Source: Somniosus microcephalus
Lineage: Eukaryota
Assembly (NCBI GenBank): GCA_052327205.1
Contig: CM126203.1
Location: 224,440,001-224,504,000 of the forward strand
Reading direction: 5' to 3'
DNA: 64,000 nucleotides
Both the position numbers and the translations under genes were made by a program. The notes below the pieces were generated by a model. It worked only from the letters and a program-made list of their open reading frames with translations. It was not told the origin of the DNA and ran no database searches. Shown here one piece after another: positions 1 through 64,000 of the stretch; position 1 is the first letter of the stretch; the number at the start of each line of letters is the position of its first letter.

Positions 1-139
1 TTCCATCAAAGATACGGCGGATGAGTGAAAGAACCCTCGTGGAAATTCACCCCCTACAGCTATGCCAGTAATTCCCAACACATTCCAGTCAGACCGTGTT
101 ACTATGGAGAATCTGTCAGGTGCATCAATATGATTCTCA

Positions 140-522
140 CAGAGTTTAGAAGGTCGAGGGGTGATCTAATCATTGTCTTTAAAATGATAAAAGAATCTGA
201 TTGGTTAGATTCAGACGAACTATTTCCTCTGGTGGGGAATCCAGAGCAAAGGACTATCATGTTAAAATTAGAGCCAGGCCATTTAGGAGTGTAATCAGGA
301 TGCACTTTTTTACACAAAGGGTAGTGAAAATCTGGAACTCTCTCCCCTGAAATGATGGGCATGCTGGGTCAATTGAAATTTTCAAGACTAAGATCGATAG
401 ATTTTTGCTAGGTAAAGATGTCAAGGGTGGGTAAATGGAGTTGAGCTACAGATCAGCCATGATGTGATTGAATGGCAGAACAGGCTCAAGAAGCTGAATG
501 GCCTCCCCCTGTTTCTATGTTC
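140..522 (+). mobile_element. Degenerate CR1 LINE 3' fragment
   Basis: Encodes EFRRSRGDLIIVFKMIK (CR1 ORF2 C-terminal motif RRxRGDLI), followed by a CR1-type 3' UTR ending tttctatgttcct. Confidence 0.8.
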
Positions 523-1936
523 CTAAAGTATATCTTTCTTTAGGCTATAAGTATTTATCGTTTTATTTTTCCAAATGGTTTCAAAGCAAGCTGTAGCATG
601 AAGTTTAGAAGTAGCTTTTGACAAGAAAACTATTTTCAGATGCTTATTTTTTTTTACCTTAGAGAGAGATAAGAAAGAAAGAGGGACAGAGTGAGCGGAA
701 AGAATGGAAAAAGAGGGGGGGATAGTTTGTGTGTAAGAGGGAGAGATGCATAGACACATAGAGAGACAGAGCCGAATCTTTATATTTTCTATTGTATTGT
801 AAATTGTTACAGCACCTGCCTTTTTTGTTAAGAATTTGAATTTGAATGAAGAATTTGAAAATAATGATTTCTCATATAAACAGATCTATTTATGCAGTTG
901 TGATATCTATCAACCTAGAGTGGGAAAGGAAAATAATTATTACTTATTTTCCAGCAACCAATTAAAATACTTGCCTCATTATCTATGGGCAAAACACTTA
1001 GAAACTTCTTTCTAAATTGAGCATAACTCACTAACATTTCAATACTTGAGTTATACGCCCATTGCCCACTTCCATATCGGAACAATCCCAACCACTCATA
1101 AAGCAACAGAACTCAGACTCACCATGAGCAACATAAAGCCAGATCTGTTTTGCTCACCTCCCTCTCTTCCATCCCATCCTCTCCCCCTCCTCTCCCTGCT
1201 TCCACGTCCCTTCTCTCGCTCTCCCTTTCCTCCTCTATCTTAAAACCATGTGGTAATTTTTGTTGCTTGGGTACTGCTCCTTGGCTGTTTTAACACTGGG
1301 CAGTTGAAATGCCTGCCTGATGCAGGCAAAATCAGGGTCCTGTTGCTCAGATAGGACAATGAGGCAATTTTAACGGCCGACTGCCCAGAGCATACAACGT
1401 GGATTTTCCAACCAGTACAATCTGCGGGGGCTCCAAAAGGTAAGTACAAAACCTATCTTTGAGGGGCCAGGAGGAACAGGAGAGCTTCTTCAGGCCTCAC
1501 AAGGAAAGTTTGTGTTTGTTCAGCCCCAGGCTCTCCCCCACTCCAGCTGCGAACCCCCACTCGTGGCTTACTGGAGTGCCGGCAGGCCATCCGATCTTTG
1601 CTTGTCGGCAGTCAGCCAATTGCCTCTTTGTGCCCATTCTAGGTGGGTAGCTGGCCCGCTAAATGTTAACGAGACCTGACCGTTAAAATCAACTGGCATC
1701 CCATAGCAGGCAGGAAGTCTTTCTGCCAGGAAAATAAAGTCCTGTAAATGAGCCACTTATTAACTTAAGTGGCACCTCACCTAATTTTGAGTCTAATCTA
1801 ATTAAACCAATGTTGTACCTTCTAAAATTGTTATAAAAGTTACCCATATCGTAATATTAGTAAAGGAATTAATGTGGGTAGGTTGGTTTGTAGGGTATTA
1901 TTTTATAAACAAAATCTGAAATATCTGAAAAAATTT

Positions 1937-2152
1937 GGGGGTAGATTTTCTAGGGGGCTTTCCTGACCTCCTGCCATAACCTCAGCAGAAACCCCATGAA
2001 ATGATGTAAACAGCCGTTCATGCCATTTCTCTGGGGTTTCCGCTGATCTTCCACTCAAGTGACAGTAGGAGATCAGGGAACCCCTCCATAGAAATTCTAT
2101 CCGCCGAAGTTACAGTGAACGAGCTTGAAAACCCCCTCATGGAAATTCACCC
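1937..2152. mobile_element. Degenerate palindromic MITE-like element
   Basis: gggtagattttcta...tagaaattctatcc inverted ends. The second end (...ggaaattcaccc) resembles bases 27-55. Confidence 0.45.
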
Positions 2153-3009
2153 ACAAGGTTGGGAATTTTGAGACCGCACCAGGATTCCTGTCATTTGATT
2201 TATATGTTGCAGTGGTCATGTTCACAAACTGAGAGGGAAATTATATTAGATTTTTACCACATCTTGACATTTCAAATTTTGTTAGAAAAGAAACATGTAT
2301 ACGTATCAGCTTTAGTGAACCTGAAAAGTGTACAATTTATTTAAAAGTGTGCAATTCTGGATCAGTCAGATTATTGAGTTTCTTTTGGTCAGACCAATAC
2401 CAACAGTAATTATTGAGTAACATTATACTTCTCATTCATTATTGCTTAGTGAGCTAACATGCAATCTATAACATCCTTAATTGCAGTAATGCAGCCAATT
2501 CACATTCATTATTGGATAAGATAGTAGGGTGTGATTAAGGGCTTTTGTGGCATTGATAGTCCATGTAGATAAAATCTGTAATGTTTGAAAGGATTGGGAT
2601 GTGGAATTCTTTTCTGAAACGGTAAACTAAGGAGTTTGATTTAATCAAGCCATATTGCCTAAATGAGAACATATGTCTCACTATTGTGCAGTCCAATGTA
2701 TTGATAGAAAAGCAAGATTTATGAAAGGACATCACCATTCCAATAATTGAGATATGTTGATGGTCCACTTTCCACTGAAGATAGATACTGTTGTTTCTGA
2801 GCTTAATTACCAGCATGCAGCTTAATTGAATAAACATTAGAAAAAACATCATTTTCTCTTTCTTCTATTGATTTGTGTCCAAAATTTTAATTTGCATCAC
2901 TTCATATAACACCGTCATGGCATAAGAACTCAGAAAAATGATATGGTCAATCAGTCCAACCAGTTCCTTTGCAGTTTACGTCCTCTTTCTCCACTCTGCT
3001 GCTTTGATT

Positions 3010-3466
3010 GGGAGAGAAATTCAACTCACTGCGACCCTTGTGTAAAATAGGCATTAAACTTCCGAATTTCACTTCATGATTTGCCGTGCTAGACCTGCAC
3101 CAAAAATGTGCCAGATTCAATATTGGCTCGGGTGACTTTTAATTGTTCTGGGTGCCTGCCTGAAGCAGGCATCCTTAAATATGCAAATCGGCTCCTGTTA
3201 TCAGACCCCAATTGCAAAATTGAGGTATAAATGGGCGGTTCTTCTGCCGCTAAAGCTCCGCCCAGTTGTACCAGACATTGAGCGGCCTAACCAGTGAACC
3301 TTAAAGAAACCGCTGTAGGCTGCACAAAAAAATGCTCAGGAAATTTGCCAATTTATCACCCTCTTCAAATGGCAAGCAGCAGTGGGTGCCCCTTTGGCAC
3401 TAGCTTTTAAATGAAACTTGAAGCCGAATATGGCTTCATTTTGGGCACAAGTCGAATTTTCCAGCC
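3010..3466. mobile_element. Degenerate MITE (Harbinger-like ends)
   Basis: gggagagaaattcaact / agtcgaattttccagcc imperfect inverted ends. Confidence 0.4.
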
Positions 3467-3540
3467 ACTGAATCAAAATTCATTGTACTAAGTGGAAATT
3501 TAGTTAATAACTTAACCAATCTAAGAGTGAAGAAATTAAT

Positions 3541-4184
3541 GGCCGATTTTAACTTGCCCTGTCTGGGGGATGTTTCGTGGCGTGTTCCTGATGTGTTCTC
3601 ACAATTTTTACTTGCCTGAATTCAGGCATGGGAAGGCCTCCCACCCTAGAGGAGTGGGGCTTAATTTAAATGGCAATGGCACATCGTCATGACATTATTG
3701 GGATACGTATACAATTTTAACCATGGGCCTGACTAAGGCCTGCGCAGTCTCCAACCCATCAGAAAAATCTGGCGGCAGCAAGTATTCGGCTTACAGGAGG
3801 CCCAGGTCAGTAATTATTTTGTTAATTTTTAAAGGTTCCTTGTGGGTCAAGAGGAGGCCTCACAAGGATAACTTGGGCCTCTCCTGCCCCAGGCTTCCCT
3901 CCCAATCACGGACTTTCCGACCCACTGCCCAAATCATTAATTACTTTGCTGGGGGCCGTTTCCTTGGGTCCCTGGCAGCGGCCTGATGCCCCCCCCACCC
4001 CCACCAGTTTTGACTCCTGCCCGCTGGCAATGATGTTATTCCTATCGGATTCTGGTGGGAGTTATTCGTGGAATGCAAATGAGGCCTGGCAGTTAACATT
4101 TCCCAGGCCTCACACTCCTGGGGGCCAGACAGTTCGTCACCCACTTCAGCCCCCTCACCCCCAGTTCCCAAGTTAAAATCGGCC
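3541..4184. mobile_element. Non-autonomous DNA transposon (MITE)
   Basis: Perfect 16-bp TIR ggccgattttaacttg / caagttaaaatcggcc. No clear TSD. Confidence 0.75.
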
Positions 4185-5162
4185 CTTTAGTCTTTCATCA
4201 TCCAAAAAAAACACATCTATGAGGAGGAAATTCTGTAAAAGCCAAGAGATGCTTGCAGTTTCTGACATTAATCCATTTGGTCAGTTATATAAAAACACAT
4301 AAAGGTAAATGACCCTCACTTATTCACACTTACAATTAGGAAGGTTGTTAACTTTTAAAAGTTGCAGTCACCCCAGTGCATTTTAAATAATTCTAGAAGA
4401 AAATGACTTCATTACTTAAATTGCAATCCCCTGTTATTTTTATGGATTCGCTTTTCTGCAAAAAACTGTCAAAATATTGACTTTACAGAAGAAAATCTAT
4501 CAAACACAGCTTTGAGTTAATTTTTCTTTATTGTATCCCTCAAGGTTCTGCATTGTTAAAGTTGGTTCAGAAGATAAAATGGGTTTCAGAGATGTTAATG
4601 TGGTTACTGAGGCAGTTTTTCTGTGCATTGTATGATGCCATTGTTGGGTTAGTCACAAAATGTTCTCTGTGACCTCAGCACCAGTATCATCATGCAAATC
4701 CCCAAATCACATGCGTCATATTTAACATTAAAACCAAAATGGCAGCACAAAACAAATGTGGAAGAAATACAATAAAGTAAACATTAAAGTTGTGTTATGA
4801 GATTTTTTTTAGAGAAATCTAGTTCTTTTGTCTGTTTAAACATTAATCTCTCGCAGTATATAAGAAACATTTTTTTTTACAAGTAAAAGTTTTGCACTGG
4901 AACCGATGTAAATTGTGTACTAGACTCAGGAAATTAAAAATCACTAAGTACTACTTTTAACCATCAACACTTTCATATAACATGTGGTCTTACAATAAAA
5001 AAATGACAGGAGTGTAACCTAATTATTTAATTCAACCAATAAGTGCTAACATATGAACTCCTTTGATTTTAAGTATCTGCATTGCAAAACCTTGTAAACA
5101 GTTGTGTGGCACAAATCATTTGAACGTATGAACCCAAGCTTTCACCATCACAGTTTGTGAAA

Positions 5163-5338
5163 GTAAATTTCAATTTTGCTACCTGGGTGGTAACCCGGCA
5201 GAGCAATTGCCACGCGTTGTAGAACCCGCCTGATTTGCATTCCATTGATTTCAATGGAACAAAAATCAAGCAGATTCTACAACAGGCGAGTGGTCCACTC
5301 CACCAGGCTACCGCCCAGGCGGTCAAATTGAAAATTAC
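5163..5338. mobile_element. Hairpin MITE in the probable gabra2 3' UTR
   Basis: Imperfect palindrome over its whole length, centred on ttccattgatttcaatggaa, with ends gtaaatttcaattt / aaattgaaaattac. A related copy lies at ~63003-63135. Confidence 0.7.
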
Positions 5339-5603
5339 CCCCCACCCCCACCCCCTGCCTCTTGTTGATACTAATCCATTTAGTATCCAATATCTTGTTC
5401 CAATTGTTCTTTCATTGATTCCGCAGCTTGAATCATTTTCTAAATCAACTTGTGGATTGTGTGGACTTTGCAATTCTTCTGTGTGTGAATCATGACAAAA
5501 TAAAGGCTTATTTCTAAAAACATACCAAAGTACATAGATTAGCAATTACCGGTTGTATTTGGCATCATCACCCTTTTCCACATGCCTTAAAATGCATCAA
5601 TGA

Positions 5604-5915
5604 TTATTTTGCGGCATCATCCCTCATCTCTTTAACAACAGGTTCTCTGTTTAAATATGTGGCCCAGTACACTAAATTGAAAGTTCCAAATAAAACAGGG
5701 AACATTATCCTGGACATTCTGTCGATTTTGCTTACGCTGTTAAATGTTTTCTTGGCCTCCTGTGGTTTGGTCTCTGGTTTGGCCTCTTTTGGCTCTGCAG
5801 TTGCACTCTTTGCAATTGTTGGTAGTACTGAGTCCTTGGTGATATTAGGTGCATAATTTGCAACTGCCACTGCATAAGCATTATTTTTCTTCATGATAGA
5901 AGCCTTTTCTTTCTT
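5604..5915 (-). CDS. gabra2: GABA-A receptor alpha-2 subunit, last coding exon (intracellular loop end, TM4, stop)
   Basis: [24 protein letters not shown]...[38 protein letters not shown] matches GABRA2 ([14 protein letters not shown] is alpha-2-like). Acceptor tttactttcacAG at 5916-5917, phase 0, TAA stop at 5604. Confidence 0.95.
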
Positions 5916-5969
5916 CTGTGAAAGTAAATGAAAGCTATTCATTGATTTATTCATTTTTTTGTTGTAAAA

Positions 5970-6205
5970 TCATAGAACCATACCACACAGGAGGCCATTC
6001 AGCCCAGTATGCCTGTGCCAGCTCCTATCCCTGCTCTTCCTCCATAGCCCTGCAAACTTTTCCCCTTCATGCATTTATCCAGTTTCCATTTGAAAGTTAT
6101 TATTAAATCTGCTTCCACCACCCTTTCAGGCAGTGTATTTCAGATTATAACAACTCACTGCGTAAAACAAATTCTCCTCATATTGCCTCTGGTTCTTGTG
6201 CCAAT
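5970..6205 (-). mobile_element. Old CR1 3' tail fragment
   Basis: Similar to the CR1 tail at 10915-11200 (cttccaccaccctttcaggcagtg). Confidence 0.65.
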
Positions 6206-6676
6206 TACCTTGTTCATTACAATAAGCTTGATAAAGCAAAGGGGATGCTGGGATCATCTGGCTACTTTACTGATGGGAAAGTCTAAATTGAAAATTAAAT
6301 TAAAATGTTAACAATATCAAAATACATTAATAAATCAAGAGATTGAATGAAATGTTTCTAAAGCATAACTCTAGTCCTCAAATTTTGAACTGGCTTCTTG
6401 AAATGTTTTTATTTCTCTATTTAATACATCTCCAAATTCACAACACCATGCAAGATAACTGATCTATCTTAATGATAGAAGTTTTACCCATCTAATCTTC
6501 TGTTGGTACAAAGTTTGGCAAAGTTTCTATGATCAATAGAGCTGTCAATCACCTGTTACTTCCTTCATCAATTTGGGATTATTTGGGTCAGTAATTTAAA
6601 CAGATTTAAATTTCAAGGAAGCTGAGAACTCAATGTGAAAATAATTGCTACATTATTCAAGGTAGAACTATAAATC

Positions 6677-7222
6677 ATAAGAACATAAGAATACAAGAAT
6701 TAGGAGCAGGAGTAGGCCATACGGCCCTTCGAGCCTGCTCCGCCATTCAATAAGATCATGGCTGATTGTCGACCTCAACTTCACTTTCACGCCCAAACCC
6801 CATATCCCTTAATTCCCCTAGAGTCCAAAAATCTATCTATCTCAGCCTTGAATATAATCAACGACTCAGCATCCACAGCCCTTTGGGGCAGAGAATTCCA
6901 AAGATTCATAACCCTCTGAGTGAAGAAATTCCTCCTCATGGGCCCCTTATCCTGAGACTATGCCCCCTAGTTCTAGACTCTCCAGCCAGGGAAAACAATC
7001 TCTCAGCATCTATCCTATCAATCCCCCTCAAAATCTTATATGTTTCAATGAGATCACCTCTCATTCTCCTAAACTTCAGAGAATATAGACCCAATCTACT
7101 CAATCTCTCCTCATAGGCCAACCCTCTCATCCCAGGAATCAATCGAGTGAACCTTTGTTACACTGCCTCTAAGGCAAGTATATCCTTCCTCAAAGGAGAC
7201 CAAAACTGTGCACAGTACTTCA
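6677..7222 (-). mobile_element. CR1 LINE 3' fragment
   Basis: IPGMRGLAYEERLSRLGLYSLKFRRMRGDLIETYKIL and a (tatgttct)n-type tail. Confidence 0.9.
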
Positions 7223-7257
7223 CTATCTTTTCTATAAATATATAAATATAATCTATT

Positions 7258-7672
7258 TCAAAATTCTTGTTTTCAAATCCCTCCGTGGCCTCGCCCCTCC
7301 CTATCTCTGTAATCTCCTTCAGCCCCACAACTCACCGAGGTATGTGTGCTCCTCTAATTCTGCCCTCTTGAGCATCCCTGATTCTAATCACTCAACCATT
7401 GGTGGCAGTGCCTTCTGTTGCCTAGGCCCTGAGTTCTGGAATTCCCTACTTAAACATCTCTGCCTCTCTACCTCTCCACCTCTCTACCTCTCTTTCATCC
7501 TTTAAGACGTTCCTTAAGACCTACTTCTTTGACCAAGCTTTTGGTCACCTGCCCTAATTTCTCCTTATGTGGCTCGGTGTCCAATTTTTTTGTTTTATAA
7601 TACTCCTGGGAAGCGCCTTGGGATGTTTTACTACATTACAGGCGCTATGTAAATACACGCTGTTGTTGTTGT
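7258..7672 (+). mobile_element. L2 LINE 3' fragment
   Basis: Similar to 8920-9330 (FKSLxGLAPPYL...LWNSLP), ending in a (ttg)n tail. Confidence 0.8.
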
Positions 7673-7976
7673 AATCATTTATTTACACATTTCAATTACA
7701 CCTCTACCCTGGTTCAAGAAATGATAATGCAAAGTACATAAGACATCAGCTTTGTAATGTAACATGAATGTGTTAACCCACCCACTCTCAGAAAGAGGTA
7801 AGTAATATACCACATGTGCCAGGAAGTTCCAGAGGTATTCCCCAGTGTGAGATTGGTGGAACCCCCTGGTTAATAGCACAAAGATAGAATGACCATTCAT
7901 GCTATTTATCTGTTCCACTGTTATGGAAGCAAATCAGGAGAATCTTGGGAAACTCAGGACCATTGCTGAGGTGTAG

Positions 7977-10306
7977 GGCTGAATTTTGTGGGGGGTCAGC
8001 AAGTGCGGTCGGTGGCGGGTCGGGTAGGAAAGTGGTTTTATTTCCCAGCGGGTCGGGATCCCGCTGTGAACCCGCCGCCACGTGCCTTTTCCCGATGTTG
8101 GGTCTGTCAGCGCTGAGCAGACCCAACACGCAGCGGCGGGGGAGGCAATTAAAATAATTAGTGGCTTGTTTACAGCCACTTATCAAGGGTTTTTTGGGTT
8201 TTGAGATTTGACAGGTCGCCCACCGGTTTCCCGCTGTACCTAGGCCTCATCTGTGAAGCTGAGGCGGGAGCTCAGTGATCACTGAATCAGCTGATGAGTT
8301 GACAGCTTCAAATGTCAAGTCAAAGCTCCCAGCTGATTAAGAAATGTCCCTTAACCACTAGCTTCTCTAAACTGAATTTCTACTACAGATTCAGGATGCT
8401 GTAAGTCTTTACACAAATCTCTATCCAGTCTGACCTCATTACCTCTCCCACCATTGACAGATCACTTCTGTCATCTCTACTTCACCTGTCATCTATTCCA
8501 TCAGCATGGGTGCCCTTGAAACTCTCTCACCTTGGTCCTCAGAATCCCACCATGATCAGCCCCAACACCAGCATCACCAAGCACACCAGCTGCACCAGGC
8601 ACACCAGCAGCACCAACAACAAGACCAACCTTCTCCACAATCAGCTGATGCTGCACAGGACACAGGGCATCAGCACCCGACCACCTTACTGCCTGGGAGG
8701 CCAGGGATGGCCTCACCATGGCCAGATTTACTTCACCTGACGCTGTACTGGACTTGATTATTCCAATGCACTCCTGGCTGGCCTCCCACATTCGACCCTG
8801 CATAAACTTGAGGTCATTCAAAACTCAGCTGCCCGTGTCCTAACTCGCACCAAGTCCCGTTCACCCTAAACCCCTGTGCTCGCTGACCTACATTGGCTCC
8901 CGGTTAAGCAACGCTTTGATTTCAAAATTCTCATTCTTGTTTTCAAATCCCTCCATGGCCTCGCCCCTCCCTATCTCTGTAATCTCCTCCAGCCCCACAA
9001 CCCCTTGAGATATCTGCGTTCCTCAAATTCTGTCCTCTTCAGCATCCCTAATTATAATTGCTCAAACATCGGTGGCAGTACCTTCAGCTTCCTAGACCCT
9101 AAGCTCTGGAACTCCCTCCCTAAATCTCTCCGCCTCGCTACCTCTCTTTCCTCATTTAAGACGCTCCTTAAAAGCTACCTCTTTGAACAAGCTTTTGGTC
9201 ATTTACCCTAATTTCTTATGTGGCTCGATTTCAATTTTTTGTCTTATAACACTCCTGTTAAGCACCTTGGGACATTTTACTACATTAAAGGCGCTGTATA
9301 AATTCAAGTTGTTGTTGTTGCTGTTGTTGTACACCCTGGCTGTCACATGATGCGCCAGGTTGGCACCGCCTCACACCAACACCATAAAGCATCCCAACAA
9401 TGCCCAAGCCATTCCTTTTACACTCATCACCATTGTGGGGGGTACAGTTATGTCTCACCATTCACTGCAACTCACTAAGCCACTTCCAAAGGTGTACTCA
9501 AATCTGTCCAAGAAGGCAAAGTGTTGAAAATAAAGGTTTCAATGTTTGACACCACATTAACAGAAACTTTACAAGAACATTGCATAAAATACCCAAGTGC
9601 CTATCCTTGTGTGTTTTTAGTTGGTATGATTGAACGAGGATGAGGATAAGTGCGAGGGGTGGCTAGTGAGATGGGGATGTGATAATATAGACAGAGAGGG
9701 ATGGGTGGAGGTCCAAGGTAAGTTGGTGTGAGTAAATATGTGCAGGAGTGGAGTAGGGAAGGCAGAGTGATGGGGATGTGATGAGCGGCACAGCAAGATG
9801 AGGTTGAGTGTGGCTTTGCAGTAATGTTTCGTGATCTACTGAGATAATTGAAATGTTTGCACCACTGCAGCCTGGTCCTCCTGACCACATCCCTGCTTGT
9901 GTCCTCCCGTACAATGTGCAACAAGGATGTGTTGATCTCCTAGGGAGGTCTCTTCCGCCCATGGGAAGCATATGAAGGGAGTCATGGGAGAGTCTGGGTG
10001 CAGCCCTGCACCTCTGTGCAGTGCTTATCAGTGTTTGCAGCACCTCAATGCTGTAGAACACTGACAGCATAACTGTCAAACTAAAGTTGGCCATGGTCCC
10101 TTTAAGGAAACCAGCTGATGACGCGTCATCAAATGACATCATCAGACCCACTTCCTCTAATTGGCCGGCAAACGCGCTGGGCGGACTTAACAAGCCCAAT
10201 TATGGGAAATTAATTTCAGAGGCCAGGATGGAGACAGTAGTGGGGTCGGGACCCACCACCAATGTTGCCCGCCATGGGCCCGCCGAGGTTAGTAAAATCG
10301 CGGACC
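7977..10306 (+). mobile_element. Internally deleted PIF/Harbinger element with an L2 insert
   Basis: 3-bp TSD TAG (7974-7976 / 10307-10309) and imperfect TIRs ggctgaatttt / aaaatcgcggacc. Carries a His/Gln-rich transposase N-terminal remnant (+) and a Myb/SANT remnant (-, ~9830-10010, RDVVRRTRLQWCKHFN). Colinear with 50964-56587. Confidence 0.8.
8748..9328 (+). mobile_element. L2 LINE 3' fragment nested in the Harbinger element
   Basis: ORF LADLHWLPVKQRFDFKILILVFKSLHGLAPPYL...KLWNSLP is a typical L2 ORF2 C-terminus. (ttg)n tail. Confidence 0.9.
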
Positions 10307-10914
10307 TAGAGTCACAGTCCAAGCATTAAGCACTGTAAAATACCTGATGCAAACATATATCATTTCTGGAGCACCAAATATAAATACACAGCAAAAAGGA
10401 TTTAATATAACTGATTTGTCTGATGCTACATTGGTGAGAGGTTGCATATTTTAAAATCTCATTCAGTTTCATGCAAAAAGGAAATTAAGATATTAAAATT
10501 AATATTGTCTCATTTTTTGTTAATATTATATATCTTCTGCTTGGGCTGCACTCTCCAAGATTATTTTGCCATTATAATCAATTGCTGAAAAATATGCTGT
10601 ACACCTCAGTATGAAAGTGCTTGCTGACCACACAAATATTAATTAAACTCGCTGGGTAGAAATTGGTCTGGCCGGTAGCACAAACCGGGTGATAGTGAAT
10701 CAGCAACCTGCTTTACGCTCTGCACAATTTTTTTAATTGAAAAGAAACTCAAGCCTGGTGTAAGACTGGCTGCCAAGTCTCTATTGCCCATTTTGTGCTA
10801 CCACTCAAGACCAATATCTGCCCCAAACTTTCTAATGGCCCATTTTGAACTTCTGACTTGCCCAGACTCCAATTACTCTTCAGACTAGAATACTGTGTGT
10901 AGAAGATTCCAGAC

Positions 10915-11928
10915 ACAGAATCATGGAAATTTACAGCACAAAAGGAGGTCATTCTGCCCATCGTGCTTGTGCCGGCCGAAAAAGAGCTATCCAGCCTAAT
11001 CCCACTTTCCAGCTTTTGGTCCGTAGCCTTGTAGGTTACGGCACTTCAAGTGCATATCTAAGTACTTTTTAAATGCAATGAGGGTTTCTGCCTCTACCAC
11101 CCTTTCAGGCAGTGAGTTCAAGACCCCCACCAACCTCTGGGTGAAAAAATGTTTCCTCTACTCCCCTCTAATCCTTCTACCAAATACTTTAAATCTATGC
11201 CCCCTGGTTATTGACCGCTCTGCTAAGGGAAATACGTCCTTCCTATCCACTCTATCTAGGCCCCTCATGATTTTATACACCTCAATTAAATCTCCCCTCA
11301 GCCTCCTCTCTTCCAAAGAAAACAACCCCAACCTATCCAATCTTTCCTCATAGCTTAAATTTTCCAGTCCTGGCAACATCCTCGTAAATGTCCTCTGTAC
11401 CCTCTCTAGTGCAATCACATATTTTCTGCAATGCGGTGACCAGAACTGTACACAGTACATAGGAATATAGAAACCTAGGAACAGGAGTTGGCAAGTTTGT
11501 GTCATCGGCAAATTTGGATATGGGGCTTTCTATCCCATCATCTGCCAATTAGAGTACCTGCCCATTATCCCCACTCTCTGTCTCCTGCCGCTCAGCCAAT
11601 TTCCTAACCAGGTCAATAATTTGCTGTCAATTCCATGGGCTTCAACCTTAGTTAACAGTCTTTCATGAGAGACTTTATCAAATGCCTTCTGGAAGTCCAT
11701 ATAAATAGCAATCATTGGCATTCCCCTGCCCACAACTTTAGGCACCTCTTCAAAAAATTCAATCAGGTTCATCAGGCATGACCTACCTTTTACAAATCCA
11801 TGCTGGCTCTCACGAATCAGCTTCAAATTTTCAAGGTATTCAGTCACCCTATCCTTAATTATAGACTCTAGTAATTTCCCGAAAACAGATGTTAGGCGAA
11901 CTGGTCTATAATTCCCTGGTTTCCCTCT
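10915..11928 (-). mobile_element. CR1 LINE fragments (RT and 3' end), interrupted by a Gypsy element
   Basis: YCVQFWSPH...RRLRGDLIEVYKIM and PGNYRPVRLTSVFGKLLESI...DFQKAFDKV. Continues at 17111-17233. Confidence 0.9.
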
Positions 11929-12139
11929 TGTTATGTCTGTGTATCTTGATGTTGTGTCCTTCAATAATTAGACAAGACTGCAGGGAACGATTCAACAGGT
12001 GTTTACTGAATGAGGGTTACTCTAAAACTAACTGTACAGATCACTACTCAGGGTTTATATACAGGTGTGGTCACTGCCGGTACTACAGTATACTGGAGCT
12101 GTAAAATTAGTTCTCTCCCTTAAAGGTACATACATTACA
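11929..12139 (-). repeat. 3' LTR (211 bp)
   Basis: Direct repeat of 16892-17105 with 4 substitutions and one 3-bp indel by eye. Preceded on the minus strand by PPT aaaaggggaggaat. Confidence 0.95.
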
Positions 12140-12248
12140 ATTCCTCCCCTTTTAGATTAACAGTACCATAACACTCATTTAACAATTAAACATCAAACTA
12201 ATTACAATTAACACTTTTAACATGCAACATTAGCTGAAAATAGTCTAT

Positions 12249-14855
12249 TTATAAATTCAGTCTTTGGGGAGGCTTCCTGATTCTTTCTGGATAACGCCTT
12301 TCCCGAGTGTCTCGCTCTTGGTGCGGAGGCGATTCTAGCACCCTGTCGTCAGTTGATTCATCAGCTTCCAATGCTATTGTTTCTGAGGTAGATGCAACCT
12401 GTACGTCGGGTTCCTCACCAGGTACGTATGGCCGAGACATGGGGTTGACTCGTTCCTGTGACTCTAGGATCTGGTCAGCATGGCGTCTCACAATGTTCTC
12501 CCCAACATCCACTGTGTACATTAGTGGCCCCTGCCGTGTGCATATCGTTCCTGGTTGCCATTTCTCTGTTCGGTAGTCGCGGGCCAAGACTGGTTGTCCT
12601 ACATTGAAGCTCCTTGTTGGCTTCTCATTGATGTGTTGGAATTGCTTACTCTCAACATCTCTTCGTACATTTGGTCTGAGCAAATCCAGACAAGATCTCA
12701 ACCTTCGGTTAAAGAACATCATGGCCGGGGCCTGGTTGGTGACTGCATGTGTCGCATTTCTGTAGGCTAACAGGAAATTGTCCACCTTATGCTGCAGTGG
12801 AATGTCGTCATCGCACATGGCCTTTACTGCTTTTTTAAAGGTTGGTACGAACCTCTCAGCCAATCCATGTGTGGCTGGATGATACGGGGCGGATGTGTAA
12901 TGCCTTACCCCATTCCTTTTCATAAATCTTCGAAACTCTTCAGACACAAACTGTGGTCCGTTATCAGAGCAAATCTGCTCTGGCAAGCCGTTCCTGGCAA
13001 AAATGGTCCGTAGGACTGCAATAGTTTTCTCCGTGGTGGTGGAGGACATTTTGATCACCTCAGGCCATTTCGAGTGCGCATCCATGGCTATTAAAAACAT
13101 TGAGTCCATGAATGGACCAGCAAAATCAATATGCACCCGTTGCCATGGAGATGAGGGCCACTCCCATGGGTGTAGAGGGGCATGTGGTGGTGCATTTTGG
13201 ACCTTCTGGTTTTGTTGATCGATTCCCGGCCACCACACATAAGCCCTAGCAAGGCTTTTCATTTTCACTCCCCCCAGATGACCTTCATGTAGCTCATTTA
13301 GCACTCTCTCCCTTAACTTGGGTGGAATCACCACTCTGGATCCACACATCAAGGTCCCCTGGCATACTGACAGCTGTTCTCTTCTGGATGAGAATGCTGG
13401 CAACAGTGAGTCGCCATGTGCTGGCCATCCCTTCACCGTCAAATCATATACCCGAGACAGCGTCGGGTCATTTCGGGTCTCCTTCTCTACACCAGCGTTA
13501 GTTATTGGCAAGCATTCAATTATAGTCGAATGAAAAATTTCAACAGGATCCAGTGCTGGTGCTTCCTCCGCAGTAGGCAGTGGCAGGCGTGATAGCCCAT
13601 CAGCGTTTCCATGCTGTAACGTGCCCTTATACTCGATTTCATATTGGTGCGCCCCTAGAAAAAGGGACCATCTTTGTAGCCGTTGCGCAGTCATCACCGG
13701 AACGCCCTTCTTTGGATTAAAGATGGAGACAAGTGGTTGGTGGTCAGTCAGCAAGGTGAACTTCTGCCCGTGCAGATAGTGATTGGACTTTTTCACTCCC
13801 CACACTAGGCTGAGGGCCTCCCTGTCAATCTGGGTGTAGTTACGCTCGGCTGAGTTTAGTGACCGAGATGCAAAGGCTACTGGCCTCTCCGAGCCATCCG
13901 GGAATTTGTGCGACAGCACCGCTCCAATGCCATAGGGTGATGCATCACACGCCAACCGAATTGGTAGTGCTGGGTTGAAATGAGCCAACACCTCTTTTGA
14001 TGTGATCAATGCTTTGCTCTTCTGGAAAGCTCGTTTACATTCGTCACTCCACTTCCATGCTACCCCCGTTTGCAGTAGGGTGTTCAGTGGGTGTAGTACT
14101 GTAGACAAATTCGGCAAGAACTTATGGTAGTAGTTCACCAGCCCGAGGAACGACCTCAGTTGTGACACGTTTTCCGGTGCTGGAGCCTTGACTACTGCCT
14201 CAATCTTTTCAGGGGACTTATGTAACCCCTCTTTATCAATAACGTGGCCACAATACGAGATCTGCTTCTGGAAAAACTCGCATTTGGGACGATTAGCTCG
14301 GAGCCCATATTCCTTCAATCTAGTGAGCACCTGCTCCAGGTTGGCGAGGTGATCACTGTCATTTTCGCCCATGACCAGGATGCCTTCCAAATAACACTGG
14401 GTCCCTGGAATCCCTTGCAGGACTTGTTCCATTGCCCTTTGCCAAAAAGCCGGAGCTGATGCTACCCCGAACACCAGCCGGTTGTATTGGCAGAGACCTT
14501 TATGAGTATTGATCCTGAGGTACTGTTTCGAGGCTTCTTCTACCTCCATTTGCAGGTACGCCTGGGCCAGGTGAATCTTAGTGTAGCGTTTCCCTCCAGA
14601 TAGCGAGGCGAAAATATCTTCAATCCGCGGAAGCGGATATTGTACAGTGTGAAGGACTGGGTTCACTGTCACCTTAAAGTCCCCACAGATGCGAACCTTC
14701 TTTGGTTCCCCAGGCGTATTACTCAACGACCTCTTCATTACAGGAATGATGGGTGTAGCCCACTCGCTCCAGTCCACTTTGGACAGTACTCCTGAACGTT
14801 CCAAACCTTCCAGCTCTGCTTCGACGGCTGGGCGGATCGCATAAAACTTAAGCAT
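12249..14855 (-). pseudogene. Gypsy pol (RT, RNase H, integrase)
   Basis: WATPIIPV, RICGDFK, YNRLVFG, DASPYGIGAVL, integrase VHIDFAGP/SDNGPQF/GLAERFV. The RT YLDD motif reads YLEG and the integrase zinc-finger cysteines are deleted. Confidence 0.92.
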
Positions 14856-16166
14856 CTGGCCTTAATAAACTTTGGGCTTGCATTTTCCTCTATTTTGATC
14901 ATTGCTGTTATGCCTTTTAGTGTTCCGAGTCCCTGCTGGAATACTTCTTGTGCGTCAGTTAGCATTTTTGACAGTCGTCCAGGTGAGACGTCGTCATCCT
15001 TTTTGGCATCTACAGTCAGTGCTTGTATGGAATGCCAATCTAGCTGTATCTTCCGGATCCATTCACGTCCTAGTAGTGGTGGTCCTCCATCTGGCAATAC
15101 ATATAGGTCCATTTTTGGTGTTTCCTTGCCGTTATATATAACGTTCACCCTTATTTTTCCTTTGGGGTAGACTTTTTACCCCGTGTACGTCTTCAAGACA
15201 ATCTTTGTATCTCTCAAGTGAGAATAGCCGCTTGTAGTCCCTTCGGTTTATGACTGTTAGGGCTGATCCTGTGTCCAATTCCATTTTCACTTGGACTCCT
15301 GCTATCTTGAGCGTGACCCAGATAGTTTGGTGATCCTCCGTTTTGATCACATTATGTAGTTTCAGGCAACCCAGCTCCTTGCTTCCGGAGTCTGTATCAC
15401 TTATCTGTTCGTCTGAACTACTCTCCGTCACCTTATGTACCTTCTTGTACTTCTCCTGTGGAGATTTCTTGCTGCTGGTTTTCTTTCCCGACCTGCAGAC
15501 TCTTGCTATGTGACCTATTTTTCCACACTGTCTGCACACTTTGTCCTTGAACCAGCAATCATTATGGTCATGTGTTGTTCTGCCGCAGCGATAGCACGTC
15601 ACTGTTCCGTATGACATTTCATTTGTGCCATATTCTTGCGGTCTCCATTGTATCTCTGCAGCGCCCCATGCTGCTGCTTCGTGTGATACTGCAATGCTGA
15701 AAGCCTTGTCCAGCATAAGATCCTTTTCTGAAAGAAGCCGTTTCTGGGTTCCTTCACTTTGAAGCCCACACACAAACTTGTCCCTTAAAGTATCTGCTAG
15801 TCCCGTTCCAAACTGGCAGTGTTTCGATAGCTTGCACAGTTCCGTTAAATACTCAGCATTACTTTCGTCTTTATGCTGGTTCCTTTTGTGAAACTTGAAT
15901 CTTTCTGCTATCAGCAGCGGTGTGGGGTTTAAGTGGTCCTGTAGGATTGACACTATGCTTTCAAAATCCTTTTCTACTGGCTTCTCTGGGGTTACTAGGT
16001 TTCGTAGTAAGCCATACGTTTTTGCACCCATTGAATTCAACAATACCAGCGCTTTGTTGTCATCTGGCACTTCATTCGCCTTGCAGTATACTTCTATGCG
16101 TTCGACATATGTCGTCCAATCTTTGGCTTCATTGTCGAACGCTGTGATACTGCCACTCTTCGGCAT
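14856..16166 (-). pseudogene. Gypsy gag and aspartic protease (frameshifted)
   Basis: Two CCHC knuckles (CYRCGRTTHDHNDC, CRQCGKIGHIARVC) and protease ELDTGS. The frame shifts into ORF 14738-15148 (PLLGREW). Confidence 0.9.
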
Positions 16167-16189
16167 TTTTGGGTGTGGTTAGACTGGCT

Positions 16190-16610
16190 TAAAATGGCAT
16201 CTCCCGCGCTTTCCTTTCTTCCCCACTGCGGCTCAAAATGGCGTCTCCCGCGCTGCTGCCAACGCCGCTCTCGGCGGCCCTCGTGGCAAATGGCGACGCC
16301 CTGTGGGTTTCGTGCGCTGCTCCTGCGCTGCTGCCAATGCCGCTCTCTGCGGTCCTCGTGGCAATGGCAGCGCCTCGCGTTTTCCTGCGCGCCTCTCTCC
16401 CCCGTTGACGCTGCTCGGCCCTTGAACACCGGCTGCGCTCTGCGCGTATTCCTGCTCGCCTCTCTCCCCCGTTGACACTGCTCGGCCCTTGAACACCGGC
16501 TGCGCTCTGCTCTCTCTCATTTCTCTCCCCCGTTGACGCCGCTCGGTCCTGAACACCGGCTGCGCCCTGTGCGCTCTGCCCTCTCTCTCTCCCCTGTCAA
16601 CGCTGCTTGG
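16190..16610. repeat. GC-rich internal tandem repeats in the Gypsy 5' leader
   Basis: About three ~60-70 bp units containing cgttgac..gctcggcccttgaacaccggctgcgc, plus repeated (a)aaatggcg / gcgctgctgccaa units. Confidence 0.75.
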
Positions 16611-16891
16611 CTTTTTTCTGTGCCGCCCGGTCGGCTCTAGCCGCCGCTGTCCGGGAAGGGTCTGCGCAGTACCTGTTGCCAGCCCGTTTCGCTGGACCAC
16701 CGTGACTGGAAAGCCAAGCCTGGCGCTCGACAGCCTCCCCTGCGATGCTCAAATCTCTGCTGGATGACTGGGCGGTTGCCCGTGGTCGACGCCCGTGCTT
16801 CTGGACTCGACCTCCTTCCACTGTTCTCCAGGAGCGAATCCCTGGGAGGTGATGCAGAGTTGCAGGTAGGTTCGAATCTGCCCATCGCCAA

Positions 16892-17105
16892 TGTTATGTC
16901 CGTGTATCTTGATGTTGTGTCCTTCAATAATTAGACAACAAGACTGCAGGGAACGATTCAACAGGTGTTTACTGAATGAGGGTTACTCTAGAACTAACTG
17001 TACAGATCACTACTCAGGGTTTATATACAGGTGTGGTCACTGCCGGTACTACAGTATACAGGAGCTGTAAAAGTAGTTCTCTCCCTTAAAGGTACATACA
17101 TTACA
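16892..17105 (-). repeat. 5' LTR (214 bp)
   Basis: Direct repeat of 11929-12139, followed on the minus strand by tTGGCGA (PBS). Confidence 0.95.
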
Positions 17106-17110
17106 CCTCT

Positions 17111-17575
17111 CTCACCATTCATAAATAGCAGAGTGACATGTGCAATTTTCCTATCTAAAGGAACGGTTCCTGAATCAAGAGAACTTTGGAAGATTATAGT
17201 TAGGTCATCTGCAATGTGGTCACTTACTTCCTTTAAAACCCTGGGATGGAAACTCTAGCTGTGGCCAAACTAATGTTTTATACAGTTCTAGCATAACCTC
17301 CCTGCTCTTATATTCTAAGCCTCAGCTAATAAAGGAAAGCATCCTGTATGCCTTCTTAACCATCTTATCTATCTGTCCTGCTACATTCAGGGATTTGTGA
17401 ACATGCAATCCAAGGTCCCTCTGTTCCTCTACACTTCTCAGGATCCTACCATTTATTGTGTATTCCCTTGCCTTGTTAGCCCTCCCCAATTCTATTACTT
17501 CACACTTCTCTGGATTGAATTCCATTTACCACTTTTCTGCCCACCTGACCAGTCCATCTATATCTTCCTGCCATA
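17111..17575 (-). mobile_element. CR1 fragments
   Basis: Continuation of the interrupted CR1, then MEFNPEKCEVIELGRANKAREY...RDLG. Confidence 0.85.
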
Positions 17576-17925
17576 CTCGTAGGGTACAGATCCGTGGGCA
17601 CCAGTAGTCCTCTGGCACCTCAGCCAAATTCTTGTTCTTCCATGTGAACTTGGACAGTAAATGGTAGCTGGCAGAAGGGGCCTCACAACTGAGTTTGATC
17701 TGGTGTCACCCAATGTTTCGCTTTCCAACAAGATTCACTGGAAAGTGATCAGGAGTGGAAACCTTGGCTATTTTTTTCTTCCCTAGTACTGGGATGCTGA
17801 AGCTAATTGTTAAAATGTTGTTCCCCACTGGCTTACACCAGCAAAGTCAGCACATTGAACCTAGTACCCTCCTAACCTATATTGCTGAATATTACATTGT
17901 GTGTTGAATTTACCCATTAAGTCAT
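17576..17925 (-). mobile_element. Possible old tRNA-derived SINE
   Basis: The minus-strand head has weak A/B-box-like words (gacttaatgggtaa ... ggttcaat). Heavily diverged. Confidence 0.3.
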
Positions 17926-17979
17926 GGAGGATGAACATGTTATTATGTTGTCATTAGTTTGCACATTAAGAATCTATTA

Positions 17980-18513
<534 letters not shown>

Positions 18514-19028
18514 CTACGTGGTGCCTTAGGTGCTGTTCCTGCCATTTTAATAAATTTGAATTGCTATGAGCTTTGCAAGGCTAAATACTTTTTAATATCC
18601 AAGTGGGGTACTAGTGGCACATTACCACAACAATATTGGTTTCCTCTTATGAAAGGAATATATGTGCCCTGATCGGTCCCGAAGCACCTTAATGCATTTC
18701 TTTATAATAAAAAATGAAATGGCTCCTTTTCTACCTGTGAGTGGAAATGGCTTGTATATTTTTTGTGTGCTGTGTTTGGCCATTTCCTTCTTGACTGCTT
18801 GTTAAATTCCCAGTGCACCAAGGAAAATGCACACGAGAAACATGTTAAAATAATTTCATGAATATTTATTCGGTAACGGTAGCATGTTGATTCAGTGCTT
18901 CACTGGATATTGACCCCAAAATTAATAGAAACATAGAAACAAAGTAAAGTAGGAGCAGGAGTAGGCCATTCAGCCCTTCGAGCCTGCTCCACCATTCAAT
19001 ATGATCATGGCTGATCCTCTATCTCATT

Positions 19029-19789
19029 GGCCCAGAAATTGGGGTCTCCACGGGTGAGTACGCACGGGGTACTCACCCGTAGGCCCAATGGAAGTGCCGG
19101 TTTCGTGCATGCACTGCGCATGTGCGGGAAACCGGAACGTCCGTTCCCTTAAAGGAAAGGGTTCAGAGGTCGAACACGTACGCTGGAGAGGCAGCGCGTG
19201 CGCATGGAACTTACGTTTTTTTTCAGCTTTCTCTGGGAGGGTAAGTCTCCAGGAGTTACACATGTAAAAAGTAGGCCCAAGGCCTGCTTTTAACAAGGTA
19301 AGTGATGAATTAATTAAAATTAAAACATTTTTTCCACAGGTTTATTATTTTTAAATAGTTTAAAGAAAGGTAAGTTTATTTTTAGCCCCGTTAGAAAAGG
19401 TAATTAATTTTTTCAAAAATTTAAGTTATTGTTTAAAATAGTTATTTTATGTAATTTATAGTTATTTTAAAAATGTGATTTAAAAAAAATTTATTTGCAG
19501 TTTTAGTGATATTTTGGGGCTTATAGTATTTATAGTTTTGACAGCTCTTCCTGTCAATTTTAGGAATGGGCATTTCCCTGCTACCATTGGCTCTCCATGG
19601 CCCACGTGATCCCAGGGGACGCATCGAAATAACTGCGCCCCTGGAATACACAAGCACTGCGCGCCGGCAGTTGGAGGAGGCCCAGGATCGGAATTCCACG
19701 CGGGCCCACAGCTCAATGGCCTTCACGCTAGGTAAGTGCAGGTCGGAGGCTTGCAACCGCGGGAAGCCTCCGACCCGAATTTCTGGGCC
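19029..19789. mobile_element. MITE inserted in the CR1 3' UTR
   Basis: TIR ggcccagaaatt / aatttctgggcc, 3-bp TSD ATT (19026-19028 / 19790-19792), AT-rich core. Confidence 0.9.
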
Positions 19790-21885
19790 ATTACCATATT
19801 CCCACTCTCTCCCCATACCTCCTGATGTCTTTTGTGTCTAGAAATTTATCTATCTCCTTCTTAAATATATTCAGTGACTTCCTCCACAGCCTTCTGTGGT
19901 AGAGAATTCCACAGGTTCACCATCCTCTGATTGAAGAAATTTCTCCTCATCTCAGTCCTAAATGTCCTACCCCATATCCTGAGACTGTGACCCCTTGTTC
20001 TAGACCCCCCAGCCAGGGGAAACATCCTCCCTGTATCCGGTCTGTCTAGCCCTGTCAGAATTTTATTCGTTTCAATGAGATCCCCTCTCATTCTTCTAAA
20101 CTCTAGGGAATACAGGCCTAGACCACCCAATCTCCCCTCATACGACAGTCCTGCCATCCCAGGAATCAGTCTGGTGAACCTTCGCTGCACTCCCTCTATG
20201 GCAAATATATCCTTTCTTAGGTAAGGAGAACAAAACTGCACACAGTACTCCAGGTGTGGTCTCACCAAGGCCCTGTATAACTGTAGTAAGACATCCTTGC
20301 TCCTGTGCTCAAATCCTCTTGCAATGAAGGCTATCATACCATTTGCCTTCCTAATTGCCTGCTGCACCTGCATGTTTGCTTTCACTGACTGGTATACAAG
20401 GACACCCGGGTCCCTTTGTACATCAACATTTCCCAATCTACCACCATTTAAATAATACCCTGCCTTTCTGTTTTTCCTACCGAAGTACATAACTTCACAT
20501 TTATCCACGTTATACTGCATCTGCCATGTATTTGCCCACTCACTCAACATTTCTAAATTGCCTCGAAGCCTCTTTGCATCCTCCTCACAACTTGTAATCC
20601 CACCTAGTTTTGTGTCATCAGCAAACTTGGAAATATTACATTTGGTTCCCTCATCTAAATCATTGATATATATTGTGAATAGCTGGGGCCGAAGCACTGA
20701 TCGCTGCGGTACCCCACTAGTCACCGCCTGTCACCTCGAAAAAGACCCATTTATTCCTACTCTCTGTTTCCTGTCTGTTAACCAATTTTCAATCCATGCC
20801 AGTATATTGCCCCCAATTCCATGTGCTTAATTTTGCACACTAACCTCTTATGTGGGACTTTATCAAAGGCCTTCTGAAAATCCAAATACACCACATCCAC
20901 TGGTTCTCCCTCATCTATTCTACCAGTTACATCCTCAAAAAACTCCAGTAGGTTTGTCAAACACGATTTCCATTTCATAAATCCATGTTGACTTTGTGTA
21001 ATCCTGTTGATATTTTCTAAGTTTCTTGTTATCACATCCTTTATAATAGACTCTAGCATTTTCCCTACTACTGATGTTAGGCTAACCGGTCTGTAGTTCC
21101 CTGTATTCTCTCTCCCTCCTTTTTTAAATAGTGGGGTTACATTTGTCACCCTCCAATCTGCAGGAACTGTTCCATAATCTATAGAATTTTGGAAGATGAC
21201 AACCAATGCATCCACTATTTCCATGGCTACCTCTTTTAGTACTCTGGGATGCAGATTATCAGGCCCTGGGGATTTATCAGCTTTCAGTCCCATTAATTTC
21301 TCCAGCACTATTTTTTTGCTAATACTAATTTCCTTTAATTGCTCCTTCTCACTAGACCCTTAGTTTCCTAGCATTTGTGGAAAGTTATTTGTGCCCTCTT
21401 CCATGAAGACAGAACCAAAGTATTTGTTTAATTGTTCTGCCATTTCTTTGTTCCCGATTATAAATTCTCACATTTCTGATTGTAAGGGACCTACATTTGT
21501 CTTCACCACTCTTTTTCTTTTTACATACTTGTGGAAGCTTTTACAGTCCACTTTTATGTTCCTTGCAAGTTTACTCTCATACTCTATTTTTCCCCATTTA
21601 ATCAACCTCTTGGTCCTTTTTTGTTGAACTCTAAACTGCTCCCAATCCTCAGGCTTGCTACTTTTTCTGGCAACTTTATATGACTCCTCTTTGGATCTAA
21701 TACTATCCTTAATTTCTTTTGTTAGCCCTGGTTGGGCCGCTTTTCCTTTTGTGTATTTGCACCAGAAAGGAATGTATAACTGTTGCAATTCATGCATTTG
21801 TTCCTTAAATGGTAGCCATTGCCTATCCACTGTCATGCCTTTTAATGAAGCTATCCAATCTATCATAGCCAACTCACTCCTCATA

Positions 21886-23529
21886 CATAGAAACATAGAA
21901 GATAGGAGCAGGAGTAGGCCATTCGGCCCCTCGAGCCTGCTCCGCCATTCAATGCGATCATGGCGGATCATCCAAATTCAGTACCGGTCCCTGCTTTCTC
22001 CCCATACCCCTTGATCCCTTTAGCCTTAAGAAATATATCCAACTCCTTCTTGAATATATTTAATGAATTGGCCTCTACTGCCTTCTGTGGTAGAGAATTC
22101 CACAGGTTCACCACTCTCTGGGTGAAGAAATTCCACCTCATTTCTGTCCTAAATGGCTTACCCCTTATCCTTAGACTGTGACCTCTGGTTCTGGACTCCC
22201 CGGCCATCGGGAACATCCTTCCTGCATCTAGTCTGTCCAGTCCTGTCAGAATGTTATATGTTTCAATGAGATCCCCTCTCATTCTTCTAAACTCCAGCGA
22301 GTATAAGCACAATCGACCCAATCTCTCCTCATACGTCATTCCTGCCATCCCAGGTATCAGCCTGGTGAATCTTCACTGAACTCCTTCCATGGCAAGAACA
22401 TCCTTCCTCAGATAAGGCGACCAAAACTGCACACAATACTCAAGATAAGATGTGATCTCACCAAGGCCCTGTACAACTGCAGCAAGACATCCTTGTTCCT
22501 GTACTCAAACCCTCTCGCTACGAAGGCCAACATACCATTTGCCTTCTTAACTGCCTGCTATACCTGCATGCTTACCTTCAGCGACTGGTGCACAAGGACA
22601 CCCAGGTCTCGTTGCACTTCCCCTTCTCCCAATATATTGCCGCTCAGATAATAATCTGCCTTCCTGTTTTTGCCACCAAAGTGGATAACCTCACAGTTAT
22701 TCACGTTATATTGCATCTTCCGTGCTTCTGCCCAATCACCCAACCTGTCCAAATCATCCTGGAGTTTCTCGGCATCCTCCTCACAGCACACATGCCCACC
22801 CAGCTTTGTGTCGTCTGCAAATTTGGAGATATTACACCTAGTTCCCTTGTCTAGATCATTAATAAATATTGTGAATAGCTGTGGTCCTGCGGTACCCCAC
22901 TAGTCACTGCCTGCCACTCGGAAAAAGACCCGTTTATTCCAACTCTTTGCTTTCTGTCTGCCAACCAGTTCTCTATCCAAGTCAATACCTTGCCCCCAAT
23001 CCCATGTGCCTTAACTTTACATGCTAATCTCTTATGTGGGACCTTATCAAAAGCCTTCTGAAAGTCCAAATACACCACATCCACTGGTTCTCCCTTATCT
23101 ATTTTACCAGTCACATCCTCAAAAAATTCCAGTAAATTAGTCAAGTACGATTTACCTTTTGTAAATCCATGTTGACTTTGTCCGATCATGTCACTGTTTT
23201 CCAAGTGCTCTGCTATTACATCTTTTATAATGGACTCTAGCATGTTCCCCACTACTGATGTCAGGCTTACTGGTCTGTAATTCCCCGTTTTCTCTCTACC
23301 ACCTTTTTTGAATAGTGGGGCAACATTAGCTACCCTCCAATCCATGGGTACTGTTCCAGATTCCATCGAATGTTGGAAGATGATCAGCAATACATCTACT
23401 ATTTCTAGGGCCACTTCCTTAAGTAACCTGGGATGTAGATTATCAGGCCTTGGGGATTTATCGGCCTTCAGTCCCATCAATTTCCCTAACACCATTTCCC
23501 TACAAATACTGATTTCTTTCAGTTCCTCC
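21886..23529 (-). mobile_element. Younger CR1 (RT and 3' tail) nested in the older CR1
   Basis: Has its own tail (catagaaacatagaa) and RT motifs. Very similar to the plus-strand copies at 42850-44500, 45027-46758 and 54750-56313. Confidence 0.9.
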
Positions 23530-24245
23530 CTTCATAGTTTCCTTTGTTTAGAATTCGGGCCCTAGTTTTGGATTGGACTTCTTCACTTTCCATCTTCATG
23601 AAGAATTCTATCATGTTCTGGTCACTCTTCCCTAAAGGACCTCGCACAACAAGAGTATTAATTAACCCCTTCTCATTGCACAATACCCAATCTAGGATAG
23701 TGTGTTCCCTCGTTGGTGCCTCAATGTACTGGTCTAAAAAACCATCTCGTACGCACTCCAGGAATTCATCCTCCACAGTATTATTGCTAATTTGGTTTGG
23801 CCAGTCTAATTGTAGAGTAAAGTCACCCATGATTACTGTAGTACCCTTGTTACATGCATCTCTAATTTCCTGTTTGATGCCAGCCCCTACATTACCACTA
23901 CTGTTTGGAGGCCTATAGACAACTCCCACCAATGTTTTCTGCCCCTTGGTGCTTCTTAGCTCCACCCAGATTGATTCTAAAACTTTATTTTCTGAGCCAA
24001 TATCCCTTCTCACTATTGCTCTGATTTCATCTTTTACTAACAACGCCACCCGACCGCCTTTTCCTTTTTGCCTGTCCTTCCTAAATATCAAATATCTTTG
24101 GATATTCAGCTCCTAGCCTTGGTTCACCCTGCAGCCTTGTCTCCATAATCGCAATGATATCGTAGCCGTTTACATCTATTTGCGCTGTTAATTTGTCTAC
24201 CTTATTAAGAATGCTTTGTGCATTCTGAAGGTGGCTTCCGAGCAG

Positions 24246-25060
24246 GGGGTGGAATTGTGTGGGCGAAACCCCGAAGTCAAGTCAGTGAGTCAGAATCTGC
24301 GACCGCAACTGAATTGAAACAATAAATTTTGACTTCCGGGTTCTGCGACTCCAAGATGCACAGCAGATGTGATGCACACCCGTATGATGTGATCTCAGCT
24401 CTATTGAAAGGGACAATGTACAGCATGAAATTGGAGGAGCCAGGATGTGTTCATGATGGATGCTGCACATTGAGCAAGGGCAGCACCCAGGTTCAATAAA
24501 GCATCACTGGAATTACTGCTGGATGCAGGAGGGAGCAGAAGGGACATATTTTTCCCAGCAATGGGAGGAAAAAACCTGCAGCTCTCACCAAGAAGGTGTG
24601 GCTGGAGGTGGCTGATGAGGTCAGCAGCAGGAGCATTGTAATCAGGTCTTGGATGCAGTGCAGGAAGTGGTTTAACCTAGCCACATCATGAAAAGTGAGT
24701 ATTTTTGGTGATTCACCTACATCCTGTGATTTAGGCCACCCCCTCCTTTACTCTGTCTTGCCAAGTGTTCTCTATCACATCACTCTTCACACCCACTCCA
24801 TTCAGAGCAGCACCCAGCCTTCACTTTCTATGCACTTCATCACTTCCCCATTTATCTAGCCACCGTTGCCACTCACCCCAATGCTTATGCAATATCTGTC
24901 TCATAGTCACCCTCACCTAATGCACTGCATCTATCGGGTGAATACGTGACCTTCAGTCACTCACAGGTCTATTTTTTTGCCGCTTGTAGGAGAAGACAGT
25001 GCAAAACGCAAGGGAGAAAGAGAGGACTGGAGGTGGGCCATTACAAATAGTCCAGCTGGT
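24246..25060 (+). mobile_element. Harbinger end with a degenerate spliced Myb/SANT gene
   Basis: Myb-like exon ~24470-24694 ending aaa|gtgagt, intron, acceptor ttgtag|GAGAAG encoding EKTVQNAREKERTGGGP. Same layout as 48527-49108. Confidence 0.65.
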
Positions 25061-26457
25061 GTGCTACCACAAAACAGTTTCAGAATCTGATGAGAGACAA
25101 GATTTAGTATCAAGATGCCAATTCTGCACATTGAAGACAAATATTGAAGTCTGAACTTTTGAGAATTGTGTAGTGGTACTACTTTCTTTGGTCTTGTTAC
25201 CCTGAGCATGCTTTGCCAATGAATTTACCTTGTAATCTAAGAAGACAGCAGTGTTTAAAAAGGAAATCCAGTGTTGGGAAACAAAAAGCTAGAGGTCAAG
25301 AGGGAGTATAAGCTGTAAGGTTGTTTGGTTTTGATTTTGTGAAGCTTGCTTCAGTTTCAAAAACAGCTAAAAGGGGAGATATTTCAGGGTCTGAACCCAG
25401 TCGATCTCCTAGACTTGTTAAATATTGGAACCTGCCGAATTTTCTTTCTACTTAAATTAATGGAGAAAAATCGGGCAAGGTTCTTTGAAGGTGTTCACTC
25501 CGACCCACCCAACTTTCTGATAGTTGCTGCACCTAGGCGATCCAGCGCAGCTGGGCACAGATCCTGGAAAATCTCCTCTAAAGTTTCCTCTACCCTATTC
25601 CTGAACAAGACACCTTGACTAGTCAGTCAACAAGAGCCCACCTAGGCTCCAGGATTTACCTCATAGTCTTGCTTTCTTTGGGAAACAAGGACTGAATCCC
25701 ACAGCTTCTGCAATGAAGAACTATACAGCTGCTTGTCATATGAACATGAAACAGCTGTGACAGTGGACTGGCATAGGCTTAAACATGGATTGGAGAAAAA
25801 GTCCATGAGTGTGTACTGTTCAACAATAGACTGTTGATACACTAACAACCATGGAAAGGAAGCTGAAGGGAGAGACAAAGAAGCACACAATGGTTCAAGT
25901 GATTTGCGTCTACCGGTGCTGGTTGTTGAAAGAAAGTATTGATGTTATACCTCTGATCTCAAATTAGGTTCGGAGGGCCATTTGATGTATCTGTGCTATC
26001 CCCGGTGACCTGGCCAATATTGTAAGCTGCTATACACGTAATAAAAACTGCTGCTACTGTGTGGAGATTGAAATTGTGAACGAATTGTGAGATAAAAACG
26101 GACGATTCAAAATGGATGAGATCAGTGTGTAATCCTTTGTTTGTAAGACCACATGGGCAGGGGGGAACACAGGGTAAAGAGGAAGTCCCACCCTCCACAC
26201 ACATCACAGGGACATGAGCATATCATGCAGAAGGAACACCAATCAAGGGAAGTTGGAAGTGAAACTGACCTATCCGAGGGAGGCAGCTGGAAAAGACATG
26301 AGGGACCCATGCATGAGAACATCATAAAGGGAAGAGAAAAAGGCGCGAAAACTCAGAACAAAGGAAGCTATTTGACTGGCCAGTTGACTTCTGGAGCCTA
26401 CCACCAAGTCAGACTGATCCCCCGAGGAGGAGTGTATGTATGAAAGTCAGAAGTGGA

Positions 26458-26616
26458 GCATATATATTGCTGAGGTACTTCTATGTATGCTTGACTTATT
26501 AAACTGTAGGGCATATAAATTGCTGGGGGTACTTTTCTGTATGTACAAATTAATAAAATATAGGGCATATATATTGCTAGGACACTTTTATGTATGCATG
26601 AATTAATAAACTGTCG
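26458..26616. repeat. Three ~53-bp tandem units
   Basis: gcatata(t/a)attgct...actt.t.tgtatg...tta(t/a)taaa.t repeated three times. Confidence 0.75.
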
Positions 26617-26715
26617 TGTGATTAAATACCATTTTTATTGATAACAAGCTTATCTGTCATTGTTATGCTTATTTGTAATTCTCGAGGTCTGAACGGTAGT
26701 AGGAGAAAGTCCTAC

Positions 26716-26930
26716 AATATTTATCCCTGAATCAACATCACTAAAACAGGTTGTCTGGTCATTATAACATTGCTGTTTGTGGGAGCTTGCTGTGTGCATT
26801 TTGGTTGCCACATTTCCTACATTACAACAGTGACTACACTTCAAAAGCACTTCATTGGCTGTAAAGCGCTTTCAGACGTCCTGAGGTTGTGAAAGGCGCT
26901 ATAGAAATGCAAGCCTTTCTTTCTTTTCTC
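26716..26930 (+). mobile_element. Deu-domain SINE 3' part (SacSINE1/AmnSINE1-like)
   Basis: ttgctgtttgtgggagcttgctgtg...cctacattacaacagtgactacacttcaaaag...gaaaggcgctatagaaatgcaag, recalled as the DeuSINE 3' region. A degenerate minus copy lies at ~63343-63510. Confidence 0.75.
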
Positions 26931-27218
26931 ACTGTACGGACCTCTGAACCAGTGGAAAGCAGTGACTTGGACATATTGCAATCTACAGAGCAGGTAATTC
27001 AGAAATAAACCAATAACATGAGCAAGGGGTATTTCAGTTCTTAATTAAAATATGAGAAATCAAACTTTAGGAAGTTTGCAGAAGATTCACAAACACATAA
27101 TAAAATACTTAAAAGCTGTAAGTAAGAAGCTGAAGCTGAAAAAGCAAGGACTGACATGTCATCTCTGGTACATATAATATAGAAACTTTTGCTTTTAGCG
27201 TCTAATCAAAGAACAAAG

Positions 27219-30200
27219 CATAAGAACATAAGAAGTAGGAGCAGGAGTAGGCCATACGGCCCCTCGGGCCTGCTCCGCCATTCAATAGGATCATGGCTGA
27301 TCCGAACCTAGACTCACGTCCACTTCCCTGCCCGCTCCCCGTAACCCCTAATTCCCTTATCAGCTAGGAAACTGTCTATCTCCGTTTTAAATTTATTTAA
27401 TGTTGCAGCTTCCACAGCTCTCTGAGGTAGCAAATTCCATAGATTCACTACCCTCTGAGTGAAGAAGTTTCTCCTCATCTCAGTTTTGAAACGGCAGCCC
27501 CTTATTCTAAGATTATGCCCCCTAGTCTCACCCATCAGTGGAAACATCCTCCCCGCATCCACCCGATCAAGCCCCCTCACAATCTTATATGTTTTGATAA
27601 GATCACCTCTCATTCTTCTGAATTCCAATGAGTAGAGGCCCAACCTACTCAACCTTTCCTCATAAGTCAACCCCCTCATCTCCGGAATCAACCGAGTGAA
27701 ACTTCTCTGAACTGCCTCGAGAGCAAGTATATCTTTTCTTAAATATGGAAACCAAAACTGTACGCAGTATTCCAGGTGTGGCCTCACCAGTACCCTGTAT
27801 AACTGAAGCAAGACTTCCCTGCTTTTATACTCCATCCCCCTTGCAATAAAAGCCAAGATTCCATTGGCCTTCCTGATCACCTGCTGTACCTGCATACTAA
27901 CCTTCTGTGTTTCATGCACCAGGACCCCTAGATCCCTTTGTACTGTAGCACTTTGCAAGTTTCTCTCCATTTAGATAATAACTTGCTCTTTGATTTTTTC
28001 TGCCAAAGTGCATAACCTCACACTTTCCAACATTATATTCCATCTGCCAAATTTCTGCCCACTCACTTAGCCTGTCTATGTCCTTTTGCAGGTTTTTTAT
28101 GTCCTCCTCACTCACTGCTTTCCCTCCCATCTTTGTATCGTCGGCAAACTTGGATATGTTGCACTTGGTCCCCTCCTCCAATTTGTTAATATAGATTGTA
28201 AAGAGTTGGGGTCCCAGCACTGACCCCTGCGGAACACCACTAGTTACTGATTGCCAACCCGAGAATGAACCATTTATCTCACCTCTCTGCTTTCTATTAG
28301 ATAGCCAATTTTCCACCCATGCCAGTATGTTACCCCCAATCCCGTGATTTTTTTATCTTGTGCAGTAATCATTTGTGTGGCACCTTGTCAAATGCCTTTT
28401 GGAAGTCCAAATACACCACATCCACTGGTTCCCCTTCATCCACCCTGTTTGTTACGTCCTCAAAGAATTCGAGCAAATTTGTCAAACATGACTTCCCTTT
28501 CATAAAACCATGCTGACTCTGTCCGATTAAATTATGCTTATCCAAATGTCCTGTTACTGCTTCCTTAATAATGGACTCCAACATTTTGCCAACCACAGAT
28601 GTTAGGCTATCTGGTCTATAGTTTCCAGCCTTTTGTCTACCTCCCTTTTTAAATAAGGGCGTTACATTAGCAGTTTTCCAATCTGCTGGGACCTTTCCTG
28701 AATCCAGGGAGTTTTGGAAAATTACCACCAATGCACCCGCAATCCCTACCGCTACTTCTCTCAAGACCCTAGGATGTAAGCCATCAGGCCCAGGGGATTT
28801 ATCCACCTTAAGTCCCATTATCTTATCGAGTACCATCTCCTTAGTGATTTTAATCGTGTTTAGCTCCTCCCCCCCATAGCCCCCTGTTTTTCCAGTGTTG
28901 GGATATTTTTAGTGTCCTCTACTGTAAAGACTGATACAAAATATTTGTTCAGCGTTTTGCCATCTCCACGTTCCCCACTACTAATTTCCCGGTCTCGTCC
29001 TCTAAGGGACCAACATTCACTTTAGCCACCCTTCTACTTTTTATATAACTGTAGAAACTCTTGCTATCTGTTTTTATATTTTTGGGTAGTTTACTTTCAT
29101 AATCTATCTTCCCTTTCTTAATTAATCTTTTAGTTATTCTTTGCTGGCTTTTAAATGCTTCCCAATCTTCTATCCTCCCACTAGATTTGGCTACTTTATA
29201 TGCCCTTGTTTTCAGTCGGATACTATCCTTTATTACTTTACTTAGCCACGGATGGCTGTCTTTTCTTTTACGCCCCTTTTTCCTCAGTGGAATATATTTT
29301 TCTTGAAAGTTGTGAAATATCTCCTTGAATGTACACCACTGCTCATGTACCGTCTTACACCTTAATCTATTTTCCCAGTCCACTTTAGTCAACTCTGCTC
29401 TCATACCTTCATAGTCTCCTTTATTTAAGCTTAGTACGCTGGTTTGAGATCCAACTCTCTCGCCCTCCAACTGAATTTGGAATTCAACCATGTTATGGTC
29501 ACTCATTCCAAGGGGATCCTTTACTAGGACATTTTTTTATTAATCCTGTCTCATTACACAGGACCAGATCTAAGATTGCCTGCCCCCTGGTTGGTTCAGT
29601 AACATACTGCTCAAGGAACCCGTCCCTAATGCACTCTATGAACGCTTCCTCAAGGCTGCCCTGCCCAATTTGATTTGTCCAGTCAATATGAAAGTTAAAA
29701 TCCCCCATGATTATAGCTGTTCCCTTATTACAAGCCCCAACTATTTCCTGATTTATACTCCGACCAATAGAGTTGCAACTGTTAGGAGGCCATTAGGTTA
29801 TGCCCACTAGTGACTTTTTTCCCTTATTATTCCTTATCTCCACCCAAACTGTTTCACTATCCTGATCCTTTGACCCAATATCATTTCTCACTATTGCAGT
29901 GATTCCATCCTTTATTAACATAGCCACCCCACCTCCCTTTCCTTCCTGTCTGTCCTTCTTAATAGTCAAATACCCCTGGATGTTTAGGTCCCAGTCATGG
30001 TCACCTTGCAGCCATGTTTCTGTAATGGCCACCAGATCATACCCATGTGTAGTTATCTGTACCATCAACTCATCTATTTTGTTATGAATGCTGCGTGCAT
30101 TCAGATAAAGAACTTTTAAATATGTTTTGTGACAATTTATTTCTGCTTTTACCCCCTTTACTACTTTACCTTTATCTTTATATATTCTGTCCCTTCCTGA

Positions 30201-31620
30201 CACGCTCTGGTTTTTAATTCCCCCACTGCTACCTTGCTCTATTGCCTTCTCTGCTGACATTTTTATTTTTTGCTCTCTTGAAACCTCCCCCCCCACTAAT
30301 TAGTTTAAAGCCCTCTCTACAGCCCTAGTTATTCGATTCACCAGGATCCTAGTCCCAGCACTGGCCAAGTGAAGTCCGTCCCAACGGAACAGCTCTCTCC
30401 TGTCCCAGTACTGGTGCCAGTGTCCTAAGAAGCAAAACCCATTTCTCCCACACCAGTCTTTGAGCCACGCATTTAACTCTCTGATTTTATTTACCCTAGC
30501 CAAATTTGCTCATGGCTCAGGTAGTAATGCAGAGATTATTACCCTTGTGGTACTGCTTTTTAATTTGGCCCCTAGCTGCTCATACTCCCTCAGCAGAACC
30601 TCTTTCCTTGTCCTATCTATGTCGTTGGTACCAACATGGACCAGGACAACTGGATCCTCCCACTCCAAGTTTCTCTCCAGTCCAGAGGAGATGTCCTTAA
30701 CCCTGGCACCGGGCAGGCAACACAGCCTTCGGGACTCTCGCTCTCGGCTGCAAAGAACCCTATCTATTCCCCTAATGCTACTATCCCCTACCACTACAAC
30801 ATTTCATTTTACTCCCCCCACTTGAATGGCCCCTCGTTCCACGGTGCTGCGGCCAGGTTGCTCATCCTCCCTGCAGTCCCTGTTCCCGTCCTCACAAGGA
30901 GTAAGAGCCTCGAACCTGTTGGACAAGAGCAGGGCTGCGGCTCCTCCAACACTACCTCCTGGATCCCCGTACCTGCCTCACTCATAGTCACACCCTCCTG
31001 TCCCTGACCACGGACTACATCTGAATTAGTTAATCTAATTGGTGTGACTACTGCCTGGAACACAGAGTCCAGGTAACTCTCCCCCTCCCTGATGTGTCGC
31101 AGTGCTTGAAGCTCGGACTCCAGCTCATTAACACGGAGCCAGAGTTCCTCGAGCAGCCAGCACTTACTGCAAATGTGATCACTGTGAACATCAATGGTGT
31201 CCACCAGCTCCCACATATTGCAGCAGTAACACATCACCTGCTCTCCCATTCTATGTAATTAATTAAATTTATTGTTATTATTTTTAAATACCCTCTGCCT
31301 CTATTCTAGATGATGAATATCACACCTCTATTTAATTGAACTTACCAACTTATAAAGGTTTAAAAGGGAAGGAAAAGTACTCACCAACCAGCCAATTACC
31401 TACCAGCTTGGCTGTGATGTCACTTTTGAATTCTGGCCTCCCCTTGGAATGTTGCCTGTGGAGCCTGTTTAGGCTGCCTCACCTCGCTGCTCTGGCTCGA
31501 CTCAACACCCGCTGCTGCTCCCAGCTGCCTCGACTGGGCCTCGCCTCTCTGCTCCTCCTCCGCGATGTCTGCTAATCCTGAGGCCAAACTCTCACGGCAC
31601 TCTCTGCTACTCGCACTCAG
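27219..31620 (-). mobile_element. Near full-length CR1 LINE (defective), same sense as gabra2
   Basis: ORF1 with zinc finger (CYCC...HICSKC) and SGNH esterase (VGDSSIRG, CCLPGA, HVGTND, DGLH). ORF2 endonuclease (YLNARSI, AITETW) and RT in frameshifted pieces. Tail at 27219. Confidence 0.93.
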
Positions 31621-33310
31621 TTTTTTAAATTCTTTCATGGGATGTGGGCATTACTGGCAAAGCCAGCATTTATTGCCCATCCTGAAGATCCCTTGAGAAA
31701 GTGGTGGTGAGCCGCCTTCTTGAACCGCTGCAGTCCGTGTTGTGAAAGGCTGTTAGGGAGGGAGTTCCAGGATTTTTGACCCAGTGATGATGAAAGAACG
31801 GCAATATATTTCCAAGTCAGGATGGTGTGTGACTTGGAAGGGAACTTAGAGGTGGAGGTGTTCCCATATGCTTGCTGCCCTTGTCCTTCTAGATGATAGA
31901 GGTCGCGGGTTTGGGAGGTGCTGTTGAAGAAGTCTTGGCGAGTTGCTGCAGTGCATCTTGTAGATGGTACACACTGCAGCCACACGTTGCACTGGTGGTG
32001 GAAGGAGTGAATTTTTAAGGTGGTGGATGGGGTGTCAATCAAGAGGGCTGCTTTGTTGTTGAGTTTCTTAAGTGTAGTTGGAGCTGCACTCATCCAAATA
32101 AGTGGAGAGTATTTCATCACACTCTTGACTTGTGCATTGTAGGTAGTGGAAAGGCTTTGGGGAGTCAGGGGATGAGACACTCGCCGCAGAATACCCAGGC
32201 CTAGAAATTGAGTGCCCTTAGCGCCGATTTTGCGGCGCTAGAGGGCCTAGCGCTGCAATTGGCGCCGGCGCCGAAATTGCCTGGGACCCTTCCGCCGCGG
32301 TAGACCGGTAGCGCTGCGCCGGCACCGATGACGTCATCGGTGTGCGCAGCGTCCCGGTTGCCATGCCGACGGGCCCCAGCGCCGAAATTCAGTTGCGGCC
32401 GCCTCGCCCGTGGCAGCCGCAACTAAGACTCTGGCAACAGAGTCTTACAAGTCTTTGCGCCGGCGCATTAAAGGCCCCGCGGCGGCCGGCCGCTTTCCCG
32501 CCGGCCGCCTGGCCGCAGCTCCCTCCCCGGACTTCCCCCCACCCCCCCCCCCGGAACAGAAGCAAGCCCGGCACTTGTCCGAGGTGCCGGGCTCATTTTT
32601 AAAAAGATTTTCGCGGGCCGCGGCCGGGTGCAGGCAGCTCCTCCTTAAGGGAAGGAGGAGGCCTGCACTTCCCGAGCCTGCCGCACCGCATCGGGTGCCG
32701 CAGCGCCGGAATTGCGGCGCGAAACGGCAGTTAGCGCCGATTTACCGCCGCAAAGACCCTTCAGTAGCGCCGGCAGCCGTTTGGGCGCGGCCCTGCTGAA
32801 TTTTTGGCGCGCGCAGGGGGACTTAGCGCCGGCACTAACTTCCGGCGCTAAAGCCCTGGCTAAGCCAAAACTCAATTTCTAGGCCCCAGCCTCTGACCTA
32901 CTCCTGTAGCCACAGTATTTATGTGGCTGGTCCAGTTAAGTTTCTGGTCAATGGTGACCCCCAGGATGTTGATGGTGAGGGATTTGGCGATGGTAATTCT
33001 GTTGAATGTCAAGGGGCAGTGGTTAGACTCTCTCTTGTTGGAGCTAGACATTGCCTGGCACTTGTGTGGCATGAATGTTAACTGTCACTTATCAGCCCAA
33101 GCCGGAACGTTGTCCAGGTCTTGCTGCATGCAAGCATGGACTGCTTCATTATCCGAGGAAGTGCAAATGTAACTGGACACTGTGTAATCATCAGCGAACA
33201 TCCGCACTACTGACCTTATGATGGAGGGAAGGTTATTGATGAAGCAGCGGAAGATGGTTGGGCCTCGGACACTGCCCTGAGGAACACCTGCAGCAATGTC
33301 CTGTGGTTTA
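31621..33310 (-). mobile_element. 3' part of a different CR1/L2-group LINE, split by a MITE
   Basis: ILGVTIDQKLNWTSHIN and YNAQVKSVMKYSPLIWMSAAPTTL, WNSLP, A-rich tail at 31621. Confidence 0.75.
32198..32885. mobile_element. GC/CpG-rich MITE
   Basis: TIR ggcctagaaattgag / ctcaatttctaggcc with 3-bp TSD CCA. The host LINE rejoins across it. Paralogue at 61948-62645. Confidence 0.9.
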
Positions 33311-33315
33311 GATGA

Positions 33316-34834
33316 TTGGTGAACTTCTGTTCAATAGCAGAGAGAATGGAGGAGTCCAATTATAATTTGTGCGGGGTATTTGCGCACAGCATCCAGGCCA
33401 TGCAGCCAACCATGGAGCGAGTGGTCAGCCCTATGAACACTACAGTGGGACCCACAATGATGGAGCCTCAGGTGGCGACTGACAGCTTCGATGAAAGCTA
33501 AGATTGTTGCCATCTTGACTGGGTTCCAGCATGTCCTCTGGCTTACAAAGTGTGAAGGACAGCATTGATAGGGGTTTTGAGAGCATGTCATCAGTACAGC
33601 ACTGTTTTCATGCAGAAGCAGCAGGAGTGCTGAGGTGCAGCCCCATGAAAGTGGCAATGGTGCCATGGGAGAGGCAGTTGCTGTCCTTTCTCAGGATGAT
33701 AGCATGCCTGCTCCCCTGCTACACTCTCAACTAGTGTCCTTGTTGGTGCCTTACAGCCAGCTGGGCTTTACTGCCTGGCTGCCAGCAAGATACTGCAGCT
33801 TAGCCCACTACAGCCATTTTACGGTTGTGAATCTTTGGAATTATCTACCCCAAAGGGCTGTGGATGCTGAATCATTGAGTATACTCAAGGCTATATTTCT
33901 GGACTCTTGGGGAATCAAGGGATATGGGGGTCGGGTGGGAAAGTGGAGTTGAGGTCGAAGATCAGTCGTGATCTTATTGAATGACGCAGCAGGCTCGAGG
34001 GGCCAAATGGTCTACTCCTGCTCCTAATTCTTATGTTCTTATGTTATGAGGAGTTCTCAATAGAAGTTCAGCAGCCTGCCATCTCCCTTGCTGTAGCCAC
34101 TGGGGATGCGCCTCGTAGGAGCACTAGAATAGGTCAACAAGCACACAAGATAGGCACTCGAGCTTTGCACAAGGTTGATTTTTAGTTCTCTGTGTTCAGT
34201 CTAAACAATTGTCAAATGAAGAGTGATGAAGTATCTTTGTAAAGTAAACATTTTTTCCTTGGATTGCTGTTGGCCTTGATATCTTACTCATGTGAAGGCA
34301 ACACTCATAAAGAGAGCATTGAGATGGTAGTTGTGAGGACTGGGCTAGGTGGATGGCGGGACAATTGCTGCATTGGGGGGGGGAGGGAACATTCAGGAGA
34401 ATGTCTCATCAATGAGTTATTGCCTGAGAGCTCTGGAAGCACTGCTGGGCCTTGCTCTTCCACTGCAGCCTCCGCTTCCTGATCCCCTTCTTCCTGCTCA
34501 TCAACATCTTCCTCCACATGTGGCTCCCATCATGCTCGCCCCCTGCTTGGCAGCCTCCATTCGGAAGGTGATGAATTCCTGGCACCTAGCCTATTGCCTA
34601 CTTAATTGCAGTGTGCACAGCTTGAGAGAGGTTACTGATATCACCTGCTGGATGTTGGAAGGAGTCCAATGCACAAAAGTTCAGGGCCACAGTCATCTTC
34701 AGAGCCACAGGCAGTGCTGTGGATGCCCTGGTGCTAGGCTGCAATTCTTGGTTGAGCAGGTTGCAGAGATCAGTCACTGCCTCCCTGGAGAACTAGAGCT
34801 GCCTGATCCACTGCTCGTCTATAAAGTTGAGTTA
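33316..34834. mobile_element. Harbinger remnant: Myb-gene C-terminal part (+) and deleted transposase (-)
   Basis: 33316-33500 resembles 47983-48420. The minus strand gives FSREAVTDLCNLL...ALPVALKMTVALNF (HARBI1-like N-terminus) and an acidic tail. A CR1 tail is inserted at ~33820-34048. Confidence 0.75.
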
Positions 34835-37800
34835 TGTAATGTATTATCACATGGTTTTGTACAAGCCTGCTCAGTTTGCCCTGGCCTAATAAACAAGCAC
34901 ATGGACTGGCAACTCATCATGTCACTGTCCCTCATTTGATCTACCAAAAGCCATTTTTAGGGATCATGGAAGGATGCAGTGTTCAAGCTTCGAGTGAACA
35001 AGTTTAAGGTGAAGTTGTGGCACCTAAACTGAAATTTTGCGATGTTTTGCAGTTAATGCTCTGCAGAATTGTCCGTGCTTTGCCGTCGCGTGTATGTATA
35101 CACAGCATCAGTGGCGTTGATTCTCACAGGTACACAGGTAGCGTGCTGAGTCACTGTTCGATGGGATCGGGACAATCATGGCCGCACCAATGGGATTCAT
35201 CGGAAGCCTCGGCATGTATGACCGAGCTTGCAAACCATTCAGTTCTTACATTGAGCTGGTGGAGATGTCTTTTAGGGCCAATGACATTATTGAGACCGAA
35301 GGTACAGATGAGAATGTTCAAGCTCAAAATAAAGCAATTCGTGAGCAGAAAAAAGCAATTTTTCTAATGGAGATCGGGCTAGATGTCTACAGAATGTTGA
35401 CAAACCTACTCGTGCCAGGGAAAGCAAAGGATGCGTTGTTTGAAGACATTGTCGCAAAACTCAAGGGCCATTTCGACCCAAAGCCATTAGAAATAGCAGC
35501 GAGCTATAAGTTTGGTACCAGAAACCAAAAACAAAGTGAAACCATCAGTGAGCACATTGTAGCTCTTAAGAACCTGTCTTTGCATTGTAACTTCGGCACA
35601 TTTTTGGATCATGTGTTGCGAGATATGTTTGTGGACTGGTGGATGAGTGCACACAGTCCAAGTTACTGAACACTCCGAACCTAACGTTTGACATAGCATG
35701 CAAAATTGCCCTATCTATGGAGATGGCATCTAAGAATGCTAGGGAGCTCCGTCCAACTCAAGTGACTAGTGCAGCTGAGGTCTACAGTCACAAAGCCATC
35801 GCTGAACCTACAGCTGTGAGACCAAGTCAAAAGCCTGTCGGTGAGAGCAGTTCAGCGAATTGTTATCGCTGCAATGGAAATCACTCATGACAGTCCTGCC
35901 AATACAGAAATGCAACATGTTTTCACTGCCAGATGCAAGGCCATATTTCAACAGCTTGCAGAGCTAGATCTAAAGCAGGAAGTAAGAACCATTCTGGAGG
36001 CAACGCAAAGCAGCAACAACAAAAGGGAGGAATTCACAATATTGAAATGAACACACCTGATGCTGAAGAACTAGGCATCTACAGTATCTATGCCACTAAC
36101 GGCAGCATTCACAGTTGTGAGAAAGACTTTTATACAGATCAACGAGCAATATATTGAGATGTGTATTGACACAGCGGTGGACTGCTCTATCATGAGTAAG
36201 GACACATATAAGAGTAAGTTTAATCAAGTACCACTTACAAAGACAACGCTGGCCCCCTATGCATTGAAAAGCCAGGTGGAGGAAGAGCTAGTGAAGCTCA
36301 GAGAGAATGGAGTGCTTGTAAAAACCGACAAAAGTCAATGGGCCACCCCGATTGTGATAGTGCCGAAAGCAGACAAAACTGTATGCTTGTGCGGTGACTA
36401 CAAAGTTACTATCAACCAAGCAGTTGACAAGCAGTTTACCCATTACCTACATCGCAAGATTTGTATGTAGCACCCTCAGGGTCAAAGGTCTTCTCCAAGC
36501 TTGACCTGTCGCACGCTCAGCTGAATGTTGACAAAGAGGGTCAACAGTATCTCATCATCAACACACATAAGGGACTGTTCTCATACACCAAGCTGCCATA
36601 TGGTGTAACGTCCCCCCCAAAAATCTTCCAGGCTACGATGGATAAGATTTTGTAAGGAGTGCCAAATTGCTTATGCAATCAAGACGATGTGTTGATTGCA
36701 GCAAGCAGCAAGGAAGACAATGGAGAAGTGTTAGATTTAGTGCTTCAAAGGTTGAGTTCCCACAATGTCAAATTGAAAAGGAGAAAATATGTTTTTGTGC
36801 AGCCTGAGGTTGTGTACCTTGGTCTGAAAGTTATTTCCTTTGAATGGTTCAGTATTACCTGTGTTTCTTACCTGAGTTAATGATCATGTTAGCTCCATTG
36901 CATGAGCTCCTCAAGAAGGATGTCCAGTGGAAGTGGAAGAAAGCGCAACAGGAAGCTTACGACACTCTACTTGCGCACTACAACACGGAGCGTGAGCTTG
37001 TTAGCGTGTGATGCTTCTAGCTATGGTGTGGGAGCTGTCACAAGCCACATAATGGATGATGGCCAAGAGAAACTAATTACGGTTGCATTGCCAAACCTCA
37101 CAAAGAGTGAAAGAAACTACGCACAAATTGAAAAGGAAGCACTCGCCATAGTGTTTGGAATCAAGAAATTCCAATAGTCCCTGATCGGCAGAAAGTTTAC
37201 CCTGATAACCGATCACAAACCGCTCCTAGCAATATTGGGGCCCAAATCTGCCATCCCTGCAATGGCCGCATTGAGACTGCAATATTGGGCTGTGTTGTTG
37301 TCACAATATGACTACACGATTGAATATCGCACTTCAAAGCAAAACGCAATCGCAATGCCTTGTCCAGATTGCCACATGAGGACTAATGTATTGGGAGTGA
37401 AGGTGCGATCTTCACGCTAGGTGCAGTTGACAAAGATTTTCCTATGACTGCAACTGAGATTGCAGATGAGACTCAAAAGGACTCAGTACAGAAAAGAGTG
37501 TATGAAAACACCTTGAATGGATGGACTGATTAGTGTATGGACACAGAATTGAAACCATTCCATAACCGTCGCACTGAATTGTCTTGTGAGCAAGGTTGTA
37601 TCAAGTGGGGAAACAGAGTGGTGGTGCCTACTTCTTTGAGAGATAGAATTCTGGCTGAATTTCATACTGAACATCCAGGGATCGTCAGTATGAAATCAAT
37701 TGCAAGAAGCTTTGTTTACTGACCTGGATTGGACAGTGGTCTTGAATCACTTGTCAGCAAATGCAGTGTATGCCAAAATTGCAAGAACCAAACCATCCAA

Positions 37801-38365
37801 AACTCCACTACAACCTTGATCATGGCCAAGTAGACCTTTTCAGAGAATACATGTACACTTCTGTGAGAAAGCAAATGATTATTGTCTGCTACTTGTAGAT
37901 AGTCACTCAAAGTGGATTGAAGTGAAACACATGGGCTAAAATTTTCCTGTTGCTGTGCGGGTGGGTTTGGAGGCGGATCAGCTGTAAAAATAGCTAAAAT
38001 AGGCAGCGTGCCGGGAACCCGCTGTCATCCTGCCTCTTCGTGCCTTTAACTTGGGCGCGTTTGCCAGTGCGCCATGGACCCGATCAGGAGAGGCGGGCGA
38101 CCTAATTAAAGTCATTAAATCATTGTTATCAGGCTCTTAACAGGGTTTTTAACTGCAGTTTCTGAATTTAATGGAATGAGCACAGGAAGCACGCAACTCG
38201 GGAACCTCGCCTGTGAAGGGGAGGCGGAGGTTCGGTGGCCATTGAGCGAGGGCAGTAATTGGCAACTGGGAATAGCAGATAAATAGACAGACCTTACACC
38301 TCATTGTTTGCCGAAGGGAAAGGTTGTTGATGACTCTATTCTGTGCACAGATTTAAGTTTCTGGA

Positions 38366-38956
38366 ATAACAACAGAAAATGCTGGAAAAGCTCAGCAGGC
38401 CAGGCAACATCTGTGGAGAGAGAAATAGAGTCAACGTTTCAGGTAAAGTGCCTCATCTTCTAATTAGGCACTTTACAGCCTTCCGGACTCAATATTGAGT
38501 TCAACAATTTCAGATCATAACCTCGGCCCCTATTACATTTTTATATATTTTTTATCCACACCTTTGTTTCTTGCCCTTCCCCCTTTTTTCTCTCTCCCAC
38601 ATGACAGCTGTCTCTCATTCTGCCAGCGCATTTCACACTACACACTGCATCCATTTAATAAACATCTAGAGCCGTCTTTTGTCTCTTTACTAGTCCTAGC
38701 ACCATCTCGTCTCGTCTTGAATACCTCTTATTGTCTCTTCACTTCTCTTTTGTTCTTTCATCCCCATTTCCCAGCCCCCAAACTGGCCTTTTAATCTGTT
38801 TCATTTCCTGTGTTTTTTCTCAGTCCTGAGGAAGGGTTTCGACCTGAAGCGTTGACTCTATTTCTCTCTCCACGGATGTTGCCTGGCCTGCTGAGTTTTT
38901 CCAGCATTTTCTGTTGTTATTTCAGATTTCCAGCATCCACAGTATTTTGCTATCAC
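38366..38956 (+). mobile_element. Penelope-like element fragment with inverted 5' segment
   Basis: GIY-YIG C-terminus (LGTLQPSGLNIEFNNF), pseudo-LTR, inverted copy at 38366-38443, 13-bp TSD ttaagtttctgga / ttaggtttctgga. Confidence 0.85.
38822..38857 (+). ncRNA. Minimal type I hammerhead ribozyme motif (core mutated GAAA>GAAG)
   Basis: agtc-CTGAGGA-agggtttcgacct-GAAGC-GTT-gact. Confidence 0.6.
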
Positions 38957-39150
38957 TTAGGTTTCTGGAGTTTGGAGGTCATTTCTGCAACCTCAGAAGC
39001 CACTCTCACCACATTGCTACTCACTATCACAACATTGAGGGATTGTCCCTCTGATTGCTACTTGACCTGCCATCTACTACATCAGCATTGTTGCCACTTA
39101 TACTGTCTCACCTTGGACCTCAGAATCGGACCAAGATGAGCACCACCATC

Positions 39151-40238
39151 AACCGGCGCAAGCACCGAGGCCGGACCAGTTCCAGGGAGCAGCGAGGCGA
39201 GGAGCCCGGTATAAAAACCGGCGCGAGCACCGAGGCCCGACCAGTTCCAGGGAGCAGTGAGGCGAGGAGCCCGGTATAAAAACCGGCGCGAGCACCGAGG
39301 CCCGACCAGTTCCGGGGAGCAGCGAGGCGAGGAGCCCGGTATAAAAACCGGCGCGAGCACCGAGGCCCGACCAGTTCCGGGGACCAGCGAGGCGAGGAGC
39401 CCGGTATAAAAACCGGCGCGAGCACCGAGGCCCGACCAGTTCCGGGGACCAGCGAGGCGAGGAGCCCGGTATAAAAACCGGCGCGAGCACCGAGGCCCGA
39501 CCAGTTCCGGGGACCAGCGAGGCGAGGAGCCCGGTATAAAAACCGGCGCGAGCACTGAGGCCCGACCAGTTCCGGGGAGCAGCGAGGCGAGGAGCCCGGT
39601 ATAAAAACCGGCGCGAGCACCGAGGCCCGACCAGTTCCGGGGAGCAGCGAGGCGAGGAGCCCGGTATAAAAACCGGTGCGAGCACCGAGGCCCGACCAGT
39701 TCCGGGGAGCAGCGAGGCGAGGAGCCCGGTATAAAAACCGGCGCGAGCACCGAGGCCCGACCAGTTCCGGGGAGCAGCGAGGCGAGGAGCCCGGTATAAA
39801 AACCGGCGCGAGCACCGAGGCCCGACCAGTTCCGGGGAGCAGCGAGGCGAGGAGCCCGGTATAAAAACCGGCGCGAGCACCGAGGCCCGACCAGTTCCAG
39901 GGAGCAGCGAGGCGAGGAGCCCGGTATAAAAACCGGCGCGAGCACCAAGGCCCGACCAGTTCCAGGGAGCAGCGAGGCGAGGAGCCCGGTATAAAAACCG
40001 GCGCGAGCACCGAGGCCCGACCAGTTCCAGGGAGTAGCGAGGCGAGGAGCCCGGTATAAAAACCGGCGCGAGCACCGAGGCCCGACCAGTTCCAGGGAGC
40101 AGTGAGGCGAGGAGCCCGGTATAAAAACCGGCGCGAGCACCGAGGCCCGACCAGTTCCAGGGAGCAGTGAGGCGAGGAGCCCGGTATAAAAACCGACGCG
40201 AGCACCGAGGCCCGACCAGTTCCAGGGAGCAGCGAGGC
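39151..40238 (+). repeat. 65-bp tandem array (~16.7 copies) forming the 5' end of a CR1
   Basis: Unit ccagttcc(a/g)gggagcagcgaggcgaggagcccggtataaaaaccggcgcgagcaccgaggcccga recurs every 65 nt (39176, 39241, 39306 ... 40216). Confidence 0.97.
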
Positions 40239-40473
40239 ATACCAACTCAGCAGCGGGGAGAGAGGTAAAAAGTAATCAGAGTGTGACATCACCAGGGAGC
40301 AGGTAAGTGATTGGTTGGTGAGTATTTCTCTTTTTTAAACTTTAACTCTGTGGTTTATAGTTGCTAAGGTCTTTTCTGGTTTAGCGGGGACTGTTGGTAA
40401 ACCATACAAGCGCCTTAGAGTTTATCTTTAATTGGTGATAGTGAATTAATTTAAATTAATTAAAGGGTAAGTC

Positions 40474-41418
40474 ATGTCAGGACAGTCCATCCCCGTGTTA
40501 TGCTCCTCTTGCTCTATGTGGGAATTCAGGGACGCTGCCTGTGTCCCTGATGACCATGTGTGCCAGAAATGCATCCAGCTGCAGCTACTAGCAGACCGCA
40601 TTGCGGCACTGGAGCTGCGGATGGATGGGCTTTGAAGTATTCACGATGCTGAGAGGGTCGTGGATAACACGTTTAGTGAGGTGGTCACACCGCAGGTAAG
40701 GGCTGCACAGGCAGAAGGGAAATGGGTGACCATCAGGCAGAGCAGTAGAGGCAGGCAGGTAGTGCAGGGGACCCCTGTGGCCATCCCCCTCTCAAACAGG
40801 TATACGGATCTGGATACTGTTGAGGGGGATGACTTACCAGAGGAAGGCAGCAGCAGCCAACTTCCTGGCACCAGGGGTGCTTCTGCTGCTCGGGAAGGGA
40901 GGAAAAAGAGTGGGAGAGCAATAGTGGTAGGGGATTCTATCGTAAGGGGAACAGATAGGCGTTTCTGTGGCCATAGACGTGACTCCAGGATGGTTTGTTG
41001 CCTCCCTGGTGCCAGGGTCAAGGATGTCACTGAACGGCTGCAGGGAATTCTGAAGGGGGAGGGTGAACAGTCAGAGGTCGTGGTTCACATTGGGACCAAT
41101 GACATGGGTAGGAAGAGGGATGAAGTCCTGCAGCAAGAATTTAGGGAGCTAGGTAGCAGATTAAAGAGCAGGACCTCAAAGGTTGTAATCTCTGGATTAC
41201 TCCCGGTGCCACGTGCTAGTGAGTATAGGAATAGGAGGATAGAGCAGATGAATGCGTGGCCAAAGAGTTGGTGCAGGAGGGAGGGCTTTAGTTTCCTGGA
41301 TCACTGGGCCTGCTTCTGGGGAAGGTGGGACTTGTACAAGTCAGACGGGTTGCACCTGAACCAGAGTGGGACAAATATCCTTGTGGGGAGGTTTGCTAGC
41401 ACTGTTCAGGGGGTTTAA
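40474..41418 (+). pseudogene. CR1 ORF1 (zinc finger/leucine zipper and SGNH esterase), one internal stop
   Basis: MSGQSIPVLCSSC...HVCQKC, TGA at ~40633, then VVGDSIVRG, CCLPGARV, HIGTND, SDGLH. Confidence 0.88.
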
Positions 41419-41421
41419 ACT

Positions 41422-44407
41422 AAAATGGCAAGGGGTTGGGAACCTGAGCAGGGAGACAGAGGAAAGGGAAACAGGGATAAAAGCAAAAGATAGGAAGGGG
41501 AAAAACAAAAGTGGCAGTCAGAGAAATCAACCGTTTAAATCAAACGTGGCCACAGTAAATAATAATTCGAATAAGTCTAAGGGCGTTAAAAAAACAAGCC
41601 TGAAGGCTTTGTGTCTTAATGCGAGGAGCATTTGTAATAAGGTGGACGAATTGGCTGCGCAAATAGAGGTAAACGAATATGACTTGGTTGGGATTACGGA
41701 AACGTGGCTCAAGGATGGCCAAGACTGGGAACTCAACATCCAGAGGTATTCGATATTCAGGAAAGATAGGCAAAAAGGAAAAGGAGGTGGGGTAGCATTA
41801 CTGGTTAAAGAAGGGATTAATACAATTGTAATGAAGGATATTAGCTCTGATGATGTGGAATCTGTATGGGTAGAATTGAGAAATACTAAGGGGAAAAAAA
41901 CTTTAGTGGGAGTGGTATATAGACCTCCCAACAGTAAGGCGGAGGTAGGGGATGGCATGAAAAGGGAAATTAAAGAAGCGTGCAATAAGGGCACAGCAGT
42001 CATCATGGGTGACTTTAATCTACATATAGATTGGGTCAAACAAATTAGTAACAATACTGTGGAGGAGGAATTCCTGGAGTGTTTACGTGATGGTTTCCTG
42101 GACCAATATGTCGAGGAACCAACCAGAGATCAGGCCATCTTAGACTGGGTATTATGTAACGAGAAAGGATTAATTAGCAATCTTGTTGTACGAGGCCCCT
42201 TGGGTCGGAGTGATCATAATATGATTGAATTCTTCATTAAGATGGAGAATGAAGTAGTTGACTCAGAGACAAGGGTCCTCAATTTAAATAAAGGAAACTA
42301 CGATGGTCTGAGGAGCGAGTTGGGTAGGATTGATTGGGGAATGGCACTCAAAGGGTTGACGGTGGATAGGCAATGGCAAACATTCAAAGACCGAATGGAT
42401 GAGCTACAGAATTTGTTCATCCCAGTTTGGCATAAAAATAAAACAAAAAAGGTGACTCAACCGTGGCTAACAAGAGAAATTAGGGATAGCATAAGATCCA
42501 AGGAGACGACATATAAATTGGCCAGAAAAAGCAATAATCCTGAGGATTGGGAGCAGTTTAGGATTCAACAAAGGAGGACAAAGGGATTAATTAAGAAAGG
42601 GAAAATAGAATATTAGAGTAAGCTAGCAGGGAACATAAAAACTGACTGTAAAAGCTTTTATAGATATGTGAAGAGAAAAAGATTGGTGAAGTCAAGCGTA
42701 GGTCCCTTGCAGTCAGAATCAGGGGAATTTATAATGGGAAACAAAGAAATGGCGGACCAACTAAATTCATACTTTGGTTCTGTCTTCACAAAGGAGGACA
42801 CAAATAACCGCCCAGAGATGTCGGGGAACATAGGGTCTGATGAAAGGGTGGAACTGAAAGAAATCAGTATTTGTAGGGAAATGGTGTTAGGAAAATTGAT
42901 GGGACTGAAGGCCGATAAATCCCCAGGGCCTGATAATCTACATTCCAGGGTACTTAAGGAAGTGGCCCTAGAAATAGTAGATGCATTGCTGGTCATCTTT
43001 CAGAACTCGATAGACTCTGGAACAGTACCCATGGATTGGAGGGTAGCTAATGTTACCCCACTATTCAAAAAAGGTGGTAGAGAAAAAGTGGGGAATTATA
43101 GACCGGTAAGCCTGACATCGGTTGTGGGGAAAATGCTAGAGTCTATTATAAAAGATGTAATAGCAGAGCACTTGGAAAGCAGTGACAGGATCGGACAAAG
43201 TCAACATGGATTTACAAAAGGTAAATCATGCTTGACTAATCTACTGGAATTTTTTGAGGATGTAACTGGTAAAATAGATAAGGGAGAACCAGTGGATGTG
43301 GTGTATTTGGACTTTCAGAAGGCTTTCGATAAGGTCCCACATAAGAGATTAGCGTGCAAAATTAAGGCACATGGGATTGGGGGCAAGGTATTGACTTGGA
43401 TAGAGAACTGGTTGGCGGACAGAAAGCAAAGAGTTGGAATAAACGGGTCATTTTCCGAGTGGCAGGCAGTGACTAGTGGGGTACCGCAAGGATCGGTCCT
43501 AGGAACCCAGCTGTTCACAATATATATTAATGATCTGGACGAGGGAATTGGATCTAATATCTCCAAATTTGCAGACGACACAAAGCTGGGTGGGAGGGTA
43601 AGCTGTGAGGAGGATGTCGTGAAACTCCAGTACGATTTGGACAGGTTGGGTGATTGGGCAGAAACATGACAAATGCACTATAATGTGGATAAATGTTAGG
43701 TTATCCACTTTGGTGGCAAAAACAGGAAGGCAGATTATTATTTGAATGGCAATAGATTGGGAGAAGGGGAAGTGCAAAGAGACCTGGGTGTCCTTGTGCA
43801 CCAGTCGCTGAAGGTAAGCATGCAGGTGTAGCAGGCGGTTATGAAGGCAAATGGTATTTTGGCCTTCGTAGCAAGAGGGTTTGAGTACAGGAACAAGGAT
43901 GTCTTGCTACAGTTGTACAGGGCCTTGGTGAGACCGCACCTTGAGTATTGTGTGCAGTTTTGGTCGCCTTATCTGAGGAAGGACGTTCTTGCCATGGAAG
44001 GAGTGCAGCGAAGATTCACCAGGCTGATACCTGGGATGGCAGGAATGACGTATGAGGAGAGATTGTGTTGATTAGGCTTATACTCACTGGAGTTTAGAAG
44101 ATTGAGAGGGGATCTCATCAAAACCTATAAAATTCTGTCAGGCCTGGACAGACTAGATGCAGGAAGGATGTTTCTGATGGCCGGGGAGTCCAGAACCAGG
44201 GGTCATAGTCTAAGGATAAGGGGTAAGCCATTTAGGACTGAAATGAGGAGGAATTTCTTCACCCAGAGAGTGGTGAACCTGTGGAATTCTCTGCCACAGA
44301 GGGCGGTGGAGGCCAGTTCATTAAATATATTCAAGAAAGAGTTGGATATATTTCTTAAGGCTAAAGGGATCAAGGGATATGGGGAGAAGGCAGGGACAGG
44401 GTACTGA
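41422..44407 (+). pseudogene. CR1 ORF2 (APE endonuclease and RT) with nonsense mutations
   Basis: [52 protein letters not shown]. Start is approximate. Confidence 0.9.
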
Positions 44408-44706
44408 ATTTGGATGATCAGCCATGATCTCATTGAATGGCGGAGCAGGCTCAAAGGGCCGAATGGCCTACTCCTGCTCCTCTCTTCCATGTTTCTATGT
44501 AACAACACCAGCCACACCAGCAGCCTTCTCCTCAATGACATGATGGGCCACAAAAAAGAGGGGGGCTCCACAGGACTGCAACGCACCGGAGGCAATACTC
44601 GCAACACAACGTATAGAGGCAGAGGATGAGCTTCCTCAACATGATTTCAGGTGGCTCAGGCTATCATGCCTGGTCATCGTAGACATTTCTAGCTTGCTGT
44701 AACAAG

Positions 44707-44865
44707 AGATATATTTCTTAAGGCTAAAGGTATCAAGGGATATGGGGAGAAAGCAGGGACAGGGTACTGAATTTGGATGATCAGCCATGATCCCATTAAA
44801 TGGCGGAGCAGGCTCGAGGGGCCGAATGGCCTACTCCTGCGCCTATCTTCTATGTTTCTATGTTT
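44707..44865 (+). mobile_element. Short CR1 3' tail insertion
   Basis: Nearly identical to 44345-44500. Confidence 0.85.
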
Positions 44866-45025
44866 CTAAGACCTGCTGTCCAGCGGTCTGGTGGACACTC
44901 CTTGCCAGTGGCTGTGAAAGTCACCACCGCCCTCAACTTCTTCGCCTCAGGCTCCTTCCAGGGATCTGCAGTAGACATTTGCGGGATCTCCCAGTCGGCT
45001 GCACACAAATGCATCACACAGGTCA

Positions 45026-46758
45026 ATACATACTTTGGTTCTGTCTTCACAAAGGAAGTCACAAATAACCTCCCAGAGATGTCGGGGAACATAGCGTCTA
45101 ATGAGAGGGAGGAACTGAAAGAAATCAGTATTTGTAGGGAAATGGTGATCGGGAGTTTGACGGGATTGAAGGCCGATAAATCCCCAGGGCCTGATAATCT
45201 ACATCCTAGGGTACTTAAGGAAGTGGCCCTAGAAATAGTAGATGCATTGCTGGTCATCTTCCAAAATTCTATAGACTCTGGAACAGTACCCATGGATTGG
45301 AGGGTAGCTAATGTTACCCCACTATTCAAAAAAGGTGGTAGAGAAAAAATGGGGAATTATAGACTGGTAAGCCTGACATTGGTAGTGGGGAAAATGCTAG
45401 AGTCCATTATAAAAGATGTAATAGCAGAGCACTTGGAAAACAGTGACAGGATCAGACAAAGTCAACATGGATTAACAAAAGGTAAATCGTGCTTGACTAA
45501 TCTACTGGAATTTTTTGAGGATGTAACTGGTAAAATAGATAAGGGAGAACCAGTGGATGTGGTGTATTTGGAATCAGAAGGTTTTCGATAAAGTCCCGCA
45601 TAAGAGATTAGCGTGTAAAGTTAAGGCACATGGGATTGGGGGCAAGCTATTGACTTGGATAGAGAACTGGTTGGCGGACAGGAAGCAAAGAGTTGGAATA
45701 AATGGGTCTTTTTCCGAGTGGCAGGCAGTGGCTAGTGGGGTACCGCAGGGATCAGTGCTCGGACCCCAGCTATTCACAATATATATTAATGATCTAGACG
45801 AGGGAACTAGATGTAATATCTCCAAGTTTGCAGATGACACAAAGCTAGGTGGGCGTGTGTGCTGTGAGGAGGATGCCGAGAAACTCCAGTATGATTTGGA
45901 CAGGTTGGGTGATTGGGCAGATGTGTGGCAGATGCAGTATAATGTGGATAAAGGCGAGGTTATCCATTTTGGTGGCAAAAACAGGAAGGCAGATTATTAT
46001 CTGAATGGCAATAGATTGGGAGAAGGGGAAGTGCAACGAGACCTGGGTGTCCTTGTGCACCAGTCGCTGAAGGTAAGCACGCAGCTGCAGCAGGTGGTTA
46101 AGAAGGCAAATGGTATGTTGGCCTTCGTAGCGAGAGGGTTCGAGTACAGGAACAAGGATGTCTTGCTGCAGTTGTACAGGGCCTTGGTGAGGCCACATCT
46201 TGAGTATTGTGTGTAGTTTTGGTCGTCTTATCTGAGGAAGGATGTTCTTGCCATGGAGGGAGTGCAGCAAAGATTCACCAGACAGATACCTGGGATGGCA
46301 GGAATGACATATGAGGAGAGATTGGGTCAATTGGGCTTATACTCGCTGGAACCTAGAAGAATGAGAGGGGATCTCATTGAAACTTAGAAAATTCTAACAG
46401 GACTAGACAGGCTAAATGCAGGTAGGATGTTCCCGATGGCCGGGGAGTCCAGAACCAGGTGTCACAGTCTAAGGATAAGGGGTAAGCCATTTAGGACAGA
46501 GATGAGGAGGAATTTCTTCACCCAGAGAGTAGTGAAGCTGTGGAATTCTCTAGCACAGAAGGCAGTTGAGGCCAATTCATTAAATATATTCAAGAAGGAG
46601 TTAGATATATTTCTTAAGGCTAAAGGGATCAAGGGATATGGGGAGAAGGCAGGGACAGAGTACTGAATTTGGATGATCAGCCATGATCTCAGTGAATGCC
46701 GGAGCAGGCTCGAGGGGCCGAATGGCCTACTCCTGCTCCTATCTTCTATGTTTCTATG
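45026..46758 (+). mobile_element. 5'-truncated CR1 insertion
   Basis: RT motifs and tail. Flanked by (g)tca, and the transposase continues on both sides. Confidence 0.9.
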
Positions 46759-47819
46759 TCACCGATGGCAAGTTTCATAAATCAGCCAATTATATCAACT
46801 TTGTCACTGATGAAGCCAGTGTTAGTGAGCGGCTTTGCAGCTGTGGCTGATTTCCCACATGTGCAGGGCATCATCGACTGCACGCATGTGACCATGAAAG
46901 CGCCCCAGCTTCACCCAGGAGGTTTTGTGAACTGCAAGGGCTTCCACTCCCTCAATGTGCAGCTCATCTACAACCATAAAAAGATGATTATGCATGTGTG
47001 CGCCAGATGCCCTGGCAGCTGTCATAACTCTTTTGTGCTGCACCAGTCCACCTTCCCTGAGCTCTTCGCACCTCCAGACAAACTTACCGGCTGGCTGTTT
47101 GGAGACAAGGGCTATCCATTGAAGGTGTGGCTCATGACACCCTTTGAGGAGGCCAAGTAATGAGGCTGAGGAGCGTGTCCACCAGATGTGTCATAGAGTA
47201 ATAGACATGCAGAAGCGCTTCAGATGCCTTGACAGATCTGGAAGAGAACTTCAATATGCACCAGCCAGGGTTTCCTGAATCATCGTTGTCTGCTGCGCGC
47301 CGCACAACATAGTGCAGCAGCGAGGATTGGAGCTGCAGGAAGATCATGGCACACAGCACACAGCTTCTTCAAAGGAGGAGGAGGAAGAGCAGGTGGAAAA
47401 TGAGGAGGAGAAATCTGAGGTGGAGATGCCACCAGCAGCGGCGCACTTTGCTGCCCAGGAAGACCGGGATGGCCTCATTATGGCCACATTAACTTAACTT
47501 GATCCAATGCAGCCACATGCCTGCCACTTGCTGTACTAATTCCCCCCACCTGCTCCCTCCCCTCCTCCAACAACACCATAAAGCATCCCTACAATTACCA
47601 AGCCATTGCTCTCACCCAAAGGCCCAATGTTGGAGGTTAAATAATGTGCCACCACTCAGTCCAAGTGACAAAGTCACTTCCAAGGTTTGAGGCAAAAGTG
47701 GAAAAGACCAGAAAGTGGTGCAAAGAAAAACATTCCAGTGTCCAATCAAAACAACTGAAACCTAGCACTAACATTTGTTGATACACCCACGTGCTTACCC
47801 TTGTGACTCTACTTTTGTG

Positions 47820-49108
47820 TCATTTTTTGTTTGCGAGTGCTTCTACGAGGGGTAACCCCTGTGGCTTCAGCAGAGGTAGTTTCAGGCTGCTCACTTCCCT
47901 GCTGCGACTGGTTAGCCACTTTTGGTGGACATCCTGTGGGTTTTGGAGCCTGTGAGGGCTCCGCCAAAGACTGCTCCTCCTGCTACTGTGCAGGGGCAGA
48001 CTCAGCCATCGCGATCTGAGGAGGCATCTGGGGCTCTGACTGAGAGGGTGGCAACGGGGAAGAAGTGAAAGTGCTTTGAGAAGAGCCCCCACTTCCATGT
48101 CCCCTCTCACCATCATCCCTCTCATGGGCCACCTGAACTTTCCTGCGAGCAAGGAGCTGAAGAACACCTTGCTGCACAGCAGTGGGATGATGAACGCCCA
48201 AGTCAATGTTTACATCCCTCCTTGAGAGGAGGTCTATGAGCATCAGCAATCTTTTGTCCATAGCTAGCATGTGCTCGCGTGAGTGGTGCATTTGCTGCTC
48301 CATGCAGGTGGCCATCCTTTCCATGGAAGAGCACATTGTTGCCATCCCCTGTGACATGGTGGTGCTCATGTTGGATATGGACTCCTCTATTCTCTGAATA
48401 TTTGCAGACATCGTGGCTGCAAAAGATGCCAGAGCCTCATGCAATTGTTGCTGCCCCTCCAAGATCTCCCTGTTTCTCGATGACCCCCAAGGTTCAGGGT
48501 CTCCCTGTTGTTGTGGGCTTTCTTCTCCTGCAAGGAGGGAAAGAGAAGTTTGAGTGAGAGTGATGAAATCAGTGTAAGGAATGGATGGGTTACATCTGTA
48601 GAAGGTGATTATGAGGGAGTGGGGTGCCATTGCCAAATGGCCTCCTTCTGTGGTGTTACTTGCTATGATTGCATTAGGATGAGGGCGAGTGTGAGGGGTG
48701 GTTAGTCAGTTGGGGATGTGAGTAGGGAAATAGACAGAGAGGGACGGGTGGATGTGCAAGGTAGGTTGGAGTGAGGAATGATGTGCAGGAGTAGGCTTGG
48801 GAAGGCTTAGTGATGGGGATGTGTTGACAGGCACTTCAGGATGAGGATGAGTGTGGCATTGCACTCACCTTTCCTGACCCCATGAGATCATTCAAGCGCT
48901 TCCTGTACTGTATCTAGGCCCTCCTGACCACATCCCTGCTGCTGACCTCCTCAGTAATATCCAGCCAGGCTGTCTTTGTTGCTTGTGGAGGTCTCCTTTG
49001 CCTGTCAGGAGGGAAGATGACCTCCCTGCGTGCTCTGACAACCTCCACAAGAGTATGCAAGGAAGAATCTGAGAACCGGGGTGCAGCCCTCTGCCTTTGG
49101 CTATCCAT
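47820..49108 (-). pseudogene. Harbinger Myb/SANT-like DNA-binding protein gene, two exons
   Basis: Exon 1 (49108-48869) MDSQRQRAAPRFSDSSL...AWLDI..., donor AAG|gtgagt, acceptor ccttgcag| at 48528, exon 2 begins EKKAHNNRE. Confidence 0.8.
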
Positions 49109-50312
49109 GTTTCACGTTTTTTCTCTTCTGTGGCCTTTCTTTGACACCTTCCACCCTCCTCTGGAAACCTTCAAGTGAGTTCAGTGCAAGGCTGCTTTAA
49201 ATATGGGCGCTGGAAACAAGTCATCGATGACGTAATCAGACTCGCACCATTTAATAGGGTTTTGCTGAAAACATCGAGTTTTGGACCTGCTACGCCGCCC
49301 GCATGCACCCAACCGAACGCGAAGGTGAAAATTCTGGCCCATCATGGGTTCAAATACTACAACTGAACGTACCATAGATGAATTGAGGTATATCTTTGCA
49401 TGTCATGGCTTAACTGAAGAGTTTGTTTCTGACAATAGCCCTCAGTTACATTCTCCTCTGTTCCAACAATTCATGAAACAAGACGGTATCAAACACACTC
49501 TTGTTCCATCATATCATCCAGCTTCAAATGGAACAGCCGAAAGGTCAGTCAGACTAGTGGAAGGAGCTCTCAAAATACAAGTGTTGCAGGGTTGTTCGGG
49601 ACTCAGCATAAAGCAACATTTGGCAAATTTCTTGCTGAAGTACAGGACTACTTTGCACACTAAAACTGGACATACCCCAACAGAACTCTTGCTGAAGAAG
49701 AGATTGCGAACATGACTGAGTCTTGATTAGCCAAATTTGGCCTCAAGAGTTGAACAGAAACAGTTGAGTCAGAAACGTTATTATGACACCAATCAGAAAG
49801 AACACAGTTTCAGACAAAACGAGTGTGTTCATGTTCTCAGTCCCCCTGGCAAGTCGAGTTCACACAAGTGGAATGCAGGAACCATAGTAGACTTTGGTGG
49901 AACCAAGAGATATTTGGTTGAAATTGGTGACAAAATCCGAAGTGCTCATGTAGATCAAATGATCTCTGCTAGAGATGAACCAAGACGTGATCGTGAACCA
50001 CTTGATTATGAACTCATAGATGATTTTGACTCCGTTCAGACTTCAGTAACTGAAGTACCAGGTTCAAACAAGTCTGAGATAGAAACAGGATCATCTTTGA
50101 GTTTGAAAACTAAACAAAACAGCCTGAAAATTGGTTCAACAAGGAGATTAGGAAGACTCCGCAAACCTGTTATTAAACTGGATTTGTAGTTCATTTAAAA
50201 GAAAAGCCAGGAGTTTTGTTAAGTGGTACATGTAATACTGAGAAAAATAAGAGCATAGCTTTGTTATATTTGAGAAAAGAATACATCCACTGATTTTAAA
50301 GGGGGAAAGCAG

Positions 50313-50433
50313 TGTAATGTATCACATGGTTTTGTACGAGCATGCTCAGTTCGCCCTAGCCTAATAAACACGCACATGGCCTAGCAACTCATCGTGTCAC
50401 TGTCCCTCATTTGTTCTACTCAAATATATTACA
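50313..50433 (+). repeat. 3' LTR (121 bp) of the old Gypsy
   Basis: TGTAAT...ATTACA with internal AATAAA, diverged repeat of 34835-34946. Confidence 0.9.
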
Positions 50434-50954
50434 AGGTAGGAAATCTGGTTCCTGTACACCCTCATGGTGCAAGGCCTCCTCTGACCTTCCCTCTTTCTCC
50501 CTCTTCTAGCAGCCTGTGCAGCTCTCTGCTGTCTTCATTTCTGCCGCTGCCCCTGCTCCTCATGTCATATCCCCAATGGCAGACCAAACAGAATACTGAT
50601 GTTCCAACAATGTTGGGAAAGCAATCATTTGACAGAGTGCAGGACACCCCAAAAGTCACACTCCAAGTTCAGCTCAATGAAACAGTAGTCAAAAATACCA
50701 TCAATATTCAGTAAAATACTCTCCAGTAGCCAATGAAGTCCAAACAGAGGCTTACTTTAGTGGAGGTGAATATCCCTTTAAATAGTGCTTCTGCAGCATG
50801 TCAAGGCGATGACTTCATAGTCGAAGTTAAGACCCAGCGAATCAGTGCTTCCACACACAAAATTTCCACACACAAATGGATCCTTATTGAGGTGTAGGAG
50901 CCTCGTTTTAATATTTAAATCAATGCGGCGCTCATCAAAAAAAATCTCTGGACC
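50434..50954 (-). mobile_element. 5' part of the Harbinger interrupted by the Gypsy
   Basis: Removing the Gypsy and one TSD restores the frame RVYRNQISY-LNFIDEQW across 50434/34829. The right end is uncertain. Confidence 0.7.
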
Positions 50955-52468
50955 AAGTTCATAGGCCGGAATTTTGCCGGCACTGAGAGGATGGGATCGG
51001 AGGCGGGTCAGCTGTGAAATTTGAAATGATTGACAGCGGGTTGGGACCCCGCTGTCAAGCTGCCTCAACGCTAGTCTCCCAGGTGTCGGGTCTGTCAGCG
51101 CTAAACAGACCCGACACCAAGCGGCGGGGGAGGTAATTTAGATCATTAGCTGGAGTGTTAAGAGGCAATTAAGCATTACTTTAAGCTAACCTTTATATTT
51201 TTAGTGCTCGCCAATGGCTTCCCCGCTGCTCGGGGATCACGTCAGGTAAGGAGGTCGGGTGTTGTGTCAGCATGGGATGATTTACTAACTTGACAGCTGC
51301 AATAAAAGCTCCCATTTCATAGGTCTTCACTTTCCAAGGTTAGAAGGTGTTGTTTACTGCATTTGGAAGTCAGATTGAGCTTTAGACAGCTTGCAAATGT
51401 TTGGAGCAAACTCTCTATCCAGTGTCAACTCATTGGAACAACCTCTCTCACCATTGACAGATCACTTCTGTCATCTCAACCCCACCTGCCATCTATTACA
51501 TCAGCATCGGTGCACTTGAAAAAATGTCACCTTGGCCCTCAGAATCAGCCCCAACACCAGCCTCACCTGGCACACCAGCAACACCAACAACAACACTAAC
51601 CTTCACCGCAATCAATTGATGCTGCACAGGACACAGGGCATCAGCACTTGACTACATTGCAGCCCGGGACTCCAGGGATGGCCTCACCATGGCCACATTT
51701 ACTTCACTTGACGCTGCATACCCTGGCTGTGACATGATGCGCCAGGTTGGCACCACCCTGCACCAACACCATAAAGCATCCCTACAATGACCAAACCATT
51801 CCTTTCACACTCACCACCATTGTGGGGGGGAGGGGGGTTACCCTTATGTCTCACCATTCACTGGAACTCACTAAGCCACTTCCAAAGGTGCACATAAATC
51901 TGTCCAAGAGTGCAAAGTATTGAAAATAAAGGTTTCAACGTTTGACAGCACATTAACAGAAACTTTACATGAACATTGGTGAAAACACCCAAGTGCCTAC
52001 CCTTGTGTGTTGTTAGTTGGTATGATTGAACTAGGATGAGGCTGAGTGTGAGGGGTGGCTAGTGAGATGGGGAAATGATAATGTAGATAGAGAGGGATGG
52101 GCGGAGGTGCAAGGTAAGTTGGTGTGAGTAAGGATGTGTAGGAGTAGGGTAGGGAAGGCAGAGTGATGGGGATGTGATGAGTGGCACAGCAGGATGAGTT
52201 TGAGTGTGGCTTGGCAGTAACATTTTGTGACCTACTGTGATCATTGAAAGGTTTGTGCCACTGCACCCAGGTCCTCCTTACAACATCCCTGCATGTGAAC
52301 TTCTGTGCAATGTGCAACCAGGCTGTGTTGATCTCCTGGGGAGGTCACTTCCACCCACTGGAAGACAAGAGAACCTCCCTGCATGTTGTGACTCCCTCCA
52401 TAAGCATATAGAGAGAGTCATGGGAGAGCCTGGGTGCAGCTGTGCACCTTTGTGCAGCACTTGTCATT

Positions 52469-55400
52469 GGAACCAATTAGAGATCAGGCCATCTTGGACT
52501 GGGTATTATGTAATGAGAAAGGGTTAATTAGCAATCTTGTTGTGCGAGGCCCCTTGGGTCAGAGCGATCAAATTATGACAGAATTCTTCATTAAGATGGA
52601 GAGTGAAGTAGTTGACTCAGAAACTACGATGGTATGAGGCGCGAGTTGGGTAGGATTGATTGGGGAATGTCACTCAAAGGGTTGATGGTGGATAGGCAAT
52701 GGCAAACATTCAAAGATCGCATGGATGAGCTAGAGAATTTGTTCATCCCAGGTTGGCATAAAAATAAAACAAAAAAGGTGCCTCAACCGTAGCTAACAAG
52801 GGCAATTAGGGATAGCATAAGATTCAAGGAGAGGGCATATAAATTGGCCAGAAAAAGCAGTAAACCTGAGGATTGTGAGCAGTTTAGGATTCAACAAAGG
52901 AGGACAAAGGGATTAATTAAGAGGGGGAAAATAGAGTATAAGAGTAAGCTTGCAGGGAACATAAAAACTGACTGTAAAAGCTTTTATAGATATGTGAAGA
53001 GAAAAAGATTGGTGAAGTCAAACATTGGTCCCTTGCAGTCAGAATCAGGGGAATTTATAATGGGGAACAAAGAAATGGTTGACCAATTAAATACATACGT
53101 TGGTTCTGTCTTCACAAAGGAGGACACAAATAACCTCCCAGAGATGTCGGGGAACATAGGGTCTAATGAAAGGGAGGAACTGAAATAAATCAGTATTTGT
53201 AGGGAAATGGTGTTAGGGAAATTGATGGGATTGAAGGCCAATAAATCCCCAGTGTAAGGGGTTTTCCTCGAGAGTTTTCCCTGAGGTTTCTCTCTCTAGA
53301 GGCCTCTCTCTCTCTTGCACAGTAAAACCTTGAGTGGTTCGACCCACTCGCCCCTTAGATTCTATATTCTGGACTTAGGGGCAGGAACTACAATGTAGAG
53401 AAAACTCTTGTAGACCAAGTTTGATGAAACAAAATGAAATTTTATTGCATAAGGAAAAATATCAAATCAAATGCAAGCAGATAAGGGAGTACATGGGAGG
53501 GAAAAACACACAAACAAATCATAACGACACAGTACTAACTAAAGCAAATACAGGCATCTTATACTCTACAAAGATCATCATGAAATAAGGAAACACACGG
53601 AACATCGAGGGACAACAACTCATGTTAATTGTACCCTTAAATCCACCCCCTTAGTAAACCTATCTAGATCTGATTGTGAAGGGCCAGAAACATGCTCACC
53701 AATCCCACTAGGAAGTGCAAGGTTTTGAAATCGAGTCTGTGTTTGGTCCTTTCAGGCGTTTCATCTCCACGTGGATCGTGGAGCCCCTGCGAGCTGCGCC
53801 ACACCTCTCTCCTGAGGTGGGGGTCGGGGGCGGCTGGACACCGGCGGGCCTGGATGTCGGCGGAGTCGAGGATCGTTGGCTCGACCCTGGTTAGAGGAGC
53901 CTTGGGCTGGCTCCCATCACTTCTTCAGTTTTCTTTTCTCTTCTCCCGAGCCGGGGTGGCTGGAAGGTTTCTCCTCTTGGGGTTTTTATTTTTTTGTCTC
54001 TTTTCCCAAGTTGGGTCGATGGCCTCTCATTCCGGCAGCGGCCCGGGGATGGTCGATGATCTCCCGATCTGTTTCCCCGGGGCGGAACGCTGGTTTCGAG
54101 ACGGCCTTTTCGATGTTGGCTTTCTTCTTCCTCCTGAGAGTGCCTGCTTCTTCTTCTGGCTGTCCGGATTCAAACTCGACACAAGCTGCAACGGTCTCCA
54201 AGCTTGCAACTGTGTTCCAGCTCAACCTCCGTTCTGTAACCCCCTTCAACTGTAACTCCAGTTATACCTTTTCTTCAGAGGCTTCACTTCCCGCCCAAAA
54301 TCAGGTTAGTCTTTTTTTATTTTTGGCGGGCTGGGAGCACAGTGGGGTAGTTATTATATTTTAAAATGTCCTAAACGGCTGGTAAAGGCCCATCTCTGGT
54401 CTGGAATTACCTTAATTGTTTTTAATGTCCTGCTGATCTCGTTATCTAGTCCTGGGTGCTGTTCTCATGAATATGAAATTGTCCCCTTTTGTCTGGGTTA
54501 ACATTTTGATGGCCTTTGTCTCCAGGCCGATCTTGACTAGATCTGCATCTAATCCATATGCATACCTGTGGGTCTGGTTTCGTTCTCTCAGGAACGGATT
54601 CCAGAACTTGCTGCAGGTTGAATCCACAAAACTGTCTGAGGTTGCGCAGGAACCATTTTAAAGTGTCCCAATAAGCTGGTCACATGGTATGGTGGCTATT
54701 TTGTATGCCCCTTTTTCTGGGCTTAAAGTCCAATTTTGCAAATCCTACACCGGGCCTGATAATCTACATCCTAGGGTACTTAAGGAAGTGGCCCTAGAAA
54801 TAGTAGATGCATTGCTGGTCATCTTCCAAAATTCGATAGACTCTGGAACAGTACCCATGGATTGGAGGGTAGCTAATGTTACCCCACTATTCAAAAAAGG
54901 TGGTAGAGAAAAAATGGGGAATTATAGACTGGTAAGCCTGACATTGGTAGTGGGGAAAATGCTAGAGTCCATTATAGCAGAGCACTTGGAAAACAGTGAC
55001 CAGATCAGACAAAGTCAACATGGATTTACAAAGGGTAAATTGTGCTTGACTAATCTACTGGACTTTTTTGAGGATGTAACTGGTAAAATAGATAAGGGAG
55101 AACCAGTGGATGTGGTGTATTTGGACTTTCAAAAGGCGTTCGATAAGGTCCCACATAAGAGATTAGCGTGTACCGTTAAGGCACATGGGATTGGGGCCAA
55201 GGTATTGACTTGGATAGAGAACTGGTTGGCAGACAGAAAGCAAAGAGTTGGAATAAACGGGTCTTTTTCCGAGTGGCAGGCAGTGACTAGTGGGGTACCG
55301 CAGGGATCGGTCCTTGGACCCCAGCTATTCACAATATATATTAATGATCTAGACGAGGGAACTAAATGTAATATCTCCAAGTTTGCAGACGACACAAAGC

Positions 55401-56313
55401 TGGGTGGGCATGTGAGCTGTGAGGAGGATGCCGAGAAACTCCAGTGTGATTTGGATAGGTTGGGTAATTGGGCAGAAGCATGGCAGATGCAATATAACAT
55501 GGATAAATGCGAGGTAATCCACTTTGGTGTCAAAAACAGGAAGGCAGATTATTATCTGAATGGCAATAGATTGGGAGAAGGGGAAGTGCAACGAGACCTG
55601 GGTGTCCTTGTGCACCAGTCGCTGAAGGTAAGCATGCAGGTGCAGCAGGCGGTTAAGAAGGTAAATGGTATTTTGGCCTTCGTAGCGAGAGGGTTTGAGT
55701 ACAGGAACAAGGATGTCTTGCTGTAGTTGTACAGGGCCTTGGTGAGACCACATCTTGAGTATTGTGTGCAGTTTTGGTCGCCATATCTGAGGAAGGATGT
55801 TCTTGCCATGGAGGGAGTGCAGCGAAGATTCACCAGGCTGATACCTGGGATGGCAGGAATGACGTATGAGGAGAGATTGGGTCGATTGGGCTTATACTCG
55901 CTGGAGTTTAGAAGAATGAGAGGGGATCTCATTGAAACTTATAAAATTCTAAAAGGACTAGACAGACTAGATGCGGGAAGGATGTTCCCGATGGTCGGGG
56001 AGTCCAGAACCAGCGGTCACAGTCTAAGGATAAGGGGTAAGCCATTTAGGACAGAGATGAGGAGGAATTTCTTCACCCAGAGAGTGGTGAACCTGTGGAA
56101 TTCTCTACCACAGAAGGCAGTTGAGGCCAATTAATTAAATATATTCAAGAAGGAGTTAGATATATTTCTTAAGGCTAAAGGGATCAAAGAATATGGAGAG
56201 AAGGCAGGAACAGGGTACTGAATTTGGATGATTAGCCATGATCTCATTGAATGGCGGAGCAGGCTCGAGGGGCCGAATGGCCTGCTCCTGCTCCTATCTT
56301 CTATGTTTCTATG
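52469..56313 (+). mobile_element. 5'-truncated CR1, split by a solo-LTR-like insert
   Basis: ORF2 from QAILDWVLCNE to the tail. The KSP|GPD motif is split at 53252/54750. Confidence 0.92.
53253..54749 (-). mobile_element. 1.5-kb solo-LTR-like insertion of unknown family
   Basis: Ends TGTAAGG...TCCTACA with an imperfect 3-4 bp TSD ((c)cag/ccg). Minus-strand AATAAA at ~53441-53446. Orientation is inferred. Confidence 0.75.
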
Positions 56314-56590
56314 CTTGCAGCACCTCAATGCTGTAGAACGCTGACAGCACAACTGTCAAAATGAATGTGGACCTGGCCCCTCTAAGGAAACCGGCCGATG
56401 ACGCGTCATGAAATGACGTCATCAGACCCGTATCCTTTTAATTGGCCGGGAACCTCGCTTGGTGGACTTAACAAGCCCAAACATCGTAAAAACACTTCAA
56501 CAGAGCGGGCTGGAGCAGGCAGTGGGCTGGGACCGTGCTATTGACCCCGGCTGCCCTGGGCCCGCCTCGGTAGGCGAAACCGCGACCATA

Positions 56591-58960
56591 GTGCAGGGGT
56601 GCAATTAAAAAGGATATTAGGAAAGCAAAGAGAGAGCATGAAAAATTCTTGGCAAGTAAAATCAAGGAGAACCCAAAGATGTTTTATAAATATATTAAGA
56701 GTAAGAGGATAACTAAAGAAAGGGTAGGGCCTATTAGAGATCATGAGGGTAATCTGTGTGTGGAGAACCTCCGCAAGATCCTGCAAATCCATTGGCAGGA
56801 TAGGCGCACCAACGTCAGTGTTCTTGCTCAGGCCAACACCCCCAGCATCGAAGCTCTGACCACGCTCAATCAGCTCCGATGGATGGGTCACATTGTCCGC
56901 ATGCCCGATACGAAACTCCCAAAACAAGCGCTCTACTCGGGGCCTCCTTGAAAAAGTGTAAGATCCCCATCGACACCTGGGAATCCCTGGCCCAAGACCG
57001 CACAAAGTGGAGGAGAAGCATCCGGGAAGGCGCCGAACACCTCGAGTCTCTTTGCCGGGAGCAAGCGGAAGCCAAGCACAGGCAGCGCAAGGAACGCACG
57101 TCAACCCAAGCACCCCACCCACCCGCCCCTTCAATCACCGTCTGCCCCACCTGTGACAGAGACTGTAGGTCCCACGTTGGACTCATCAGTCACCTGCGAG
57201 CTCATTTTTAATGTGGAAGCAAGTCATCCTCGGTTCCAAGGGACTGCCTAAGTAGGAGAAGGAGGCGGGAGATGTCGGTAGGGTTCTTAATTAATACTTT
57301 GCGTCTGTTTTCACAAAGGAGAGGGGCGAAGCAGATATTGCTATCAGGGGGGAGGAGTGTGAAATATTAGATGAAATAAACATAGTGAGAGGGTTTTAAG
57401 GGGTTTAGCAGCTTTAAAAGTGGATAAATCCCCAGGCCCGGATGAAATGTATCCCAGGCTGTTAAGTGAAGCAAAAGAAGAAATAGCAGAGGCTCTGACC
57501 ATCATTTTTGAATTCTCTCTGGCTTCAAGTGTGGTGCCGAAGGACTGGAGGACTGCTAATGTGGTACCCTTGTTTAAAAAGGGAGAAAAGGATAGACCGA
57601 GTAATTACAGGCCAGTCAGTCTAACCTCGGTGGTGGGAAAATTATTGGAAAGAATTCTGAAGGACAGGATAAATCTTCATTTGGAAAGACACGGATTAGT
57701 TCGTGTCTGACAAACTTGATTGAATTTTTTGAGGAGGTAACAAGAAGGGTAAATGAGGGTACTGCGTTTGATGTATTGCATATGGACTTTAGCAAGGCTT
57801 TTGAGAAGGTTCCACATGACAGACTGGTCACGAAGTTAAAAGCCCATGGGATCCACGGCAAAGTGTCAAGTTGGATTCAAATCTGGCTTGGGGACAGGAA
57901 GCATAAGGGAATGGTTGATGGGTGTTTTTGTGACTGGAAGGCTGTTTCCAGTGGGGTTCCGCAGGGCTCAGTACTAGGTCCCTTGCTTTTTGTGGTATAT
58001 ATCAATGATCTAGACTTGAATATAGGGGGTATGATTGAGAAGTTTGCAGATGATACTAAAATCGACCGTGTGGTTGATACTGATGAAGGAAGCTGCAGAT
58101 CAATAAATTGGTCAGGTGGGCAGAACAGTGGCAAATAGAATTCAATCGAGAGAAGTGTGAGGTAATGCATTTGGGGAGGGCTAACAAGGAAAGGGAATAC
58201 ACATTAAATTGTAGGACACTGAGTAGTGTAGAGGAACAAAGGGACCTTGGAGTGCATGTCAACAGATCCCTGAAGGTAGCAGGCCAGGTAGATAAGGTGG
58301 TTAAAAAGGCATATGGAATGCTTGCCTTTATTAGCCGTGGCATAGAATGCAAGAGCAGGGGGGTTATGCTTCAACTGTATGAAACACTAGTTAGGCCTCA
58401 GCTAGAGTACTGCGTGCAGTTCTGGTCACCACATTACAGGATAGATGTGATTGCACTAGGGAGGGTGCAGAGGAGATTTACAAGGATGTTGCCGGGAGTA
58501 GAGAATCTTAGCTATGAGGAAAGACTGGATAGGCTGGGTCTGTTTTCCTTTGAACAGAGGAGGCTGAGGGGAGTCCTTACTGTGGTGTATAAAATTATGA
58601 GGGGCATAAATAAAGTTTATAGAAAGGACCTATTTCCCTTAGCAGAGGGGTCAAAAACTTGGGGGCACAGATTTAACGTAATTGGGGGAAGGTTTAGAAG
58701 GGATTTGAGGGGAATTTTCTTCACCCAGAGGGTTGTGGGGGTCTGGAACTCACTGCCTGAAAGGGTGGTAGAGGCAGGAAACCTAATCACATTTAAAAAG
58801 TACTTGGATGTGCACTTGGGATGCTCTAACCTGCAGGGCTACGGACCAAGGGCTGGGAAGTGGGATTGGCTGGTTAGCTCTTTGATGGCCGGCGTAGACA
58901 CGATGGGCCGAAATGGCCTCCTTCCATGCTGTAACTTTCTATGATTCTGATTCTATGATA
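56591..58960 (+). mobile_element. Older CR1 fragment, split by an RTE
   Basis: KENPKMFYKYIKSKR, DKSPGPDEMYPR, KFADD, YCVQFWSPHY and an (attctatg)n tail. Confidence 0.9.
56767..57260 (+). mobile_element. RTE-clade LINE 3' fragment
   Basis: LRKILQIHWQDRRTNVSVL...QLRWMGHIVRMPDTKLPKQALY and a terminal C2H2 finger CPTCDRDCRSHVGLISHLRAH. Short GGAG duplication. Confidence 0.88.
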
Positions 58961-59438
58961 GTGTCCCTGACCCATGTGCAAATTGGGCATGGGCCGACGC
59001 ACTGTTAAATTCGTCATTGTTGCACCTGTTTCACGCCTGAAAGACAGGCATAATGATGTGAAATTTAGGACATTTTGCACCTCTGACAGGTTAAGGTCAT
59101 AAACAATAGTTTAATTTGCAGTGGAACATTGACTATCTGACACATTATATTGGCAAATAATTGGAAATCCATTGGAAAGAAGAACAAAATGTTCAGCCTT
59201 TTCCTTTTTTTTTCTCTCCCACATGGCAGCTGTCTTTCATTCTGCCAGTACATTTCACACTTCATCTAGAGCCATCCTTTGTCTCTTTACTTGTCCTATT
59301 ACCATCTCGTCTCACCTTGAATATCTCTTAATGTCTCTTCACCTCTCACAGAACATCCCTTTTGTTCTTTCATCCCCTCCCCCATTTCCCAGCCCCCAAA
59401 CTTGCTTTTTAATCTGTTTCATTTCCTGCTTTTTTCTC

Positions 59439-59474
59439 AGTTCTGAAGAAGGGTTTCGACCTGCAACATTAACT
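59439..59474 (+). ncRNA. Degenerate minimal hammerhead motif
   Basis: agtt-CTGAAGA-agggtttcgacct-GCAAC-ATT-aact (core mutated). Confidence 0.5.
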
Positions 59475-60160
59475 CTGTTTCTCTCTCCATGGATGTTGCC
59501 TGGCCTGCTGAGTTTTTCCAGCATTTTCTGTTGTTATCTTTATAAAGTGAGTCATCCTCACACATCTAGTATACTGTGTTCGCTGCTCACGATGTGGTCT
59601 CCTCTGCACTGGGGAGACCAAATGCAGATTGGGTGACCGCTTTGCGGAACACCTCCGTTCAGTCCGTAAGGGTGACCCCGGGCTTCCGGTCGCCTGTTAT
59701 TTCAATTCACCGTTCCATTCTCACTCGGACCTCACCGTCCTCGGCCTCTTGCATTGTTCCACGGAAGCTCAGCGTAAGCTCGAGGAACAGCACTTCATCT
59801 TCCGATTAGGCACTTAACAGCCTTCCGGACTCAACATAGAGTTCAACAATTTCAGGCCATAACCTGGTCCCTATCATATTTTTATATATTTTTATCCACA
59901 CTTTTGGTTTGTGCCTTTTCCCTTTTTTTTTCTTTCTCTCCCATATGGCAGCTGTCTTTCATTCTGCCAGCGTATTTCACACTTCATCTAGAGCCATTCT
60001 TTGTCTCTTTACCTGCCCTATTACCCTCTCGTCTCGCCTTGAATATCTCTTAATGTCTCTTCACCTCCCACAGACCTTCCCTTTTGTTCTTTCATCTCCT
60101 CCCCCATTTCCCAGCCCACAAACTTGCTTTTTAATCTGTTTCATTTCCTGTTTTTTTCTC

Positions 60161-60197
60161 AGTTCTGATGAACGATCTACGACCTGAAACGTTAACT
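60161..60197 (+). ncRNA. Minimal type I hammerhead motif, core intact, stem II eroded
   Basis: agtt-CTGATGA-acgatctacgacct-GAAAC-GTT-aact. Confidence 0.65.
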
Positions 60198-60407
60198 CTG
60201 TTTCTCTCTCCATGGATGTTGCCTGGTCTGCTGAGTTTTTCCAGCGTTTTCTGTTGTTATTTCAGATTTCCAGCAACTGCAGTATTTTGCTATCATAAAA
60301 TGTTCAGCTGTTCAGCTGAATGGCTGAAGCTCTTACGTAGGTCTGCCATTTCTCTGTGTTCATTTGCAATTATTTATTGTGATATTTTTGAGCTGACTAA
60401 AGATTTT

Positions 60408-61141
60408 GGGCGAGATTTTGCTGTCGAAGTAACGGTGAGGCTAATGACATCGTCGTTATTTATGCATAAATGATACAGCTACTTCAGGCGAGGAGCAGAT
60501 GCGTGATTAAATGCCAATATCCAAATGTTGTTGTCCGAGTTGTATCGCTCTGCCGTTAGCTTTGGAAAAATGGCATTCCACTATCTGCCTCGCTATTGAC
60601 ATGCAATGAATGTTATGAAGTTGCTGTATTTGCACGGTAGATACGAACTAAGCCCGTCACAGATATTCACAGATAATTACAAGCTTAAGTGCCTTTTTAA
60701 TGACGTGTTATGTGTTAATGACTGCCGATCAACCTCTCTAGCACTGAAAATTAACTATTATAAGCGTGCAGTCTCATGCCTTCAGGTTGTGAATTGTTTT
60801 AGGAGATTTTAAAAATGTCAAATTTTAAAAAAATCTTACTTTCCCTTTGACTCTTTTTTCCCCTCTCTTAATACAGTCTTTCTTTCCCTCTTTTTATTTC
60901 TCTTTCTGTACCTGATTTGACATTGAATTCACCCCCTTTAAATCACCCTCCTTCTCAGTCCTTCCTGTGTTAATTTCTCAAGCCTTGAATCTGATAGGTT
61001 AAGGAGATACCCTGTTGGTTGCCCTGTTCAGTCAGGTCCCCGATGCCCTGTGGGCAAAATTTCTTTGAGCTGATGGGTGCAGGGCCAAGACTAACTAATG
61101 GCAGATGCCATTAGATACCCTGCTACAGCAAAATCTGGCCC
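60408..61141. mobile_element. Non-autonomous DNA transposon
   Basis: TIR gggcgagattttgctgt / acagcaaaatctggccc. Confidence 0.75.
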
Positions 61142-61947
61142 ATTAAAAGAGACACAGTACAAAGAAGATGGTGGGTAGAAAGAATCAGAGTGCAATGGCG
61201 AAATTTGGAAAAGGCACCGGAGGAAAGTGATGCAAAAGTTCCAGGATCAGCGAGGGGAGCAGACTGATCAATTGCTCCGAGAAATGGAAGAATCTCTTAT
61301 TCATAGCAATAAGGACAGATGAGGAAGACCATTCAGTCCATCTAGCTCACCTTTCTATAGTAACACATATCCCACATTCACGTTTCCCAATGGCTTGTGA
61401 ATAATTCCACAATTTTTGCCTCCAATGCTCCATGCAGAGGGCTATTCTGGTTATTAATCATTCTTTGCTTGAAGAAGTGCTTCCTGACATGAATCCTGAA
61501 CTTGTTCTGAACTTACGTATAGCTGTCACATTCACTTTCATTTCAGATCTTTTATTGAGTTATCTTCAAGCTGACAATGGAGGCACTCCATTGTGGAAAG
61601 ATAATATTTTGTCTAGCTGTGCTTAAATCAGCTGCTTTAAATTTTCTTACTACACAGAAATGTAATCCTTGCATTTTAGTCACTGTTTTTCCCCAGCTTT
61701 ATTTCCATTCTTAAAGTACACTAGAAATATGAGTCTAACCAAAGTGGAAGCATATGAATAACTTTTCTAACTGTTATTAGAGCATAATGATAATTACTTG
61801 GAGCAGCTGCTCATTTCAGTATGCATTTACAAAATCTTTATGCTTTATCTCATTTGATTTAAACAAAATTTTTCTACAAATAATGGATATTCCACATGTT
61901 CCATCTGGTAAGCCCACAGTAATAACCTGGAGAAGTATGCAAACCAA

Positions 61948-62645
61948 GGGCTGAAAATTCAGTAGGGTTAGCGCCCATTTTGCGGCGCTAGAGGGCCTAG
62001 CGCCGCAATGATAGCCGTTTCTGAAATTCACTTCGGCGCTGCCATCGGCGTTAGCCGGTTGCGCTGCGCCGGCACCAATGATGTCATCGGTGTGCGCAGC
62101 GTCCCGGTTGCCGTGGCAACGCGCCCGAACGCCGAAATTCAGTTGCGGCCGCCTCGCCCGTGGCAGCCGCAACTAAGACTCTGGCAACCGAGTCTTACAC
62201 AAGTTAGCGCCGGCGCATTAAGGTCGCGCGGCGGCCGGCCGCTTTCCCGCCGGCCGCCTGCCCGCACCTCCCTCCCCAGACTCCTCCACTCCCCCCCCCG
62301 CGGAACAGATGCGTCTGGCCTGCAAGCCCGGCACTTGTCCGAGGTGCCGGGCTCATTTTTGAAAAAATCAAACGGCCAGCGATCGGGTGAAGGCAGCGCC
62401 TCCTTAACGGGAGGAGGAGGCCAGCACTTCCCCAGCCTGCCGCACCGCATCGGGTGCCGCAGCGCCGGATTAGCGCCGCAATGCGGCACTCAGCGCCCAT
62501 TGGGAGGCACTCACGCCCGCCAGTAGCGCCGGCAGCCGTCTGGGCGTGGCGCTACTGAATTTTTGGCGCGCGCAAGGGAATTAGCGCCGGCGCTAAATTT
62601 CCGGCGCTAAAGCCCTGGCGCGGCGTCAACTCAATTTCTAGGCCC
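61948..62645. mobile_element. GC/CpG-rich MITE, paralogue of 32198-32885
   Basis: Extensive similarity in the same orientation. Ends gggctgaaaattcag / ctcaatttctaggcc with a 3-bp duplication (CAA or AAG depending on register). Confidence 0.88.
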
Positions 62646-63002
62646 AAGTTTTTAAGCAGATGCGGATTTACCATAAAACTAAAACAAAAAATGCCTTATT
62701 TTAATCTCAGAGCCTTAAAATCAATGTTGTTTGTTGCAAAAAGCAACATTTCCAGCACATACCTGGCTGCTTCTGTGTACATTCAGAATCCAGGCATGTT
62801 TCACATTGGTACAAAATAAAATAAGCTGAAGTAACTGAAATTCATCCTTGTGAATATGTGGCATATTTCTGATTATCATATTCAGATATATAGACTACGG
62901 TAATTATTGCACGACATTTGGCAAATACTAGTAAATATAATGAGAAAACATTGCAAGAACAATCTTCATGTATGAACAGCAGGGTACATTTTTGACTTCT
63001 CT

Positions 63003-63135
63003 GCTTGGGCTGTAATCTGGCAGAGTGGAATCCACCTGAATTTCACTCCACTGATTTCAATGGAATAGAATTCGGGTAGGTTTAACAATGGGCAGGTGAT
63101 ACACTCCGCCAGATTACTGCTCAGGTGGTGAAGAT
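63003..63135. mobile_element. Hairpin MITE related to 5163-5338
   Basis: Centre tccactgatttcaatgga, arms gtaatctggcagagtg / cactccgccagattac. Confidence 0.6.
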
Positions 63136-63524
63136 GAAGCTTTTGCTACCTTCCAAATTTAAAGATGATTGGAACAATTATGACGTTCTAGAACCTCTTC
63201 CATCATCTCCAGTACTGTTCACAAAGGGACACTGGATGTGCCACATTAAGACTCAATCTTAATGCTTAAATATGATGCAGAAAATATGACAGGAGACAAG
63301 GACTGTTTTTACAGCCTATACGTTTATTTTTAAATGTGGGAAAGAATTTGTAATTATAAAGCACCTTATCACATCCTCAGGATACCCTAAAGCATTTACA
63401 TCCAATGGATTGCATTTGACGTGAAGTCACTGTTGTTTTGTAGGCAGGCAATTTGCACACAGCAAATCAAAGATCAATCTTCTTTTGGTGATACTGGTTG
63501 AGGGAAGAATCTTGATCAAATATA

Positions 63525-63883
63525 CATTCCTTTAAGGCACAAAAACCCCACAGGAAAAGTTTTCCAACCAGGGTTAACAAGAGATGTTAAAGATAGTATT
63601 AGATCAAAGGAAGAGGCTTATAATGTTGCCAAAAAGAGTAATAAGCCTGAGGATTGGAGAGATTTTAGAATTCAGCAAAGGAGGACCAAGAAATTGATAA
63701 AGAAAGGGAAAATAGAGTATATGATAATAAACTAGCGAAAGACATAAAAACAGACTATTAAAGCTTCTATAGGTATGTAAAAAATAAAAGACTAGCGCAA
63801 GTAAATGTGGGTCCCTTACAGGCTGAGACAGGAGAAATTATAATGGGGAATAAGGAAATGGCAGAGAAATTAAACAAATACTT
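63525..63883 (+). mobile_element. CR1 ORF2 fragment, followed by the start of a TIR element at 63884
   Basis: KPEDW...RTKKLIKKGKIEY and VGPLQ...GNKEMAEKLNKYF, then gggcaggattttc. Confidence 0.8.
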
Positions 63884-64000
63884 TGGGCAGGATTTTCATT
63901 GGGCCGTGGAGGTGGGATTGGAGGCGTGGGGGGGTTAAAATCCCGAAATCAGGGGTCCCGACACCATCCCGCCCCCAACCCGTCTCCATGCCAGTTTCAA

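Follow-up and report, generated by a model that had tools for sequence, protein, structure and literature searches.

The 64,000-nt stretch of the Somniosus microcephalus genome analysed here (the window) contains a CR1 LINE that carries an array of 65-bp tandem units at its 5' end; of the other CR1 copies in the window, a single one extends to its own 5' end. The features concerned are, in forward-strand coordinates:

39058..39150, forward strand: left flank, where an interrupted Harbinger-type transposase region begins; it resumes at 44504-44707, 44871-45024 and 46760-47160 (DDE_Tnp_4)
39151..39153, forward strand: left target-site duplication AAC, which is also unit sequence (microhomology)
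39151..40238, forward strand: CR1 5' monomer array, 16.7 units of 65 bp; the element proper begins at 39151-39154
39210..39217, forward strand: first TATAAAAA box; 16 boxes, every 65 nt up to 40185-40192, each with 5-bp inverted arms
39241..39247, forward strand: first initiator (Inr) match with a TATA upstream; its A is at 39243, 33 nt past the T at 39210, and it recurs every 65 nt
40239..40473, forward strand: non-repeated 5' UTR (the tether), 235 nt, opening with a weak monomer-like stretch
40283..40325, forward strand: conserved block, with a CRE-like palindrome at 40283-92, 5' splice-site words with GT at 40303 and 40318, and a reversed CCAAT at 40310-14
40474..41418, forward strand: ORF1, with an N-terminal CxxC/coiled region and an SGNH/GDSL esterase domain; premature stop at 40633
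41426..44407, forward strand: ORF2, with an APE endonuclease and a reverse transcriptase; premature stops at 42614, 43667, 43697, 43829 and 44069
44408..44500, forward strand: 3' UTR, ending in a short TTTCTATG-type tail common to sibling copies
44501..44503, forward strand: right target-site duplication AAC
31438..31555, reverse strand: 5' end of a second, older CR1, with two degenerate monomer cores 62 nt apart and no TATA, then a CRE/splice-donor block

In Pfam, ORF2 matches Exo_endo_phos (3.7e-14) and RVT_1 (2.4e-27), and ORF1 matches Lipase_GDSL_2 (5.1e-15), with elasmobranch relatives at 55-70%. ORF1 is 68-70% identical to Pristiophorus proteins, and its best named relatives are shark and ray proteins. 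A prokaryotic genome collection contained no match to the monomer pattern and returned five loci, all bacterial SGNH hydrolases at 23-27%. The 3' microsatellite tail is not followed by poly(A), and the region from 39151 to 40473 is free of ATG. Judged by its domains, its tail and its likeness by eye to published consensuses, the array-bearing element is a canonical CR1. Among the protein matches (P0008, P0026, P0077, P0078) were a shark-type CR1 ORF1 filed under Pseudomonas aeruginosa on a 4.2-kb contig, a likely contamination, and ray gene models named as RPS24 and TMEM204 isoforms that contain CR1 ORF1.

The initial annotation had placed the array inside the insertion, and the boundaries bear this out. 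Because AAC is duplicated at 39151-53 and 44501-03, and because both flanks have related counterparts without the interruption near 8.5 kb and 51.5 kb, the array lies within the CR1 insertion; the same two observations exclude a repeat that was already present in the flank. The duplication is 3 bp long for the array-bearing CR1 and 3-4 bp long in two sibling insertions. The annotation's 'full-length' is harder to maintain, since the duplicated AAC is also unit sequence and such microhomology at the 5' junction is typical of truncated 5' ends; the 5' end of this copy may be truncated. It begins 24-27 nt upstream of an Inr, a start point that, given the microhomology, says little about where transcription starts. 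Two truncated siblings interrupt the Harbinger-type region alongside this element; the transposon (39058-47160, forward strand) has received three insertions from a single CR1 family within some 500 bp of transposon sequence. A possible partner ORF of the transposon lies at 47983-48705 on the reverse strand, and related copies are found near 8.5, 34.7 and 51.5 kb.

Repeat analysis of 39151-40238 gave a period of 65, 16.7 copies, 98% matches and no indels, as expected from the annotated repeat directly upstream of the CR1 UTR and ORF1. TATAAAAA occurs 16 times between 39210 and 40185, with exactly 65 nt in each of the 15 gaps, and 16 copies satisfy the TATAWAWR consensus. The small inverted repeat said to surround the TATA can be seen directly, ATAAAA being enclosed by the 5-bp arms CCGGT and ACCGG; the right arm of the last box carries a single change, at 40196. 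The annotated Inr spacing was confirmed as well: CCAGTTC fits YYANWYY, and its A lies 33 nt after the first T of the TATA. The distance from a TATA to the start site is usually 28-34 nt, with an optimum of 30-31, which puts the unit at the long end of the usual range, and the stricter BBCABW consensus is missed at one position. The 65-nt unit has only four T, and all four lie inside the TATA or the Inr. Mononucleotide shuffling of the unit produced TATAWAWR in 32 of 400,000 trials and never a TATA together with an Inr. When the TATA was kept in place, 0.48% of shuffles acquired an Inr at 28-34 nt and 1.0% acquired perfect 5-bp arms (200,000 shuffles in each case). These figures describe the non-randomness of the motif arrangement, not function, and concern motifs picked post hoc, after the sequence had been seen. 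CpG richness likewise holds, with an observed/expected ratio of 1.09 in the array versus 0.40 in the UTR and body and 0.45 in the window.

The element is dead, with six premature stops (one in ORF1, five in ORF2) and no frameshift. Compared with three siblings over 1547 aligned columns it has 58 private changes; the 54 in ORF2 comprise 31 synonymous changes, 20 nonsynonymous changes and 3 stops. The body has changed since insertion by 1.1-1.9% according to the codon partition, or by about 4% (CI 1.3-10%) according to the stop count (n=6). The array differs from its majority unit at 21 positions, seven of them singletons, so the annotated 'barely decayed' stands as a description, although this state probably reflects homogenisation after insertion. 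Non-CpG singletons number 2 versus 7-12 expected (P 0.03-0.0005), and the non-singleton variants run in neighbouring units (4-6; 1-2 and 12-17; 15-16). The units were probably homogenised or multiplied at this site once the element had inserted, and 17 is therefore not the inherited number of units; assembly polishing could be an alternative source of the homogeneity. Since the element is dead at this locus, its 17 units most likely go back to a shorter inherited array that expanded, or was homogenised, neutrally in place.

Could the unit itself be no more than a neutral GC-rich minisatellite, grown at this locus only from a single non-functional UTR segment? The copy is dead, its array looks younger than its body, and 17 units exceed the 2-6 visible in published consensuses (first 400 nt of each). 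Consensuses collapse arrays, however, and hence set no bound on copy number, and a local minisatellite would account for the number 17, not for the unit. Further evidence against it comes from the 14 shark consensuses with tandem 5' units, from the homologous units of three shark species and from the two degenerate cores of the second CR1 in the window, and we regard it as improbable.

That second CR1 spans 27237 to about 31620 on the reverse strand, and its ORF1 DNA is 67% alike to that of the array-bearing element. When 1250 tiles of the window were compared with the unit, the best match outside the array was the 5' end of this CR1, with a score of 45 versus 37.5 for the next (1/2000 shuffles). 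The following tiles (37.5 and 33) are GC-rich repeats of an LTR element, and the 37.5 match is probably due to composition. The LTR element is Gypsy-like (12249-17100, reverse strand), has gag and pol frames, and contains a GC-rich tandem repeat of 60-67 bp at 16376-16611, between the LTR and gag. A decayed TATA in the second CR1 was considered and dropped; its 5' end resembles SquAca_CR1-6a, which is without a TATA there.

The second CR1 also has, at 31385-31423 on the reverse strand, a block with a CRE-like palindrome, splice-donor words and a reversed CCAAT-like word. None of 2000 shuffles aligned as well as this block does to the tether block of the array-bearing CR1. The monomer-like stretch that opens the tether is a borderline match, since 102 of 2000 shuffles scored equally well, and it is given no weight here. 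The CRE/CCAAT/splice-donor block is common to the second CR1 and many shark CR1 consensuses, and across shark CR1 families it is conserved more strongly than the monomers. This block, which the initial annotation passed over, lies downstream of the monomers and could carry much of the promoter. The retained donor words suggest U1 binding or unspliced templates. A third splice-donor word lies at 40467, 7 nt ahead of the ORF1 ATG, with a possible acceptor at about 40384.

Published CR1 and L2 consensuses were compared by eye and counted by hand over the first 400 nt of each entry in Supplement Table 2 of PMC13343379. The rows comprised 24 dogfish, 24 white-shark and 23 catshark CR1 (71 in total), 18 stingray CR1 and scattered others. 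About 36 of the 71 shark rows could be scored; the rows dropped begin in or just before the ORFs. Clear tandem 5' units of 30-290 nt were present in 14 of these ~36 rows, with three more doubtful, and the CRE/CCAAT block in about 15. Among these 14, a canonical TATA is found in two (ScyCan_CR1-19 and -11b) and a non-canonical TA-rich core in four (SquAca_CR1-15b, -7 and -9, ScyCan_CR1-6), and eight are without a TA-rich core (CarCar_CR1-2, -4, -5, -7a, -16 and -23, ScyCan_CR1-7a and -7b). The monomer core word gave no match in the supplement, and the exact 65-bp unit is absent from the readable 400 nt of the consensuses.

By eye, the UTR and ORFs of the array-bearing element are nearest to dogfish consensuses: its tether is nearly identical to those of SquAca_CR1-15a/b, and its UTR-ORF1 junction is nearest to SquAca_CR1-11. 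SquAca_CR1-15b combines the almost identical tether with a homologous unit from which the TA dinucleotide is absent. In SquAca_CR1-7 the SquAca_CR1-15b unit sits on a different tether, again with no canonical TATA, a pairing that points to an exchange of promoters or monomer types between CR1 lineages. The catshark consensus ScyCan_CR1-19 has a homologous 80-nt unit, with TATAAAAA inside 6-bp inverted arms whose sequence differs and with an Inr match at +35 nt, and begins 13 nt upstream of its own Inr. CarCar_CR1-14 has TATA and Inr words in common with the 65-bp unit. An Inr-like YAGT lies 32 nt past the TA-rich core in RhiTyp_CR1-11, CalMil_L2-1 and CalMil_L2-2, and the spacing is off in HypSab_CR1-12 (26), RhiTyp_CR1-2a (41) and ScyCan_CR1-11b (none clear). 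TATA words, partly searched for, were seen in 5' UTR consensuses from shark, ray, chimaera, tortoise, alligator, emu, frog and halosaur. On these sequence comparisons, tandem 5' structure is general in shark CR1, with the TATA as one monomer type, and the unit is part of the CR1 5' end at the level of family and clade, not a local accident.

Other 5' ends among these rows carry other words. Those of catshark ScyCan_CR1-7a and -7b have monomers of what we take to be an octamer and CCAAT, and stingray HypSab_CR1-1, -5, -6a, -9, -12, -15, -17 and -18 have combinations of what are presumably a GC box, an NRF1-like word, a CRE and a TA-rich core. In ScyCan_CR1-6, -11a, -16 and -19, CarCar_CR1-14 and RhiTyp_CR1-2a and -11, a splice-donor word and its complement form, by eye, inverted arms around the TA-rich core; in such relatives the arm-borne donor could be sequestered in a hairpin.

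As a proxy for the start site, 5' ends were placed relative to the TA-rich core wherever a consensus opens with bases that return in the following unit, by the reasoning applied to mouse L1 in PMC6454616. The 13 scorable CR1/L2 rows gave offsets of 22, 27, 29, 30, 31, 32, 33, 34, 41, 44, 60, 79 and 104 nt. Ten of the 13 fall 22-44 nt downstream of the core (2.8 expected, P 1e-5), in a window that was set post hoc, from counts made by hand and from consensus ends that depend on their authors' extension and trimming; three consensuses (60, 79 and 104 nt) lie outside. With four related monomers dropped, 7 of 9 were in register (P 1e-4). A window of 25-36 held 7 of 13 (P 1e-4), and a window of 10-50 gave P 0.003-0.005. 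Three of the 13 rows are not cartilaginous-fish CR1 (two L2 and one tortoise), and GopEvg_CR1-4, AldAff_L2-1 and HypSab_CR1-12 had also surfaced in TATA-word searches. The count covers rows with a repeated start, and more than ten rows with a TATA-like word had none. These data are suggestive of a tendency for consensus 5' ends to sit a short way past the TA-rich core; the array-bearing copy's own 5' end does not fit the register.

The unit might instead act in RNA, as a row of short hairpins with A-rich loops that would serve ORF1p loading, RNA stability or, in relatives, control of U1 binding. The arm hairpin is indeed present in all MFE and centroid folds, the arms of ScyCan_CR1-19 differ in sequence yet pair, and one arm is a splice-donor word in several relatives (by eye, in the same 400-nt consensus starts). 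However, a three-unit RNA folded no better than its shuffles (z -0.37; 77/200), an Rfam scan gave no matches, the arms of the 65-bp unit are not splice-donor words, and the Inr and the 5'-end register would be left unexplained. We consider a function in RNA very unlikely, a shade more so than a local minisatellite. A coding role for the antisense open frames across the array was rejected, the T-poor unit providing no stop on that strand. Used as a protein query for other copies, the antisense frame matched none of 3993 candidates; in a representative protein library it gave four matches, all of them unrelated repeats or chance, the best being another repeat with a 65-residue period. A tblastn comparison of 105 proteins with the end of the array and the UTRs yielded just noise among the matches listed.

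Taken together, these results are consistent with the array being the CR1 family's own promoter repeat, built like the mouse L1 promoter from monomers and a tether, with a TATA-Inr core in each monomer. That it is a 5' regulatory repeat of the family is very probable. That the TATA-Inr pair sets the transcription start is somewhat more likely than not. For the whole reading, in which the monomers are TATA-Inr core promoters backed by a conserved tether and units are lost with each transcript and restored by array dynamics, we estimate a probability of roughly 0.55. TBP/TFIID bound to a TATA would place the Pol II start about 30-33 nt further on, at the Inr of the following unit or close to it; the CRE/CCAAT and U1-binding words beyond the array would assist, and an unmethylated CpG-rich array would stay open. 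The RNA would be without the TATA used and all that lies upstream of it, so that a daughter copy would have at least one TATA fewer and would be transcribable while at least two units remain. Units would be regained in DNA by slippage, unequal exchange or conversion, a step that is partly shown here, since neighbouring units share variants and have fewer private changes than the body.

The initial annotation had already suggested an upstream-type promoter carried in tandem, and that proposal stands in part. The unit belongs to the CR1 5' end, a TATA with an Inr at 32-35 nt recurs in cartilaginous-fish CR1/L2, 5' ends follow the core, and the array turns over in place. Against the proposal, the TATA is lacking in 8 of the 14 shark arrays and non-canonical in 4, the nearest dogfish homologues are without a canonical TATA, and the copy starts 24-27 nt before the Inr. 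In a different division of labour, the units would be CpG-rich promoter or enhancer modules with dispersed starts, as in mouse L1, the tether would set the start and the basal activity, and the TATA would be an AT-rich spacer that the element could do without. Apart from the TATA-less arrays and dogfish units just named, this view can point to the tether block, whose conservation no monomer approaches (2000 of 2000 shuffles beaten; ~15 of ~36 shark rows), and to monomer types that appear to swap between CR1 lineages, as promoters do in the L1 elements treated in the consulted part of PMC5381506. Yet all four T of the unit fall in a TATA and an Inr at a fitting distance, other families repeat the TATA-Inr pair at 32-35 nt, the ends of the consensuses follow the TA-rich core, and mouse L1 tethers are just weakly active according to the portion of PMC9022269 at hand. 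Modules without a functional TATA therefore appear unlikely to us, though clearly less so than a minisatellite or a role in RNA.

Core promoters in tandem monomers, our preferred reading, would have their closest parallel in mouse L1. There, transcription starts inside the monomers, where 5' ends cluster, arrays reach up to 50 units by unequal crossing-over, and losing and regaining monomers is an existing working model (PMC6454616); two monomers outperform one (PMC9022269), and L1 promoters are without TATA boxes (PMC7778262), as far as these sources were available. The available portion of PMC11602158 contained nothing on TATA. Mouse L1Md A/Tf/Gf and shark CR1 alike have CpG-rich tandem monomers and a tether ahead of ORF1, and in L1Md monomer number varies, the start lies within the array and monomer duplication maintains the promoter (PMC6454616, PMC9022269, PMC5381506). 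L1Md belongs to the L1 clade, has units of about 200 bp and starts near YY1 or AP-1 sites with no TATA (PMC7778262), whereas the shark array belongs to the CR1 clade and has a 65-bp unit with a canonical TATA and an Inr match. At most, the shark array would work like an L1Md monomer promoter; it is not a member of the L1Md type.

Repeated or neighbouring copies supply a promoter that would otherwise be left behind in Dictyostelium TRE5-A (A-modules), Drosophila HeT-A and Penelope (pseudo-LTRs) also; these belong to other clades and use internal modules or whole-element tandems, not short TATA-Inr monomers. Stuart et al. 2026 (PMC13343379) describe repeating subunits in CR1-group elements, tandem near the 5' UTR and of species-specific sequence. 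As described in the accessible text and in the preprint of the paper, these occur in ORF1-less elements only, as 1-5 units of 100-500 bp, whereas the shark array consists of 65-bp units in an ORF1-bearing CR1; the word 'promoter' does not occur in that main text, and the survey, recent and vertebrate-wide, is in this portion silent on CR1 promoters. Its supplement itself contains tandem arrays in ORF1-bearing shark CR1s, without comment. Also close are the elasmobranch CR1s with an esterase ORF1 (SquAca_CR1-11, -15a/b and -7; ScyCan_CR1-19; CarCar_CR1-14), the unit being homologous by eye to those of ScyCan_CR1-19 and SquAca_CR1-15b; unlike the 65-bp unit, the dogfish homologues have no canonical TATA in the 400 nt compared. 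Tandem promoter monomers are thus already known from mouse L1, and their TATA-Inr version in CR1 appears to be new: our literature search turned up no account of monomers of this kind in either CR1 or L2, though earlier studies of the CR1/L2 5' UTRs of chicken, turtle and zebrafish, or Repbase reports, may already mention tandem units or TATA words.

In sharks and rays, CR1-group elements account for 22-34% of the genome (PMC13343379, in part). Functional TATA-Inr monomers would break, for a major vertebrate LINE group, the rule that LINEs use internal promoters without a TATA, a rule based largely on mammalian L1, and every insertion would add a row of core promoters to the genome. The loss and regain of monomer arrays, left unresolved in mouse in what we consulted of PMC6454616, would also gain a system with a sharply defined start, in which the loss per cycle could be read from 5' ends. 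More tentatively, and with less than even confidence, we propose a widespread class of vertebrate CR1/L2 elements with upstream-type Pol II promoters (TATA and Inr, often with GC or CCAAT boxes) in place of internal, TATA-less ones, carried as tandem 5' monomers, consumed from the front and regrown by array expansion; if so, monomer number would count down a lineage's remaining generations. The TATA words noted above in consensuses from shark to halosaur, some of them located by a directed search, would fit such a class. Should the TATA prove incidental, the array would still carry the monomer design of mouse L1 over to ORF1-bearing shark CR1, which has gone unremarked.

Two further observations concern the surroundings. 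The last two exons of what we take, from sequence motifs, to be a GABA-A receptor alpha-type gene lie at about 18050-18250 and at 5600-5900 on the reverse strand; earlier exons were not found in the window, and the CR1 is therefore probably located either in antisense orientation within a very long intron or upstream of the two exons. At 32200-32880 on the reverse strand, a GC-rich and CpG-rich insertion with long inverted ends lies in a LINE fragment upstream of the second CR1, and related GC-rich sequence occurs near 62 kb.
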